Shown: one piece after another, positions 1-64,000 of the stretch
How positions within the stretch are numbered: the stretch's first letter is position 1
Layout of the letters: the number at the start of each line of letters is the position of its first letter
Assembly (NCBI RefSeq): GCF_041248615.1
Contig: NZ_CP158426.1
Strand: one strand, 5' to 3'
Length of the DNA stretch: 64,000 nucleotides
Source: Escherichia coli
GTDB lineage: Bacteria > Pseudomonadota > Gammaproteobacteria > Enterobacterales > Enterobacteriaceae
The notes under the pieces: generated by a model
The model's input: the letters and a program-made list of their open reading frames with translations, nothing else
Databases searched by the model: none
Told to the model about the DNA's origin: nothing
Made by a program: the position numbers and the translations under genes

Positions 1-11500: not shown

Positions 11501-11656
11501 GGCACAGGTTTCACCGAAGACGCTAACAGTTTTACCTTTTACAGGTGAGTAAAACTGTTGCTCGGGAATACCAAAGATTGAGCGTTGTTGTTGGTATTCA
11601 TCAAATATGCGCGTCAAAAGTTCCTCAAACGGAATGGGACGCATAATATCCCCCAT
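8558..11656 (-). CDS. ygfK: Large Fe-S flavoprotein oxidoreductase (glutamate synthase small subunit / dihydropyrimidine dehydrogenase-like)
   Basis: 1032-aa ORF; Rossmann motif VAVIGAGPAGLAAGYFLARAGH; ferredoxin-type Cys clusters CLECNYVCSKCVDVCP and CNECGNCAQFCP. Confidence 0.9.
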   Translation of the reverse strand: MGDIMRPIPFEELLTRIFDEYQQQRSIFGIPEQQFYSPVKGKTVSVFGETCATPVGPAAGPHTQLAQNIVTSWLTGGRFIELKTVQILDRLELEKPCIDAEDECFNTEWSTEFTLLKAWDEYLKAWFALHLLEAMFQPSDSGKSFIFNMSVGYNLEGIKQPPMQQFIDNMMDASDHPKFAQYRDTLNKLLQDDAFLARHGLQEKRESLQALPARIPTSMVHGVTLSTMHGCPPHEIEAICRYMLEEKGLNTFVKLNPTLLGYARVREILDVCGFGYIGLKEESFDHDLKLTQALEMLERLMALAKEKSLGFGVKLTNTLGTINNKGALPGEEMYMSGRALFPLSINVAAVLSRAFDGKLPISYSGGASQLTIRDIFDTGIRPITMATDLLKPGGYLRLSACMRELEGSDAWGLDHVDVERLNRLAADALTMEYTQKHWKPEERIEVAEDLPLTDCYVAPCVTACAIKQDIPEYIRLLGEHRYADALELIYQRNALPAITGHICDHQCQYNCTRLDYDSALNIRELKKVALEKGWDEYKQRWHKPAGSGSRHPVAVIGAGPAGLAAGYFLARAGHPVTLFEREANAGGVVKNIIPQFRIPAELIQHDIDFVAAHGVKFEYGCSPDLTIEQLKNQGFHYVLIATGTDKNSGVKLAGDNQNVWKSLPFLREYNKGTALKLGKHVVVVGAGNTAMDCARAALRVPGVEKATIVYRRSLQEMPAWREEYEEALHDGVEFRFLNNPERFDADGTLTLRVMSLGEPDEKGRRRPVETNETVTLLVDSLITAIGEQQDTEALNAMGVPLDKNGWPDVDHNGETRLTDVFMIGDVQRGPSSIVAAVGTARRATDAILSRENIRSHQNDKYWNNVNPAEIYQRKGDISITLVNSDDRDAFVAQEAARCLECNYVCSKCVDVCPNRANVSIAVPGFQNRFQTLHLDAYCNECGNCAQFCPWNGKPYKDKITVFSLAQDFDNSSNPGFLVEDCRVRVRLNNQSWVLNIDSKGQFNNVPPELNDMCRIISHVHQHHHYLLGRVEV

Positions 11657-11977
11657 AACCCTCTCCTTAGCTTATACAGATATCATTGAGTGACCGGTGT
11701 TGAGAAATCCGGTGGTTTAGGGGGATAGAGCAACAATCGCACCACTCTTGCCAGGTTTGGCGGGAAATATAAAAAAATGTGAGGCGGCTCGAAACTTAAG
11801 GGCTTTTTGTGAATGAACTCACAGGTGCTAAATGAGAATTAAAATCACTCCTGAAAATTATTATTGCCAGCCCATTTATCAATTTTTCTCTTTTCTCAAA
11901 ATCAGTGATTCCTTATCATTATGATAATGAGTGCCGGAAGGATTAAATATTTGAACGCAATCGTTTAACTACGTTTT

Positions 11978-12556
11978 CTAAATTTCAGTATACCTTTCCT
12001 TCGCTGTAATAAAGTCGTCCGGAGTATCAATATCTAAAATTATTTCTGCATTTTCTATTTCGACGGAATAATGATCTCCCATAAGGAGTGCCTGACGCAT
12101 ATTGGTGACATTGGGTCGTTGGATTGCCTGCATCAGGCATGGTTTTGACACTAAAATCGGATGGCCGGGGATGCCATTATGGAGTGGCAGTATTGCGCCA
12201 TCATTTCGTAACGACCAGATTTTTCTAAAAATATCGATGGTGAGGGTTGGCATGTCACCGTGGGTGAGAAAACAATGTTCTGTTTGCACTGCGGGTACTG
12301 CGGCCTTGACGGATGTTAGTAAACCCTGCGCATAATCTGGGTTGTGAATAATAGTGATATTGCTCTGGTTCGCATAACGTTCGTGCAGTTCATTACCACG
12401 ATAGCCGGTGACTAAAATAATTCGGCTACAAAACTGCAACGCATTTTTGATACTTGTATCAAGAATTGTTCCCTGTTCCCAGGGTAACATCATTTTCCAT
12501 TGCCCCATTCTTGATGATAATCCGGCAGCGGTAATTATACAGTCGATGGCTGACAT
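11978..12556 (-). CDS. mocA: Molybdenum cofactor cytidylyltransferase
   Basis: 192-aa ORF starting MSAIDCIITAAGLSSRMG (MobA-like nucleotidyltransferase N-terminus). Confidence 0.85.
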   Translation of the reverse strand: MSAIDCIITAAGLSSRMGQWKMMLPWEQGTILDTSIKNALQFCSRIILVTGYRGNELHERYANQSNITIIHNPDYAQGLLTSVKAAVPAVQTEHCFLTHGDMPTLTIDIFRKIWSLRNDGAILPLHNGIPGHPILVSKPCLMQAIQRPNVTNMRQALLMGDHYSVEIENAEIILDIDTPDDFITAKERYTEI

Positions 12557-12658
12557 AGTGGTTCCATTATTTATAGGGGCTAATAACGCCTGATAATTGC
12601 GTTACTTCCTGATGGATTAAGTTGGGGATAATTTATCCCAGAGAGGTCATAAAGACGC

Positions 12659-13429
12659 GTGAAAAGTATAGTTGACCCATCGGCATTAGTCATTGATTTA
12701 GGTGCGCAGAAACGTCCCACTGTGATTTCTGTTGTTGGTGCTGGGGGGAAAACCAGCTTGCTTTTTTGGCTGGCAGAACTGCTCCAGGCTAGCGGCAGGC
12801 GTGTGTTAATCACGACGACGACACATATGTTTATGCCAACGTCTCACTGGCCCGTGGTTTTCTGTCGTGATCCCGCCATGCTTCCTCATGCGTCTCTTAC
12901 ATCCCCCATTTCATTTTGTTTTCACAGCTGGAAAGCGAACCAGGGAAAAGTGCAGGGATTTACGCCAGAAGCGATTGATGCACTGGTGCAACGACCAGAG
13001 TGTGACGTAATTCTCATTGAAGCAGATGGCTCGCGTGGAATGCCGTTAAAAGCGCCTGATGAGCACGAACCTTGCATACCCAAAAGCAGTTGCTGCGTGA
13101 TTGCTGTGATGGGAGGACATACTTTGGGCGCGAAAGTGAGCACAGAAAATGTCCATCGCTGGTCGCAGTTTGCTGATATTACCGGGTTAACACCTGATGC
13201 AACCTTGCAACTGAGCGATCTCGTTGCGCTGGTTCGCCACCCTCAGGGGGCGTTTAAAAACGTACCGCAAGGTTGTCGGCGAGTCTGGTTCATTAACCGT
13301 TTTTCTCAATGTGAGAATGCGATTGCACAAAGTGAGCTCCTTCAACCGCTGCAACAACACGACGTAGAGGCAATCTGGCTGGGCGATATACAAGAACATC
13401 CTGCAATCGCGCGCAGATTTGTGAATTAG
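12659..13429 (+). CDS. yqeC: P-loop protein of the selenium-dependent molybdenum hydroxylase accessory set (YqeC family)
   Basis: 256-aa ORF with GTG start; Walker A-like VVGAGGKTS. Confidence 0.8.
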   Translation: MKSIVDPSALVIDLGAQKRPTVISVVGAGGKTSLLFWLAELLQASGRRVLITTTTHMFMPTSHWPVVFCRDPAMLPHASLTSPISFCFHSWKANQGKVQGFTPEAIDALVQRPECDVILIEADGSRGMPLKAPDEHEPCIPKSSCCVIAVMGGHTLGAKVSTENVHRWSQFADITGLTPDATLQLSDLVALVRHPQGAFKNVPQGCRRVWFINRFSQCENAIAQSELLQPLQQHDVEAIWLGDIQEHPAIARRFVN

Positions 13430-13476
13430 CGGCCCGGGTATTCCGGGTTACTGAAAGGATATCCATTGAGGTTGGT

Positions 13477-15102
13477 ATGAATATTTTCACAGAGGCTGCA
13501 AAACTCGAAGAGCAAAATTGTCCGTTTGCTATGGCGCAAATTGTTGATAGCCGAGGCTCGACTCCCCGCCATTCTGCACAAATGTTAGTGCGCGCCGATG
13601 GTTCTATCGTCGGTACAATTGGTGGCGGAATGGTTGAGCGGAAGGTGATTGAAGAGTCGCTTCAGGCATTGCAGGAACGTAAGCCGCGATTATTCCATGG
13701 ACGTATGGCTCGTAACGGTGCGGATGCTGTCGGGTCAGATTGTGGAGGTGCAATGTCAGTATTTATCAGCGTCCATGGTATGCGTCCACGTCTGGTGTTG
13801 ATTGGCGCGGGGCATGTCAACCGGGCGATAGCCCAGAGTGCGGCGCTATTAGGATTTGATATTGCCGTTGCTGATATTTATCGCGAAAGCCTCAATCCTG
13901 AACTATTCCCACCATCAACCACGCTTCTCCATGCTGAGTCGTTTGGTGCGGCAGTGGAAGCACTGGATATTCGCCCTGATAATTTTGTCCTGATTGCCAC
14001 GAATAATCAGGATCGTGAAGCCCTCGACAAACTCATTGAACAGCCCATTGCATGGTTGGGGTTGCTGGCAAGTCGTCGCAAGGTTCAGCTTTTCCTGCGT
14101 CAATTGCGTGAGAAAGGCGTGGCTGAAGAACATATTGCCCGTTTACATGCGCCCGTTGGTTACAACATAGGTGCGGAAACGCCGCAGGAGATCGCCATCA
14201 GCGTGCTGGCAGAAATATTACAGGTGAAAAATAACGCGCCGGGTGGGCTGATGATGAAACCTTCTCATCCTTCCGGACACCAGCTGGTGGTGATTCGCGG
14301 TGCGGGAGATATCGCCAGTGGTGTGGCGCTACGTCTGTATCATGCGGGTTTTAAAGTGATCATGCTGGAAGTGGAAAAACCGACAGTGATTCGTTGTACC
14401 GTGGCGTTTGCCCAGGCCGTGTTCGATGGCGAAATGACGGTCGAAGGCGTCACTGCTCGCCTGGCAACCAGCTCTGCGGAAGCGATGAAACTTACCGAAC
14501 GCGGATTCATTCCTGTGATGGTAGATCCCGCCTGTTCATTGCTTGATGAACTGAAACCGCTTTGCGTGGTGGACGCTATTCTGGCGAAACAGAATTTGGG
14601 AACGCGGGCAGATATGGCACCAGTAACAATCGCGCTTGGGCCGGGCTTTACTGCTGGGAAGGATTGTCATGCGGTAATTGAAACAAATCGCGGGCACTGG
14701 CTCGGTCAGGTGATTTACTCTGGTTGTGCGCAGGAGAATACCGGTGTTCCTGGCAATATTATGGGGCATACCACCCGACGGGTGATCCGTGCTCCTGCTG
14801 CAGGCATTATGCGATCCAACGTGAAATTAGGCGATCTGGTGAAAGAGGGCGATGTGATTGCCTGGATTGGTGAGCATGAAATTAAAGCACCGTTGACGGG
14901 GATGGTGCGTGGCTTGTTGAACGACGGCCTGGCAGTGGTTGGTGGTTTTAAAATTGGTGATATCGATCCTCGTGGTGAAACCGCTGATTTCACCAGCGTT
15001 TCTGATAAAGCCCGGGCGATTGGCGGCGGCGTACTTGAGGCGTTAATGATGTTGATGCATCAGGGCGTGAAAGCGACAAAAGAAGTGCTGGAAGTGGCTT
15101 AA
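13477..15102 (+). CDS. yqeB: XdhC/CoxI-like accessory protein (YqeB family)
   Basis: 541-aa ORF with tandem XdhC-like domains and Rossmann-like LIGAGHV / VIRGAGDIASG segments. Confidence 0.8.
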   Translation: MNIFTEAAKLEEQNCPFAMAQIVDSRGSTPRHSAQMLVRADGSIVGTIGGGMVERKVIEESLQALQERKPRLFHGRMARNGADAVGSDCGGAMSVFISVHGMRPRLVLIGAGHVNRAIAQSAALLGFDIAVADIYRESLNPELFPPSTTLLHAESFGAAVEALDIRPDNFVLIATNNQDREALDKLIEQPIAWLGLLASRRKVQLFLRQLREKGVAEEHIARLHAPVGYNIGAETPQEIAISVLAEILQVKNNAPGGLMMKPSHPSGHQLVVIRGAGDIASGVALRLYHAGFKVIMLEVEKPTVIRCTVAFAQAVFDGEMTVEGVTARLATSSAEAMKLTERGFIPVMVDPACSLLDELKPLCVVDAILAKQNLGTRADMAPVTIALGPGFTAGKDCHAVIETNRGHWLGQVIYSGCAQENTGVPGNIMGHTTRRVIRAPAAGIMRSNVKLGDLVKEGDVIAWIGEHEIKAPLTGMVRGLLNDGLAVVGGFKIGDIDPRGETADFTSVSDKARAIGGGVLEALMMLMHQGVKATKEVLEVA

Positions 15103-15322
15103 ATGAAAATGGCCGGATGGTATTACCCACCCGGCCTGAGACTGATGACAAACGCCAAATTGCCTGATGCGCTACGCTTATCAGGCCTACAAGTGCATTG
15201 CAATCTATTGAATTTGCGATGTTTTGTAGGACGGATAAGGCGCTCGCGCCGCATCCGGCATCAACAAAGCGCACTTACTTGACAATCTTTGGCCGGATGG
15301 TATTACCCACCCGGCCTTTAAA
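15103..15322. repeat. REP/BIME-type palindromic repeats flanked by two copies of a 26-bp hairpin GGCCGGATGGTATTACCCACCCGGCC
   Basis: Identical 26-bp palindromic units at about 15111-15136 and 15291-15316; REP-like GCCTGATGCGCTACGCTTATCAGGCCTAC and GTAGGACGGATAAGGCGCTCGCGCCGCATCCGGCA between the convergent yqeB and yqeA. Confidence 0.7.
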
Positions 15323-16255
15323 TTACTGACAAATCACCGTTCCTGTTTTGCCTTCAATCCCTTCTTTCGCTTTGCTCAATACGGTAATCAGTGCTTCACG
15401 ACCTGCGCGAGAGCGAGCAAACGAGGCGGCAGCTTCCACTTTAGGCAGCATAGAACCTTTCGCAAAATGACCTTCTTCGATAAAGCGTTCAGCATCACTT
15501 AATGACAGGCGATCGAGCCACTGTTCATTCTCTTTACCGAAGTTAATGGCCACTTTTTCTACCGCAGTCAGAATGATCAGCATATCGGCATCAATCATTT
15601 CTGCTAAACGGGCGCTGGCCCAGTCTTTATCGATAACCGCGCTGGCACCACGCAGATGGTTACCTTCACGAATAACAGGGATACCACCACCGCCAACGGT
15701 GATCACCACCTGACCTGCATCTACCAGAGCTTTAACCGTTTCTTTTTCAATGATATCAACCGGTTTTGGCGAGGCAACAACACGGCGATAGCCGCGACCA
15801 GCATCTTCTTTCAGAGTGTAACCCTGTTTTGTCAGTTGCTCTGCTTCTTGCTCGGTAAAGAACGAACCGATCGGCTTGGTCGGGTTGAGGAATGCCGGAT
15901 CGTTAGCGTCGACTTCGACCTGAGTAACCAGCGTTGCTACAGGTTTATTAATGCCCCGAGAAAGCAGTTCTTCTCTTAAAGCGTTTTGTAGATCGTAACC
16001 AATATAACCCTGGCTTAATGCAACACAGACAGACATCGGCAGCATTGGCGAGTGCGCTTCAGTTTTTGCGGCAGCTTCAAAGGCCTGGTTAATCATGCCC
16101 ACCTGCGGCCCGTTACCATGAGTGACGATAACTTCATGTCCCTGGGCAATTAAATCAACAATTGCCTGAGAAGTAATTTTTACCGCTTTCATTTGCCCGG
16201 CCAGGTCATCGCCCAGCGCATTCCCGCCCAGGGCGAGAACAATTTTCTTACTCAT
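15323..16255 (-). CDS. yqeA: Carbamate kinase-like protein
   Basis: 310-aa ORF; N-terminal KIVLALGGNALG as in carbamate kinases. Confidence 0.85.
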   Translation of the reverse strand: MSKKIVLALGGNALGDDLAGQMKAVKITSQAIVDLIAQGHEVIVTHGNGPQVGMINQAFEAAAKTEAHSPMLPMSVCVALSQGYIGYDLQNALREELLSRGINKPVATLVTQVEVDANDPAFLNPTKPIGSFFTEQEAEQLTKQGYTLKEDAGRGYRRVVASPKPVDIIEKETVKALVDAGQVVITVGGGGIPVIREGNHLRGASAVIDKDWASARLAEMIDADMLIILTAVEKVAINFGKENEQWLDRLSLSDAERFIEEGHFAKGSMLPKVEAAASFARSRAGREALITVLSKAKEGIEGKTGTVICQ

Positions 16256-16302
16256 TTTTCCTCACTCATCATTCTTGATTGTGTATAGATCCCTGGCAGT
16301 GG

Positions 16303-17688
16303 TTAGAGCACGGGAGGGACAAACGGTTTGCGTCGCAGGAAACGACCTCGCCCGGCTTTGCCTGTAAAGGTGCCGTCACAGAAAATCGTTTCACCACGGG
16401 ATAAGGTTCTGACAATCGCGCCCTGACAGGTAAAACCCTCCCATGGCGAGTAGTCGGCGTTGTCGTGGAGATGGCGATGCTGAATTTGTTGGCTCTGACG
16501 TGGGTCGATAATCACCACGTCGCCGTCGGAACCGGGCGCTAATAATCCTTTTTGCGGCCACAGGCCAAACAACCTGGCGGGCATTGCGCTGGTTAATTCA
16601 ACAAAGCGTTCCGGTGTTATACGTCCCGTCATCACGCCACTGGAAAACAGTAACTGCATGCGGTTTTCCACACCGGGTAAGCCATTTGGGCAGCGACTGA
16701 AATCGCCTTTAGAAATTTGCAGGCGTTGAGCCATCGAGAAGGTGCAGTGATCGGTTGCCACCACGTCAATCGCACCATCGCTGATGCCACACCACAGTTT
16801 GTCCTGCTCGCGTACGTTACGCAGCGGTGGGCTAAGAATGAACTTCATGCCATCTTCTGTATCGTAACTGCGTTCGTCCAACAGGAGATATTGTGGGCAG
16901 GTTTCAACCCAGACTGGCTGGTGATTCGCACGGGCAAGACGCAGATAATCCAGACCTAAGCCGTTAGACAGGTGCACGATATAGAGCGGGGCGTTACCGG
17001 CAATTTGTGCCAGGTTAATCATGCGGGCGATGGCTTCCGCTTCGCATTCCAGAGGGCGACTCAAGGCATGATAGCGCGGCGCGGTTAACCCTGCGGCGAT
17101 AAATTCCGCCCGCTTGCTGGCGATAGCCGCATCATTTTCCGGGTGCACGGTGGTCAGCGCGCCGGATTCATGCAAGCGGCGTAATGCCTGCAAAACCTCG
17201 TCATCGTTGAGTTTGTATTGATAGGTTAAATAGAGTTTAAAACTGCTCAGTCCTTCCTCGACCATCATCGGGATTTCGTCGAGGATTGCGTGATTAATGT
17301 GCTGGATCACACCGTGAAAGCTGTAATCGATGACCGCTTTATGGGCGGCATAACCACGATAAACCTCCAGTTGATGGCGTAACCGACAGCCGTTTGGGCC
17401 AAATCCCATATGGTCAATAATGGTTGTTGTACCGCCACACGCAGCTGCGCGGGTACCGGTAAAAAAATCATCACAACTGCGCGCGATGCCGACATCAATA
17501 TTGAAATGCGTATGGACATCCACGCCGCCAGGGAAAACGTAACAGCCAGTGGCATCAATTTCTTCATACGGGAGCTGCGGCGAAATATTGTTGCCCAACT
17601 GGCGAACAATCCCGCTTTCAATCAGCAAATCCTGTTTGGCTTGTCCATCTGCGTTAACGACAGTGCCGTTTTTGATCAATACGCGCAT
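16303..17688 (-). CDS. hyuA: D-hydantoinase / dihydropyrimidinase-like cyclic amidohydrolase
   Basis: ORF track 16303..17700; start set at MRVLIKNGTVV; metal-binding GGVDVHTHF motif. Confidence 0.85.
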   Translation of the reverse strand: MRVLIKNGTVVNADGQAKQDLLIESGIVRQLGNNISPQLPYEEIDATGCYVFPGGVDVHTHFNIDVGIARSCDDFFTGTRAAACGGTTTIIDHMGFGPNGCRLRHQLEVYRGYAAHKAVIDYSFHGVIQHINHAILDEIPMMVEEGLSSFKLYLTYQYKLNDDEVLQALRRLHESGALTTVHPENDAAIASKRAEFIAAGLTAPRYHALSRPLECEAEAIARMINLAQIAGNAPLYIVHLSNGLGLDYLRLARANHQPVWVETCPQYLLLDERSYDTEDGMKFILSPPLRNVREQDKLWCGISDGAIDVVATDHCTFSMAQRLQISKGDFSRCPNGLPGVENRMQLLFSSGVMTGRITPERFVELTSAMPARLFGLWPQKGLLAPGSDGDVVIIDPRQSQQIQHRHLHDNADYSPWEGFTCQGAIVRTLSRGETIFCDGTFTGKAGRGRFLRRKPFVPPVL

Positions 17689-17740
17689 AGCAAACTCCAA
17701 AAACCCTCCGGCGAACCGGAGGGGAATAAGTGAAGAGTAA

Positions 17741-18952
17741 TTACTCTGTTGCCAGCCAGCTTAACGGGATTGCAGCGTACATCGCGGCACAGGTCACCAG
17801 GTGAGATTTCCAGGTTTTTTCGTTAGGTGCATGCGCTTCAGGTTCTTTACCCGGGCCAAAGCCGATCACCGGAATGCCGTGACGGCCCATGATAGATACG
17901 CCGTTAGTTGAGAAGGTCCACTTATCAACAACCGGCGCTTTGCCAAACAGCCCTTCGTAGGCATTCACCAGTGCTTTAACGGTGAAGTGATCTTCTTCCA
18001 CTTTCCAGGTCGGGAAGTAGCATTCGGTTGGGTAAACCAGGCCAGTCCAGGACGGACGGTCGTAGTTGTACATAGAAACAACCGCGTTAGCTTTCTGTAC
18101 TGCAGGCAGGGCGCGGATTTCGTCCAGCGCGCCTTCCCAGGTTTCGCCCCAGGTCAGACGACGGTCGATTGAAACTGCGCAGCTGTCTGCTACAGCGCAA
18201 CGGCTTGGGGATGTGAAGAAGATTTCAGAAACGGTGAGGGTGCCTTTGCCGAGGAATTCGTCATAACCCAGACGTTGGGAGAGTTCTTGTAATTCGCCAA
18301 GAATCGGACCCATTTTGAAAATGGCGTTATCACCGCGTTCTGGTGCAGAACCGTGGCAGCTAACACCCTGAACATCAATACGAATTTCCATACGACCGCG
18401 CTGACCACGGTATACCTGGCAGTCGGTTGGTTCGGTACTGACCACAAATTCCGGGCGAATGCCGGATTGTTCAATAATGTACTGCCAGCACAGACCGTCG
18501 CAGTCTTCTTCCTGCACCGTACCGGTAACCAGCAGGGTATATTCATCTTCCAGACCGAGGTCTTTAATGATTTTACCGGCATAAACCATAGAGGCCATGC
18601 CACCTTCCTGGTCGGAAGTACCGCGACCACCAATCAGTTCATCAGTTTCCATGCCTTCGTACGGATCGAAGTCCCAGTTTTTGATGTTGCCAATGCCGAC
18701 GGTATCGATATGAGCGTCCATTGCCACCAGACGCGGGCCGTGGCCGATATAACCGAGAACGTTGCCCATCGGGTCGATTTCAACTTTATCGAAGCCGACT
18801 TTTTCCATCTCTTCTTTAATACGATGTACTACGCGTTTCTCGTCGCAGCTTTCACTGGGAATAGCAACCATGTCGCGCAGGAAGCGAGTCATATCCGCCT
18901 GGTAATCTTTTGCTTTTTCAAGAATCAGTTTGAATGGAATATTCTTAGCCAT
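17741..18952 (-). CDS. ygeY: M20-family peptidase / amidohydrolase
   Basis: 403-aa ORF with ArgE/DapE-like organisation. Confidence 0.8.
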
Positions 18953-19009
18953 TATTTTTCTCCAGATTTTTTACTCCCCGTTTTGCAGGGAGCAGTTCCA
19001 ATAGGGTGA

Positions 19010-20206
19010 TTAAGGTGCTACAGCGTGTTTGCCTTCCCAGACAACTTCGCGGTAGTGCTTCACGTCGGTGTCGCCTTCAGTGCTGATAACCAGCACCACG
19101 GCATCTTTGTTCAGCGCCAGTTTTTCCATCAGGCTTTGACGTTGCGGGTGATAATGAACCGCTGCGAGAACGCCCAAACCGACAGCGCCGGATTCACCGG
19201 AGATGATGCGCGGGTCGTTGCCGTACGGATTACCCAGCACGCGCATACCTAATGCGGCAACGCTGTCCTGGCAGGAGATGAATTGGGTGGCGCAGTTACG
19301 TAGGATTTCCCAGCCCAGCGGGTTAGGTTCGCCACAGGCCAGGCCTGCCATGATGGTGGCCATATCACCGCCAACGTTGACGATGTCGCCTTTGACGCCG
19401 GAGCGATAAATACAGTCAGCTTTGTCAGGTTCAACAATAATGCTGTGCAGATTTTGCGGGCTATAGACGTCGACCAGATAACCCAGCACACCACCGGCCA
19501 TTGCTCCGACACCGGCTTGCAGCAGAACGTGCGTCGGGGTTACGCCCATTTCACGCATTTGCTCGACGGCTTCATCTGCCAGGGTTGCGTAGCCTTGCAT
19601 GATCCAGGTTGGGATTTTGGTGTAACCTTCCCATGCCGTGTCCTGTACCACTTCCCAGCCGTGCTGCTGCGCGTGTTGCATGGTCAGGCGAACGGTATCG
19701 TCATAGTTCATATCCGTGACGATGCACTCGGCACCGAGGTTCAGAATGGCGTCAACGCGTTCCTGAGCAGAACCTTTCGGCATGTAAATCACCGCATTCT
19801 GTCCGAGTTGCTGTGCTGCCCACGCCACACCGCGCCCGTGGTTGCCGTCGGTGGTGGTCGCGAAAGTCATTTTTTCGCCGATGGCATTTTTCAGGTGCTC
19901 AAATGACAGCGTTTCGATATCAAGATGATATTTTTCACACAATAATTGAGCGATGGCGTACGCACCGCCAAGCATTTTGAAGGCGTTCAGACCGAATCGT
20001 TTTGATTCGTCTTTGACGAGAATTTTCTTCACACCAAAAAGGTTTGCGAGATCGTCCAGCGCACAAAGCGGTGTTGGGCGATAACCAGCTATTTTCTGGT
20101 GGAACTGGCGCGCCAGTTTGGCCTGGCTTTGCGAAAAGAGCGGTGATGTTTCGCCGTTGAAAAATTTGTTATCGGCGATATCAATCTTCAATGAGAAAAC
20201 GGACAT
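19010..20206 (-). CDS. ygeX: Diaminopropionate ammonia-lyase (PLP-dependent)
   Basis: 398-aa ORF, fold-type II PLP enzyme-like. Confidence 0.85.
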   Translation of the reverse strand: MSVFSLKIDIADNKFFNGETSPLFSQSQAKLARQFHQKIAGYRPTPLCALDDLANLFGVKKILVKDESKRFGLNAFKMLGGAYAIAQLLCEKYHLDIETLSFEHLKNAIGEKMTFATTTDGNHGRGVAWAAQQLGQNAVIYMPKGSAQERVDAILNLGAECIVTDMNYDDTVRLTMQHAQQHGWEVVQDTAWEGYTKIPTWIMQGYATLADEAVEQMREMGVTPTHVLLQAGVGAMAGGVLGYLVDVYSPQNLHSIIVEPDKADCIYRSGVKGDIVNVGGDMATIMAGLACGEPNPLGWEILRNCATQFISCQDSVAALGMRVLGNPYGNDPRIISGESGAVGLGVLAAVHYHPQRQSLMEKLALNKDAVVLVISTEGDTDVKHYREVVWEGKHAVAP

Positions 20207-20263
20207 ATCCTATCCTTTTGGCCTCTGGAAATAGAGGGCCGACCAGCTGATCGGCCCGAGGGG

Positions 20264-21454
20264 TTATTTCACGCGTTCTTGCGCTTCTTTCAGCAGTTGC
20301 TCGAGCAGTGCACCTGGTTTGGCGTATTTACGGGACAGGATCATCGCGGCGATGATATAAGGCTTCCAGCTGGCTTCTTTGTAGGTAGCGATACGGTATT
20401 TTTCGAATACGCCTTCAGTCACTTCACCTTCTTTACAGGATACGCCGCTGATATCAGCTGGCAGGCAGTGCATGTACAGGGCTTCGCCATCACGGGTCAG
20501 TTCCATCATCTCTTCAGTACAATGCCAGTCTTTGTGTTGCGCGTTCTGTGCCAGACACTGTTTTTCCAGTGCTTTTAAGCCTTCGTGATCGTTCGCACGC
20601 AGCAATTCAGTACGCTCTTCCATCACTTTGTAAGGTGCCCATGACTTCGGATAAACGATGTCTGCGTCTTTGAAGGCTTCTTCCATGCTGGTGACCTGAC
20701 GGAAGCTACCACCGGAGGCTTTAGCATTGTTTTTCGCCACTTCAACCACATCCGGGATCAGGTCGTAGCCTTCCGGATGGGCCAGGGTGACATCCATACC
20801 GAAGCGAGTCATCAGACCGATGATGCCTTGTGGTACAGAGAGCGGTTTGCCATAGCTTGGAGAGTAGGCCCAGGTCATGGCGATTTTTTTACCTTTCAGG
20901 TTTTCCAGTGAACCAAAGTGTTCACGTAACCACGCGAGGTCAGCCATTGACTGAGTCGGGTGGTCAATATCGCATTGCAGGTTCACTAAAGCCGGACGCT
21001 GTGGCAGTACACCCTGCTTGTAACCGTCATCAAGTGCAGCGCCAACTTCACGCATATAGGCGTTGCCTGCGCCCAGATACATATCGTCGCGAATACCAAT
21101 AGCGTCGGCGCAGAAGGAGATCATATTGGCGGTTTCACGCACGGTTTCGCCGTGAGCGATTTGTGATTTGCCTTCGTCGAGATCTTGTTGTGCAAGGCCG
21201 AGCAGGTTAAGCGCGGAAGCATAAGAGAAGCGGGTACGGGTGGAGTTGTCGCGGAATACGGAAATACCTAATCCACTATTAAAGACTTTGGTTGAGATGT
21301 TTTCAGCACGCAGTGCTTTTAATGCTGCGGCAACGTCCAGTACTTGTTTCAGTTCATCTGGCGTCTGTTCCCACGTTAACAAAAAATCTTTCTCGTGAAG
21401 GTGAGAGGTCAGCGAATTGATATCCTTAATCAGCTCATTAACAGTTTTCATCAT
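20264..21454 (-). CDS. ygeW: Carbamoyltransferase (ornithine/aspartate transcarbamylase-like)
   Basis: 396-aa ORF; carbamoyl-phosphate-binding STRTR motif (DNSTRTRFS). Confidence 0.85.
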   Translation of the reverse strand: MMKTVNELIKDINSLTSHLHEKDFLLTWEQTPDELKQVLDVAAALKALRAENISTKVFNSGLGISVFRDNSTRTRFSYASALNLLGLAQQDLDEGKSQIAHGETVRETANMISFCADAIGIRDDMYLGAGNAYMREVGAALDDGYKQGVLPQRPALVNLQCDIDHPTQSMADLAWLREHFGSLENLKGKKIAMTWAYSPSYGKPLSVPQGIIGLMTRFGMDVTLAHPEGYDLIPDVVEVAKNNAKASGGSFRQVTSMEEAFKDADIVYPKSWAPYKVMEERTELLRANDHEGLKALEKQCLAQNAQHKDWHCTEEMMELTRDGEALYMHCLPADISGVSCKEGEVTEGVFEKYRIATYKEASWKPYIIAAMILSRKYAKPGALLEQLLKEAQERVK

Positions 21455-21544
21455 AAAGTCCCGGTAGTGGAATGACAGGCAAAGTGGTTTATTTCACTGT
21501 GACTTGCCAAAGTGATTGGTGTTTTCACAGCTATACCTGGGACT

Positions 21545-21560
21545 AACAATAAGTGTGCCA
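21545..21560 (-). promoter_or_regulatory. Candidate sigma54 (-24/-12) promoter for the ygeW operon
   Basis: Minus strand reads TGGCAC-actta-TTGTT, about 90 bp upstream of the ygeW start. The -24 element is perfect; the -12 element is TTGT instead of TTGC. ygeV next door encodes a sigma54 activator. Confidence 0.35.
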
Positions 21561-21929
21561 GAATTATCCGCGCGGCTGAAAAAGACTAATTTGACGGATA
21601 ATGTGTGGGGTTGATCACAAATTGATGCCAGCTTCTGGTTGTTTGTAAAATACGAAAACGTTTGGCTTTTTTTATCACGTTATTTATTTGCTGCTAAGTA
21701 TCAGAAATAAGATAAAGGGGCAGGCTATCTCTCTTCAGTTTGATAAACTCACCGCCGTAATTCTCATATTGATATAGAAATGTGATATCTCTTCCATAAT
21801 TTCATTAGAAAATGATAAAAATCTTATGTTTTTATCAAAGCCAATTTCGCCTGAGTTAATATCATCATGATCTGTGAACCATCAACGTCTTCAATGATCG
21901 ACTTTTAAGTAAGTCTGGAAGGTAAAGCT

Positions 21930-23708
21930 ATGGAGCTTGCTACTACGCAGTCAGTATTGATGCAAATTCAACCGACAATTCAGCGTTTTGCCAGAATGCT
22001 TGCCAGCGTTTTGCAGCTTGAGGTTGAGATCGTTGATGAAAACTTGTGTCGCGTTGCCGGAACGGGCGCGTATGGGAAGTTTCATGGTCGCCAGTTGAGC
22101 GGCAACTCACGCCTGCTCCGCCACGTCCTGGAAACGAAAACTGAAAAAGTTGTGACACAGTCTCGCTTCGATCCCCTTTGCGAAGGTTGCGATAGTAAAG
22201 AAAATTGCCGCGAAAAAGCATTTCTGGGTACGCCTGTCATTTTACAGGGTCGTTGTGTTGGGGTGATAAGTTTGATTGCCGTTACCCACGAGCAACAAGA
22301 GCATATCAGTGATAATTTACGCGAATTTTCTGATTATGTTCGCCATATATCCACCATTTTTGTTTCGAAACTTCTGGAGGAACAGGGGCCAGGAGATAAC
22401 ATCAGTAAAATATTTGCGACCATGATCGATAATATGGATCAGGGCGTATTAGTTGTAGATGATGAAAATCGGGTTCAGTTTGTTAATCAGACTGCCTTAA
22501 AAACACTTGGTGTTGTGCAAAATAATATTATTGGGAAACCTATCCGTTTCAGACCATTAACATTTGAGAGTAATTTTACCCATGGACATATGCAGCATAT
22601 TGTTTCATGGGACGATAAAAGTGAATTAATCATTGGTCAATTGCATAACATTCAGGGCCGACAATTATTTTTAATGGCGTTTCACCAATCGCATACCAGT
22701 TTTTCTGTAGCAAATGCACCTGATGAACCGCATATTGAACAATTGGTTGGCGAGTGCCGTGTTATGCGGCAATTAAAACGACTCATTAGCCGTATTGCAC
22801 CCAGCCCATCCAGCGTTATGGTGGTTGGTGAAAGCGGCACGGGTAAAGAAGTCGTCGCCCGTGCAATCCATAAGTTGAGCGGAAGACGGAATAAACCCTT
22901 TATTGCTATCAACTGTGCCGCGATTCCGGAGCAGCTTCTGGAGAGCGAACTGTTCGGTTATGTTAAAGGTGCATTTACTGGCGCTTCTGCCAACGGTAAA
23001 ACAGGGTTGATTCAGGCGGCGAATACGGGCACGCTGTTTCTCGATGAAATAGGTGATATGCCATTAATGTTGCAGGCTAAATTACTGCGCGCTATTGAGG
23101 CACGTGAAATTCTGCCGATTGGTGCCAGTAGCCCAATACAAGTCGACATTCGCATCATTTCTGCAACTAATCAGAATTTGGCCCAGTTCATTGCCGAAGG
23201 TAAATTCCGCGAAGATCTCTTCTACCGACTTAATGTTATCCCGATAACTCTGCCACCGCTGCGTGAACGTCAGGAAGATATTGAACTATTGGTGCATTAC
23301 TTTTTACATCTGCATACCCGTCGTCTGGGATCGGTTTATCCTGGCATTGCTCCCGATGTCGTCGAAATATTGCGTAAGCATCGTTGGCCCGGAAACCTGC
23401 GCGAGTTAAGCAATTTGATGGAATATCTGGTTAACGTGGTTCCTTCAGGTGAAGTTATCGACAGCACGCTATTGCCGCCAAATCTGCTGAATAATGGCAC
23501 AACGGAGCAAAGTGATGTAACAGAGGTCAGTGAGGCGCACCTGTCACTCGATGATGCGGGCGGCACGGCGCTGGAGGAGATGGAAAAGCAAATGATCCGC
23601 GAGGCGCTTTCACGTCATAACAGCAAGAAGCAAGTTGCTGATGAACTGGGCATCGGCATTGCTACGCTCTATCGCAAGATTAAGAAATATGAGTTGTTAA
23701 ACACATAA
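21930..23708 (+). CDS. ygeV: Sigma54-dependent transcriptional activator (bacterial enhancer-binding protein)
   Basis: 592-aa ORF; AAA+ Walker A GESGTGKE, sigma54-contact GAFTGA motif, C-terminal HTH. Confidence 0.9.
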   Translation: MELATTQSVLMQIQPTIQRFARMLASVLQLEVEIVDENLCRVAGTGAYGKFHGRQLSGNSRLLRHVLETKTEKVVTQSRFDPLCEGCDSKENCREKAFLGTPVILQGRCVGVISLIAVTHEQQEHISDNLREFSDYVRHISTIFVSKLLEEQGPGDNISKIFATMIDNMDQGVLVVDDENRVQFVNQTALKTLGVVQNNIIGKPIRFRPLTFESNFTHGHMQHIVSWDDKSELIIGQLHNIQGRQLFLMAFHQSHTSFSVANAPDEPHIEQLVGECRVMRQLKRLISRIAPSPSSVMVVGESGTGKEVVARAIHKLSGRRNKPFIAINCAAIPEQLLESELFGYVKGAFTGASANGKTGLIQAANTGTLFLDEIGDMPLMLQAKLLRAIEAREILPIGASSPIQVDIRIISATNQNLAQFIAEGKFREDLFYRLNVIPITLPPLRERQEDIELLVHYFLHLHTRRLGSVYPGIAPDVVEILRKHRWPGNLRELSNLMEYLVNVVPSGEVIDSTLLPPNLLNNGTTEQSDVTEVSEAHLSLDDAGGTALEEMEKQMIREALSRHNSKKQVADELGIGIATLYRKIKKYELLNT

Positions 23709-23747
23709 CCTCAGTGAATCCGGCCTGAATTCAGGCCGGATATCCTT

Positions 23748-24227
23748 TTACTTCGTTTTCTCGCAATCCAGAACTGTATTTACAATCATCTGATACCCCG
23801 TGCAGCGACAAAGATTTCCCGCCAGTCCGCGACGAATTTCCGTAATGGTTAATGGCTTCTCGCGTGGTTTCGCCAGCATTGCCGTGGTAGCCATAATCAG
23901 GCCAGGCGTACAAAACCCGCACTGCACTGCGCCGGATTTCGCATAAGCCTGCTGAACATGAGAAAGTTTTCCGCCTTTCGCTTCACCTTCCAGCGTGCGG
24001 ATCTCTTTTCCTTCAGCCCAGGCGGCAAGGTATAAGCAACTGTCTATTGCTGTGCCGTCGACCAACACCGTACAGGCACCACATTCACCCACGCAGCACC
24101 CTTGTTTGACACTTAGCAGTCCTTGTTCGCGGAGTAATTCCGAGAGCGGCGTGCCTGGTGCGGCGTGAAGCTGAAAAGGCATCCCGTTAATGGTGCATTC
24201 GATGGTAATTGTTTCGCTGTGATTCAT
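23748..24227 (-). CDS. xdhC: Xanthine dehydrogenase [2Fe-2S] subunit
   Basis: 159-aa ORF; Cys motifs [11 protein letters not shown] and CGFCTPG; overlaps xdhB by 4 bp. Confidence 0.9.
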
Positions 24228-25102
24228 TGCAATTTTCCCCCCGCCGCGGCGACGGCTTCGCTAATCACTTTTTTGGTCATCGTCTGGATGAGATGCAGAC
24301 GAAACTCTTTACTGGCCCGCCATGAAGAACGCGGGGCGACATCTTGCAGGACAGATTCGCTGATAGCTTCCAGCGTTTGCAGGTTTAATGGCGCATTTTG
24401 TGCAGTCTGTTCGGCATGTTGGCAGCGAATCGGCGTTGGCGCGGCAACACCAAATGCCAGGCGTAATTCGCTGAAATTGCCGTTATCCAGTCGGCAATGT
24501 GCGGCGCAGCCAATCGTTGAAATATCCATTGCGTCGCGCATGGCATATTTAAAATGCGCGCTGCCCGCGTGTTCTTTCGGCTGTGGCGGAAAATGAAAGG
24601 CGACGAGGATTTCGTCATGCTCAAGAGACACTTTGCCCGGCCCGGTGTGAAAGCCATTAATCGGGACGAAACGAACACCGCGCGGGGAGTGGATCTCCAG
24701 TTTCGCGTCATAAATTAGCGTTGGCGTGGCAGAATCTGCGCTGGTGGCACCGTTGCAAATATTTCCACCGTAGGTAGCGACGTTACGGATCTGCGGTCCA
24801 GCAATGGACGTGGCCGCAGCACATAACGCCGGGAGATGACGTTGAGTTATAGGATCTTCTATTAGCTGGGTAAATGTCGTTGCAGAGCCGATACGTAGCG
24901 AGCCATCTTCCGCCAGCGTAATTCCCCGCAGCTCCGCCAGATTATGAATATCAACAATATGGCGATAACGGTCATTGTGATGGTGGAGCTGAATCAGTAC
25001 GTCAGTGCCACCGGCGAGCAGTTTGGCCTGCGGGTTGTCAGCCAGCAGGTTGATGGCATCGGCAAGGGTTGCTGCGCGATGGTAAGAAGCAAAATCAAAC
25101 AT
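24224..25102 (-). CDS. xdhB: Xanthine dehydrogenase FAD-binding subunit
   Basis: 292-aa ORF. Confidence 0.9.
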
Positions 25103-25112
25103 GATGTTATCC

Positions 25113-27371
25113 TCAAATCAATCCTGCCAGATGGAACTCTTCATATAACCGTTTTGGCGTCAGCGGCAGTGTATTGATTGCAACACCGGTAGCCATCTTC
25201 ACCGCGTTACGAATAGCAGCGGCAACAGGAATTATTGGTGGCTCACCCAGTGACTTATGTCCGTATGCGGATTGCGGCTCATTGATTTCGACGAACGCGC
25301 TTTCCAGTTGTGGCAGATCCGGCATGGTCGGCATTTTGTAATCCAGCAGATTGGGGTTACGGACCACGCCGCTTTTAGCATCGATGATCATCTCTTCAAA
25401 TAGCGCCCAGCCAATGCCCATTCCCATTCCGCCGTGTACCTGACCTTCTGCCAGCAGTGGATTAAGAATATGCCCTGAATCATGAACGTTGAGGATGCGG
25501 TTGATGGTGACTTTGCACAGCGCAATATCGACCGTCAGATCAACAAAGGTACAGCCAAACGCCGGTGGGTTAGTGGTGGTTTTGATGGAGCTTTCAGCAG
25601 AGAGCTGCCCGCCGCGTTCAGGGTGGTAGAAAGCGTCCATCGCCAAATCTTTTAACGACATTAACGGCTCTTCCGGTCGTTCAACCAGCACGATATGGCC
25701 TTTTATCAGGGTCAGATTCATCGCTGACTGATGTAGCATGACTGCGGCGTGAGCGATGATTTTCTCTTTTAATAATAGTGCCGCACTGCGCAGCGCAGGC
25801 GCGGCAACATAGCTCTGGCGTGAGGCAAATGCGCCGGGATCGAACGGCGTAACGTCGGTATCTTGAGTTGAAATAACGCGAACGTCGCTGACCGGAACCC
25901 CCACGGTTTCTGCCACCATTTGCGAGAAGACGGTGTCGGCACCCTGACCGATTTCCGTCGCGCCGCTTTGCACGTTGATGGTTCCATCCTGATTCATCAG
26001 AAGGCGCGCGCCTGCTATTTCTACGCCGACAGGCCAGGTGTTAGAGGTGTAGCTAAAACAGGCGATGCCAACGCCGCGGCGCAAATTGCCTTGCTGGTTC
26101 TGGCATTCTGCACGGCGTTTTTCCCATTCAAAGATTTTCCGGCCTTTTTCAAGACACTCCGGCAACCCTGCGCTGTAAATACGTTTGCCCGTGAGCGGAT
26201 TAGCATCTCCTTCGCGGGCGGCGTTGCGTAAACGAATTTCAACAGGATCAATACCTAACGCTGTCGCGGCGTCATCAAGCATAGACTCAACGGCAAATAC
26301 GACTTGTGGCGCGCCATAACCACGCATCGCACCAGCCGAGGGGAGGTTGGTATAGCAGGTCTTTGAACTGTAAGCGTAGGCACAACGAGGATAAAGGTAA
26401 GCGACTTTATTCCCCCCCGCAGAAGCGATGGAGTGCCCGTGAGATGCATAAGCGCCGGTGTTAGACAGAACATCCAGACTATAACCTTTCAATGTTCCGT
26501 CGCGGTTCACGCCCATTTGCCCGTCAATGGTAAAAGCGTGGCGGGTACGGGTTGCGAGGAAACACTCTTCACGGCTAAGGGAAACTTTCACCGGAATGCC
26601 GCCAAGCTTGCTGGTCAGGAATGCCGCCATTGGCTCTTCCAGTACATCCTGTTTATTACCAAAACCGCCACCGACAAATGGTTTGATGACTCGTACGCAT
26701 GACCAGGGAATATCCAGCGCCTGACCAACCACGCGGCGAACAATGTGCGGGATCTGGGTGCTGGAAACGATGGTAATTCGCGAGTCATCCTCCATCCACG
26801 CCAGCGATGTTACGCTTTCCATGTGACAATGTTGAATAACGGGGGTCTGATAGTGCCCCTGTACCTGGTAGTCGGCGGCATCGATTGTTTGTTGGACATT
26901 ACCCGTCGACATCGTGCTTTGTTTCAGTAAATTGCCACCGTTATGGATTGGTGCAGCGTCTTCTGCCAGCGCCGCTTCTGGCGTGGTGATAACGGGTAAT
27001 TCTTGCCACTCAATGCTGACCAATTGCGCCGCTTTTTCTGCCGTGAGTTCATCGCGGGCCACGACGATGGCAACGGCGTCACCATGATGACGAACATGGC
27101 GAGTTAGCAGTGCGCGATCGGCGGTATCGCGCTTGTTTTCGTCAAGTGTCCAGGCATGCCCAGCTGTAGCGAATGGAATATCAGGCACATCTTCCCAGGT
27201 AAAAATCGCCAGTACGCCCGGCAAACTTCTGGCTTGTTCATCATTAATACTTACGGCATAACCATGTGCGATAGGGCTACGTACATATTTCGCATAACAC
27301 ATGCCCGCCATAACATAATCGTCAGTATATCGTGCCCGCCCGGTGACCTTAGCAATGGCATCGACGCGCAT
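25113..27371 (-). CDS. xdhA: Xanthine dehydrogenase molybdenum-binding subunit
   Basis: ORF track 25113..27410; start set at MRVDAIAKVTGRARYTDDY (752 aa). Confidence 0.9.
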   Translation of the reverse strand: MRVDAIAKVTGRARYTDDYVMAGMCYAKYVRSPIAHGYAVSINDEQARSLPGVLAIFTWEDVPDIPFATAGHAWTLDENKRDTADRALLTRHVRHHGDAVAIVVARDELTAEKAAQLVSIEWQELPVITTPEAALAEDAAPIHNGGNLLKQSTMSTGNVQQTIDAADYQVQGHYQTPVIQHCHMESVTSLAWMEDDSRITIVSSTQIPHIVRRVVGQALDIPWSCVRVIKPFVGGGFGNKQDVLEEPMAAFLTSKLGGIPVKVSLSREECFLATRTRHAFTIDGQMGVNRDGTLKGYSLDVLSNTGAYASHGHSIASAGGNKVAYLYPRCAYAYSSKTCYTNLPSAGAMRGYGAPQVVFAVESMLDDAATALGIDPVEIRLRNAAREGDANPLTGKRIYSAGLPECLEKGRKIFEWEKRRAECQNQQGNLRRGVGIACFSYTSNTWPVGVEIAGARLLMNQDGTINVQSGATEIGQGADTVFSQMVAETVGVPVSDVRVISTQDTDVTPFDPGAFASRQSYVAAPALRSAALLLKEKIIAHAAVMLHQSAMNLTLIKGHIVLVERPEEPLMSLKDLAMDAFYHPERGGQLSAESSIKTTTNPPAFGCTFVDLTVDIALCKVTINRILNVHDSGHILNPLLAEGQVHGGMGMGIGWALFEEMIIDAKSGVVRNPNLLDYKMPTMPDLPQLESAFVEINEPQSAYGHKSLGEPPIIPVAAAIRNAVKMATGVAINTLPLTPKRLYEEFHLAGLI

Positions 27372-27824
27372 GCATGATTCACCCGTAGCGGTTGCTTCCC
27401 GCGCTTCCATAGAAATCCCCTCGATTTGAACATTTGGTTCTTATGGCAAAGATTTAGTCTAAGCAGGCAAGATTTACGCCAGAAACGACGATAAGCGTTA
27501 GGGGAGGTAGGAAGTGTGATGACGTTAAAAAAACACAGATATGATACGAAACAGGACTCTGAATAGGGGCAGTGATACGTATCAATATGAGTGGCGATAA
27601 AATCAATGTGATAAATTGGGATTATTACGCATCAGGATGGGAAATAGGGTAAAAAGTCAGGAAGTTCGATACCTCTACAGCGAATATTTTGCTGATGATA
27701 CTTCCCTTTGCCAAATGAAATTAACCTCTTTCTCTATTACCACGTTTTTCCAGAAGCAAGAGATTGGGTATCAAGAGGCTGGCTGCTATGATAAGGCGTC
27801 TTGTTTTTTAAGCGAGGAAAGATT

Positions 27825-28580
27825 TTGAGTGCGGGACGCCTGAATAAAAAATCTCTGGGTATCGTGATGTTGTTATCGGTTGGACTGCTTTTGGCGGGCT
27901 GTTCGGGTAGCAAATCATCCGATACAGGAACGTATTCCGGCTCCGTTTACACCGTGAAACGGGGGGATACGCTATATCGTATTTCGCGCACCACGGGAAC
28001 CAGCGTAAAAGAACTGGCGCGACTGAACGGCATTTCCCCCCCTTACACCATTGAAGTTGGTCAGAAACTAAAACTGGGTGGGGCGAAAAGTAGCAGTATT
28101 ACACGTAAATCAACCGCCAAATCAACGACCAAAACCGCATCGGTTACACCGTCATCAGCGGTACCGAAATCATCCTGGCCGCCAGTAGGGCAACGTTGTT
28201 GGTTATGGCCAACGACAGGGAAAGTTATCATGCCGTATTCGACAGCAGATGGCGGCAATAAAGGGATTGATATCTCAGCTCCACGGGGTACACCTATTTA
28301 CGCCGCGGGTGCAGGAAAGGTGGTGTATGTGGGCAACCAGCTGCGTGGCTACGGTAATCTCATCATGATTAAACACAGTGAAGATTACATTACGGCTTAC
28401 GCCCATAATGACACGATGCTGGTAAATAATGGGCAAAGCGTGAAGGCTGGGCAAAAAATCGCCACTATGGGGAGCACGGATGCGGCATCTGTTCGCCTGC
28501 ATTTCCAGATTCGTTACCGTGCAACGGCAATTGATCCGCTACGTTACTTGCCGCCTCAGGGCAGCAAGCCAAAATGCTGA
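27825..28580 (+). CDS. ygeR: LysM-domain / M23-peptidase-family lipoprotein
   Basis: Lipobox LLAGC; LysM-like YTVKRGDTLYRISR; M23-like C-terminus (HLHFQIR). Apparent TTG start at 27825 with GAGGA RBS; the track begins at an upstream in-frame TTG at 27801. Confidence 0.85.
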   Translation: MSAGRLNKKSLGIVMLLSVGLLLAGCSGSKSSDTGTYSGSVYTVKRGDTLYRISRTTGTSVKELARLNGISPPYTIEVGQKLKLGGAKSSSITRKSTAKSTTKTASVTPSSAVPKSSWPPVGQRCWLWPTTGKVIMPYSTADGGNKGIDISAPRGTPIYAAGAGKVVYVGNQLRGYGNLIMIKHSEDYITAYAHNDTMLVNNGQSVKAGQKIATMGSTDAASVRLHFQIRYRATAIDPLRYLPPQGSKPKC

Positions 28581-28613
28581 TGGCGAATTAATCAGCAGTC
28601 AGCAGCGTGGCAC

Positions 28614-28641
28614 TTGCTAAGGAGAGCGTAAGGTTTATAAT
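28614..28641 (+). promoter_or_regulatory. Sigma70 promoter for glyU
   Basis: TTGCTA-N16-TATAAT ending about 17 bp before the tRNA 5' end. Confidence 0.5.
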
Positions 28642-28658
28642 GCCTTACGCATCTCGAA

Positions 28659-28732
28659 GCGGGCGTAGTTCAATGGTAGAACGAGAGCTTCCCAAGCTCT
28701 ATACGAGGGTTCGATTCCCTTCGCCCGCTCCA
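28659..28732 (+). tRNA. glyU: tRNA-Gly (CCC anticodon)
   Basis: 74-nt GCGGGCGTAGTTCAATGGTAGAACGAGAGCTTCCCAAGCTCTATACGAGGGTTCGATTCCCTTCGCCCGCTCCA; acceptor stem GCGGGCG/CGCCCGC, anticodon loop CTTCCCAAG, T-loop GGTTCGATTCC, encoded CCA. Confidence 0.95.
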
Positions 28733-28747
28733 GAATCTCCCCTGGTG

Positions 28748-28770
28748 GAGAAGACTAAAAAAGTCTTCTC
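28748..28770 (+). terminator. Hairpin downstream of glyU
   Basis: GAGAAGACT-aaaaa-AGTCTTCTC perfect 9-bp stem, but no clear U-tract. Confidence 0.4.
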
Positions 28771-29229
28771 TGTCAGCAACTTAAACAGTTACCTATTTAA
28801 TTTGCTTAGGAGTTCTACCATTGTGATCCGCCCTTAGTAACTGTCACGTTAAGTTACACGGTGAGATGACAGTATAACCTAACGTTGGCGGCAGTTGCAC
28901 CTCTCACACCGCGATAGCACAACGTGAAGATAAAGCCCATCCTGGCATTGTAATGTCATCGACAGACTGAACACACGCATTTAAGCCCGATGTGCGGCCT
29001 TGTGGCTGCGTAAACAGGTTTATGGTGATATTGGTCCTTGCAAACCATATGCAAGCTCTATCAGCGTTTCAGCCACGCTCCCAACGGGTACACGGTTATC
29101 CTGATAAGGTGTGATCTTTCTGACAATCTGATGAAGTCGCTACGCTCCCGCTTGTTGCTGTATCACCAACGGGGCTTTATGGTTTCTATTGTCTATAATA
29201 ATCTCACAATTCCCCTGCATGAGGTTGAT

Positions 29230-29436
29230 ATGACTGTTAGCTACAAGATTACTTATGAGCATAGAGACGGTGATCAAATTAGAATGGAAGAGGTTTTATT
29301 CCATTCAGAGCATGAACCAACAAAAGATGAAATTCATGATGCAGTAAGAAAAGATACTGTGAGATTTAATTCTCCATCTAATGGAGTAACGGCTGTTTCA
29401 GGGTTTAAAGTGATTTCGGTTGTCCCTGTTCCATGA
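29230..29436 (+). CDS. Small hypothetical protein (68 aa) in the accessory island
   Basis: Inside track ORF 29038..29436; internal ATG at 29230 has GAGG upstream and a TATAAT -10 about 35 bp upstream; product MTVSYKITYEHRDGDQIRMEEVLFHSEHEPTKDEIHDAVRKDTVRF... is acidic and soluble; low GC. Confidence 0.45.
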   Translation: MTVSYKITYEHRDGDQIRMEEVLFHSEHEPTKDEIHDAVRKDTVRFNSPSNGVTAVSGFKVISVVPVP

Positions 29437-29445
29437 ATGGTTATA

Positions 29446-29468
29446 GAAGGGGCTGGAAGCCCCTAATT
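29446..29468. terminator. Hairpin between the convergent small genes
   Basis: GGGGCT-gga-AGCCCC stem followed by AATTATT, between the 29436 and 29470 stop codons. Confidence 0.45.
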
Positions 29469-29469
29469 A

Positions 29470-29790
29470 TTACTTCTTAATATCGCCAGTGCATTGATAT
29501 TCGATAGTCACAAGTGTTTGCATACAACCAGATGAAGAAGGTTGTGAACATTGAGAAGTGAATCCACCAAAAGGCTCGGCTCCTGAATATCCCCAAGCGG
29601 CACAACGCGCTTTGGCTGCATTCATGCCTTGTTGTGGATCTACAACAGGACTTTCAAACATACCGTAAGAATAACTCATCCTAACTGTGCCGTCTGATTT
29701 GCTTCCACCAGTTGGAACGAGTTGTTTTTTTGTTGCACATCCAGAAATAATCAATGTTGAAGCAAGTAACAGCATTAAACTTTTGCGCAT
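29470..29790 (-). CDS. Putative Cys-rich lipoprotein (106 aa), unknown function
   Basis: Signal peptide MRKSLMLLLASTLIISGC with lipobox ISGC; four further Cys in the mature part; low GC. Confidence 0.6.
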   Translation of the reverse strand: MRKSLMLLLASTLIISGCATKKQLVPTGGSKSDGTVRMSYSYGMFESPVVDPQQGMNAAKARCAAWGYSGAEPFGGFTSQCSQPSSSGCMQTLVTIEYQCTGDIKK

Positions 29791-29934
29791 GTAAATAATC
29801 CCAAGAGATAATGGTTATGTATTGATTTAAAGCGTTTTTAGATTAATGCATTAACTTAGCAAAATTAAGTCTTTTCTGATTGTTTGCAGAGTAAAAATGA
29901 GTTGCTTTCGAAATTATTTCGGATGTTTATTGTA

Positions 29935-30102
29935 TTACGGTTTTTCAAACCGTCTAACTATTGTCGCTATTGAATGGGCAATAATAGCAAGAGGATTCAT
30001 TTCGTCATTGGAGGCAACAAAAAGTCGGTAACTGATAGCTACAACGAATGAAGCAATAACGAGAAAGCGGATAGTGCTAAGATGTTTTGAAGATAAATGC
30101 AT
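29935..30102 (-). CDS. Possible small membrane peptide (55 aa), speculative
   Basis: Manual translation MHLSSKHLSTIRFLVIASFVVAISYRLFVASNDEMNPLAIIAHSIATIVRRFEKP; one predicted TM helix; AGGGGG 4 nt upstream of ATG; the RBS lies in a CCCCCT/AGGGGG hairpin. Below the 60-aa track cutoff. Confidence 0.25.
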   Translation of the reverse strand: MHLSSKHLSTIRFLVIASFVVAISYRLFVASNDEMNPLAIIAHSIATIVRRFEKP

Positions 30103-30442
30103 AACGCCCCCTAAATGAATGTGAGGGGGATTAAATCATGCAAATTTGTTGTGTGCAATACTGGTAATTTATCCTAATAGTCTACTATTCACCTCAATCT
30201 ACGTCAACCAATATTTGATGTAGATTTGATTTTCTTTTAAAAACAATATTTTGCAATTTGTTGGGTTTTGGGGTTAGGTTGTTTTTTGGACGTTTCCATC
30301 AAGTGTAAAGATACGTTTAGCCTTCATAGTGAGTTCAGTTACTGTCTTTTTCTCTGAAATCGGCGCATACGTGATCATCGCTTAACGAGAAGAGCAGCGC
30401 CGTCAGGTCCATGCAGCGACAATTCTGAAATATCAGGAGGCA

Positions 30443-30994
30443 TTACGCTTCCTGCTCTTTCTTGATACGTTGCACCGTTTGTGTGCTGACACTGAAATCT
30501 TTTGCTACGCTCCGAATTGATCCACCATTCGCGAGAGCGGCAGCAATTCCCGCTCGATCAATTGCTTTTCCATTACCACGTTTTGCTATACGTCCAGCGG
30601 CCTTAGCTGCGGCGATCCCCTCACGCTGGCGCTCAAGCATCATTTCACGTTCCATTTGTGCCACTGCTGCAAGCACTGTGAGCATCATATTCCCTGCGGG
30701 AGAGTTCTTCCCTGTCTTAAAGTCTTCTTTATGGAAATGCACAGACACGCCGCGCTTTGTTAATTGCTCAACCGTTGCCAGTAGGTCGGCTGTATTACGG
30801 CAAAGTCGATCAATACTGTGAACATGCAAAACATCACCTTCCCGCACATAGTTCATCATTGCCTCAAACTGTGGGCGCTGGGTATTCTTGCCTGACGCTT
30901 TATCTTCAAAGACTTTATCAAGAGCTACTCCAGCTAATTGACGGTCTGTGTTTTGTTGCACAGTCGATACCCTAATGTATCCAATATTAGCCAT
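30443..30994 (-). CDS. Serine recombinase (resolvase/invertase family, 183 aa)
   Basis: N-terminal MANIGYIRVSTVQQNTDRQ with catalytic Ser in the YIRVST context, conserved DRLCRN, C-terminal HTH (SIRSVAKDFSVSTQTVQRIKK); AAGGA RBS. Confidence 0.85.
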   Translation of the reverse strand: MANIGYIRVSTVQQNTDRQLAGVALDKVFEDKASGKNTQRPQFEAMMNYVREGDVLHVHSIDRLCRNTADLLATVEQLTKRGVSVHFHKEDFKTGKNSPAGNMMLTVLAAVAQMEREMMLERQREGIAAAKAAGRIAKRGNGKAIDRAGIAAALANGGSIRSVAKDFSVSTQTVQRIKKEQEA

Positions 30995-31022
30995 TTTCTT
31001 TATTCCTTCTGTGTTGATTTGT

Positions 31023-31126
31023 GTGTAGTGATTATTGATCGTGTTGATTAGGTGTGTAAAGGACTTTTTTCACTACGAAATTCGAAGGTTTTTAGTGTGG
31101 TGATTTAGCCTGCTTTATCACTACAC
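31023..31126. promoter_or_regulatory. Candidate res/crossover-like site: four copies of a GTGTAGTGAT / ATCACTACAC motif in alternating orientation upstream of the recombinase gene
   Basis: GTGTAGTGAT at 31023-31032, CACTAC at 31071-31076, GTGTGGTGAT at 31095-31104, ATCACTACAC at 31117-31126; the last two form a 32-bp palindromic site with a 12-bp spacer. Confidence 0.4.
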
Positions 31127-40007: not shown

Positions 40008-40769
40008 ATGATTTTAAGTGCATTTTCTCTCGAAGGTAAAGTTGCGGTCGTCACTGGTTGTGATACTGGACTGGGTCAGGGGATGGCGTTGGGGCTGGCG
40101 CAAGCGGGCTGTGACATTGTTGGCATTAACATCGTTGAACCGACTGAAACCATCGAGCAGGTCACAGCGCTGGGGCGTCGTTTTTTAAGCCTGACCGCCG
40201 ATCTGCGAAAGATTGATGGTATTCCAGCACTGCTGGATCGCGCGGTAGCGGAGTTTGGTCATATTGATATCCTGGTGAATAACGCCGGATTGATTCGCCG
40301 CGAAGATGCTCTCGAGTTCAGCGAAAAGGACTGGGACGATGTCATGAACCTGAATATCAAGAGCGTATTCTTCATGTCTCAGGCAGCGGCGAAACACTTT
40401 ATCGCGCAAGGCAATGGCGGCAAGATTATCAATATCGCGTCAATGCTCTCCTTCCAGGGCGGGATCCGTGTGCCTTCTTATACCGCATCAAAAAGCGGCG
40501 TGATGGGTGTGACGCGATTGATGGCGAACGAATGGGCTAAACACAACATTAATGTTAATGCGATAGCCCCGGGTTACATGGCGACCAACAATACTCAACA
40601 ACTACGGGCAGATGAACAACGTAGCGCGGAAATTCTCGACCGCATTCCAGCTGGTCGTTGGGGACTGCCGAGTGACCTGATGGGGCCGATAGTGTTCCTT
40701 GCCTCCAGCGCTTCAGATTATGTGAATGGTTATACCATTGCCGTGGATGGCGGTTGGCTGGCGCGTTAA
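40008..40769 (+). CDS. kduD: 2-dehydro-3-deoxy-D-gluconate 5-dehydrogenase (SDR family)
   Basis: 253-aa ORF; SDR cofactor motif TGCDTGLGQG and catalytic YTASK. Confidence 0.9.
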   Translation: MILSAFSLEGKVAVVTGCDTGLGQGMALGLAQAGCDIVGINIVEPTETIEQVTALGRRFLSLTADLRKIDGIPALLDRAVAEFGHIDILVNNAGLIRREDALEFSEKDWDDVMNLNIKSVFFMSQAAAKHFIAQGNGGKIINIASMLSFQGGIRVPSYTASKSGVMGVTRLMANEWAKHNINVNAIAPGYMATNNTQQLRADEQRSAEILDRIPAGRWGLPSDLMGPIVFLASSASDYVNGYTIAVDGGWLAR

Positions 40770-41083
40770 TTCATTCTTCTTACTTTTATGACCCTGCCGC
40801 ATGGCAGGGTTTTTTATACCTGTAGATCATCATAATCCATATCATGGTTATGAAATAATCCATATTAATTATCAATTAATGAACTTTATGAATTTTATCT
40901 GCTGTAAAATTAGGTGGTTAATAATAATCTCAATAATTCAACTTAATTTGAAAATTGGAATATCCATCACATAACGACATGTCGCAGCAATTTAATCCAT
41001 ATTTATGCTGTTTCCGACCTGACACCTGCGTGAGTTGTTCACGTATTTTTTCACTATGTCTTACTCTCTGCTGGCAGGAAAAA

Positions 41084-42502
41084 ATGGTTACTATCAATAC
41101 GGAATCTGCTTTAACGCCACGTTCTTTGCGGGATACGCGGCGTATGAATATGTTTGTTTCGGTAGCTGCTGCGGTCGCAGGATTGTTATTTGGTCTTGAT
41201 ATCGGCGTAATCGCCGGAGCGTTGCCGTTCATTACCGATCACTTTGTGCTGACCAGTCGTTTGCAGGAATGGGTGGTTAGTAGCATGATGCTCGGTGCAG
41301 CAATTGGTGCGCTGTTTAATGGTTGGCTGTCGTTCCGCCTGGGGCGTAAATACAGCCTGATGGCGGGGGCCATCCTGTTTGTACTCGGTTCTATAGGGTC
41401 CGCTTTTGCGACCAGCGTAGAGATGTTAATCGCCGCTCGTGTGGTGCTGGGCATTGCTGTCGGGATCGCGTCTTACACCGCTCCTCTGTATCTTTCTGAA
41501 ATGGCAAGTGAAAACGTTCGCGGTAAGATGATCAGTATGTACCAGTTGATGGTCACACTCGGCATCGTGCTGGCGTTTTTATCCGATACAGCGTTCAGTT
41601 ATAGCGGTAACTGGCGCGCAATGTTGGGGGTTCTTGCTTTACCAGCAGTTCTGCTGATTATTCTGGTAGTCTTCCTGCCAAATAGCCCGCGCTGGCTGGC
41701 GGAAAAGGGGCGTCATATTGAGGCGGAAGAAGTATTGCGTATGCTGCGCGATACGTCGGAAAAAGCGCGAGAAGAACTCAACGAAATTCGTGAAAGCCTG
41801 AAGTTAAAACAGGGCGGTTGGGCACTGTTTAAGATCAACCGTAACGTCCGTCGTGCTGTGTTTCTCGGTATGTTGTTGCAGGCGATGCAGCAGTTTACCG
41901 GTATGAACATCATCATGTACTACGCGCCGCGTATCTTCAAAATGGCGGGCTTTACGACCACAGAACAACAGATGATTGCGACTCTGGTCGTAGGGCTGAC
42001 CTTTATGTTCGCCACCTTTATTGCGGTGTTTACGGTAGATAAAGCAGGGCGTAAACCGGCTCTGAAAATTGGTTTCAGCGTGATGGCGTTAGGCACTCTG
42101 GTGCTGGGCTATTGCCTGATGCAGTTTGATAACGGTACGGCTTCCAGTGGCTTGTCCTGGCTCTCTGTTGGCATGACGATGATGTGTATTGCCGGTTATG
42201 CGATGAGCGCCGCGCCAGTGGTGTGGATCCTGTGCTCTGAAATTCAGCCGCTGAAATGCCGCGATTTCGGTATTACCTGTTCGACCACCACGAACTGGGT
42301 GTCGAATATGATTATCGGCGCGACCTTCCTGACACTGCTTGATAGCATTGGCGCTGCCGGTACGTTCTGGCTCTACACTGCGCTGAACATTGCGTTTGTG
42401 GGCATTACTTTCTGGCTCATTCCGGAAACCAAAAATGTCACGCTGGAACATATCGAACGCAAACTGATGGCAGGCGAGAAGTTGAGAAATATCGGCGTCT
42501 GA
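41084..42502 (+). CDS. araE: Arabinose:H+ symporter (MFS sugar porter)
   Basis: ORF track 40955..42502; start set at [15 protein letters not shown] (472 aa); sugar-porter motifs GRKYSLM and PETK. Confidence 0.9.
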
Positions 42503-42508
42503 TTTCAC

Positions 42509-42542
42509 GGGCCGGATGTGCTGTACATCCGGCCCTTTTTTC
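42509..42542 (+). terminator. Rho-independent terminator of araE
   Basis: GGGCCGGATGT-gctg-ACATCCGGCCC stem followed by TTTTTTT. Confidence 0.8.
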
Positions 42543-42630
42543 GTTAATAGAGATTGGGCACTTGGCCGTTGAGGCGTTTGTCTCGTTCCTTATTCAGCCT
42601 TGTTGCGGTAACACACATCAGGAGAGAGGA

Positions 42631-43323
42631 ATGAAAACAATTGGTTTGCTGGGAGGAATGAGCTGGGAATCCACCATTCCTTACTATCGTTTGATAAATG
42701 AAGGCATTAAACAGCGGCTTGGTGGGCTTCACTCTGCGCAAGTGCTGCTACATAGCGTCGATTTTCATGAAATAGAAGAGTGCCAGCGTCGCGGGGAATG
42801 GGATAAAACCGGGGACATTCTGGCTGAGGCGGCGCTTGGCTTACAGCGGGCGGGCGCAGAAGGTATTGTGTTATGTACCAATACGATGCATAAAGTGGCG
42901 GATGCCATTGAGTCACGTTGCACTCTGCCTTTCTTACACATTGCGGATGCCACCGGACGTGCAATTACCGGGGCCGGAATGACTCGTGTGGCGCTGCTGG
43001 GTACGCGTTACACCATGGAACAGGATTTTTATCGCGGGCGGCTGACGGAACAATTTTCCATCAATTGTCTTATTCCTGAAGCGGATGAACGGGCGAAAAT
43101 TAATCAGATTATTTTTGAAGAACTGTGTCTGGGGCAATTTACCGAAGCGTCACGCGCTTATTATGCGCAAGTGATTGCTCGCCTTGCAGAACAGGGCGCA
43201 CAGGGCGTCATTTTTGGCTGCACAGAAATTGGTTTACTGGTGCCAGAAGAGCGCAGTGTTTTGCCTGTGTTTGATACCGCGGCGATCCATGCCGAGGATG
43301 CTGTCGCTTTTATGCTGTCGTAG
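42631..43323 (+). CDS. ygeA: Asp/Glu/hydantoin-type amino acid racemase
   Basis: ORF track 42562..43323; start set at [15 protein letters not shown] (230 aa). Confidence 0.85.
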
Positions 43324-44245
43324 CTGACGACAAAATAGCGTCAAGAGAAGTGACCAGTTTCGGTAACCCCGCTTGTAAATGCCCACTAAACGCCTGAACC
43401 AGCGCTGATGACGGGCGGTGCAGGGGGCGGATCAGGCTGACGGTGAACGGAACCGCAATACTGAACCGCCGCACCACTAAACCGCTTGCCGCATAATCTA
43501 GTGCGGTGAGCGGGTTAACCACCGAAACACCTACCCCCGCCCGTACCATTGCGCAGACTGACGCGGCGCTGTGGGTTTCTACGATCATGCGTCGTTTAAC
43601 CTGATGTTCAGTAAATAGCTGATCCAGCAACTGGCGATAGCTGTCAGTACGGGAAAGGCTGATGTAGTTCTCACCCTGAAAATCATCCGGCGTTAATACC
43701 TTTTTTACCGCCAGCGGATGACCCGGAGGTAACACACACACTTCATCTAAAGAGAGTAATTCGGTACGTTCTGTTCCCGCAGGCGTATGGAGCGTTTCAG
43801 TGAGTCCTAAATCATGACGCTGGGCCGAGAGCCACTCTTCAAGTAGCGGTGATTCCTGGGGCACGATATTTAAGCTGACATCGGGATAACGTGCCAGAAA
43901 GGGTTGCAGGAGCTGCGGTAAAAAAGATTGCGAAAAGACCGGCAGGCAGGCAATAGACAGTTCTCCCTGGCGAAACTCGCGCAGACTTTCTGCGGCGCTG
44001 ACAATGCGATCCAGTCCGTACCAGGATCGTTGCACTTCTTCAAACAGACGCAGTCCTTGCACGGTAGGATGTAATCGCCCACGTACGCGCTCAAACAATT
44101 TCAGCCCGATCACCTTCTCAAAGCGCGCAAGTTCGCGGCTGACGGTTGGCTGTGAGGTGTGTAGCAGGTGTGCCGCCTCAGTCAGGCTTCCGGCGGTCAT
44201 TACCGCATGAAAAATTTCAATATGACGTAAGTTAACGGCGGCCAT
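43310..44245 (-). CDS. lysR: LysR-type transcriptional activator of lysA
   Basis: 311-aa ORF with N-terminal HTH ([38 protein letters not shown]); divergent from lysA. Confidence 0.9.
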
Positions 44246-44366
44246 TAGCGCTCTCTCGCAATCCGGTAATCCATATCATTTTTGCATAGACTCGACATAA
44301 ATCGATATTTTTTATTCTTTTTATGATGTGGCGTAATCATAAAAAAGCACTTATCTGGAGTTTGTT

Positions 44367-45629
44367 ATGCCACATTCACTGTTCAGCACCGATACCGATC
44401 TCACCGCCGAAAATCTGCTGCGTTTGCCCGCTGAATTTGGCTGCCCGGTGTGGGTCTACGATGCGCAAATTATTCGTCGGCAGATTGCAGCGCTGAAACA
44501 GTTTGATGTGGTGCGCTTTGCACAGAAAGCCTGTTCCAATATTCATATTTTGCGCTTAATGCGTGAGCAGGGCGTGAAAGTGGATTCCGTCTCGTTAGGC
44601 GAAATAGAGCGTGCGTTGGCGGCGGGTTACAATCCGCAAACGCACCCCGATGATATTGTTTTTACGGCAGATGTTATCGATCAGGCGACGCTTGAACGCG
44701 TCAGTGAATTGCAAATTCCGGTGAATGCGGGTTCTGTTGATATGCTCGACCAACTGGGCCAGGTTTCGCCAGGGCATCGGGTATGGCTGCGCGTTAATCC
44801 GGGGTTTGGTCACGGACATAGCCAAAAAACCAATACCGGTGGCGAAAACAGCAAGCACGGTATCTGGTACACCGATCTGCCCGCCGCACTGGACGTGATA
44901 CAACGTCATCATCTGCAGCTGGTCGGCATTCACATGCACATTGGTTCTGGCGTTGATTATGCCCATCTGGAACAGGTGTGTGGTGCTATGGTGCGTCAGG
45001 TCATCGAATTCGGTCAGGATTTACAGGCTATTTCTGCGGGCGGTGGGCTTTCTGTTCCTTATCAACAGGGTGAAGAGGCGGTTGATACCGAACATTATTA
45101 TGGTCTGTGGAATGCCGCGCGTGAGCAAATCGCCCGCCATTTGGGCCACCCTGTGAAACTGGAAATTGAACCGGGTCGCTTCCTGGTAGCGCAGTCTGGC
45201 GTATTAATTACTCAGGTGCGGAGCGTCAAACAAATGGGGAGCCGCCACTTTGTGCTGGTTGATGCCGGGTTCAACGATCTGATGCGCCCGGCAATGTACG
45301 GTAGTTACCACCATATCAGTGCCCTGGCAGCTGATGGTCGTTCTCTGGAACACGCGCCAACGGTGGAAACCGTCGTCGCCGGACCGTTATGTGAATCGGG
45401 CGATGTCTTTACCCAGCAGGAAGGGGGAAATGTTGAAACCCGCGCCTTGCCGGAAGTGAAGGCAGGTGATTATCTGGTACTGCATGATACAGGGGCATAT
45501 GGCGCATCAATGTCATCCAACTACAATAGCCGTCCGCTGTTACCAGAAGTTCTGTTTGATAATGGTCAGGCGCGGTTGATTCGCCGTCGCCAGACCATTG
45601 AAGAATTACTGGCGCTGGAATTGCTTTAA
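44367..45629 (+). CDS. lysA: Diaminopimelate decarboxylase
   Basis: 420-aa ORF, PLP-dependent decarboxylase. Confidence 0.9.
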   Translation: MPHSLFSTDTDLTAENLLRLPAEFGCPVWVYDAQIIRRQIAALKQFDVVRFAQKACSNIHILRLMREQGVKVDSVSLGEIERALAAGYNPQTHPDDIVFTADVIDQATLERVSELQIPVNAGSVDMLDQLGQVSPGHRVWLRVNPGFGHGHSQKTNTGGENSKHGIWYTDLPAALDVIQRHHLQLVGIHMHIGSGVDYAHLEQVCGAMVRQVIEFGQDLQAISAGGGLSVPYQQGEEAVDTEHYYGLWNAAREQIARHLGHPVKLEIEPGRFLVAQSGVLITQVRSVKQMGSRHFVLVDAGFNDLMRPAMYGSYHHISALAADGRSLEHAPTVETVVAGPLCESGDVFTQQEGGNVETRALPEVKAGDYLVLHDTGAYGASMSSNYNSRPLLPEVLFDNGQARLIRRRQTIEELLALELL

Positions 45630-45635
45630 CTGCGG

Positions 45636-46667
45636 TTAGTCGCTGGTTGCATGATGACTTGCCTCCAGCGACGGAGTTGACACTGAATGACGACGTACCA
45701 GCGTCGGACTAAAGACATTAGTGATTTCCGGGAGAGGGCGATTATCCGCCAGCGCCAAAGCCAGTTCGGCAGCCTGGGTCGCCATCGTCACGATTGGGTA
45801 ACGCACGGTGGTCAGGCGCGGACGCACATAGCGTGATACCAGCACATCATCAAAGCCAATTAACGAAATCTCACCCGGTACATCAATACCATTATCATTG
45901 AGAACGCCCATCGCACCCGCCGCCATTGAATCGTTATAACAGGCTACCGCAGTGAAATTTCTTCCTCGTCCCAAAAGCTCGGTCATTGCCTGTTCGCCGC
46001 CGCTTTCGTCTGGTTCGCCAAATGTCACCAGCCGGTCATTGGCCGCAATACCACTTTCAGCAAGGGCATCGTAATACCCTTGCAGACGATCTTCGGCGTC
46101 AGAAATAGAGTGGTTAGAGCACAGATAACCAATGCGGGTATGACCTTGCTGAATTAAATGACGCGTTGCCAGCCAGGCACCGTAACGATCGTCCAGAGCA
46201 ATACAACGGTTTTCAAAGCCAGGCAGGATACGGTTGATCAGCACCATACCGGGCATTTGTTTCATTAATGAGGCTAAATCAGCATCCGGGATCATTTTGG
46301 CATGGACGACCAACGCAGCACAGCGATGGCGGATCAGTTGCTCAATGGCCTGACGCTCTTTTTGTTCGTTGTGGTAACCGTTGCCAATCAATAAAAAATT
46401 ACCGGTGTGATAAGCCACCTGTTCGACCGCTTTCACCATTGCACCGAAAAACGGATCGGAAACATCACCAACGACCAGACCGACCGTTTCAGTGGTCTGC
46501 TGCGCCAGCGCACGGGCGTTGGCGTTCGGGTGATAGCTAAGAGACTCCATTGCACTATGCACAGCCAGCCGGGAAGCTTCGCTGGCTTTGGGTGAATTAT
46601 TAATGACGCGGGAAACGGTGGCGACTGAAACGCCTGCCAGTCGGGCTACATCCTTTATGGTCGCCAT
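45636..46667 (-). CDS. galR: Galactose operon repressor (LacI family)
   Basis: 343-aa ORF; N-terminal HTH MATIKDVARLAGVSVATVSRVIN. Confidence 0.9.
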   Translation of the reverse strand: MATIKDVARLAGVSVATVSRVINNSPKASEASRLAVHSAMESLSYHPNANARALAQQTTETVGLVVGDVSDPFFGAMVKAVEQVAYHTGNFLLIGNGYHNEQKERQAIEQLIRHRCAALVVHAKMIPDADLASLMKQMPGMVLINRILPGFENRCIALDDRYGAWLATRHLIQQGHTRIGYLCSNHSISDAEDRLQGYYDALAESGIAANDRLVTFGEPDESGGEQAMTELLGRGRNFTAVACYNDSMAAGAMGVLNDNGIDVPGEISLIGFDDVLVSRYVRPRLTTVRYPIVTMATQAAELALALADNRPLPEITNVFSPTLVRRHSVSTPSLEASHHATSD

Positions 46668-46880
46668 GAAAATACCTTAGTGGGTAAACGCTTACATTCT
46701 TTCAGTGTTACGGAAAACGCCCGTTGGTTCAAGGGGTGGCGTGTTTTCATCGTGGGAATGTGAGCCAAACGCAAATAAGTAAGACAAAAAAAGAGATTGC
46801 AAACCTTTGGTTACACTTTGCGAAACGCTGTTGCGATTGACCGCTGGTGGCGTTTGGCTTCAGGTTGCTAAAGTGGTGAT

Positions 46881-46962
46881 CCCAGAGGTATTGATAGGTG
46901 AAGTCAACTTCGGGTTGAGCACATGAATTACACCAGCCTGCGCAGATGCGCAGGTTTTTTTT
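46881..46962 (+). ncRNA. omrB: OmrB small regulatory RNA
   Basis: CCCAGAGGTATTGATAGGTGAAGTCAACTTCGGGTTGAGCACATGAATTACACCAGCCTGCGCAGATGCGCAGG + T8; conserved 5' seed and terminator hairpin. Confidence 0.9.
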
Positions 46963-47076
46963 GCCGGTCATCAATCTGTAACAGTAACCGACAATTTACA
47001 CACCTCGTTGCATTTCCCTTCATTCCTTTGCGTTTTCTCGCTGGCGAAGAGTCGTCGTGCAGACCACAATCAAGAT

Positions 47077-47164
47077 CCCAGAGGTATTGATTGGTGAGAT
47101 TATTCGGTACGCTCTTCGTACCCTGTCTCTTGCACCAACCTGCGCGGATGCGCAGGTTTTTTTT
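47077..47164 (+). ncRNA. omrA: OmrA small regulatory RNA
   Basis: CCCAGAGGTATTGATTGGTGAGATTATTCGGTACGCTCTTCGTACCCTGTCTCTTGCACCAACCTGCGCGGATGCGCAGG + T-run; shares 5' and 3' ends with OmrB. Confidence 0.9.
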
Positions 47165-47230
47165 CGCACCTAATTTACTGTCGCTCGCGTTCTTTATCTC
47201 GTGTAATCTCCCTCCATTCGCTTTTACTGA

Positions 47231-50597
<3,367 letters not shown>

Positions 50598-50602
50598 TAT
50601 TT

Positions 50603-50624
50603 AACGCCGGTTTTAACCGGCGTT
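50603..50624. terminator. Hairpin between convergent lplT and tas
   Basis: AACGCCGG-ttttaa-CCGGCGTT perfect 8-bp stem. Confidence 0.5.
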
Positions 50625-50628
50625 AATC

Positions 50629-51669
50629 TTATGGTGCCGGATAAGTATAAACCTGATGCACCGCTTCAATTTCAGCTAATACGTCTTCGCTTAACTCCAG
50701 ATGCAAACTTTCGATGTTAGTTTTCAGCTGATCCATCGTGGTTGCGCCCAGCAGAGTGCTGGCAACAAACGGTTGACGGCGTACAAACGCGAGCGCCATC
50801 TGAGCAGGGTCCAGGCCATGACGTCTGGCGATATCAACATACGCCGCGACGGCTTTTTGCGTTTGCTCACCGCTATAGCGGGTGAACCGACTAAAGAGCG
50901 TATTACGTGCGCCAGCGGGTTTTGCACCATTGAGATATTTCCCGGTCAGCGTGCCGAAACCCAGGCACGAATAGGCCAGCAGTTCGACCCCTTCATACTG
51001 GCTGACTTCTGCCAGACCTACTTCAAAACTGCGGTTTAACAGACTGTAAGGGTTCTGAATGGTGACAATACGCGGCAGATCGTGTTTGTCCGCCAGATGC
51101 AGGTAGCGCATTACGCCAAATGCAGTTTCGTTCGACACGCCGATATAACGAATTTTTCCCGCGCGTTGGTACTCTGCCAGTGCGTCCAGCGTATCCAGCA
51201 GCGAAACCGCAGGCGCAGAATCCGTCCAGCTATAACCGAGTTTGCCGAAGCAGTTGGTCGGGCGCTGCGGCCAGTGCACCTGATAAAGATCGAGGTAATC
51301 AGTCTGTAGGCGCTTGAGGCTGTCATGCAGCGCTTCGCGGATATTCTTCCGATCCAGCGCCTGATCCGGGCGGATGCCCTTGTCATTATTGCGCGACGGT
51401 CCGCTCACTTTGGAGGCGATAATTAACTTTTCGCGGCTGCCATGTTTCGCCAGCCAGTTGCCGACGTAGGTTTCGGTTAACCCTTGCGTTTCGGGGCGCG
51501 GAGGTACTGGGTACATTTCGGCAACGTCGATAAGGTTAATGCCCTGAGCGACGGCATAGTCGAGTTGTGCGTGGGCGTCGGCTTCGCTGTTCTGTTCACC
51601 AAACGTCATCGTGCCAAGCCCCAGCGTGCTGACTTCCAGCGAACTGTGGGGTATACGGTGATATTGCAT
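50629..51669 (-). CDS. tas: Aldo-keto reductase
   Basis: 346-aa ORF. Confidence 0.9.
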   Translation of the reverse strand: MQYHRIPHSSLEVSTLGLGTMTFGEQNSEADAHAQLDYAVAQGINLIDVAEMYPVPPRPETQGLTETYVGNWLAKHGSREKLIIASKVSGPSRNNDKGIRPDQALDRKNIREALHDSLKRLQTDYLDLYQVHWPQRPTNCFGKLGYSWTDSAPAVSLLDTLDALAEYQRAGKIRYIGVSNETAFGVMRYLHLADKHDLPRIVTIQNPYSLLNRSFEVGLAEVSQYEGVELLAYSCLGFGTLTGKYLNGAKPAGARNTLFSRFTRYSGEQTQKAVAAYVDIARRHGLDPAQMALAFVRRQPFVASTLLGATTMDQLKTNIESLHLELSEDVLAEIEAVHQVYTYPAP

Positions 51670-51776
51670 AGCCGTTTCCTTTTTATAATCACGACATAAG
51701 GAATATAAAAATGGCAGAGGGAAGGGAAAAGGGAAAGAGAAAAATCTTAAGGCCAGCCGGATGCTGACCTTATTTG

Positions 51777-51995
51777 TTAACGTTCAATAATTTGCGAAAC
51801 ATCATCACGGTTAATTTGCATCGCGTTACCTTGCTGATCGTGATAACTCACCAGCCCGGTATCATCATCAATTTCAGGTTTTCCATCGGTCAAAATCATA
51901 CGGCCATCTTTGGTCGCCATGACGTAATCACTGGAACACCCGGAAACAGCAAACGCCAGTCCGACTGCAGAAATTATTACTGCCCATTTTTTCAT
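51777..51995 (-). CDS. ygdR: Small lipoprotein (YgdI/YgdR family)
   Basis: 72 aa; lipobox VSGC. Confidence 0.85.
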
Positions 51996-52132
51996 CCGGT
52001 TATCCTCATTTGGCCTACCTATGATAATAGTCTGTTTATAAACCGACGTTATATATCTTGAAAGCAGGAAAATCTTAAACTGTGAGGGTAAAAGGAGTGA
52101 GTACGCCCTCCCGCAGGAGAGCGTACGGAGTA

Positions 52133-52846
52133 TCAGAGCGGATTCTTTTTGTTGCGAATCAAGTTGAGGCTTTCAACCGCAATAGAGAAGAACATCGCGA
52201 AGTAGATGTAACCTTTCGGTACGTGGATGTCGAAACTTTCCAGAATCAGGGTAAAGCCCACCAGAATCAGGAAAGAGAGCGCCAGCATTTTTACCGAAGG
52301 ATGGCGTTCGACAAAATCACCAATCGAGCGCGCGGCGAACATCATCACGCCTACGGCAATCACCACGGCTGCCATCATAATAAACAGGTGATCTGACAGA
52401 CCCACAGCCGTAATCACCGAGTCGAGGCTAAAGATAATATCCAGCAGCATAATCTGCACGATAGCGCCGAGGAATGATGAAACGCGTGTTTTCAGCCCTT
52501 CTTCTTCACCTTCAATGGATTCGTGGATTTCCTTGCTGGCTTTCCAGATAAGGAACAAGCCACCCAGAAGCAGAATCAAATCACGGGCAGAAATTTCCTG
52601 ACTGAATATTGTAAAAAGCGGATTTGTCAGGCGCGTAACCCAGGCGATTGATGCCAGCAGCGCCAGACGCATAACCATGGCTCCCGCCAACCCCAGACGG
52701 CGCGCATGAGCACGTTGTGCTGTGGGAAGCTTTGCCACCACCAGAGAAAGGAAAATAATATTGTCGATCCCAAGAACGATCTCCAGCAGCGTCAGCGTAC
52801 CGAGCGCAAGCCAGGCGTTAGGATCGGTTATCCATGCAAATAACAT
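52133..52846 (-). CDS. ygdQ: TerC/UPF0053-family inner membrane protein
   Basis: 237-aa polytopic membrane ORF. Confidence 0.85.
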
Positions 52847-52914
52847 CTAAAAAGCCCTGCCAAAAAAATGAAGCGGTAATTATATGCCCGGAAAGCGGCA
52901 GGTCAAAGCGATGG

Positions 52915-53604
52915 CTACTGGATCAGAAAATGACGGGCCAGTAGTGCACTGGTGAAATTCTTCTTCAAATAAAAGCCGCGTGGCAGCGTCAGAATCCGTT
53001 CGCCCCGGGCACCAATGGCTTCGGTAAGCGCTTTCGCATTCGCTGCTTTCGGTCGTATCTGTAAATACTCCCCGTGACGAGCGGTAATCCGCTCAACCTG
53101 ACCGAGAACAATCATATCCATTAATTCTTCCCAGTCTTCGCGTAGCTGCCGGTCTTCCTCTTCATTCGGGCTCCACAGCAACGGTGATCCAACGCGACGC
53201 TGCGCCAGCGGGATGCTGCGCTCGCCTTCAACCGGTATCCACAGTACGCGTTTGAGTTTGTGGCGCACGTGGCTGGTTTCCCAGGTCACCCCGCTATTGC
53301 CCGTTAACGGGGCAACACAAACGAATGTTGTTTCCAGCGGACGACCAAGACTATCCACAGGGATAGTTTTAAGTTCCACGCCCAGAGCAGCAAAATCTTG
53401 CTCAGGTTTACTCCCTGCGCTGGCACCTAGCCAGATCTCCAGTAACACGCCAATCCAGCCTTTATCGCGTTTTAAATTCTCTGGCGTAACCAGCCCGACA
53501 AGTGCCGCCAGTTCTCCCAATGTATAACCAGAAAGTTGCTGTGCTTGCGCTAACAACTGTTCTTCAGTTTCGGGAGGAGAGAGCAGTGGGCGAGGTTGGG
53601 ACAT
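52915..53604 (-). CDS. mutH: DNA mismatch repair endonuclease MutH
   Basis: 229-aa ORF. Confidence 0.9.
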
Positions 53605-53779
53605 GTCATGATACCTTGATTAAAAAACAAACAGCAATTATGTGCCGAATATTCGCAGTGTAACTTTTTCCACATGCGTTGTTCAATTCTCTGATTTATA
53701 TTGCTTTTTAGGTTGCCGGTAATCGAGTTGCGCAACACTGCAACGGGTTTTCCAAATCTGGTCACTGAAAATAAACAGG

Positions 53780-54135
53780 ATCTTACACCATGTTATCCAC
53801 AGAAAGCTGGGATAACTGTGAAAAACCTCCACTACTGTTTCCATTTACAGCCTTGACGTGCGACGAAACTCCAGTTTTTAGTGGTTCAGTGCTTAACTTA
53901 GTGGCACATTCTGTGGATAAATACGGCATTGGTTGATCTTTCGCCAACCCGTAAATGAGAGGTGTGACCTGGGTCACGAATTACTCTTTTTCATTACTAA
54001 AATTACATGTAATGCATTGACTGATAATGAATATTTTAAAATGTCTATATCGGGCTTATTCAGAATGCTCCGGGTTTTCCCGTAGTAATTCCGTAGTTCT
54101 TCACAACTCTATCCACAGAAAAGGTGAATAAAAAC
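53780..54135. promoter_or_regulatory. DnaA-box cluster in the mutH-rppH intergenic region (DARS2-like DnaA-reactivating sequence)
   Basis: Perfect DnaA boxes TTATCCACA at 53793-53801 and, inverted, at 53912-53920; near-consensus CTATCCACA at 54120-54128; matches the reported DARS2 location. Confidence 0.6.
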
Positions 54136-54288
54136 GGCTATCCACCCCTTCCTCTGTTTATAACTCTGCACATAACTGTGAGTTATTCAATTGTTATTAG
54201 TGTGTAATGCCCTGCAGAGAGTGGTTTACCGTCTTCCTGGAGTATGAAACAATCATTCGTATATAAAGCTTTATTTTGAGGTAGTCCG

Positions 54289-54819
54289 GTGATTGATGAC
54301 GATGGCTACCGCCCAAACGTAGGTATCGTGATTTGTAATCGCCAGGGGCAGGTAATGTGGGCCCGGCGATTTGGTCAGCACTCCTGGCAATTTCCGCAAG
54401 GCGGAATCAACCCCGGAGAATCCGCAGAGCAGGCGATGTACCGTGAATTGTTTGAAGAAGTAGGATTAAGCCGCAAAGACGTTCGAATCCTTGCTTCAAC
54501 GCGTAACTGGTTGCGCTACAAATTACCGAAACGTTTGGTGCGTTGGGACACGAAGCCGGTTTGTATCGGCCAAAAACAAAAATGGTTTCTCTTGCAGCTG
54601 GTGAGCGGCGATGCAGAAATCAATATGCAAACCAGCAGTACACCAGAGTTTGACGGCTGGCGATGGGTAAGTTACTGGTATCCGGTCAGACAGGTGGTGT
54701 CATTTAAACGTGATGTCTACCGTAGGGTAATGAAAGAGTTCGCGAGTGTGGTGATGTCACTGCAGGAAAATACGCCAAAACCACAAAACGCATCTGCTTA
54801 TCGACGTAAAAGAGGTTAA
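54289..54819 (+). CDS. rppH: RNA pyrophosphohydrolase (Nudix)
   Basis: 176-aa ORF, GTG start; Nudix box [22 protein letters not shown]. Confidence 0.9.
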
Positions 54820-54831
54820 GTCACGCCAATT

Positions 54832-64000: not shown

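Follow-up and report, generated by a model that had tools for sequence, protein, structure and literature searches.

The window, by which we mean the whole 64-kb stretch of DNA analysed, consists of K-12-like E. coli DNA in reverse orientation. The spacer of interest lies between the stop codon of mocA (11978-11980, minus strand) and the start codon of ygfK (11656, minus strand), and it is identical to that of E. coli K-12. The features of the spacer and its surroundings are as follows.

8558-11656, minus strand: ygfK, first gene of the presumably controlled operon ygfK-ssnA-ygfM-xdhD
11729-11745, minus strand: sigma-54 promoter of ygfK, GTGGTGCGATTGTTGCT, ChIP-seq site OS31 (PMC4591121), also located here
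11778-11799, minus strand: blocks TTAAGTTTCGA and CCTCACA, conserved in the footprint of 30 Enterobacterales
11808-11823: exact CRP consensus TGTGA-N6-TCACA, TGTGAGTTCATTCACA, between the putative enhancer and the promoter
11829-11847, minus strand: block TGATTTTAATTCTCATTTA, conserved in the footprint of 30 Enterobacterales, containing a TCTCA half-site and giving the highest Fur-like score of the spacer
11894-11898, minus strand: half-site TGAGA (site II), 20 nt beyond the right arm of site I, inside the block TTTTGAGAAA (11892-11901)
11913-11927, read on the plus strand: 15-bp palindrome TTATCATTATGATAA, TTATCAT-T-ATGATAA, with 7-bp arms and a 1-bp centre
11914-11926: core TATCA-N3-TGATA (site I), the proposed site of a YgeV dimer, recognised by its cross-species conservation
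11978-12556, minus strand: mocA
21930-23708, plus strand: ygeV (isrR), sigma-54 activator by its domain make-up and the proposed binding protein

The preliminary description had placed the palindrome at 11913-11927 in the mocA-ygfK spacer, and both its sequence and its position were correct. On the gene strand it reads TTATCAT-A-ATGATAA, and it is overlapped by a further perfect palindrome at 11916-11930, TCATTAT-G-ATAATGA, which is offset by 3 bp. The window contains 15 palindromes with 7-bp arms and a centre of 0-1 bp, compared with 9.3 ± 2.9 in Markov simulations. Of simulated 321-nt spacers with the same composition (62 % A+T), 6.6 % had one or more of them. Judged in E. coli alone, the palindrome is a weak signal (P about 0.07 for the spacer), and the original caveat that it is faint and prone to arise from base composition holds at this level.

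For the comparative analysis we gathered 80 orthologous ygfK loci and compared 81 upstream regions, anchored on the sigma-54 promoter. The loci came from Escherichia, Citrobacter, Klebsiella, Trabulsiella, Edwardsiella, Serratia, Morganella, Aeromonas, Photobacterium and beta-proteobacterial assemblies. All ten bases of the core TATCA-N3-TGATA were exact in 67 of the 81 upstream regions, from Escherichia to Aeromonas and the beta-proteobacteria, while shuffles of the same regions gave an expectation of 0.05 loci. In these sequence comparisons the core of the palindrome is far beyond what chance would produce. The 67 loci represent 60 distinct 29-mers with ten invariant arm bases, a W-W-N centre and approximately random flanks, except for a favoured T before the left arm. 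Such a free centre and random flanks around fixed arms are the signature of a site for a dimeric protein. The footprint of 30 Enterobacterales agreed, with the core columns at least 90 % conserved, and the dyad symmetry stands out against diverged flanks, as expected of an enhancer. Only loci L002-L010, which form the Escherichia/Citrobacter group, have TAA as a fixed middle triplet, and on the alignments the 7-1-7 palindrome is the local form that a conserved site with a TAA centre takes in this group. Fourteen of the 81 loci lack the exact core and most of these show a version with one or two mismatches, for example TCTCA-TAT-TGATA in Kluyvera/Cedecea; the site of Buttiauxella sp. A111 is degenerate. 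The core is retained whether the upstream gene is mocA, the divergent yqeB or xdhC.

Regarding the promoter, sigma-54 ChIP-seq peaks have been reported at ygfK, ygeW, xdhA and ygfT (PMC4591121). The ygfK promoter, with its GG at 11743-11742 and GC at 11731-11730, is conserved in nearly all 81 loci and puts the probable transcription start near 11718. A second sigma-54-like match, TGGCAAGAGTGGTGC (11739-11753), overlaps it and is kept in Escherichia-like loci only, and for this reason we used the published promoter. No sigma-70-type promoter was predicted on the gene strand in 11600-12050. The palindrome is centred (11920) 177 bp before the -24 GG, within the 80-200 bp upstream at which enhancers typically lie, and about 200 bp from the putative transcription start. 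The latter distance is near the upper limit of what is common for enhancers. Among the 67 loci with an exact core, 65 have its first base 161-204 nt upstream of the -24 element (median 182), and the two outliers, both beta-proteobacterial, have it 86 and 146 nt before. The distances fall into classes of 161/162, 174, 181-183, 186, 194/195 and 204 nt, most of them about one or two helical turns apart. The classes at 162, 174, 182, 194 and 204 nt suggest helical phasing of the site with the promoter, which shared descent could also explain. A half-site TGA(T/G)A follows the first right arm by 19-22 nt, that is about two helical turns downstream, in 61 of the 63 distinct sequences; in E. coli this is the TGAGA of site II, and the block around it, TTTTGAGAAA, is likewise conserved among the 30 Enterobacterales.

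Between the putative enhancer and the promoter, the predicted CRP site is conserved in Enterobacterales and is the sole exact match to the consensus in the 64-kb window. CRP could bind there, which makes this site a candidate element for DNA bending or catabolite control. In the same interval, comparison by eye with the IHF consensus WATCAANNNNTTR gave no convincing conserved match. The PurR consensus ACGCAAACGTTTGCGT had one match with three mismatches in the window, which is the chance level. A PurR-like box near mocA has four mismatches.

Copies of TATCA-N3-TGATA with at most one mismatch were sought in the window and in the K-12 sequence next to it. The copies associated with the sigma-54 promoters of the cluster, and the promoters themselves, are listed here.

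11914, gene-strand sequence: ygfK copy TATCA-TAA-TGATA, 0 mismatches, -182 from the -24 element
21762-21774, minus strand: ygeW copy TATCA-ATA-TGAGA, 1 mismatch, -214 from the -24 element
21860-21872, minus strand: second ygeW copy GATCA-TGA-TGATA, close to the ygeV start, 1 mismatch, -312, uncertain as a site
27601-27613, minus strand: xdhA copy TATCA-CAT-TGATT, 1 mismatch, -132 from the -24 element
L001:4905, gene-strand sequence: ygfT copy TCTCA-TAT-TGATA, 1 mismatch, about -180
21545-21561, minus strand: ygeW sigma-54 promoter (PMC4591121)
27466-27482, minus strand: xdhA sigma-54 promoter (PMC4591121)
About L001:5085, outside the window: ygfT sigma-54 promoter (PMC4591121)

The window holds eight copies with at most one mismatch, compared with 1.7 expected, and all four sigma-54 promoters of the cluster (ygfK, ygeW, xdhA and ygfT) are preceded by one. 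In E. coli the copies lie 132-214 nt before the -24 elements, with one more at 312 nt. This last copy (21860-21872) is not conserved in Klebsiella, and its status as a site is uncertain. Another copy, exact, lies within dpaL/ygeX (19918-19930) and is probably a chance occurrence, since it is not conserved in Klebsiella either. For comparison, 98 kb of unrelated K-12 DNA contained seven one-mismatch copies and no exact one. The Poisson probability of the five copies in the 1,648 nt of spacer is 2e-7, rising to 3e-5 if A+T content is allowed a threefold effect. The pentamer TATCA was modestly enriched in the four spacers, with 20 occurrences compared with 7.9 expected (P = 2e-4 before correction for 512 tests).

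Copies were found at the corresponding promoters of other genera as well. Klebsiella has exact copies before ygfK and in the ygeV-ygeW spacer (L082:4479), and its ygfT-uacT spacer contains two one-mismatch copies. In Aeromonas, with a G+C content of 61 %, copies precede ygeW, xdhA and ygfK, the one at ygfK being exact; in the ygeW spacer the identical 15-mer, TTATCATAATGATAA (L094:6318), stands 237 nt before the promoter, and in the xdhA spacer 21 nt separate two one-mismatch copies. Morganella and a Rhodocyclaceae contig have one exact copy each in 23 kb, located before ygfK. Buttiauxella sp. A111, with its degenerate ygfK copy, has an exact copy in the xdh/ygfT spacer and a one-mismatch copy in the ygeW/ygeV spacer. 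The copies at the ygeW, xdhA and ygfT promoters suggest that the motif is a marker of the YgeV regulon, which serves the anaerobic breakdown of urate and purines.

The candidate binding protein is YgeV (IsrR), whose gene is the sole transcription factor gene in the E. coli cluster. The protein consists of a PAS domain, an AAA+ Sigma54_activat domain (PF00158) and a Fis-type HTH_8 domain (PF02954), so that a sigma-54 interaction domain and a DNA-binding helix-turn-helix, as expected of the cognate activator, are encoded in the cluster itself. It falls below every NCBIfam equivalog cut-off and accordingly forms a family of its own. The homologue search with E. coli YgeV returned near-identical E. 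coli proteins only and no outgroup contexts; the outgroup contexts came from exact-match look-ups with proteins of other genera, namely ArcC, YgfK, YgeX and a permease. Orthologues encoded within the cluster are 72 % identical in Klebsiella, 61 % in the beta-proteobacterial Rhodocyclaceae contig and 53 % in Buttiauxella, and the C-terminal helix ELGIG(I/V)ATLYRKI(K/N)KY is nearly unchanged in all three. No other regulator gene is common to the clusters of E. coli, Klebsiella, Buttiauxella and Rhodocyclaceae. Moreover, the beta-proteobacterial loci share with E. coli only the sigma-54 promoter and the palindrome with its downstream half-site, which argues that the palindrome, and not one of the enteric blocks, is the activator site.

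Published data are consistent with this assignment. The ygfK gene belongs to the 'YgeV iModulon' and ygfT expression is lower in a ygeV mutant (PMC10602906). Both ygfK and ygfT are induced by urate, and anaerobic use of urate requires ygeV (10.1101/2022.07.24.501321). A massively parallel reporter study from 2026 obtained no consistent footprints at the YgeV-iModulon promoters, a result that its authors call inconclusive. In the literature searched we found no published YgeV/IsrR operator, and the motif string had no match there either. The iModulon and the sigma-54 ChIP-seq sites cover the same four promoters, xdhA, ygeW, ygfK and ygfT, and have the same presumed regulator; they differ from the present element in describing co-expression and sigma-54 occupancy and no activator-binding sequence.

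The arrangement resembles the upstream activating sequences of NtrC (glnAp2), NifA, NorR, ZraR, AtoC, FhlA and PspF, where a dyad site likewise lies about 100-200 bp upstream of a -24/-12 promoter. Further shared traits of enhancer-binding-protein sites are recurrence at each promoter of the regulon, a cluster that also encodes an AAA+ activator with a Fis-type helix-turn-helix, a putative bendable element in between and probably a weaker second site about two helical turns away. The present element differs in its short, close arms (5+3+5) and in an intervening element that is CRP-like and not IHF. The NifA site, for comparison, is TGT-N10-ACA. The arm centres of TATCA-N3-TGATA are 8 bp apart, a tighter spacing than in NtrC-type sites, and to our knowledge the motif matches none of the operators of the seven activators named above.

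Taken together, we consider it probable (roughly 0.7) that the palindrome is the main YgeV-binding site, site I, of the sigma-54 enhancer of ygfK, with both the binding and the activation deduced from sequence and from the published expression data. A YgeV/IsrR dimer would bind TATCA-N3-TGATA (11914-11926) through its C-terminal Fis-type helix-turn-helix, and the TGAGA half-site two turns downstream (11894-11898) would aid the assembly of further subunits into an active AAA+ ring. The intervening DNA would loop, with the conserved CRP site centred near -97 probably supplying the bend, so that the ring could touch the closed complex of RNA polymerase and sigma-54 at the -24/-12 element (11729-11745). 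ATP hydrolysis would then open the promoter for transcription of ygfK-ssnA-ygfM-xdhD. The copies of the site would serve the ygeW, xdhA and ygfT promoters in the same way. Somewhat less firmly, we favour the wider proposal that TATCA-N3-TGATA together with TGA(T/G)A two turns downstream is a so far undescribed YgeV/IsrR operator, which lineages as far apart as Enterobacterales, Aeromonas and beta-proteobacteria have kept as the cis-code of their anaerobic urate/purine regulon, and that CRP and not IHF bends the DNA at ygfK.

An operator of another protein would also explain a conserved dyad. The palindrome might be bound by a second purine or urate regulator, an anti-activator or an architectural protein, with YgeV acting on another block of the spacer. 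The blocks TTTTGAGAAA, TGATTTTAATTCTCATTTA and TTAAnTTTnGA..CCTCACA are equally conserved in the spacer and would offer YgeV such a place; however, the beta-proteobacteria lack the enteric blocks and yet encode in their cluster a YgeV orthologue with the near-identical helix. The Aeromonas and Morganella loci examined have the site and no ygeV within about 10 kb of it, which would suit a different protein, but none of the other regulator genes is shared by the four clusters compared above and the recurrence of the site is specific to sigma-54 promoters. The 8-bp arm spacing and the TATCA half-site also resemble those of TetR-type operators. The tet operator is TCTATCA-N-TGATAGA, with the same half-sites in the same inward-facing arrangement. 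It differs in its centre, which is 1 bp as opposed to 3 bp here, and in the present site the outer bases are unconserved and the clusters have no TetR-family gene in common, so the resemblance is probably coincidental. Overall we regard the binding of another protein at the palindrome as rather unlikely.

The preliminary description had read the palindrome as a possible repressor operator of Fur type, resembling arrays of GATAAT hexamers and controlling the Fe-S and molybdoenzyme operon. On this reading, Fe2+-Fur would bind the A+T-rich palindrome and repress the operon or block its activation. The likeness to the Fur box (GATAATGATAATCATTATC; 7-1-7 or 9-1-9 models) is genuine as far as the E. 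coli sequence goes: it is an A+T-rich GATA/TATC palindrome with a perfect TGATAAT half-site on each strand, in either of two registers it agrees with the 19-bp Fur box in 13 of 19 positions, and its two overlapping dyads are 3 bp apart, the spacing reported for clusters of Fur sites (PMC2189734). The arms differ in order, being TTATCA..TGATAA here and TGATAAT.ATTATCA in Fur, and the conserved C and G of TATCA/TGATA, together with the free 3-bp centre, are off the hexamer register. We built a symmetrised 19-bp Fur matrix from ten K-12 promoters only (entC-fepB, entS-fepD, fes-fepA, fhuA, fecI, fecA, tonB, exbB, cirA and fiu), which makes the scores approximate. The ten known promoters scored 9.3-17.5 bits in leave-one-out runs, whereas the palindrome reached 8.2 bits, below all ten and at the background of the window, where 30 positions scored at least as much. 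The Fur-like flanks and centre are specific to Escherichia; the orthologous sites score 4.7 bits in the median, and no more than 8 of the 67 reach 9.3. Moreover, the site does not overlap a sigma-70 promoter as a Fur repressor site would be expected to, but lies far upstream of the sigma-54 -24 GG. Neither PMC2189734 nor PMC4676285 names ygfK, ygeW or xdhA in its main text. Fur-like scores of 9-11 bits do occur elsewhere in the ygfK spacer and in the ygeV-ygeW spacer. Nevertheless, a Fur operator at the palindrome appears very improbable. Of the earlier proposal, the part that survived is the idea of a regulatory site controlling ygfK-ssnA-ygfM-xdhD, and the part that failed is its assignment to Fur.

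The best Fur-like scores in the ygfK spacer are at 11834 (11.4 bits, the third best in the window), 11853 and 11828, and the ygeV-ygeW spacer has Fur-like positions at 21808 and 21508, so that the two spacers supply three of the five best scores of the window. These scores away from the palindrome may reflect only shared GATA/TATC words, or there may be an iron input at those positions.

The least probable explanation, to which we give next to no weight, is that the palindrome arose by chance in A+T-rich DNA, or forms an RNA hairpin or terminator after mocA, and has no role as a DNA site: its lack of significance in E. coli alone and the location about 50 nt beyond the mocA stop codon would fit it, but the comparative data already contradict it through the 67 of 81 loci with the core (0.05 expected) and its retention next to upstream genes other than mocA, and in the palindrome region we found no Rfam match, no predicted terminator and a fold no better than that of shuffles (z = -1.3) with the palindrome arms unpaired in the best fold.

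The element bound by YgeV, as we propose it, would be a sigma-54 enhancer site with a previously undescribed sequence, belonging to promoters and a co-expression module that are already published. The candidate motif would supply the cis-element that is missing from the studies of the YgeV iModulon and of sigma-54. It also illustrates that a palindrome which looks weak in a single genome can prove to be a firmly conserved element. The xdh/yge/ygf cluster serves the anaerobic degradation of urate and purines by gut bacteria, and recent work ties it to host urate and gout; YgeV has in addition been renamed IsrR, after its part in the indole signalling and virulence of EHEC and Citrobacter rodentium. 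With a candidate operator at hand, direct YgeV targets become testable, including the LEE virulence genes, and it becomes possible to study how these promoters integrate urate with catabolite control through CRP, and possibly with signals from purines or iron. The candidate operator would also help in rewiring the cluster in engineered probiotic strains.

The 64-kb window holds a single exact match to the CRP consensus TGTGA-N6-TCACA. It sits between the palindrome of the mocA-ygfK spacer and the sigma-54 promoter of ygfK, and Enterobacterales conserve it. A copy with one mismatch was found about 50 bp upstream of the sigma-54 promoter of ygeW. Together, the two matches suggest catabolite control or CRP-assisted looping at the sigma-54 promoters.

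Sequence features, in window coordinates
11739-11753, sigma-54-like match TGGCAAGAGTGGTGC
11808-11823, exact CRP consensus
11828, Fur-matrix peak, 9.3 bits (11828-11871 region)
11834, Fur-matrix peak, 11.4 bits (same region)
11853, Fur-matrix peak, 10.3 bits (same region)
11916-11930, perfect palindrome TCATTAT-G-ATAATGA
11952-11969, PurR/LacI-type half box GTTAAACGATTGCGTTCA, directly past the mocA stop codon
12625-12639, perfect palindrome GGGATAA-T-TTATCCC, in the short divergent mocA-yqeC spacer
19918-19930, exact core copy, TATCA-TCT-TGATA on the gene strand, within the dpaL/ygeX coding sequence
21508, Fur-matrix peak, 11.0 bits (ygeV-ygeW spacer, 21508-21826)
21604-21619, CRP consensus copy with one mismatch
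21652-21667, PurR/LacI-type box AGCCAAACGTTTTCGT, ygeV-ygeW spacer
21808, Fur-matrix peak, 11.2 bits (same spacer)
21930-23708, ygeV

The second sigma-54-like match overlaps the published ygfK promoter, lying 9 nt upstream of it, and is kept in Escherichia-like loci only. The second perfect palindrome, which overlaps the reported one with a shift of 3 bp, depends on flanks specific to Escherichia and shows no wider conservation.

Regarding further copies of the palindrome core (TATCA-N3-TGATA), the one within dpaL/ygeX is probably due to chance, as the Klebsiella ygeX has no matching copy. In Aeromonas, the ygeW promoter region (L094:6318-6332) carries the 15-mer TTATCATAATGATAA, identical to the E. 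coli ygfK site, in a genome with 61% G+C. No ygeV gene was found within the approximately 10 kb examined on either side of the Aeromonas or Morganella loci.

In 18 of the 67 loci with an exact core upstream of ygfK, the half box past mocA stands at a fixed spacing from the palindrome, 40-44 nt on its upstream side. Both PurR/LacI-type boxes match the PurR consensus weakly, with 3-4 mismatches, and the number of such matches is at chance level.

When the window was scanned with the Fur matrix, the top scores fell elsewhere than on the palindrome, and three of the five listed peaks rank among the window's top five. They may reflect common GATA/TATC words, or genuine iron input elsewhere in both spacers.

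For YgeV, the proposed binder of the core, no Pfam domain was matched in residues 1 to ~160. This N-terminal stretch, for which there are 850 representative relatives, carries four cysteines (C84, C87, C93 and C109) without change in E. coli, Klebsiella and a beta-proteobacterium (alignment A1). It may be a module that senses metal or redox state.

Follow-up and report, generated by a model that had tools for sequence, protein, structure and literature searches.

Between the convergent genes yqeB and yqeA of Escherichia coli, a BIME-1 element has very probably inserted into a two-way terminator and duplicated the hairpin of that terminator whole, and the same architecture recurs elsewhere. We regard this as the best overall explanation of a locus in which the element lies between two identical hairpins, while most genomes hold a single hairpin and no element. 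Knowledge of REP/BIME elements goes back about 40 years, and a sizeable part of the non-coding DNA of E. coli consists of them. Their mode of spread is still called unresolved (PMC8266576; preprint 10.64898/2026.03.23.713779).

The yqeB-yqeA spacer and its BIME-1 element

The locus was analysed within a window, which here means the whole 64-kb stretch of DNA. yqeB and yqeA are convergent and only one BIME-1 unit lies between their stop codons, so the element is extragenic and does not form a tandem array (Table 1). The original prediction of a REP/BIME element between these two genes is borne out by the gene coordinates and by two inverted REPs, one of Z1 type and one of Y type, within the 152 bp that separate the hairpin copies. 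It had also placed an identical 26-bp hairpin on each side of the REPs; the two copies are indeed identical and hairpin-forming, but the exact direct repeat, TGGCCGGATGGTATTACCCACCCGGCCT, is 28 nt long rather than 26. The window contains the 26-nt core twice, and 100 shuffles gave no occurrence with up to three mismatches allowed. The + strand fold of a single hairpin copy, at -16.7 kcal/mol, contains 9 pairs plus an A.C mismatch; the - strand fold, at -22.6 kcal/mol, contains 10 pairs, of which one is G.U. A terminator scan of the - strand gave a call at the left copy (15136..15111).

A long-range fold of the whole 236 nt, in which the two copies pair with each other (z-scores -5.7 and -6.6), was set aside as a by-product of the duplication. 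The copies pair because they are duplicated, and the fold gives no sign of a designed long-range structure.

Table 1 Features of the yqeB-yqeA spacer and its neighbours, in positions of the window
Feature	Position	Strand	Description and source
yqeB CDS, 541 aa, left neighbour	13477..15102	+	TAA stop codon at 15100-15102; ORF list and RefSeq annotation of identical DNA
A-rich tract ATGAAAA, 5' of the left hairpin	15103..15109		Read on the - strand, T-rich tail ATTTTCATTT of the putative yqeA terminator
Duplicated target hairpin, left copy, 28 nt	15110..15137		Stem GGCCGGATGG/CCACCCGGCC, loop TATTAC; sole copy in empty alleles
BIME-1 (RIP/RIB-type) element, 152 bp	15138..15289	+	Imperfect inverted ends GAGACTGATGAC...TTGACAATCT(T); missing, together with one hairpin, from about 3,520 E. 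coli genomes; end-to-end alignment with 40 other copies
BIME-1 left arm	15138..15162	+	Inverted repeat of the right arm; 80-99% conserved; consensus of 41 copies
Z1-type REP (palindromic unit) CCTGATGCGCTACGCTTATCAGGCCTAC	15163..15190	-	GTAG foot on the - strand; exact 28-mer match at at least 120 loci
L linker	15191..15225		IHF-like site at 15201-15213; 41-copy consensus; near-threshold Rfam ES036/CssrF match at 15183-15225
Y-type REP GTAGGACGGATAAGGCGCTCGCGCCGCATCCGGCA	15226..15260	+	Sequence, repeat search and consensus
BIME-1 right arm	15261..15289	+	Ends in CAATCT + T (consensus G at that last base)
Duplicated target hairpin, right copy	15290..15317		Identical to the left copy
T-rich tract TTAAATT, 3' of the right hairpin	15318..15324		Tail of the putative yqeB terminator; overlaps the yqeA stop codon; sequence
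yqeA CDS (carbamate kinase-like, arcC), right neighbour	15323..16255	-	Stop codon at 15323-15325

The 152 bp are a standard BIME-1 (RIP/RIB), comprised of a Z1 REP, an L linker with an IHF-like site, a Y REP and conserved inverted ends. This composition matches the published definition of BIME-1, namely z1 and y units, a long conserved L linker that often holds an IHF site, and occurrence as a single copy (PMC3333891); the lengths of the palindromic units and the length class behind the Z1 assignment follow PMC8266576. The window copy is an ordinary member, which shares with BIME-1 in general the inverted Z1 and Y units, the long linker, the form of a single unit of about 150 bp, the position at convergent 3' ends and the presence or absence among isolates. 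The flanking hairpins are the duplicated target and lie outside the element itself. The + strand reads GTAG at 15226-15229 and CTAC, the complement of GTAG, at 15187-15190. The L linker is conserved in all 41 copies compared below; its best candidate IHF site, ATTCAATAGATTG on the - strand, agrees with the consensus WATCAANNNNTTR at 12 of 13 positions.

An exact scan for the Z1 28-mer, with one genome per species, gave at least 120 loci, and E. albertii, a divergent Escherichia strain, Pseudocitrobacter faecalis and Citrobacter are among the matches listed; no further Z1 copy was found within the 64-kb window. Altogether, 41 full-length copies from several enterobacteria, the window's included, align end to end. 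In their consensus the arms outside the REPs are conserved like the REPs themselves (80-99%). The ends form imperfect inverted repeats that begin with GAGACTGATGACA and close with TGTCAGCAATCTG; GAGACTGATGACA and CAGATTGCTGACA agree at 10 of 13 positions, and this relation is conserved across copies. The Rfam search of this region of the window gave no separate RNA gene, only sub-threshold matches to the REP-derived families ES036/CssrF and naRNA4. ES036 (CssrF sRNA) matched the L linker on the - strand, at 15183-15225, with a score of 36.3 bits, just short of the 37.6 required, and the naRNA4 matches to the REPs were weak; it seems that BIME sequence is what both families model.

Additionally, the E. 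coli-type Z1 28-mer was seen on metagenome-assembled contigs labelled Oscillospiraceae, Bacteroides and Bacteroidales (L009, L036 and L087), which are most likely mis-binned enterobacterial DNA. Tandem arrays of three Z1 units were observed in E. albertii (L013, 7106-7428, period about 148 bp) and in Pseudocitrobacter faecalis (L056, 8870-9121, period 112 bp); such arrays are not typical of BIMEs and differ from BIME-1, which occurs as single units.

Occupied and empty alleles in E. coli

A search with an 821-bp query spanning the site, run against 5,426 complete E. coli genomes, gave two allele classes, one matching over the full length and the other with a locus exactly 180 bp shorter. A junction-specific query found the occupied allele in 1,648 of the 5,426 genomes (about 30%). 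A query with the hairpin by itself matched 6,813 places in 5,166 genomes, with a maximum of two per genome and at the yqeB-yqeA locus only; two copies are present in 1,647 of these genomes and one copy in about 3,520. The occupied allele is 180 bp longer because it holds the 152-bp element plus one extra complete 28-nt hairpin. Occupied alleles of unrelated strains contain the same 152 bp with scattered point differences only, which points to a single insertion event at yqeB-yqeA, and the occupied lineage includes both K-12 and BL21. In one occupied strain, E. coli MS14387 (L128), a 1-bp deletion is present in the left hairpin copy alone, so the hairpin copies can diverge after insertion.

In the empty alleles of WEM25 and E2348/69, the spacer reads TAA-ATGAAAA-(one hairpin)-TTAAATT and is followed by the yqeA stop codon, while in SCEC020022 one hairpin follows ATGAAAA and the T/A-rich tract is TAAAATT instead of TTAAATT. 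The hairpin of E2348/69 has a perfect stem (-21.4 and -23.2 kcal/mol). In about 337 empty genomes the hairpin is exactly of the K-12 type with the A.C mismatch, and an allele of this kind would have received the insertion. With a GC-rich stem-loop that is preceded by an A-rich tract and followed by a T-rich one, the empty allele takes the form of a putative two-way intrinsic terminator.

Most genomes have the empty state, which is also the one seen in the more divergent strains (flank identity 98-99%; the B2 strain E2348/69 is among them) and comes with several hairpin variants, and for these reasons parsimony places it first. The ancestral spacer is thereby identified as a compact, putative two-way intrinsic terminator, TAA-ATGAAAA-(28-nt hairpin)-TTAAATT.

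These alleles also bear on how the hairpins had first been read. The original prediction suggested a check of genomes for variation in copy number, and such variation is found, with the hairpin present once or twice per genome among the 5,426 complete genomes. The further claim that the hairpin is a unit of the REP/BIME family fails, as it is confined to the yqeB-yqeA locus with at most two copies per genome in 5,166 E. coli genomes; the 26-bp unit is unique to this site and stands outside the REP families. This restriction to one locus indicates a local terminator and not a REP-family unit. The duplication had been attributed to local repeat expansion or recombination, but the empty alleles hold one hairpin, which makes the second copy the footprint of a BIME-1 insertion. 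As to the proposed role as bidirectional terminators, the hairpins do have terminator form and the empty allele is putatively two-way, but neither copy in the occupied allele is two-way now.

Flanking repeats elsewhere and a proposed route of insertion

To place the locus among its relatives, we compared 45 nt on each side of the 41 full-length copies, with mismatched flank pairs as the control. The median best flank-repeat score was 11, against 5 in the mismatched pairs, and a score of at least 10 was reached by 21 of the 41 copies and by 0.4% of the control pairs. A few of the 41 copies, L055 and L101 for example, occupy orthologous loci in different species, which makes the independent events slightly fewer than the copies. 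The repeat adjoins the element in 19 copies, where it is 11-28 nt long (median 21), specific to its locus and in each case a GC-rich hairpin. Fourteen of these 19 repeats lie directly against the left end of the element, and 13 lie one extra base, usually G, from the right end; elsewhere the distance is at most 3 nt, with one outlier (L006). When the empty sites of the 19 copies were rebuilt, most showed an A-tract, a GC-rich hairpin and a T-tract in that order. In most of them the repeat boundaries are symmetric about the dyad within 1-3 nt, with offsets such as -6/-6, -5/-5, -3/-3, -2/-2 and +1/+1. The recurrent architecture is thus A-tract and hairpin, BIME-1, hairpin and T-tract, with a hairpin of its own at each locus. 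About half of the full-length copies have no clear flanking repeat; the repeats of these copies could have decayed since an old insertion, or the copies could have arisen by another route.

The architecture is illustrated by narP-ccmH, which reads aaaat-AGCCCGATGG..CATCGGGC-(BIME-1)-AGCCCGATGG..CCATCGGGC-ctcttttt, and by uspB-pitA, which reads aaaaaaa-GCGGGCCAGTAAACTGACCCGCTC-(BIME-1)-gaa-GCGGGCCAGCTGACCCGCTC-gttttgg. At narP-ccmH (L005 310-515, L133 and L135) the stems are identical and the loops differ at 4-5 positions (ATTTAT versus CATCA). A rare empty narP-ccmH allele with an ATTTA loop was seen in the O157:H7 strain TR01, and such a pre-existing loop allele is a partial explanation for the loop difference there. 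At uspB-pitA (L006 270-480 and L134) the left copy and the empty allele both have a 4-nt loop, TAAA, which is missing from the right copy, and the junction carries three extra bases, GAA. Simple fill-in does not predict the loop differences at narP-ccmH and uspB-pitA, and they count against the explanation that we prefer.

Two further observations concern the age of such repeats. In Pseudocitrobacter faecalis DSM 27453, several BIME-1 copies carry perfect hairpin repeats of 16-21 nt at both ends (L047, L049, L053 and L054), which suggests recent insertions there and offers a possible experimental system. At an orthologous locus in three genomes, one (L110) has the hairpin on both sides, while in the other two (L020 and L066) the left side is reduced to GAAG and the right hairpin is complete, from which it follows that one copy of the duplication can disappear later.

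Polymorphic loci give the most direct view of the target. Empty alleles with exactly one hairpin were found at all four polymorphic E. coli loci examined, namely yqeB-yqeA, rutG-ymdF, narP-ccmH and uspB-pitA; gudD-barA was tried as a polymorphic site and is occupied in all E. coli genomes, hence uninformative. At rutG-ymdF, K-12 holds a full BIME-1 in reversed orientation (alignment score 194 reverse versus 88 forward), and the divergent Escherichia strain SCPM-O-B-8794 holds one in forward orientation (216 versus 72). Both elements are enclosed by the same hairpin, CCGCCGGGGTTACC(C)GGCGGTG, which is exact on both sides in SCPM-O-B-8794 and has diverged at a few positions in the right copy of K-12; many E. 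coli strains are empty at this locus. Opposite orientations inside the same hairpin require two independent insertions into one terminator, and insertion in either orientation fits a target with two-fold symmetry. In E. coli strain 106 (L132), the rutG-ymdF locus is 68 bp shorter still (495 bp), with a shorter ymdF-like CDS.

Under the insertion explanation, the target would be the terminator palindrome itself, probably extruded as a hairpin or cruciform. Breaks and joins on both strands would fall symmetrically at the two feet of the hairpin and produce a 5' stagger of hairpin length; both 3' ends of BIME-1 would be joined to the breaks, and gap filling would then copy the hairpin on each side. 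The logic would be that of a transposon target-site duplication, but with a length (11-28 nt) set by structure. What is duplicated is an entire palindrome; the repeat length changes with palindrome size, the repeat boundaries are symmetric about the palindrome's centre, and the insert is accepted in both orientations. Symmetric breaks at both hairpin feet are the simplest reading of these features, and the cutting of an extruded cruciform at its base would give exactly such a geometry. The staggered-cut chemistry and the extruded-hairpin target are our inference. More generally, BIME-1 may integrate specifically into intrinsic-terminator palindromes, with symmetric breaks at the feet that duplicate the hairpin (11-28 nt); that this rule is both correct and new is a tentative proposal, plausible without being probable.

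Among the alternatives, transposition of the IS200/IS605 type through RAYT/TnpA-REP survives best, although we consider it unlikely. TnpA-REP is, to our knowledge, the sole enzyme so far linked to REP mobility. BIME-1 resembles the REPIN/RAYT and IS200/IS605 systems in its two inverted REP hairpins with a GTAG foot, in being non-autonomous and in its proposed mobilisation in trans. REPs of this kind are bound by TnpA-REP, which also cuts and rejoins the single-stranded DNA next to them (PMC3333891; PMC8266576), and the 3' foot of the yqeB-yqeA hairpin, GGCC^T, resembles its cleavage site. However, IS200/IS605-type transposition makes no target duplication (PMC2817692), whereas a hairpin of 11-28 nt is duplicated at 19 BIME-1 copies and one of 28 nt at this locus. 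Likewise, TnpA-REP requires C^T at the cleavage point (PMC3333891), whereas most target junctions read A^A, A^T or T^T and lie in A/T tracts; the C^T rule was also tried as a general fit to the target junctions and rejected, as it fits only the 3' foot at yqeB-yqeA. The conserved ends of BIME-1 are inverted repeats that lie about 25-29 nt outside the REPs, and this suggests symmetric processing of both ends, against a route that acts around the REPs.

Deletion is less likely again, and we judge it distinctly improbable as a general account. It takes the two-hairpin allele as the older one and derives the empty alleles by RecA-independent slippage or recombination between the 28-nt repeats, a precise 'excision'. 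The abstract of a 1997 paper by Bachellier and colleagues reportedly speaks of 'excisions of a whole BIME-1'. Exact 28-nt repeats at a distance of 180 bp are a good substrate, and in K-12 short direct repeats are documented to undergo deletion independently of RecA (PMC5426353). Presence and absence of BIME-1 among isolates has been reported as well (PMC1187871), and the empty allele of WEM25, whose flanks are 100% identical, could just as well have arisen secondarily by precise deletion. Against this, deletion does not account for the origin of a duplicated, locus-specific hairpin on both sides of a dispersed element, and it runs counter to the empty alleles being the majority, in the more divergent backgrounds and with several hairpin variants. 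The rutG-ymdF hairpin with BIME-1 in both orientations, moreover, needs insertions. Some individual empty alleles may be secondary deletions.

We give very little weight to replication template switching, in which a fork stalled at the hairpin would move to a BIME-1 donor and return upstream of the hairpin with the aid of microhomology. The sequence after the right hairpin, TTAAATTACTGACAAAT (3' end of yqeA, 15318-15334), resembles the left end of BIME-1, GAGACTGATGACAAAC (15138-15153), and BLAST extends through TTAAATTACTGACAAAT in empty alleles with 94% identity over 83 nt; the resemblance may be chance, or microhomology that helped the insertion. The boundaries of BIME-1 are constant at unrelated loci, where template switching should leave variable junctions, and the 41-copy flank comparison showed no similar flank resemblance at other loci.

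Finally, the idea that the hairpins form a dispersed repeat family, such as a REP/BIME flanking motif, or stem from local expansion or recombination can be practically dismissed: the copies are identical and lie beside REPs, but their confinement to yqeB-yqeA refutes a family, other BIME-1 copies bear different, locus-specific hairpins, and local expansion is contradicted by the one copy retained in empty alleles.

Transcription, related systems and significance

The insertion of BIME-1 into a terminator would leave its mark on both transcripts. In the occupied allele the left copy keeps its T-rich tail for the - strand (yqeA) only, and the right copy keeps its tail for the + strand (yqeB) only; the hairpin as read on the + strand has the A.C mismatch and a mixed tail, TTTAAATT. 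Two-way Rho-independent terminators are like the empty allele, whereas the window allele consists of two one-way halves 152 bp apart. The hairpin nearer to each gene is now followed by the element and by no U-tract, so both transcripts should read through BIME-1. The yqeA transcript would end at the far hairpin with the tail ATTTTCATTT, and the yqeB transcript at its own far hairpin with TTTAAATT. Termination is therefore predicted to be kept in both directions, with BIME-1 placed within both 3' untranslated regions. The E. coli strains with the insertion, 30% of those surveyed, are predicted to have longer, overlapping 3' untranslated regions. The survival of termination after an insert of about 150 bp would explain both the location of BIME-1 at the 3' ends of convergent transcription units and its tolerance there. 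REPs are described as acting locally on termination and mRNA decay (preprint 10.64898/2026.03.23.713779).

The footprint has partial counterparts in other systems. Bacterial MITEs are like BIME-1 in size (about 150 bp), in their imperfect inverted ends, in being flanked on both sides by direct repeats of the target and in lacking coding capacity, but their duplications are short and of fixed length, whereas those of BIME-1 range from 11 to 28 nt and follow the size of the palindromic hairpin. We know of no parent insertion sequence with BIME-1 ends. In spacer integration by Cas1-Cas2, two staggered transfers take place at the borders of a partly palindromic repeat of about 28 bp and gap filling duplicates the repeat, with the participation of IHF in E. 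coli. The likeness to CRISPR repeat duplication is an analogy only, since BIME-1 has no array, leader or cas dependence, and its insert is a fixed 152 bp as against a 33-bp spacer.

BIME-1, its K-12 copy and its presence or absence among isolates are already known (PMC1187871, citing the 1997 paper by Bachellier and colleagues). In the literature searched, outside which the key papers of the 1990s lie, we found no description of a terminator-hairpin duplication at BIME-1, and PMC3333891, the main work on BIME mobility, makes no mention of 'duplication' or 'direct repeat'. Flanking repeats may already have been noticed in older papers, and the hairpin-duplication footprint is probably under-described.

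The object itself is ordinary, and its value lies in the mechanistic footprint that it exposes, a clue to how BIME-1 inserts. This footprint defines a target, two-way terminators, together with a geometry of breaks, and thereby makes the spread of BIMEs experimentally approachable. If previously undescribed, it would be the first in vivo constraint on REP/BIME spread, and it argues against a simple RAYT route of the IS200/IS605 type.

Follow-up and report, generated by a model that had tools for sequence, protein, structure and literature searches.

The sigma-54 element upstream of Escherichia coli ygeW, its conservation across enterobacterial genera and candidate YgeV sites in the ygeV–ygeW spacer

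Two other pairs of E. coli, prpR–prpBCDE and norR–norVW, share the layout considered here: the gene of a sigma-54 activator is transcribed divergently from its sigma-54 target, and the activator sites lie in the common spacer. At prpBCDE, CRP is required as well, and norR itself is autoregulated through the NorR sites. The ygeV–ygeW pair of Escherichia coli is arranged in the same manner, but the prpR and norR pairs belong to other activator families, respond to other signals and use other DNA motifs. In the ygeV–ygeW spacer, moreover, the candidate activator palindrome is further from the promoter (~234 bp), with no IHF consensus in the intervening DNA.

A third relative is found in clostridia. 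The activator DioR was predicted and named by Nie, Dong and Yang (2019), with sites such as ATTTATCATAATGATAAGG and TATTATCATTTTGATAATA (supplement of PMC6615313) that precede the sigma-54 promoters of dpaL, ygeW-ygfK-ssnA-ygeY, yqeC-...-xdhC and xdhABC in Clostridium and Clostridioides (PMC6615313). DioR is still termed uncharacterised (PMC11448449).

The sigma-54 site of ygeW is itself already published. Table 1 of Bonocora et al. 2015 (PMC4591121) contains the identical 17-mer, CTGGCACACTTATTGTT, as the sigma-54 ChIP-seq site OS30, which is occupied in vivo. Its peak (3004190) and motif centre (3004185, plus strand) are 5 bp apart, and ygeW is given as the downstream gene. The OS30 peak is weak (fold above threshold, FAT, of 3), and the site carries no EcoCyc flag, i.e. 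it was at that time neither predicted nor confirmed in EcoCyc. The authors call such sites ‘binding sites’, not promoters, and warn that many of them perhaps never fire (PMC4591121). OS30 and the element described below are the same object, equal in 17-mer, orientation and predicted start; only the strain differs. In vitro, reconstituted sigma-54 RNA polymerase produces a genomic SELEX peak within the ygeV/ygeW spacer, with a height of 53%, or of 55% when NtrC is added (Shimada et al. 2021, PMC8743547). The YgeV iModulon of PRECISE-1K, a set of co-expressed genes, contains xdhABC and ygeWXY; ygeV itself is absent from it (PMC10602906). Sigma-54 promoters upstream of xdhABC and ygeWXY are attributed in the same paper to Reitzer and Schneider (2001), and a requirement of ygeV for anaerobic uric acid consumption is attributed to Iwadate and Kato (2019) in 10.1101/2022.07.24.501321. 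In view of the ChIP-seq, SELEX and iModulon reports, the assignment of a sigma-54 promoter to ygeW is correct and is not new, and the detail added below is modest.

The ygeV–ygeW spacer and its sigma-54 element

The window, i.e. the whole stretch of DNA that was analysed (64,000 nucleotides), is from E. coli. Its positions 21300–22100 are 100% identical to strain TUM9803 and are inverted relative to MG1655, and 5181 of 5426 complete genomes carry the region. The coordinates of all features are collected in Table 1. The operon headed by ygeW has the order ygeW-dpaL/ygeX-ygeY-hyuA-arcC/yqeA, and the role of ygeW is in reductive uric acid degradation (PMC12507026). The gene begins with two tandem ATGs, at 21454 and 21451. 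The second one is the RefSeq start and the start that aligns with the orthologues, so the spacer extends from 21452 to 21929. A preliminary description of this DNA had given an AT-rich region of 475 bp, 21455–21929; its composition stands (37% G+C compared with ~50% in the window), and its limits have been corrected. The same description had named ygeV as a divergently adjacent sigma-54 activator gene, which proves right. The YgeV sequence contains a Sigma54_activat domain (E = 7.6e-71) with Walker A at residue 303, GAFTGA at residue 347 and a Walker B motif, followed by a C-terminal HTH_8 domain, and ygeW and ygeV are divergent in every genus compared (12 of 12). The N-terminal part of YgeV is a GAF-like and PAS region; candidate ligands are uric acid, xanthine and indole, the last one suggested by PMC9426417.

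Table 1. Features of the ygeV–ygeW locus and of related sigma-54 sites in the window
Feature	Position	Strand	Remarks
ygfK sigma-54 site GTGGTGCGATTGTTGCT	11729–11745	−	OS31 (PMC4591121); perfect palindrome at 11914–11926
ygeW (carbamoyltransferase)	20264–21451	−	NCBIfam equivalog, 825 bits; first gene of operon
Predicted transcription start of ygeW	21534	−	Predicted; 80–83-nt 5' leader
Sigma-54 −24/−12 element CTGGCACACTTATTGTT	21545–21561	−	Best matrix match of the window; same as OS30 17-mer
CRP-like site TGTGG-GGTTGA-TCACA	21604–21619		Centre at −77.5 from predicted start
Conserved block around palindrome	21740–21800		27 of 60 columns invariant, compared with 15% in spacer
Candidate YgeV activator site, palindrome TCTCATATTGATA (T[AC]TCA-N3-TGA[TG]A, 13 bp)	21762–21774		Centre at −234
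Second near-palindrome TATCATCATGATC	21860–21872		One mismatch to TATCA-N3-TGATA; 64 bp before ygeV start
ygeV, divergent sigma-54 activator	21930–23708	+	PAS, AAA+ with GAFTGA, HTH_8; no receiver domain
xdhA sigma-54 site CTGGCGTAAATCTTGCC	27466–27482	−	OS29 (PMC4591121); near-palindrome upstream at 27601–27613

Compared with the sigma-54 consensus TGGCAC-N5-TTGCW, the ygeW element has exact spacing, the GG (21559–21558) and the G of the GC, and its −12 element reads TTGT, with a T in place of the consensus C. The pattern TGGCAC-N5-TTGTT, which the preliminary description had placed on the minus strand about 90 bp upstream of ygeW, is indeed there: it has one exact occurrence in the window, at 21545–21560 of that strand, and the 3' end of the element precedes the ATGs at 21454 and 21451 by 91 and 94 nt, respectively. 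Taken alone, the bare pattern is weak evidence and is non-significant in 64 kb, where 0.30 matches are expected and where 25 of 100 shuffles contain at least one. Therefore, the site was assessed with a leave-one-out weight matrix and by comparison across species.

The matrix was built from 38–41 published intergenic E. coli sigma-54 sites (Bonocora et al.) with the ygeW site left out and, in a second run, with three other sites of the cluster left out as well. The ygeW site ranks first among the ~128,000 positions of the window, and its score (15.8–16.0 bits) coincides with the median score of 41 genuine sites. About 0.28 matches with this score are expected by chance per 64 kb, which translates into ~0.001 for the ygeW strand of the spacer. 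None of the other matrix matches in the window (7801, 32029, 45609 and 60961) is found in the published ChIP-site tables searched (PMC4591121). The predicted transcription start is the same whether the second G of the GG is taken as −24 or the rule of PMC4591121 is applied (19 bp downstream of the motif centre; distance to ygeW of 80); in MG1655 it corresponds to about 3004204. The 80-nt leader has no Rfam match and displays no riboswitch or conserved structure, its consensus fold amounting to only −1.7 kcal/mol.

For the cross-species comparison, a contig search with YgeV returned mostly generic activators and one true orthologue (L001), and a search seeded with the E. coli protein returned E. 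coli clusters only. Diverse genera were obtained by a homologue search seeded with an Enterobacter orthologue. The ygeW–ygeV loci compared are those of Enterobacter (two species), Cedecea, Pluralibacter, Serratia, Kluyvera, Intestinirhabdus, Raoultella, Trabulsiella, Atlantibacter and Citrobacter, counted here as 11 other genera, in which YgeV is ~70% identical to the E. coli protein. In all 11, the spacer has its best sigma-54 match on the ygeW strand, at a distance of 80–107 nt from the ATG. The consensus of the element across genera is YTGGCAC-RN-TTATTGTT. Fourteen of its 17 columns are invariant in the 12-way alignment, compared with 15.4% of all spacer columns. The −12 element coincides with the longest stretch of invariant columns in the entire spacer (9 nt, 21544–21552).

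The unusual T at −12 is invariant across the 12 genera as well. Among 42 published sense-oriented intergenic sites it is present in three, which are the ygeW site itself, pspA and pspG. The pspA and pspG promoters, marked as experimentally confirmed in EcoCyc, have the same TTGT for TTGC, but they are activated by PspF, belong to unrelated regulons and have a ChIP occupancy (FAT of 21 and 15) well above that of the ygeW site (FAT of 3). The invariance of this T and the presence of the same variant at the confirmed pspA and pspG promoters mean that TTGT is a tolerated natural form of the −12 element and no defect. Within the species, the 11–17 spacer substitutions of three divergent E. coli lineages all fall outside the 17-mer, the CRP-like site and the palindrome. 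The alignments are evidence that the ygeW element, its odd −12 base included, is under selection across genera.

Candidate activator sites and the CRP-like element

Upstream activator sites had been expected 80–150 bp upstream of the promoter. Nothing conserved of that kind is present in this zone; a palindrome cluster is found ~205–265 bp upstream of the predicted start instead. The sole inverted repeat of the 80–150 bp zone, ATTATCCG/CGGATAAT at 21563–21602, was rejected as an activator site because it is confined to E. coli and its close relatives. The palindrome that was retained as the candidate has its centre at −234 to −238 from the predicted ygeW start in all 12 genera. Its motif occurs 43 times in 304 kb, a 60-fold enrichment over the 0.69 occurrences expected, and 23 of the 43 are positioned 130–220 bp upstream of the sigma-54 sites of ygeW, ygfK or xdhA (0.04 in shuffled upstream regions).

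The palindrome is embedded in a conserved block with invariant runs at 21741–21746, 21781–21786 (TGATA/TATCA half-sites) and 21795–21798, and with a conserved CATAAT. The block, with its putative half-sites and its hexamer, is probably the full activator array and possibly overlaps promoter elements of ygeV. The second near-palindrome, TATCATCATGATC, is conserved in its ATGATA half alone (21860–21863 are invariant), and its role as a YgeV site that acts on ygeV itself is speculative.

For an activator site, the palindrome is remote from the ygeW promoter, and the ygeV start is just 162 bp away; the gene that it regulates could be ygeV instead of, or in addition to, ygeW. The presence of the same motif at three promoters that have no adjacent ygeV suggests that its roles include activation. 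As for the promoter of ygeV, conserved candidate −10 hexamers are located at 21795–21800 and 21857–21862. The sole sigma-70 match on the ygeV strand, TTGATG-18-TAAAAT at 21622–21651, was discarded, this stretch being non-conserved.

The CRP-like site, which is located between the palindrome and the sigma-54 element, agrees with TGTGA-N6-TCACA at nine of ten positions. It is kept as yGTGA-N6-yCrCA at −77.5 or −78.5 in 11 of 12 genera, with one or two mismatches in the other genera. The ~155 bp that separate it from the palindrome are variable in sequence, and their length is held within 3 bp in the 12 genera. A native Crp-binding site in the ygeV–ygeW spacer is mentioned, with no coordinates, by Tong et al. 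2025 (PMC12507026), who also describe repression of uric acid degradation by glucose. Their site is presumably the one at 21604–21619. The putative role of CRP at ygeW, suggested by this match and by one sentence of PMC12507026, is the weakest step of the model. An IHF consensus is absent from all 12 spacers scanned.

The palindrome at related promoters and in Clostridiales

The other sigma-54 sites of the cluster have a similar organisation. Upstream of the xdhA site, the half-sites are paired (TATCA-N3-TGAGT ... ACTCA-N3-TGATA). The ygfK palindrome is invariant and is found at −181 to −204, with a perfect CRP core at 11808–11823 (−97.5), between it and the promoter. The ygfT gene, which is outside the window, is in the second-hand account available the one gene reported as ygeV-dependent, and a palindrome was therefore predicted in its spacer. 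This was borne out: 8 kb around ygfT contain a single strict palindrome, the identical 13-mer TCTCATATTGATA, located 180 bp upstream of the ygfT sigma-54 site (OS32). No ygeV gene adjoins the palindromes of ygfK, xdhA or ygfT, and these three promoters have in common a weaker element, TTnnA-N6-TCrCA, at about −68. A further sigma-54 promoter, located inside yqeC, is validated and responds to nitrogen limitation (PMC4591121); a CRP-like site with one mismatch is found at −78.5 from it. Since the order of palindrome, TCACA-type element and sigma-54 site recurs at xdhA, ygfK and ygfT, it is proposed that the whole cluster forms one YgeV regulon.

The palindrome also matches the published DioR motif of Clostridiales, and it is present 120–190 bp upstream of strong sigma-54 promoters beside Firmicute homologues of YgeV (35–39% identity). 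In a Clostridium homologue (locus L002), the C-terminal region is 46% identical to that of YgeV, and the helix-turn-helix stretch LGIGIATLYRKI is identical. Among the products of the surrounding locus are xanthine/uracil permeases, subunits of xanthine dehydrogenase, an amidohydrolase and an M20 peptidase. The DioR regulon resembles that of YgeV in that a sigma-54 activator gene is found near dpaL, ygeW, ygfK, ssnA, ygeY, yqeB and xdh genes, and the DioR motif, TTATCA-N3-TGATAA, is located ~100–240 bp upstream of the −24/−12 element, as it is in the ygeW cluster. Unlike ygeW, the clostridial DioR promoters have the canonical TTGCT at −12; CRP is absent there, and the proteins are only 35–39% identical overall. 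From the shared motif and helix-turn-helix we infer that YgeV is to enterobacteria what DioR is to clostridia, with the palindrome as its predicted binding site; this link between YgeV and DioR is stated nowhere in the literature examined.

Proposed mechanism and alternative readings

That the ygeW operon has a −24/−12 promoter served by YgeV, as the preliminary description had it, agrees with the published binding, with the iModulon and with the conservation in 12 genera. It is very probable that 21545–21561 is the sigma-54 promoter of ygeW-ygeX-ygeY-hyuA-yqeA, whose products act late in anaerobic uric acid breakdown, and that it is activated by YgeV through the palindromes at about −234 with assistance from CRP. 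Sigma-54 RNA polymerase, the binding of which is published, would form a closed complex at the −24 GG and the −12 TTGT, and this complex would remain inactive until the AAA+ activator YgeV remodels it with ATP. According to the comparative evidence, YgeV would bind the palindrome cluster ~234 bp upstream (21762–21774 and the flanking half-sites) and would reach the polymerase by DNA looping. The CRP-like site at −77.5 probably provides a bend and ties expression to glucose starvation; CRP is proposed as the supplier of the bend because no IHF consensus is present.

Three other readings of the element have to be weighed against this one. A chance match in an AT-rich spacer would be in line with the occurrence of the bare pattern in 25% of shuffled windows, but with ~0.001 matches expected on the ygeW strand of the spacer, and with the binding published in vivo and in vitro and the conservation in 12 genera refuting it, its probability is close to nil. 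A genuine but idle site, bound by sigma-54 while ygeW is transcribed from an unrecognised CRP-dependent sigma-70 promoter nearby, is unlikely. The low ChIP signal (FAT of 3), the authors’ own warning about sites that never fire (PMC4591121), the non-consensus T at −12 and the proximity of a CRP-like site in a glucose-repressed pathway all speak for it. Yet the consensus scan of the ygeW strand reveals no usable sigma-70 promoter, its sole match overlapping the start codon. The only −10-like hexamer near the CRP-like site (GATAAT, 21564–21569) is not conserved outside E. coli, and a start near it would place the centre of the CRP-like site at about −54, a position that is neither class I nor class II. 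Furthermore, an idle site would hardly surpass the rest of the spacer in conservation across 12 genera or hold a fixed distance to the palindrome.

The promoter might also be real and respond to another activator, e.g. NtrC under nitrogen limitation, in which case the palindromes would be YgeV operators that autoregulate ygeV only. The nitrogen-responsive sigma-54 promoter inside nearby yqeC (PMC4591121), the position of the palindrome, 162 bp from the ygeV start as against 234 bp from the ygeW promoter, and the absence of ygeV from the YgeV iModulon (PMC10602906) would fit such an arrangement. Against it, the spacer contains no NtrC-like site (the best match is 8 of 14), the SELEX signal is not raised by NtrC (PMC8743547), and the same palindrome is found upstream of the ygfK, xdhA and ygfT sites, which have no adjacent ygeV, and of Firmicute sigma-54 promoters. 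This arrangement is therefore quite improbable.

A broader proposal, which goes beyond activation of ygeW by YgeV and is put forward tentatively, as somewhat less than an even chance, concerns the whole cluster. The three-part layout, with a palindrome ~130–240 bp upstream and a CRP-type element at −68 to −98 instead of IHF, may be common to ygeW, ygfK, xdhA and ygfT, i.e. to all sigma-54 sites of the cluster that are intergenic and directed towards a gene. Its DNA code would be the same as that of DioR, carried across phyla, and CRP, as a co-activator that bends the DNA, would place uric acid breakdown under glucose repression in enterobacteria. No description of a palindrome/CRP-type/sigma-54 design of this kind was found in the literature.

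What is added here to the published record is the evidence for selection across genera, the relocation of the probable activator sites to about −234 and the connection of YgeV with DioR through the motif; the general picture is unchanged from that in earlier publications. The candidate YgeV motif offers a handle for defining the YgeV regulon and ties YgeV to DioR. For use against gout, probiotic E. coli are being equipped with the anaerobic uric acid degradation pathway (PMC12507026), and the analysis marks the bases to keep or to swap when the ygeW promoter is rewired. The ygeW operon and its neighbours serve anaerobic uric acid degradation in gut bacteria, which affects the urate levels of the host. 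Control by sigma-54, YgeV and CRP, if confirmed, would account for the silence of the pathway in ordinary cultures and for its repression by glucose.

The ygeW–ygeV spacer and the YgeV protein

At ygeW two ATG codons stand in tandem (window 21451-21456). The preliminary description began the spacer at the first of them, which made it 3 bp too short, because the second ATG (21451) is both the RefSeq start and the one aligned with the start of all orthologues. An 8-bp inverted repeat is present in E. coli, in part also in Citrobacter, and absent from the remaining genera. YgeV (window 21930-23708), renamed IsrR, was termed an 'orphan response regulator' (PMC9426417); its Pfam matches are a PAS domain, an AAA+ sigma-54 interaction domain and HTH_8, plus a weak GAF-like one, and no receiver domain is among them.

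Coordinates of the features discussed (window positions unless a locus is named)
Feature	Location	Strand	Sequence or setting
Inverted repeat	21563-21570, 21595-21602		ATTATCCG/CGGATAAT; immediately upstream of -24 element
Candidate YgeV palindrome	13304-13316		TCTCAATGTGAGA; strict pattern match
Validated sigma-54 promoter	13060-13076	+	within yqeC
Perfect palindrome	19918-19930		TATCAAGATGATA; inside dpaL (ygeX) coding sequence
Same, Citrobacter	L088 8001		
TTnnA-N6-TCrCA elements	27545-27560, 11778-11793		
Same, ygfT region	L095 4673-4688		
Extra sigma-54 matrix matches (12-14 bits)	32029-32045	-	
	60961-60977	+	
	45609-45625	+	
	7801-7817	-	
MFS-gene region, Kluyvera	L083 11813		
MFS-gene region, Intestinirhabdus	L084 11794, 12154-12170		
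MFS-gene region, Raoultella	L085 11837, 11979-11995		

Other candidate sites in the window

In E. coli the candidate YgeV palindrome near yqeB stands between the validated sigma-54 promoter within yqeC, ~217 nt upstream of it, and the yqeB ATG, 161 bp further on; near the yqeB start the palindrome is kept as TCTCAAAnTGAGA in all 11 orthologous loci. The palindrome within dpaL, found in Citrobacter too, may have a regulatory role inside the gene, or it may be there by chance because the coding sequence is conserved. A different element, TTnnA-N6-TCrCA, is common to xdhA, ygfK and ygfT, with its centre near position -68 relative to their predicted starts, and is kept in the orthologues; CRP might bind it weakly, or it might serve another factor.

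The four extra matches to the sigma-54 matrix are probably not bound, since a search of the text of the ChIP-seq paper (PMC4591121) found none of them. One falls between yqeG and yqeH, two within genes (ptrA and ssnA) and one where aas and lplT overlap. Elsewhere in the window, an IS1 transposase gene (29543-30240) adjoins truncated ygeQ and a truncated gene for a winged-helix regulator; this insertion may be strain-specific.

A transporter gene beyond ygeV in other genera

In Kluyvera, Intestinirhabdus and Raoultella, the ygeV stop codon is followed by a palindrome, TATCACTCTGAGA, then by sigma-54-like elements and a gene for an MFS transporter of 549 residues. This gene is probably an additional member of the YgeV regulon, absent from E. 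coli.

Follow-up and report, generated by a model that had tools for sequence, protein, structure and literature searches.

We analysed a 64,000-nucleotide stretch of Escherichia coli DNA (the window) and found that two genes lying tail to tail in a genomic island at the tRNA gene glyU are most likely unrelated, independent passengers in a variable cargo slot. One encodes a 68-amino-acid protein (29230..29436, plus strand) of a rare Enterobacterales family without a known domain or fold match. The other encodes a predicted lipoprotein of 106 amino acids (29470..29790, minus strand), which by sequence and predicted structure is a YecR-family member of a mobile-element lineage. We are highly confident of the identities and context of both genes. 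The fuller explanation, in which two unrelated cargo genes share the variable slot of the glyU island and the lipoprotein serves as a conversion or exclusion factor, is in our judgement probable, with considerable room for doubt. RefSeq already annotates both, naming one a YecR-family lipoprotein and the other a hypothetical protein.

An earlier sequence-only reading had placed both ORFs at these positions, which our analysis confirmed, and had described them as a low-GC convergent pair. Both are indeed poor in GC: the small ORF has 36.7% and the lipoprotein gene 41.7%, compared with 49.5% over the whole window, and GC falls from about 50% to 30–43% over 29000–33500. The 68-residue protein had been called acidic and cytoplasmic. 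It lacks a signal peptide, as expected of a cytoplasmic protein, and its acidity is real but mild (pI 5.7, with 11 Asp and Glu against 8 Lys and Arg).

The island begins at glyU, the tRNA-Gly(CCC) gene at 28659..28732 on the plus strand, which was identified by ARAGORN and Rfam and whose 3′ end forms the left junction (attL). Homology to E. coli K-12 ends precisely with the final base of the tRNA, at 28732, and K-12 continues with ygeQ and the remnant of ETT2. The locus is flanked by actS (ygeR) and glyU on one side and by what remains of ETT2 on the other (IS1, truncated yqeI, yqeH and yqeG), according to the annotation of a 100%-identical record, NZ_LT599825.1 (the chromosome of E. coli NRZ14408), which is identical over 28600–30500. 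An IS1 element (33521..34218, minus strand) truncates the island and abuts the yqeI remnant, the ETT2 region being deleted. The window therefore holds only the left 4.8 kb of the island, and no attR repeat of the tRNA end was found within it. In E. coli O26:H11 the island is intact: it spans 13.5 kb, has its integrase at the far end and is bounded on both sides by a 22-nucleotide direct repeat of the tRNA 3′ end (far copy, L020 28604–28625). Besides the integrase, the O26:H11 island encodes Rep-O-like, major-head-like and tape-measure-like proteins, and because of these three genes this tRNA-integrated island looks like a phage satellite.

The two-gene segment is present in 131 of 5,426 complete E. 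coli genomes, always on the chromosome, which together with the end of K-12 homology at the tRNA bears out the earlier proposal that both genes are island cargo. Both ORFs are intact in 120 of the 131 carriers. An IS1 or IS2 element disrupts the segment in several strains, and an apparent breakpoint inside the lipoprotein gene of strain 127 proved to be an IS1 insertion.

The inner edge of the cargo slot is marked by a serine recombinase gene of the resolvase/invertase type (30443..30994, minus strand), which matches PHROG 125, DNA invertase, with an E value of 7.7e-62. Sister islands at thrW and glyU share this recombinase and the sequence from 29964 inward but carry other small cargo genes, so the stretch from 28733 to about 29963 is a variable cargo slot, proximal to the tRNA and distal to the integrase. 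Phase variation by the invertase-like recombinase was also considered and rejected, as we found no convincing flanking inverted repeats; nor did any of the matches listed from a search that hit 737 genomes show an inverted arrangement.

Upstream of the first island gene lies a conserved non-coding block (28991..29212, plus strand) that is probably a structured RNA. Copies with 71–80% nucleotide identity occur about 280 nucleotides after glyU, thrW and leuX at island ends, as well as inside an island of Nissle 1917 and on plasmids. The block is found in 846 of 5,426 E. coli genomes (about 16%) and is never annotated. The gene that follows it is the small-protein gene here and, elsewhere, one encoding DUF1643, DUF4145, AbiJ-NTD4 or a hypothetical protein. 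Across ten copies, a 41-pair consensus structure is 96.5% paired, whereas slid controls are about 40% paired. Double changes occupy 21 cells, compared with 8.1 ± 2.0 in shuffled alignments, and none of 500 shuffles reached the observed value; G–U pairs favour the plus strand. A covariance model matches the block at 220.8 bits, and its matches are confined to such island ends. No known RNA in Rfam 15 matched at E ≤ 1. Beside the YecR-like genes of the phage contigs searched, the covariance model found no copy, which assigns the block to the island end rather than to the lipoprotein. The block could act as a small RNA or as the leader of the cargo slot, and may be a more interesting object than the gene pair. 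In this island family, the tRNA-proximal, integrase-distal end is a slot into which cargo is swapped, and an unannotated, apparently structured element of about 200 nucleotides precedes it.

For the small protein, a word-indexed search recovered only near-identical Escherichia copies, whereas an exhaustive search found 13 diverged homologues of 52–68 residues with 40–68% identity. All of the diverged homologues begin at MxxxYK, which is the start of the 68-residue ORF. We rejected the 85-residue RefSeq start, which lies upstream of this shared start in an extension that is not conserved in frame, and likewise the maximal ORF of 132 residues. Compared with an orthologue from another genus (L012, 68% identical), the ORF has a pN of 0.18 against a pS of 0.75, whereas pN exceeds pS in the other two frames; this ratio marks the small ORF as a real gene. 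AlphaFold2 (AF2) predicts a β-β-α-β arrangement (pLDDT 80.5), a fold for which no match was found in the PDB or BFVD. The protein had no significant match in Pfam, NCBIfam, PHROGs or PADLOC and no PDB match by sequence profile, and all 14 members of the family gave zero matches in Pfam. It does share with the Listeria–Bacteroides/InlB B-repeat (Flg_new) a β-hairpin motif, Y-x-[IV]-x-[YF]...DG...E-x-V, and phmmer aligned it to giant proteins containing these repeats in four to six weak stretches (E values from 4.5e-10 to 8e-4). Profile comparison gave a probability under 3% that it is a stand-alone Flg_new/InlB B-repeat, and we treat the resemblance as not significant. The family is rare, being found at four loci in 100,044 species genomes, all in Enterobacterales, and the sole viral contig that carries it is this same island.

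The lipoprotein, by contrast, which had been described as a protein of unknown function, belongs to a known family. The profile search that had been proposed as a check matched it end to end to Pfam PF13992 (YecR; E value 1.8e-23, 83 bits against a gathering cut-off of 27, model positions 1–73 of 73); RefSeq already names it YecR-family, and the family has a solved structure, 7BGL. The same profile search yielded nothing for the small protein. The call of a lipoprotein stood: the sequence opens with MRK and a hydrophobic core, followed by a lipobox I-S-G-C (MRKSLMLLLASTLIISG|C) with Ala at +2, and the lipobox Cys is invariant in 30 aligned YecR-like proteins. Four further Cys residues (C63, C81, C89 and C100) are also invariant in the family. 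They align with Cys residues of K-12 YecR and, in a sequence match with an E value of 9e-10, with those of PDB 7BGL chain 1, the YecR of the Salmonella LP-ring. With 30 homologues as input, AF2 gave a model (pLDDT 88.1) that adopts the YecR fold; the model's sole significant fold match in the PDB was 7bgl_1, with an E value of 7.8e-6, a TM score (target) of 0.85 and an r.m.s.d. of 2.0 over 84 residues. The gene is under purifying selection, with a pN of 0.06 against a pS of 0.75 in comparison with Cronobacter.

Two features set the mobile YecR-like proteins apart from core YecR. One is an N-terminal motif, PTGGS(K/R)(A/S)DG, which is invariant in the lineage, takes the form PTGGSKSDG in the island protein and is missing from core YecR. 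The other is a AWGYSGAEPFGG segment, likewise present in the mobile lineage and absent from core YecR.

A GC-rich hairpin (29448..29464) lies in the 33 nucleotides that separate the converging stop codons of the two genes. It consists of a 7-bp stem and a 3-nucleotide loop, AGGGGCT-GGA-AGCCCCT. The stem is present in the minimum free energy structure of both strands and was also picked by a terminator scan, so a terminator serving both genes, as had been proposed, is plausible. The tails, however, are weak on both strands (TTCTAT and AATTATTACTT), the fold z-score of about −1.5 in a 56-nucleotide context is weak evidence alone, and terminator-like sites number three in 1.9 kb against 1.4 ± 1.1 expected. 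More informative is the position of the stem–loop, which is conserved with the YecR-like cassette: equivalent GC-rich hairpins stand 5–9 nucleotides past the YecR-like stop codon in other lineages (L002/L004, L006, L008, L009 and L024), and the small-protein homologues have their own, different hairpins. The hairpin is thus best read as the predicted terminator of the YecR-like cassette, travelling with the lipoprotein gene, and by its position it could also end the convergent small-ORF transcript.

The shared hairpin raises the question of whether the two genes form a module, such as toxin and immunity, regulator and target, or effector and immunity. Their tight convergent spacing around a single hairpin would fit such a module, as would the co-occurrence of both genes in all of the at least 120 E. 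coli segment copies. This co-occurrence, however, is seen only among E. coli copies sharing at least 99% identity, and because of that identity it amounts to one inheritance event. When we compared neighbourhoods across diverged relatives, the partner was different or missing in every case, for either gene. The YecR-like gene of Cronobacter, which is 91% identical, faces an unrelated convergent ORF of 86 residues; in an Enterobacteriaceae cassette, the YecR-like gene is followed by a co-directional ORF of 146 residues; and in Pantoea, it is the last gene of its island and has no convergent partner. Homologues of the small protein, for their part, occur without YecR-like genes: one follows a tRNA-Gly and faces a different convergent gene, one adjoins a ParD-like gene, one sits between genes for DUF2543 and cytochrome bd-II, and one, in Pantoea eucrina, follows a tRNA-Thr and converges on flagellin. 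Moreover, the small protein was found on one viral contig against 55 for the lipoprotein, it occurs at just four loci across the species genomes, and the hairpin follows YecR-like genes whatever the neighbour. Because neither gene accompanies the other in diverged genomes, we do not regard them as a functional pair, and the idea of a two-gene module is largely refuted; we regard it as very improbable. The notion of a pair in the sequence-only reading therefore finds no support, and independent carriage in a variable slot is the reading that we retain.

The relatives of the lipoprotein gene point to a life on mobile elements. Its nearest relatives, with 75–92% identity, are found in Cronobacter, Lonsdalea, Pantoea, Citrobacter, Serratia and Enterobacter, and relatives with 50–60% identity are found in beta- and alphaproteobacteria. 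In enterobacteria, YecR-like genes sit at island edges, at tRNA-Gly, tRNA-Thr and tRNA-Leu, with a resolvase or a short tyrosine recombinase adjoining; the Serratia gene lies within a phage-like region. A pattern scan of IMG/VR recovered the 55 viral contigs with a YecR-like gene, many of them 35–60 kb long. The sole recurrent neighbour on these contigs is a CI-like repressor (HTH_3 plus Peptidase_S24), which about 15 of 50 loci have within two genes of the YecR-like gene; there are at least six arrangements, the repressor often being upstream and co-directional, a count that comes from rough in-house ORF calling and clustering and includes near-duplicate contigs. In Bordetella phage BPP-1, Bbp28 is YecR-like and is encoded by a solitary gene on the opposite strand, a few genes away from cI, and in a 34-kb siphophage the YecR-like gene is wedged before the tape-measure gene as a tail-module moron. 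YecR-like genes are also carried by Xanthomonas plasmids and by 2.1-kb mobilizable plasmids of Salmonella, Shigella flexneri and Klebsiella pneumoniae, on which the YecR-like gene is the only named gene (PMC4619425). In the searched literature, we found no function for the mobile YecR-like lineage.

Conservation of the island copy extends beyond its start codon. Homology to L005–L008 continues through 29791..29882 (minus strand), presumably the ribosome-binding site and promoter-proximal region, and this upstream region is kept together with the YecR-like cassette in other genera. Sigma-70-like sites lie farther upstream, at 29956–29929 and 30008–29981. A flagellar sigma-28 promoter was sought for the YecR-like gene and rejected, the best match covering just 10 of 16 positions.

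The family relationship nevertheless brings a flagellar role into view. Salmonella YecR forms an outer layer, or belt, around the L-ring, with 26 copies, one per FlgH (10.1101/2020.12.05.413195). Core yecR is bound and directly activated by FlhDC (PMC4183435). Formation of the L-ring does not require YecR, and its role is still open (PMC11756786). Core YecR of E. coli (b1904) resembles the island protein in matching the same Pfam model and in having a lipoprotein signal, four aligned Cys residues and a similar length (107–111 residues against 106), and the predicted fold of the island protein superposes on Salmonella YecR. The differences are nonetheless considerable. The island protein is 29% identical to K-12 YecR; core yecR lies between azuC and ftnA, whereas the island copy is in the glyU island; and core yecR is present in 5,419 of 5,426 complete E. 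coli genomes (99.9%), whereas the island segment is found in 2.4%. The closest relatives of the island protein, moreover, are on phages, plasmids and islands. Given the low identity, the other locus and the separate presence of core yecR, the island lipoprotein is not an orthologue of b1904. The earlier claim that neither gene is core thus needs qualifying: the YecR family does have a core member, and the island copy is a xenologue of it. Since this copy is so diverged and both ORFs are conserved in other genomes, the sequence-only reading is corrected rather than refuted and remains partly supported.

The island lipoprotein might still bind FlgH as core YecR does, replacing or supplementing a subunit of the L-ring belt, a reading that we consider unlikely. 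It would draw on the family, predicted fold and four Cys residues shared with the solved FlgH-bound YecR, on the fact that E. coli is flagellated and on the flagellin gene that adjoins the small-protein homologue in P. eucrina. Were it correct, the protein would be expected to alter the outer-membrane bushing, for example its robustness or its sensitivity to flagellotropic phages. The low identity to core YecR counts against it, as do the negative sigma-28 scan and the lineage's own invariant motif. Relatives are carried on the 2.1-kb plasmids of K. pneumoniae and S. flexneri, which are non-flagellated, and by phages of varied hosts, and distant chromosomal relatives in Herbaspirillum and Roseateles lie outside flagellar loci, with no flagellar context found in either genus. 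Carriage in non-flagellated hosts and the lineage motif weaken the flagellar-belt reading.

The explanation that we prefer for the lipoprotein borrows the docking geometry from the flagellum. Following established lipoprotein biology, the protein would be exported by Sec and lipidated at Cys18, and, with Ala at +2, the Lol system would deliver it to the outer membrane's inner leaflet. The four invariant Cys residues would form two disulfides. By analogy with YecR, which docks 1:1 on FlgH, the single domain might then dock on the outside of an outer-membrane β-barrel. If its own promoter drives expression for as long as the element resides in the cell, it could change an envelope property to the element's benefit, and the position of the gene suggests lysogenic conversion or the exclusion of competing phages. 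We offer this picture of a barrel-docking conversion or exclusion factor tentatively, as a possibility that falls short of an even chance. No homology to known exclusion or defence lipoproteins was found in PADLOC or PHROGs, neither of which matched the island lipoprotein at all, and the sole solved precedent for the fold is flagellar rather than phage-related. The small cytoplasmic β-β-α-β protein would be a second, independent cargo gene.

Because the island is a truncated remnant and IS1 cuts the lipoprotein gene in some strains, a present benefit of the lipoprotein is not assured. Both genes could be decaying relics, passengers left over in a truncated island and without a current function in E. 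coli. The IS1-mediated deletion that removed the integrase and the genes for replication and capsid, the disruption of the segment by insertion sequences in several strains and its presence in so few genomes are all compatible with decay. Set against this are the high proportion of carriers in which both ORFs are intact, the strong purifying selection on both genes across genera, and the retention by the lipoprotein of its signal, lipobox, invariant residues and terminator, which together make decay a distinctly improbable account. Two independent cargo genes, one of them encoding a putative envelope factor, remain our favoured reading.

As a two-gene locus, the region matters little, being ordinary island cargo. 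Its wider interest lies in YecR, a component of the flagellar outer-membrane bushing that has a solved structure but no explained function and whose well-conserved sister lineage is found on phages, tiny plasmids and satellites, including those of non-flagellated hosts. This distribution suggests that the YecR fold serves some broader purpose at the outer membrane, on which a mobile YecR-like copy would provide a simple handle. It is conceivable, although we think it rather doubtful, that the mobile PTGGS(K/R)(A/S)DG lineage, often encoded beside CI, constitutes an undescribed class of lysogeny-expressed outer-membrane factors that dock on a barrel. If so, such factors would dock on a phage receptor or on the flagellar L-ring, excluding competing phages or remodelling the envelope, and the copy at glyU of E. 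coli would belong to this class.

Among known mobile YecR genes, those closest in situation are Bbp28 of phage BPP-1 and the copies on the 2.1-kb and Xanthomonas plasmids. These are 37–56% identical to the island protein over 82–94% of the length and belong to the same mobile lineage. Like the island copy, they stand alone among unrelated neighbours, in a moron-like position; they differ in their carriers, which are a true phage and tiny mobilizable plasmids, and in their hosts.

In its possible way of working, the island lipoprotein may instead be likened to Cor of phages phi80 and N15, Llp of T5, Bor of lambda and TraT, which are outer-membrane lipoproteins that act while their element is resident. 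We found no similarity in sequence or fold between any of these and the island lipoprotein, so the resemblance is not one of family membership. What they may have in common is the design of a small lipoprotein of a mobile element (with the outer-membrane location inferred for the island protein), equipped with its own terminator and often encoded by the immunity region. Llp and Cor act on FhuA, and in this they share a barrel-docking logic with the docking proposed here for YecR-like proteins.

Immediately upstream of the 68-amino-acid small ORF (29230–29436, + strand), we found a conserved non-coding element of about 200 nt (28991–29212, + strand) that is unannotated and has a covariation-supported secondary structure. 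The element had no match in Rfam and was found in 846 of 5,426 E. coli genomes. Copies lie at island ends, approximately 280 nt 3′ of glyU, thrW or leuX, and further copies occur within an island of Nissle 1917 and on plasmids. The cargo genes 3′ of these copies vary, encoding DUF1643, DUF4145, AbiJ-NTD4 or the 68-amino-acid small protein. The element may be a small RNA; alternatively, it may serve a cargo slot as its leader.

The RefSeq model of the small protein (WP_024017360.1) has an 85-amino-acid start, which we rejected as 17 codons too early. The extra N-terminal codons (29179–29229) overlap the conserved non-coding element, and the ATG at 29230 is the start in all diverged homologues.

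At the left edge of the island, a 22-nt inverted copy of the 5′ part of the tRNA-Gly gene (28661–28682) was observed at 28812–28833. This copy, which is 82% complementary, sits in the island arm, 80 nt 3′ of the tRNA. At the other edge, an IS1 element abuts a truncated yqeI (33521–34765). In K-12, an ETT2 type III secretion remnant lies between yqeI and glyU; the window has lost almost all of it, together with the two-thirds of the glyU island on the right.

The remaining part of the island includes an AT-rich, repeat-dense region of approximately 2.5 kb (30995–33520; 30–40% GC), which has no ORF longer than 65 amino acids and no annotation in any record. Its repeats include two units of about 60 nt with internal palindromes (31913–32030), a perfect 23-nt tandem repeat (32207–32252) and one 15-mer that is present three times (31517–31835). 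Because the equivalent region precedes a Rep-O-like gene in the intact island, it may contain origin or regulatory sites.

Outside the island, a homologue of the small protein in Pantoea eucrina lies 187 nt 3′ of tRNA-Thr(CGT), convergent with a gene for a 632-amino-acid flagellin (locus L087, 5001–7126). This flagellin gene is the second flagellum-related neighbour of the small-protein family, after the YecR-like gene in the window (29470–29790, − strand); its presence there may be due to chance. The YecR family also occurs on tiny mobilizable plasmids of 2.1 kb in Salmonella, Shigella flexneri and Klebsiella pneumoniae, two of these three hosts being non-flagellated. In plasmid NZ_CP100751.1 (2,109 bp) and similar records, a YecR-family lipoprotein (56% identical) is the sole named gene. 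Core yecR, which lies outside the window, was one of four uncharacterised E. coli genes among the host dependencies of phage lambda in a genome-wide screen, that is, genes whose knock-out lowered lambda infection (PMC2900299). This screen hints at a link between the YecR fold and either the envelope or the entry of phage.

A serine recombinase gene (30443–30994, − strand), whose best match is to phage DNA invertases, lies upstream of the YecR-like gene and in the same direction. No convincing flanking inverted repeats were found, and a search that matched 737 genomes revealed no inverted arrangement among the matches listed. The layout of the recombinase and YecR-like genes recalls that of hin–fljB.

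Follow-up and report, generated by a model that had tools for sequence, protein, structure and literature searches.

Type I toxin-antitoxin systems require an RNA antitoxin, and in the T1TAdb description of toxin mRNAs an anti-Shine-Dalgarno (anti-SD) sequence lying shortly upstream pairs with the SD and leaves the primary transcript inert (PMC8594479). Toxin mRNAs with such an SD-sequestering stem-loop include those of timP/timR, zorO/orzO and tisB/istR-1 in enterobacteria as well as that of aapA1/isoA1 in H. pylori; the encoded peptides are shorter than 60 aa and have one hydrophobic helix, and a purely structural switch has recently been described for timP (PMC13000454). Folding of the mRNA also blocks translation in hok/sok, where the Hok/Gef peptides have 50-55 aa and an N-terminal transmembrane helix and are carried by mobile elements. 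Pairing of the SD in a 5' UTR hairpin is likewise the feature of RNA thermometers (ROSE, fourU), which typically have weak, mismatched stems. Prophage morons are autonomous promoter-ORF units, usually without a translational hairpin lock maintained by evolution.

The locus considered here lies in the window, a stretch of 64,000 nt of Escherichia coli DNA, of which 11.4 kb is identical to strain NRZ14408 (Table 1). As a whole it is probably best explained as a translationally silenced gene for a small membrane peptide, belonging to an orphan family found only in Escherichia and locked by a hairpin in its leader. With the type I toxin mRNAs it shares a short product with one hydrophobic helix, its own (here predicted) promoter, a structured 5' leader of tens of nucleotides, a narrow taxonomic range and a location in mobile DNA, and the anti-SD/SD stem of its leader matches the T1TAdb descriptor (PMC8594479). 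It differs from them in the RNA partner, none having been found here, and in a peptide without sequence similarity to the toxin families of Pfam, NCBIfam or PADLOC. TisB, ZorO and TimP are also shorter, whereas the peptides of this family have 52-55 aa and a second, amphipathic helix. The likeness to Hok/Gef extends to peptide length, the N-terminal transmembrane helix, the block to translation by mRNA folding and carriage on a mobile element. However, the window peptide has no Hok/Gef match in Pfam or NCBIfam, Rfam scans found no Sok-type RNA, and an overlapping ORF of the mok kind, equipped with an SD, is absent from the leader; moreover, the Hok block is a 5'-3' fold-back while the block proposed here is a local hairpin.

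Table 1. Features of the small-ORF locus and its neighbours in the window.
Feature	Position	Strand	Basis or remark
tRNA-Gly(CCC) gene glyU	28659..28732	+	3' end is attL of the island carrying the small ORF
YecR-family lipoprotein gene	29470-29790	-	
Small ORF, 55 aa, A-type glyU allele	29935..30102	-	Stop codon TAA at 29937-29935
Small stem-loop ACGGTTT-GAA-AAACCGT over the stop codon	29937..29953	-	Not called by the terminator scan
Hydrophobic, predicted transmembrane part of the N-terminal helix, codons 11-31	30010..30072	-	Kyte-Doolittle and AlphaFold2
Two-tier leader hairpin predicted to bury SD and AUG	30098..30142	-	Fold, compensated change, other alleles
Upper stem: anti-SD CCCCCT with SD AGGGGG	30129-30124 with 30112-30107	-	Loop 30123-30113
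Lower stem	30142-30135 with 30105-30098	-	AUG (30102-30100) also paired
Inferred 5' UTR, about 70 nt	30103..30172	-	Start site put about 7 nt after the -10, inferred
Upstream block between recombinase gene and small ORF	30162..30382	-	Holds the promoter
Predicted sigma-70-type promoter TTGACG-17-TAGACT	30179..30207	-	9/12 consensus matches and PWM
12-bp inverted repeat AATCTACATCAA-N7-TTGACGTAGATT overlapping the -35	30196..30226	.	Palindrome
183-aa serine recombinase of the resolvase/invertase type, usual upstream neighbour of the small ORF	30443..30994	-	Pfam Resolvase 5.9e-39; PHROG DNA invertase 7.7e-62

The glyU gene is downstream of xdhA and actS and is followed by AT-rich island DNA, in which the gene order is a hypothetical gene, the YecR-family lipoprotein gene, an unannotated gap of 650 nt, the recombinase gene, about 2.5 kb without genes and IS1. 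The small ORF sits in the 650-nt gap, inside the att repeats of the island and about 1.3 kb from its tRNA-proximal end. Intact in other strains but absent from K-12, the island is phage-like and 13.5 kb long, and is delimited by the tRNA 3' end and an exact 22-nt direct repeat of it 13,544 bp away; its genes encode a replication-initiator-like protein, a major head protein, a tape-measure-like protein and a tyrosine integrase. The island of the window is a remnant, as IS1 removed most of it along with the ETT2 secretion-system island. The small ORF usually lies 310-340 nt downstream of the recombinase gene. An obligatory linkage between the two was rejected since some islands at thrW have the upstream block and the ORF but not the recombinase.

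In 372 of 5,426 complete E. coli genomes (~7%), including the O26:H11 and O104:H4 lineages, the recombinase end joins the upstream block, and four versions follow this junction. The allele of the window (A-glyU) occurs at glyU in about 100 genomes. A-thrW, found in about 170 genomes in an island adjoining the tRNA-Thr gene thrW, encodes 52 aa that are 60% identical to A-glyU and is the form that PGAP annotates, as hypothetical protein WP_000550450.1. The C-type (MRFILSILKTCRTTITLAVIVTIIYLIYFTPRDKIDSLAIIVHAMATLTKKL) is also found at thrW and encodes 52 aa with ~30% identity. The B-type, present in 36 genomes and located at glyU in the annotated copies examined, is a hydrophobic ORF of 64-69 aa that is unrelated to A and C (hhalign probability 0.2-0.3%). 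PGAP makes no call for the glyU, B or C forms, and the glyU ORF is unannotated in the identical genomes; a literature search returned no description of the locus. An exhaustive HMMER search of 1.84 billion representatives matched E. coli alleles only, as did a word-indexed search and an A+C profile search for the peptide. A 1333-aa match (P0008) was discarded as a spurious repeat match. Pattern scans of the genomes of 100,044 species, of the viral collection IMG/VR and of metagenomes found true copies in Escherichia only, the remainder being chance matches. Across these collections, the A/C family (three alleles) is restricted to Escherichia and is an orphan.

The earlier note had described a 55-aa ORF on the minus strand with one hydrophobic helix, and the ORF is present as described. 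Its translation is MHLSSKHLSTIRFLVIASFVVAISYRLFVASNDEMNPLAIIAHSIATIVRRFEKP. The maximum Kyte-Doolittle value over 19 residues is 2.05 (residues 13-31), inside the range of 1.67-2.52 obtained for five type I toxins (Hok, TisB, LdrD, ShoB and ZorO). AlphaFold2 predicts a helix at residues 3-33, a turn at D-E-M-N-P and a second helix at residues 37-53, with a mean pLDDT of 77.5. The C-terminus is charged across the peptides (RRFEKP, TKRL or TKKL).

An ORF of 55 codons is by itself unremarkable in DNA of 38% GC. The same applies to the promoter, as a scan for the sigma-70 consensus found no more sites than in shuffled sequences and a 9/12 match alone is not beyond chance. The case for a gene rests on comparative evidence. 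What exceeds chance is the combination of a correctly spaced SD, the best-scoring promoter of the region about 70 nt upstream, a compensated pair in the stem and a reading frame kept in diverged homologues. Lack of conservation of the frame in homologous islands would have spoken against a gene according to the earlier note, and the frame is kept in the thrW islands. The alleles of the A-type are collinear with the C-type and align to it without gaps at lengths of 52-55 aa, so that start, length and frame are kept across ~50% nucleotide divergence; hhalign relates A to C with a probability of 96% (E = 4e-9), and an A-I-I motif is invariant between the A and C alleles.

Substitution patterns were compared between the alleles. 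A-glyU and A-thrW differ at 38 of 156 nt, with an NG86 omega of 0.53 and third positions barely enriched for change. In a permutation test on these two alleles, the probability of no stop was 0.52, that of a BLOSUM score at least as high as observed was 0.06 and the joint probability was 0.03, a weak indication of protein-level constraint between the two closest alleles. For A-glyU against the C-type, omega is 0.38 in the ORF frame and 0.65-1.1 in the two other frames; taking both comparisons together, the other frames give 0.65-1.5. In comparisons with the C-type pS is 0.67-0.79 and pN is 0.39-0.44, and pS exceeds pN in the ORF frame only. Over the last 17 codons omega falls to 0.14-0.26; part of this C-terminal similarity may stem from less diverged DNA (71% nucleotide identity there) and not from selection alone. 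Among seven leader haplotypes of the thrW A-type there are ~11 variable sites in the 76-nt leader versus 1 in the 159-nt ORF, and the B-type ORFs have a single change, which is synonymous. Polymorphisms within alleles are mostly nonsynonymous (A17V, S18A, V20I, A46P and M48I), and the thrW A-type peptide has an Asp within the hydrophobic segment. From these comparisons it is concluded that constraint on the ORF would mostly concern the hydrophobicity of the peptide and its C-terminal helix. Very probably, the ORF is translated and is a real, unannotated gene for a small membrane peptide.

The leader of the small ORF is predicted to fold into a hairpin with a minimum free energy of -16.3 kcal/mol (z = -3.2 against dinucleotide shuffles). 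The fold bears out the earlier proposal that the AGGGGG ribosome-binding site forms the 3' arm of a CCCCCT/AGGGGG hairpin, which was in fact understated, as a second, lower stem also buries the AUG. Across the whole leader, the sequences of strains Combat11I9 and G3X16-2 depart from that of the window only by 30127 C>T and 30109 G>A. These two positions are pairing partners in the upper stem, so that the C-G pair becomes U-A, whereas either change alone has a predicted cost of 3-7 kcal/mol. Among 18 glyU-type copies from genomes and metagenomes the pair is C/G in 15 and T/A in 3, with no other combination. A column-wise covariation model was unsuccessful because the register of the SD/anti-SD pairing shifts by 1-2 nt from one allele to another; folds of individual sequences and the clean double substitution were therefore used in its place. 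A stem that buries the SD is predicted in every haplotype and is kept in all four leader types. The arms pair as CTTCCT/AGGAAG, CCTCC/GGAGG (in a shifted register) or CCCCT/AGGGG in other alleles, as GATACC/GGTATC with an inner stem in the C-type and as CACTCC/GGAGTG in the B-type. Variation within the stems is wobble-compatible, and the single indel of the B-type leaders is located in the loop. The 3' arm of every variant is a run of purines that resembles an SD and lies 4-9 nt upstream of the start codon. Judged from sequence, the leader hairpin is maintained by selection.

A role as RNA thermometer was considered and rejected. In silico, at temperatures from 20 to 50 C, the probability of an unpaired SD is 0.011-0.022 for the window and 0.011-0.072 for the thrW allele (0.01-0.07 overall), and the stems of the window hairpin are GC-rich and perfect, unlike those of typical thermometers. 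As the SD is predicted to stay paired over this range, the model describes a lock and not a thermometer. Leader mini-ORFs (AUG-AUU-UAA) were also discarded as coupling devices, as they have no SD and are not conserved.

The predicted promoter has the top PWM score of its region in three variants (11.4-12.5 bits, with 12.5 in the window), and the equivalent promoter of the C-type is TTGACA-17-TAAGCT. The 5' end of the leader has the motif GGRTAAAT in both the A- and B-types. The palindrome over the -35 may serve as an operator or as a binding site for a recombinase; alternatively, it may form a terminator-like hairpin in RNA of the antisense strand. Promoters within res sites are repressed by Tn3-family resolvases, and the recombinase next to the palindrome carries an HTH domain. 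A third half-site lies beyond the recombinase gene, 1.4 kb away, a count that 4 of 100 shuffles also reach. The B-type retains the palindrome with half-sites whose spacing differs by 3 bp, which would fit a hairpin better than a rigid protein site, although with so few variants the argument is weak.

The proposed mechanism begins with transcription from a sigma-70 promoter of the locus itself, as its sequence and conservation suggest. The leader of ~70 nt would then fold into the stable two-tier hairpin, a prediction supported by compensatory evolution. Because this hairpin pairs both the SD and the AUG, the primary transcript would be translationally silent, presumably at all physiological temperatures. 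Translation would need active opening of the hairpin by processing, a structural switch or a factor acting in trans; by analogy with timP, a purely structural lock is possible (PMC13000454). The predicted product is a helical hairpin, in which a single transmembrane helix is followed at the C-terminus by an amphipathic helix containing the conserved A-I-I. Such tight repression in cis suggests that uncontrolled synthesis of the peptide would be harmful. A further, speculative and rather improbable proposal is that of a modular slot for silent peptides, in which a promoter and an SD-occluding leader host interchangeable small hydrophobic ORFs (A/C or B) that are locked by mRNA structure without an RNA antitoxin; activation of the island or of a helper phage would release them through processing or a structural switch. 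The slot would usually adjoin the serine recombinase, near one end of a 13.5-kb island that resembles a phage satellite and is uncharacterised.

The earlier note had very tentatively likened the locus to type I toxin-like loci. It may be a complete type I locus, with a membrane-damaging toxin and an unrecognised antisense RNA that neutralises the toxin mRNA. The small hydrophobic peptide and the short-range anti-SD/SD stem-loop are canonical features of such mRNAs (PMC8594479), and the island is mobile DNA, where addiction modules are common. A candidate RNA of the + strand would run across the leader and end at the palindrome and a T-run (30196-30240): the palindrome scores as an antisense-strand terminator in both A-type islands, with G.U pairs there instead of A.C, and in the thrW A-type a promoter-like site on the antisense strand inside the ORF (TTAACA-16-AATAAT, 10/12) would together with this terminator yield an antisense RNA of ~240 nt. 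Against this, the window allele has no antisense promoter at 9/12 matches, and none of its antisense sites has a PWM score above 6.7 bits, versus 12.5 for the sense promoter. Nor are the positions of the antisense sites conserved, as they fall inside the ORF in the thrW A-type, in the leader in the C-type and nowhere in the B-type, in numbers within shuffle expectation. A trans-encoded sRNA of a type I locus would lie nearby and have at least 15 nt of complementarity to the toxin mRNA; an RNAduplex scan of both strands within ~3 kb on either side found no trans-pairing RNA, the best energies equalling the extremes of shuffled controls and the top positions differing between islands. Rfam scans (E <= 1) returned tRNA but no antitoxin family (Sok, Sib, Rdl, IstR, OhsC and others). 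The A, B and C peptides were all without a match to toxin families (Hok/Gef, Ldr, Ibs, TisB, ShoB, DinQ, ZorO and TimP) in searches of Pfam and NCBIfam (the latter with E up to 10), of PHROGs and of PADLOC. A complete type I locus is considered unlikely, and as no RNA partner was found in the window, membership of the class is unproven. The earlier description is partly supported: the mRNA build, with its hydrophobic peptide and its predicted SD/AUG hairpin, can fairly be called type I toxin-like, but as a classification this is not established. A holin-like or lysis-type peptide of a satellite-like island, silent until induction, would share the small size, the single transmembrane helix, the charged C-terminus and the tight repression, and the island has capsid and tape-measure-like genes. 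This reading is highly improbable, since no endolysin or spanin is annotated or detected nearby in intact islands, no PHROG holin matches a peptide whose features are otherwise compatible, and the ORF has its own predicted promoter at the island edge, outside any late operon.

The peptide may instead be a non-toxic small membrane protein of the moron type (e.g. for superinfection exclusion or modulation of a host membrane protein), in which case the hairpin would set a low or conditional level of translation and the palindrome would possibly be the operator of an island regulator, which might be the adjacent recombinase acting through its HTH domain. Like prophage morons, the locus combines a gene with a predicted promoter of its own, at the margin of a prophage-like island, and its slot holds different small ORFs by strain, the unrelated B-type filling it in 36 genomes as is typical of exchangeable cargo. 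The peptide also evolves fast, and the inverted repeat over the -35 is operator-like, with its third half-site beyond the recombinase gene. However, an unpaired-SD probability of about 0.02 and a buried AUG amount to repression far tighter than ordinary tuning, the compensatory preservation of the hairpin in four leader types argues for selection against leaky translation, and no homology to known exclusion or regulatory small proteins was found; the moron reading is possible but doubtful. It is improbable that the ORF is untranslated, with an incidental open frame, and that the locus works instead through RNA, be it a structured leader, a small RNA or an element acting in cis on the yecR-family gene downstream. 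Such a reading would agree with the ease with which 55-codon ORFs arise in AT-rich DNA, with the omega and marginal permutation test of the closest alleles, with the omission of the glyU allele by PGAP and with the near lack of synonymous variation in the thrW and B-type ORFs, which could reflect either constraint at the RNA level or recent spread. It is countered by the three alleles that keep start, length and frame without an indel, by their hhalign relationship, by the excess of pS over pN in one frame only, by the 3' stem arm that is always an SD-like purine run correctly spaced to a start codon and by the lack of an Rfam family match. Furthermore, the downstream context of the ORF differs between the glyU and thrW islands, indicating that the ORF does not serve as the leader of any single gene.

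Under the silenced-peptide reading, preferred here, the locus is best assigned to a new family of small membrane peptides that is specific to Escherichia, locked at translation and encoded on a phage-like island. E. coli is, to our knowledge, the organism that has been mined most thoroughly for small proteins and type I toxins, and the A/C gene family is still unannotated or labelled hypothetical in it. Compensation within an SD/anti-SD base pair is seen here in a clean natural case, and the leader architecture is reused for unrelated small ORFs. If the peptide is toxic, it would represent a new family of cis-locked membrane toxins tied to phage-like islands and would raise the question of how the lock opens when no RNA partner is obvious. 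Even with a non-toxic product, the locus would still be a conserved small gene overlooked by genome annotation. The modular slot, if true, would be a system of antitoxin-less, cis-locked killer or exclusion peptides that is new to E. coli.

Some smaller features of the locus were also examined. The upstream block is ~95-99% identical between islands, a divergence about equal to that of the recombinase gene (3-5%), and the idea that the block is hyper-conserved was dropped for this reason. An invertible promoter switch of the Hin/Gin/Fim type was also rejected, as the promoter block has no flanking inverted repeats and faces the same way with respect to the ORF at every locus examined. A 17-nt inverted repeat (88%) links positions 30019-30035, in codons 23-28 of the ORF, with positions 30335-30351 in the upstream block; it is missing from the thrW allele and is probably due to chance. 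The small stem-loop over the stop codon has no U-tract, which suggests that the small-ORF transcript probably runs on toward yecR.

The DNA directly past the stop codon of the recombinase gene also has phage matches. Window positions 30357-30439 match some 65 phapecoctavirus-type (phAPEC8-like) phage genomes at about 79% over 83 nt. In several phages the match is no more than a few hundred bases from an end of the record, in others it is internal, and the region is mostly without annotation in those genomes. This segment may be a recombination or cis-acting site common to the island and the phages. The conserved block also contains a short ORF, MITYAPISEKKTVTELTMKAKRIFTLDGNVQKTT, that has no family match; its second half shows no conservation in the B-type locus. 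The hairpin over the recombinase stop codon is kept in A, B and C loci. The two antisense-strand terminator-like elements (30196-30226 and 30434-30454) could insulate the recombinase gene.

Features of the small-ORF and recombinase region
Feature	Location	Strand	Context
85-aa hypothetical gene	window 29179-29436	+	between small ORF and glyU
Second, YecR-family lipoprotein gene	window 29470-29790	-	between small ORF and glyU
12-bp inverted repeat	window 30196-30226		overlaps -35 of small-ORF promoter
34-aa ORF MITYAPISEKKTVTELTMKAKRIFTLDGNVQKTT	window 30274-30378	-	within conserved block between recombinase and promoter
Second hairpin, terminator-like	window 30434-30454	antisense	over recombinase stop codon
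15-nt motif, 3 copies	window 31517-31835		
Lone third half-site of the 12-bp repeat	window 31617-31625		beyond far side of recombinase gene
Iteron-like repeats, 28-32-nt units, spacing 59-60 nt	window 31913-32026		
Exact 23-nt tandem repeat	window 32207-32252		
IS1 element	window 33521-34218		in place of the remainder of the 13.5-kb island and all of the ETT2 type III secretion island
Antisense promoter-like site, -10 = AATAAT	L002 (thrW A-type locus) 5276-5303	antisense	

Beyond the recombinase gene lies an AT-rich stretch of about 2.5 kb (window 30995-33520; 33-39% GC) that contains no ORF of at least 90 aa and no PGAP gene. Its iteron-like repeats comprise the 28-32-nt units, the 23-nt tandem repeat and the 15-nt motif. 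This stretch probably serves as an origin or regulatory region, since the next gene past its equivalent in intact islands is replication-initiator-like.

The other side of the recombinase gene differs among islands. Neither the YecR-family gene nor the 85-aa gene occurs in the thrW islands or in glyU islands of the B-type; both are therefore variable cargo. In 36 complete E. coli genomes (B-type; L017 3314-3523 and L033-L040), the slot of the small ORF is occupied by an unrelated hydrophobic ORF of 64-69 aa, which carries no PGAP annotation. The B-type ORF is always located about 314 nt past the recombinase gene and has its own SD hairpin with arms CACTCC/GGAGTG. Some thrW islands (L004 4213-5330) have the promoter block and the small ORF, and the recombinase is replaced by a different 183-aa gene on the opposite strand that belongs to PHROG 2578 (unknown function); the breakpoint falls exactly where the conserved block begins. 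An IS3 insertion cuts off the small ORF after codon 35 in strain AHB18.

In the thrW A-type locus, the -10 box of the antisense promoter-like site is formed by the reverse complement of the codons that specify A-I-I-A, the most conserved motif of the peptide. The C-type allele uses ATC ATC for these residues, and its antisense -10 box is weaker as a result.

What is left of the yqeI gene is truncated, and the loss of the island remainder and ETT2 appears to be a deletion mediated by IS1 and particular to the strain background of the window.

Follow-up and report, generated by a model that had tools for sequence, protein, structure and literature searches.

Positions 46881–47164 of the window (the whole 64-kb stretch of Escherichia coli DNA that was analysed) carry the genes of two tandem small RNAs (sRNAs), OmrB and OmrA. 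The omrB gene occupies 46881–46962 (82 nt) and omrA occupies 47077–47164 (88 nt), both on the + strand, and the interval opens with the first nucleotide of OmrB and closes with the last of OmrA; the two lengths are those of the characterised RNAs (PMC12692685). It is practically certain that these are the OmrB and OmrA genes of the Enterobacterales, that is, tandem duplicates that specify independently transcribed, Hfq-dependent, trans-acting sRNAs.

A scan of the whole window with Rfam 15 finds two full-length matches to the OmrA-B family (RF00079, model positions 1–87 of 87). OmrA scores 96.6 bits (E = 6e-18) and OmrB 86.1 bits (E = 2e-15), against a gathering score of 40 bits. The first-pass annotation had named both RNAs from the letters of the sequence and had proposed an Rfam scan as the check, and this result bears it out. 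Direct comparison with the K-12 MG1655 chromosome shows that 46881–46962 is byte-identical to omrB (b4445, 82 nt; formerly rygB) and 47077–47164 to omrA (b4444, 88 nt; formerly rygA or sraE). In the MG1655 record omrB adjoins galR and omrA adjoins aas, and the names and the order given to the two copies at first reading were thus correct: the galR-proximal copy is K-12 omrB and the aas-proximal copy is K-12 omrA. The pair was also described there as known regulators and not new biology, a judgement in keeping with the extensive literature on OmrA and OmrB; the pair found here is an ordinary one, already known, and adds no new biology.

Genomic setting

The two genes lie between galR and aas, as the first-pass annotation had placed them. 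The galR gene (45636–46667, − strand, a 343-aa ORF) is divergent from the sRNA genes, and aas (47252–49411, + strand, a 719-aa ORF) is co-directional with them and lies downstream of omrA; both assignments rest on the ORF and on the annotation of the record. The galR–aas intergenic region (46668–47251, 584 nt) is the same as that of K-12 throughout. The two RNAs, the intergenic region, the gene order and the orientation thus do not distinguish the locus from that of K-12, although the host is not K-12. Of 5426 complete E. coli genomes, 5423 match a 701-nt query around the locus, 5336 of them with at least 99% identity.

Three of the 5426 genomes lack any match to the query, and coverage falls below 80% in 18. 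For E. coli 300709 (NZ_CP025903.1), the match ends at query position 415 (about window position 47014), in the interval that separates omrB from omrA, and matches fall in two places of the record. This suggests that an insertion or rearrangement separates omrB from omrA in that strain.

MicF and MicC resemble OmrA and OmrB in being OmpR-activated, Hfq-dependent base-pairing repressors of outer-membrane protein mRNAs that belong to the EnvZ–OmpR regulon, but they have no sequence relationship to the pair and are assigned to other Rfam families. Neither MicF nor MicC is found in the 64-kb window by the Rfam scan, whose one match besides OmrA and OmrB is a tRNA (28659–28729).

This tRNA, tRNA-Gly(CCC) glyU, marks the edge of the one segment in which the wider surroundings depart from K-12. 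Positions 3716–64000 of the window are colinear, in two blocks and in reverse orientation, with K-12 positions 2959266 to 3024000 at about 99.95% identity, except for 28733–34273. This segment of 5.5 kb lies directly downstream of glyU and replaces about 10 kb of K-12 (2988994–2998983) that comprises the ETT2 remnant and IS2. It carries a gene for a YecR-family lipoprotein (29470–29790, − strand), a gene for a 183-aa resolvase-family recombinase (30443–30994, − strand), a copy of IS1B (33521–34218, − strand) and a truncated wHTH pseudogene. The whole segment is 100% identical to that of E. coli NRZ14408 (NZ_LT599825.1), and at least 80% of it is present in only 40 of the 5426 complete genomes.

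Between the recombinase gene and IS1 lies a stretch of 2.5 kb (30995–33520) with a GC content of 33–40%, no annotated gene, one ORF of at least 60 aa and no Rfam match at E ≤ 1. It is rich in repeats, with many short direct and inverted copies. Among these are two tandem units of about 59 nt, each with an internal palindrome (31913–32026), a perfect 23-nt tandem duplication (32207–32252), and an inverted repeat of 26 nt whose arms, at 31584–31609 and 32558–32583, are 85% complementary and lie 948 nt apart. About 570 E. coli genomes contain mosaic relatives with 80–90% identity, and FORC_029 has a related ORF-poor element together with the same kind of recombinase, adjoining tRNA-Thr. Possible readings of the stretch are an invertible segment, a regulatory segment or a set of decayed genes.

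Seed, fold and terminators of the two RNAs

OmrB and OmrA are alike at their ends and differ in the middle, as had been noted from the sequence. Each begins with the 15-nt sequence CCCAGAGGTATTGAT (at 46881 and 47077), the shared 5′ seed. It occurs exactly twice in the 64-kb window, and no further match appears when up to two mismatches are allowed; at that tolerance 0.03 occurrences are expected by chance, and two or more matches were obtained in 0 of 100 shuffled windows. The 5′ target-pairing regions of OmrB (46881–46901, + strand) and OmrA (47077–47097, + strand) form a direct repeat of 21 nt that is identical except at position 16, and the shared block as a whole extends over 24 nt (46878–46901 and 47074–47097; 96% identity, spacing 196 nt), taking in the GAT that precedes +1. 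Both copies match exactly the conserved 5′ end of the family, CCCAGAGGUAUUGAU(N)GGUG. At the other end, the 35-nt 3′ blocks 46928–46962 and 47130–47164, which hold the near-identical terminators, are 91% identical at a spacing of 202 nt. Between these ends, the two copies can be aligned only with gaps and mismatches.

Relatives were collected by scanning a genome collection with CCCAGAGGTATTGATNGGTG, which yielded at least 120 loci in Enterobacterales. Those listed come from Citrobacter, Enterobacter, Kluyvera, Escherichia albertii, Pantoea, Erwinia, Pectobacterium, Dickeya, Serratia, Edwardsiella, Hafnia, Rahnella and others. A homologue of aas, of galR or of both flanks the seed in 103 of the 120 loci listed (tblastn with the GalR and Aas proteins of the window), and most of the other loci are short. 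From the collected loci, 133 distinct RNA sequences were extracted, 63 of which were aligned with MAFFT. Seed positions 1–15 and 17–20 were fixed by the search pattern, and their invariance among the collected relatives is not independent evidence of conservation.

The 5′ end is predicted to be accessible. In the minimum-energy fold of OmrA the seed is single-stranded, and nucleotides 1–15 have a predicted unpaired probability of 0.84. When the 133 distinct homologues among the matches listed are folded singly, the mean unpaired probability is 0.69 for the seed versus 0.40 for the centre. Each RNA of the pair has a more stable fold than its shuffled controls (z-scores of −2.9 and −2.7).

The centre of each RNA is predicted to form a hairpin. 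That of OmrB (46904–46918, + strand) lies in the divergent middle and appears in the minimum-energy fold, and that of OmrA (GGTACG-CTCTT-CGTACC; 47106–47122, + strand) appears both in the minimum-energy fold and in the Rfam consensus structure. Of the 133 distinct homologues, each folded singly, 104 have a predicted central hairpin of 4 bp or more, and 83 different arm sequences are represented. Because MAFFT could not align these divergent hairpins across the family, covariation was counted only for the terminator and for the GGUG/CACC helix; the latter is invariant in the alignment and is uninformative on structure either way.

The terminator scan places an intrinsic terminator with a 9-bp stem, a GATG-type loop and a run of 8 T at 46935–46962 in OmrB, and one with a 9-bp stem and 8 T at 47137–47164 in OmrA (both + strand). 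In both RNAs, a U-rich 3′ tail follows a GC-rich hairpin, and the U run after each hairpin is present only on the + strand. In the 63 aligned homologues the terminator helix is 100% paired, with compensatory double changes in four of its eight pairs (26 cells). The observed covariation score was reached by none of 500 shuffles, and sliding the pairing partners by 1–3 columns lowered pairing to 20–51%. The closing pair is G-U in 13 homologue sequences, where the opposite strand would give C-A; this, too, points to the + strand.

The number of copies varies among the relatives. Of the 120 loci listed, 50 have two exact-seed copies, on one and the same strand in every case, and 70 have a single copy. 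Among the matches listed, the spacing of two copies is 188–307 nt in 43 loci and about 2.0 kb in seven loci of Pantoea and Erwinia. This pattern matches the published picture, in which an ancestral tandem duplication has been kept in most, not all, Enterobacterales (PMC13425233, PMC12692685). Single-copy loci, found in Pectobacterium, Dickeya and some Serratia, Erwinia and Pantoea, have the seed, the terminator and the aas-linked position in common with the present locus, and they differ from it in having one exact-seed copy, whereas the window shows the two-copy arrangement of Enterobacteriaceae with its spacing of 196 nt. In the seven Pantoea and Erwinia loci (L013, L058, L064, L072, L090, L093, L104), the copies stand about 2.03–2.10 kb apart, the first copy is unusually short (76–81 nt), and the paralogues are separated by an intervening stretch of about 1.8 kb.

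Promoters and the link to aas

The region upstream of omrB from −114 to −1 (46767–46880, + strand) equals the K-12 fragment that is activated in vitro by phosphorylated OmpR (OmpR-P), and the corresponding region of omrA (46963–47076, + strand) is likewise identical to that of K-12. In that work OmpR-P activated the −114 to +50 fragments of both promoters in vitro, and a truncation of PomrA at −60 was not activated (PMC5175337); the promoter DNA of the window is identical to these fragments. No coordinates of an OmpR footprint or binding site were found in PMC5175337. The promoter scan of 46600–47300 detected no strong σ70 consensus upstream of either RNA. Such a consensus is not expected of activator-dependent promoters with weak −35 elements, and this result is therefore not counted against transcription.

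The −10 hexamers of the two genes differ in a manner that bears on the choice of sigma factor. For omrB the hexamer is TAAAGT (46869–46874, + strand), with T at −12, and for omrA it is CACAAT (47065–47070, + strand), with C at −12 and at −13. The C at −12 makes omrA almost fully dependent on σS, whereas omrB, with T at this position, is independent of σS (reviewed in PMC12692685). Among the matches listed are 43 tandem loci, and in these −12T occurs in 40 of the 43 promoters of the upstream copy (the omrB position), whereas the promoters of the downstream copy (the omrA position) have −12C in 26 of 43 and the full CACAAT in 23 of 43. Judged from these signatures, the distribution appears to match the published split between σ70 and σS. 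Among the matches listed, the promoter consensus of single-copy loci is of the omrB type, the same picture as that given in PMC13425233.

Two further boxes upstream of omrB, TTACACTTTGCG (46811–46822) and TGTTGCGATTG (46829–46839), both on the + strand, are at least 80% conserved in omrB promoters among the matches listed. The two promoter regions also resemble each other. In an ungapped comparison of 46781–46880 (omrB) with 46977–47076 (omrA), 30 of the 55 positions between −80 and −25 are identical at an offset of 1 nt (+1), versus 10–15 of 55 at other offsets, and the motifs GTTnCA..TTT, TTGCG.TT and CGCTGG are common to both. When the 100-nt regions upstream of both genes were aligned globally with free end gaps, only a meaningless overlap of their ends resulted. 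The homology at the 1-nt offset indicates that the ancestral unit of duplication included the promoter.

The position of the pair relative to aas is strict. All of the 124 copies that have aas in view, among the matches listed, lie directly upstream of it and in the same direction, with a median distance of 241 nt from the start of the seed to the aas start codon. This arrangement could equally be simple inherited synteny. It is also what would be seen if OmpR- or σS-driven transcription read through the omrA terminator and added to the expression of the aas–lplT operon, which serves lysophospholipid repair, besides the action of the RNAs in trans; such an additional contribution is improbable. 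The stronger proposal, that the elements are primarily a cis-acting leader or attenuator of aas–lplT and not trans-acting regulators, draws on the same arrangement but has next to no probability. Both elements carry a promoter signature and a strong terminator (8 U) of their own, conservation is highest in the single-stranded 5′ end, by which they pair with unlinked mRNAs, and many targets are regulated in trans from plasmid-borne copies (PMC12692685, PMC2588501). A contribution in cis by read-through cannot be the main function of genes with these properties, and the reading as trans-acting sRNAs is retained.

Targets, overlapping reading frames and annotation

OmrA and OmrB repress genes for outer-membrane proteins, iron uptake, motility and biofilm formation. 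In the ompT, cirA and ompR mRNAs, the conserved 5′ end binds to the translation initiation region by base pairing; control is regained with compensatory mutations, and both Hfq and RNase E are needed for regulation (PMC2588501). Targets added later include csgD, flhDC, flgM, dgcM, btuB and others.

Pairing was also predicted in silico by matching the first 30 nt of each RNA to the K-12 leaders with RNAduplex. In ompT, nucleotides 1–9 form nine consecutive pairs with +12 to +20 of the coding sequence, and in ompR the same nucleotides form a 9-bp duplex with ACCUUUGGG in the 5′ UTR; both sites are those published (PMC2588501). In cirA, for which a leader window of 170 nt was used, the best duplex lies far upstream of the published site, and its energy is no better than that of shuffled seeds. 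The ompT and ompR duplex energies are modestly better than those of shuffled seeds, 3–8% of the shuffles being as good. Because the energies beat shuffled seeds only by this modest margin, the predicted pairing is consistent with the literature and is not independent proof of targeting.

The pair would work in the window as it does in K-12. Phosphorylated OmpR, through EnvZ–OmpR, would turn on both genes, each from its own activator-dependent promoter, as described in the literature. Published work together with the sequence signatures found here suggests that omrA would additionally need σS, by way of the C at −12, and that omrB would use σ70 with −12T. Each RNA would then stop at its own intrinsic terminator, leaving the single-stranded, conserved 5′ end (CCCAGAGGUAUUGAU...) to pair near the translation start of its targets, which according to the literature would comprise ompT, cirA, fecA, fepA, ompR–envZ, csgD, flhDC, flgM, dgcM and btuB. 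Pairing, in an Hfq-dependent manner, would block translation and promote decay of the mRNA, as has been reported for these RNAs. Since OmpR is the activator of both genes and ompR–envZ is among the targets that both RNAs repress, the pair would form a negative feedback loop on its own activator. What the present analysis itself contributes is sequence identity, family membership, synteny, covariation of the terminator, promoter signatures and the in-silico pairing with ompT and ompR; Hfq dependence, control by OmpR and σS, and repression of the targets are taken from the literature.

Four mechanical ORFs, in the range of 49–78 aa, overlap the two RNAs: 46747–46974 (− strand, 75 aa), 46923–47090 (+ strand, 55 aa, with an ATG start), 47020–47169 (− strand) and 47091–47327 (+ strand). 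The remark in the first-pass annotation that the RNAs account for two spurious ORF calls is plausible in view of these ORFs. They could be taken to mean that the region encodes small proteins, either because the ORFs are real genes or because OmrB is a dual-function RNA, but this reading is scarcely credible: none of the four has a Pfam match, neither K-12 nor one PGAP record has a CDS annotated at this place, the ATG at 46923 falls in the variable middle of OmrB and is replaced by TAG, TTG, ACG or AAG in other species, the 46923–47090 ORF would need read-through of the OmrB terminator, and conservation in the spacer that separates the RNAs is that of promoter boxes, not of codons. The protein-coding reading was accordingly rejected for want of a Pfam match, an annotation and a conserved start codon, and the ORFs that overlap OmrA and OmrB should not be called genes.

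The two records inspected treat the sRNA genes differently, and omrA and omrB are annotated only in the curated K-12 MG1655 record. The RefSeq record NZ_CP025842.1 (locus L001), annotated by PGAP, is 100% identical across the locus and has no omrA or omrB feature, although the scores are more than twice the Rfam gathering threshold. Automated annotation, as seen in this PGAP record, thus leaves the locus blank despite strong Rfam matches. The finding matters for annotation only. In that respect, OmrA and OmrB explain why the 584 nt that separate galR from aas are conserved in nearly all complete E. coli genomes (5423 of 5426), and they anchor the window to the galR–aas region of a chromosome that belongs to E. 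coli and is a close relative of that of K-12.

Follow-up and report, generated by a model that had tools for sequence, protein, structure and literature searches.

The mutH-rppH gap (684 bp, 53605-54288) in the analyzed window, a stretch of 64,000 nucleotides from Escherichia coli (GCF_041248615.1, NZ_CP158426.1), raises the question of what the DnaA boxes gathered in it do and why so long an intergenic region is conserved. An exact scan returned only two perfect DnaA boxes (TTATCCACA) in the whole window, where 0.51 would be expected per 64 kb. These are boxes VI and V of Table 1, and, as an earlier note on this DNA had claimed, they stand at 53793 and 53912 in opposite orientation. Both copies were found in this one gap (Poisson P ~1.5e-5) and together span 128 bp. 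When one mismatch to TTWTNCACA was allowed, eight boxes fell within 455 bp (53700-54154), that is, 17.6 per kb versus 1.7 per kb elsewhere (Poisson P, 1.7e-6). This corresponds to an approximately tenfold enrichment, and the fragment is the densest 455-bp stretch for DnaA boxes in the whole window.

The gap is also the widest protein-free gap of the window, provided that the doubtful ORF ygdT is discounted; the runner-up is the aas-galR gap (584 bp), which contains omrA and omrB. It exhibited 100% identity to E. coli K-12 MG1655 and, of 5426 complete E. coli genomes, 5424 carried it at an identity of at least 95%. In NC_000913.3, it corresponds to 2968978-2969661 (genome coordinate = 3023266 minus window coordinate). 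The sole annotation within it in two K-12 RefSeq records was the ygdT CDS (48 aa), and no DARS2 feature was present. The length of 680 bp given in the earlier note was thus close to the actual one, but its description of the gap as non-coding has to be read with the ygdT ORF of RefSeq in mind.

To locate the parts of the element, published DARS2 primers and oligos were mapped to the window by exact match (Kasho 2014, Supplementary Table S1, PMC4245941; Miyoshi 2021, supplement, PMC8682772; Frimodt-Moller 2015). Thirty of the 33 tested strings matched exactly. The remaining three came from supplement text that was machine-read from PDF and garbled in places, or had tails that were wrongly trimmed. 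Together with the mutH and rppH flanks and the identity to MG1655, these matches bear out the location and identity that the earlier note had assigned to the cluster, and the alignment with published DARS2 sequences that it had recommended also delimits the core (Table 1). We conclude that the cluster between mutH and rppH is almost certainly DARS2 of E. coli K-12, which regenerates ATP-DnaA, the form competent for initiation, from inactive ADP-DnaA ahead of each replication round. DARS2 was reportedly first described by Fujimitsu in 2009. It is already known and intensively studied, and its identification here is a correct rediscovery with nothing new in it. Nothing was found that contradicts this identification. 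The identity of the element, the positions of its sites, the box enrichment and the deep conservation of its parts were established computationally, and its activity is known from published work. A reading of sequence alone had therefore recovered a functional non-coding element that is unmarked in the RefSeq records examined.

Table 1. Features of DARS2 and its surroundings, in window positions.
Feature	Position	Strand	Basis and remarks
mutH	52915-53604	-	Left flank of the gap
Full-length DARS2	53700-54154		Exactly 455 bp; MutH-2 and MutH-4, primer matches at 53700-53718 (+) and 54136-54154 (-)
FBS6, Fis site, non-essential	53722-53752		Oligo FIS-4U, exact (Kasho 2014, PMC4245941)
ygdT, 48-aa ORF	53790-53936	+	RefSeq, K-12 and other strains
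Box VI, perfect TTATCCACA, accessory	53793-53801	+	Between subDnaAboxVI primers Ksh-34 and Ksh-35
Conserved block TACTGTTTCCATTTACAGCCTTGAC	53833-53857		Between boxes VI and V; without published assignment
FBS4-5	53896-53935		Oligo mapping
Box V, perfect TTATCCACA	53912-53920	-	Within FBS4-5; between subDnaAboxV primers Ksh-32 and Ksh-33
Crucial 21-mer with essential Fis sites FBS2-3	53921-53941		Between MutH-25 (end 53920) and MutH-24 (start 53942)
Minimal DARS2 ('delta-Right'), enough to stimulate initiation	53922-54154		MutH-11 at 53922-53942
FBS1, Fis site, non-essential	53964-53994		Oligo FIS-1U, exact
IBS1-2, IHF sites	54010-54038		13-mers TAATGCATTGACT (+, 54010-54022) and TAAAATATTCATT (-, 54026-54038), 3 bp apart
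Accessory box IV, TTATTCAGA, 1 mismatch	54056-54064	+	Between subDnaAboxIV primers Ksh-30 and Ksh-31; box scan
DARS2 core, 35 bp deleted in the published delta-Core allele	54097-54131		Between MutH-15 (end 54096) and MutH-14 (start 54132)
Core box III, TTCTTCACA, 1 mismatch	54097-54105	+	Same orientation as box II, 3 bp off
Core box II, CTATCCACA, 1 mismatch	54109-54117	+	Listed as DARS2 double box in the ChIP-seq table
Core box I, TTATTCACC, 1 mismatch	54123-54131	-	Opposed to box II over a 5-bp spacer, as published
rppH	54289-54819	+	Right flank of the gap; also named ygdP/nudH

The three one-mismatch boxes III, II and I form the catalytic core; the perfect boxes V and VI do not belong to it. 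On the plus strand, the core reads TTCTTCACA-ACT-CTATCCACA-GAAAA-GGTGAATAA, with the three boxes arranged as 9-3-9-5-9; the literature writes the same core from box I, followed after 5 bp by inverted box II and after another 3 bp by inverted box III. According to a review, an opposed box pair 5 bp apart, with no more than one mismatch in either box, was the criterion by which chromosomal DARSs were originally found. The stretch CTATCCACA-GAAAA-GGTGAATAA (54109-54131) was the sole opposed pair with a 5-bp spacer and no more than one mismatch per box to TTATNCACA in the 64-kb window, and box III lies head-to-tail with box II, 3 bp away on the same strand, as in a DARS. The single mismatch in box II of DARS2 is as published; box II of DARS1 has the perfect consensus.

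The perfect boxes, on which the earlier note had based its call, led to the right locus and function, but both are accessory boxes outside the minimal element. In published plasmid assays, boxes IV to VI were dispensable for stimulating initiation; boxes V and VI alone would therefore not make a DARS. For the third, near-consensus box, which had been placed at 54120, one-mismatch boxes were indeed found around that position, but 54120 itself falls in the 5-bp spacer between boxes II and I. Likewise, the span proposed for the element (53780-54135) covers the core and boxes V and VI but misses FBS6 and the final 19 bp of the 455-bp fragment, and it is centered on the accessory boxes, not on the core.

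The IHF and Fis sites, for which the earlier note had suggested a search between the boxes, were found at their published places, between box V and the core. In a consensus scan, each IHF 13-mer showed one mismatch to TAANNNNTTGATW, and their separation agreed with the 3 bp stated for IBS1-2 (Kasho 2014, PMC4245941). The subIBS1-2 primers border 54017-54032, which puts the substitution between 54016 and 54033. Measured from the IHF center, the core is 90 bp and FBS2-3 93 bp away, in agreement with the published 'about equidistant'. FBS1 contained a perfect Fis consensus at 53972-53986 (GNNYANNNNNTRNNC, no mismatches on both strands), and a Fis consensus with one mismatch was present inside the crucial 21-mer at 53924-53938. 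Oligos F23U and FBS2-5 mapped to 53916-53953 and 53899-53950, respectively. GATC, the sequence of Dam methylation and SeqA, occurred in the gap only at 53779-53782, abutting the triplet of boxes around box VI, and at 53935-53938, within the essential FBS2-3; both were conserved.

Published experiments on this sequence suggest how these sites would work together. ADP-DnaA would bind the three core boxes, and the two protomers at the opposed boxes I and II would pair head-to-head as an AAA+ dimer. This dimer needs Gln208, and the protomers on boxes I and II release ADP, which the box III protomer does not (published). IHF at IBS1-2, together with negative supercoiling, would bend the DNA sharply and so bring Fis at FBS2-3 against the core-bound DnaA; in the published work, IHF binding at DARS2 needs negative supercoiling, and the loop lets Fis contact the DnaA dimer. 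ADP would then be released, and apo-DnaA would leave and bind ATP. The process would be gated by IHF, bound only before initiation, and by Fis, plentiful only in fast growth. Both proteins have been found to bind DARS2 only before initiation (Miyoshi 2021, PMC8682772; Kasho 2014, PMC4245941). As ATP-DnaA rises, it would nucleate on box V, spread to neighboring weak boxes and displace Fis, which would constitute a negative feedback. For the weak boxes V-a to V-c, spreading of ATP-DnaA from box V, helped by DiaA, and eviction of Fis have been reported (Miyoshi 2021, PMC8682772).

The release of ADP from ADP-DnaA and the regeneration of ATP-DnaA have been published for this exact sequence (plasmid pOA61, 455-bp fragment). 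Deletion of the core lowered ATP-DnaA from 72% to 42% (Kasho 2014, PMC4245941), and extra copies of DARS2 led to over-initiation (published). Published ChIP-seq has three very strong DnaA peaks in DARS2. Converted from NC_000913.3, the 78x peak (2969124) lies near window position 54142 at the core, the 199x peak (2969306) near 53960 at box V and the Fis sites, and the 213x peak (2969501) near 53765 at box VI. The NC_000913.3 numbering was adopted for the peaks since it also fits the oriC and dnaA entries of that table.

Conservation of the locus was analyzed by an RppH-anchored scan with one genome per species, which yielded 80 loci (L004-L083) from Enterobacterales and Vibrionales. In 68 of these loci, the core triplet precedes the rppH start by 153-171 bp. 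The 12 loci without a core were mostly those in which mutH is not adjacent to rppH (Photorhabdus, Providencia, Morganella and Arsenophonus). Specifically, mutH was apart from rppH and no core was found upstream of rppH in L039, L047, L048, L052, L055, L057, L059, L062 and L063. L037 had too little upstream sequence, and in L064 (an uncultured Enterobacterales MAG) and L079 (Ca. Photodesmus) a mutH-like match was adjacent with no core in the usual position. All 68 core-bearing loci harbored equivalents of box VI (+) and box V (-) as a convergent pair, nearly always with the perfect sequence TTATCCACA. The spacing between the two was 117-120 bp, and exactly 119 bp in 48 loci. In most, not all, of 14 sampled loci, an IHF-like site was detected to the left of the core, at a distance of ~86-96 bp.

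In an alignment of 50 Enterobacterales loci, the gap was almost free of indels. Footprint blocks with at least 90% identity were 53771-53815 (box VI region), 53833-53857, 53911-53921 (box V), part of FBS2-3 including its GATC, the core (54097-54133), and three blocks between DARS2 and rppH; the stretches between blocks fell to 10-40% identity. Since the conserved blocks coincide with DARS2 sites and the sequence between them drops so far, DARS2 explains most of the conservation of this long gap. The explanation offered in the earlier note is thus right for the most part, and the spacing is nearly indel-free from Escherichia to Vibrio; the ~230 bp of the gap outside DARS2 are probably promoter or 5'UTR sequence. 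The three blocks on the rppH side (54155-54166, 54176-54186 and 54220-54256) may be promoter or 5'UTR elements of rppH, or more weak DnaA sites. An inverted one-mismatch DnaA box, TTATAAACA, lies in block 54155-54166, 1 bp beyond the 455-bp fragment, and is followed by degenerate boxes at 54167 and 54177.

Four other accounts of the box cluster were considered. That it arose by chance in an AT-rich intergenic region has a probability close to nil: 8 of 100 shuffled versions of the full window did contain TTATCCACA at least twice, but the confinement of both copies to 128 bp of a single gap and the eight boxes in 455 bp have the low probabilities given above, and the position, orientation and spacing of the boxes are kept from Escherichia to Vibrio. 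The statistics and the conservation together rule a chance cluster out. It is also highly improbable that the conservation is due to a small protein gene, ygdT, with the boxes only incidental. RefSeq annotates the 48-aa protein, and its ORF spans boxes VI and V; indeed the whole ORF is contained in DARS2, from 3 bp ahead of box VI to a point within FBS2-3. In most genera other than Escherichia, however, the frame is broken, by stops at varying positions or by loss of the ATG. Conservation by codon position was 0.68, 0.66 and 0.73, with no codon periodicity, and the conserved pieces of the 'peptide' coincide with DNA sites, namely box VI, the block 53833-53857 and box V. The length of 147 nt is preserved, as would be expected if the spacing of the DNA were constrained. 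Literature matches for ygdT mostly concerned the YGDTD polymerase motif, and their titles and abstracts carried no sign of expression evidence. Judging from these sequence features, ygdT is probably not a conserved protein-coding gene. As for other contents of the region, no Rfam match to a structured RNA was obtained at E-values up to 1 in 53400-54500, and a terminator scan of 53500-54400 returned one hairpin (53963-53978), which is the palindrome at FBS1.

DnaA is a repressor or activator at the dnaA, nrdA and mioC promoters, and the boxes might mainly be DnaA operators for the divergent transcription of mutH and rppH-ptsP. A review places DARS2 'in the mutH promoter', the fragment was first isolated as a high-affinity DnaA binder, DARS1 is also in a promoter region (that of uvrB), and conserved blocks flank DARS2 near both genes, including the three on the rppH side and the one-mismatch inverted box in the first of them. 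However, the mutH start codon is 190-310 bp away from boxes V and VI, and rppH is 370-490 bp away. A promoter consensus scan of 53500-54400 gave a single promoter-like match (53664-53637), near mutH and outside DARS2, and the number of matches was no higher than in shuffles. Moreover, mutations in the core, the IBS and the FBS have published effects on the ATP-DnaA level and on initiation, and DARS2 is active in trans from a plasmid. We therefore consider operators as the main function very unlikely, while a regulatory side role of the boxes on mutH and rppH is possible. A sink resembling datA, which would titrate DnaA, promote DnaA-ATP hydrolysis with IHF and act negatively on initiation, would share with DARS2 the combination of a DnaA-box cluster and an IHF site; in addition, its ChIP occupancy (213x) is the same as at datA, and box V has a negative effect. 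The deletion phenotypes are nevertheless opposite, as loss of DARS2 lowers origins per mass (0.8) and loss of datA raises them (1.5; Frimodt-Moller 2015). Over-initiation with extra DARS2 copies and the in vitro release of ADP to give ATP-DnaA also speak against a sink, and the opposed geometry of boxes I and II is a DARS signature absent from datA. The published deletion and in vitro data rule out a datA-like sink as the main function, and we give it hardly any probability.

With the cluster taken as DARS2, its distal half, to the left of the minimal element, showed several features of its own. Box VI is the middle of a second triplet, TCTTACACC-ATG-TTATCCACA-GAAAG-CTGGGATAA (53781-53815, +), which has the same geometry (9-3-9-5-9) and orientation as the core, 316 bp away. 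The two were the only sites in the window within six mismatches of the triplet pattern, and 0.045 hits per 64 kb would be expected at up to five mismatches. The distance between them was 314-317 bp in most Enterobacterales, and the conserved footprint 53771-53815 stops exactly at the third box of the box VI triplet. We infer from this arrangement that the triplet may be a second core-like one. As a second DARS core it was rejected: its geometry is core-like, but box VI has no mismatches and its opposed partner, TTATCCCAG, has three, which exceeds the strict limit for a DARS pair. For Pectobacterium, Edwardsiella and Budvicia, the box strand has TTATCCAAn at the partner's position, and the mismatches there number one or two. 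The strongest DnaA ChIP peak of the locus (213x) adjoins the triplet. Our literature searches found no paper on DnaA box VI of DARS2, and any role given to it here is putative.

The block at 53833-53857 contained ATTTACAGCCTTGAC, for which every column of the 50-locus Enterobacterales alignment had the consensus in at least 90% of sequences, a handful of loci being substituted. Its TTGAC may represent the -35 element of a promoter, and in two species ATTTACAG is replaced by ATCCACAG, a sequence resembling a DnaA box. The block was also scored with a rough LexA weight matrix derived from 26 known SOS boxes. As an SOS box (CTG-N10-CAG), 53833-53852 reached 11.6 bits, below every training box, and ~0.9 such sites would be expected per 64 kb; the candidate was rejected, and LexA is a weak lead at this position. 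A literature search for a link between LexA and either mutH or DARS2 in E. coli returned no such paper. The best LexA-like match of the window was 23772-23791 (AACTGTATTTACAATCATCT, 12.2 bits), likewise below all SOS boxes of the matrix and probably due to chance.

Repeats were found within DARS2 as well. TATCCACAGAAA and TGCnnCGGGTTTTCC are each present in two copies, separated by 316 bp and 327 bp, respectively. A direct repeat, TGCAACGGGTTTTCC at 53739-53753 and TGCTCCGGGTTTTCC at 54066-54080, places each copy 31-42 bp left of one of the box triplets, and its left copy falls inside FBS6. An origin of the two halves by internal duplication was not demonstrated, as local alignment between them reached only z = 2.3-3.0 versus shuffles.

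Because the V-VI pair is invariant (68 of 68 loci), a core-like triplet stands 316 bp (~30 helical turns) from the core in Enterobacterales, and the block with ATTTACAGCCTTGAC lies between the boxes, the distal half of DARS2 might be a conserved functional module with an unrecognized in vivo role, a reading that we hold tentatively and consider rather less probable than its opposite. Such a module could serve as a second DnaA assembly or loading center, or as a sensor tying DARS2 activity to DnaA status beyond the feedback at box V. The fixed V-VI spacing, the second triplet and the unassigned block are constraints apparently not addressed in the DARS2 literature that we examined. If the V-VI conservation, the triplet and the block are functional, the model of core, IHF/Fis and box V feedback would be incomplete for the chromosomal context.

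The element is the same as DARS2 of K-12 in published studies, with no difference (Kasho 2014, PMC4245941; Miyoshi 2021, PMC8682772; Kasho 2025, PMC11724364). With DARS1 and datA, it makes up the three non-coding chromosomal loci by which E. coli sets the ATP/ADP state of its DnaA, and it therefore helps to time the initiation of replication. In DARS1, the three core boxes and their spacers follow the same order and orientation as in DARS2, and the published mechanism of ADP release is shared. When the DARS1 core, taken from the bioD-uvrB gap of K-12, was compared with that of DARS2 without gaps, 24 of 35 bases were identical, including 21 of the 27 within the three boxes. In contrast, DARS1 is ~100 bp long and needs neither IHF nor Fis, whereas DARS2 adds IBS1-2, FBS1-6 and boxes IV-VI and requires IHF at IBS1-2 and Fis at FBS2-3 (Kasho 2014, PMC4245941). 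In vivo, DARS2 and not DARS1 is dominant (published).

Like DARS2, datA (the locus of DnaA-ATP hydrolysis, DDAH) is a non-coding DnaA-box cluster with an IHF site, cell-cycle-timed IHF, very high DnaA ChIP signal and a conserved chromosomal position. Unlike DARS2, it promotes ATP-DnaA hydrolysis, has no opposed I/II pair and no Fis dependence, and shows the opposite deletion phenotype. The low-affinity arrays of oriC resemble the box V region in that a perfect box nucleates cooperative, head-to-tail binding of ATP-DnaA on degenerate boxes, stimulated by DiaA (Miyoshi 2021, PMC8682772). The outcome differs, however: the oligomer at DARS2 evicts Fis and shuts the element off, whereas that at oriC unwinds the DNA (Miyoshi 2021, PMC8682772).
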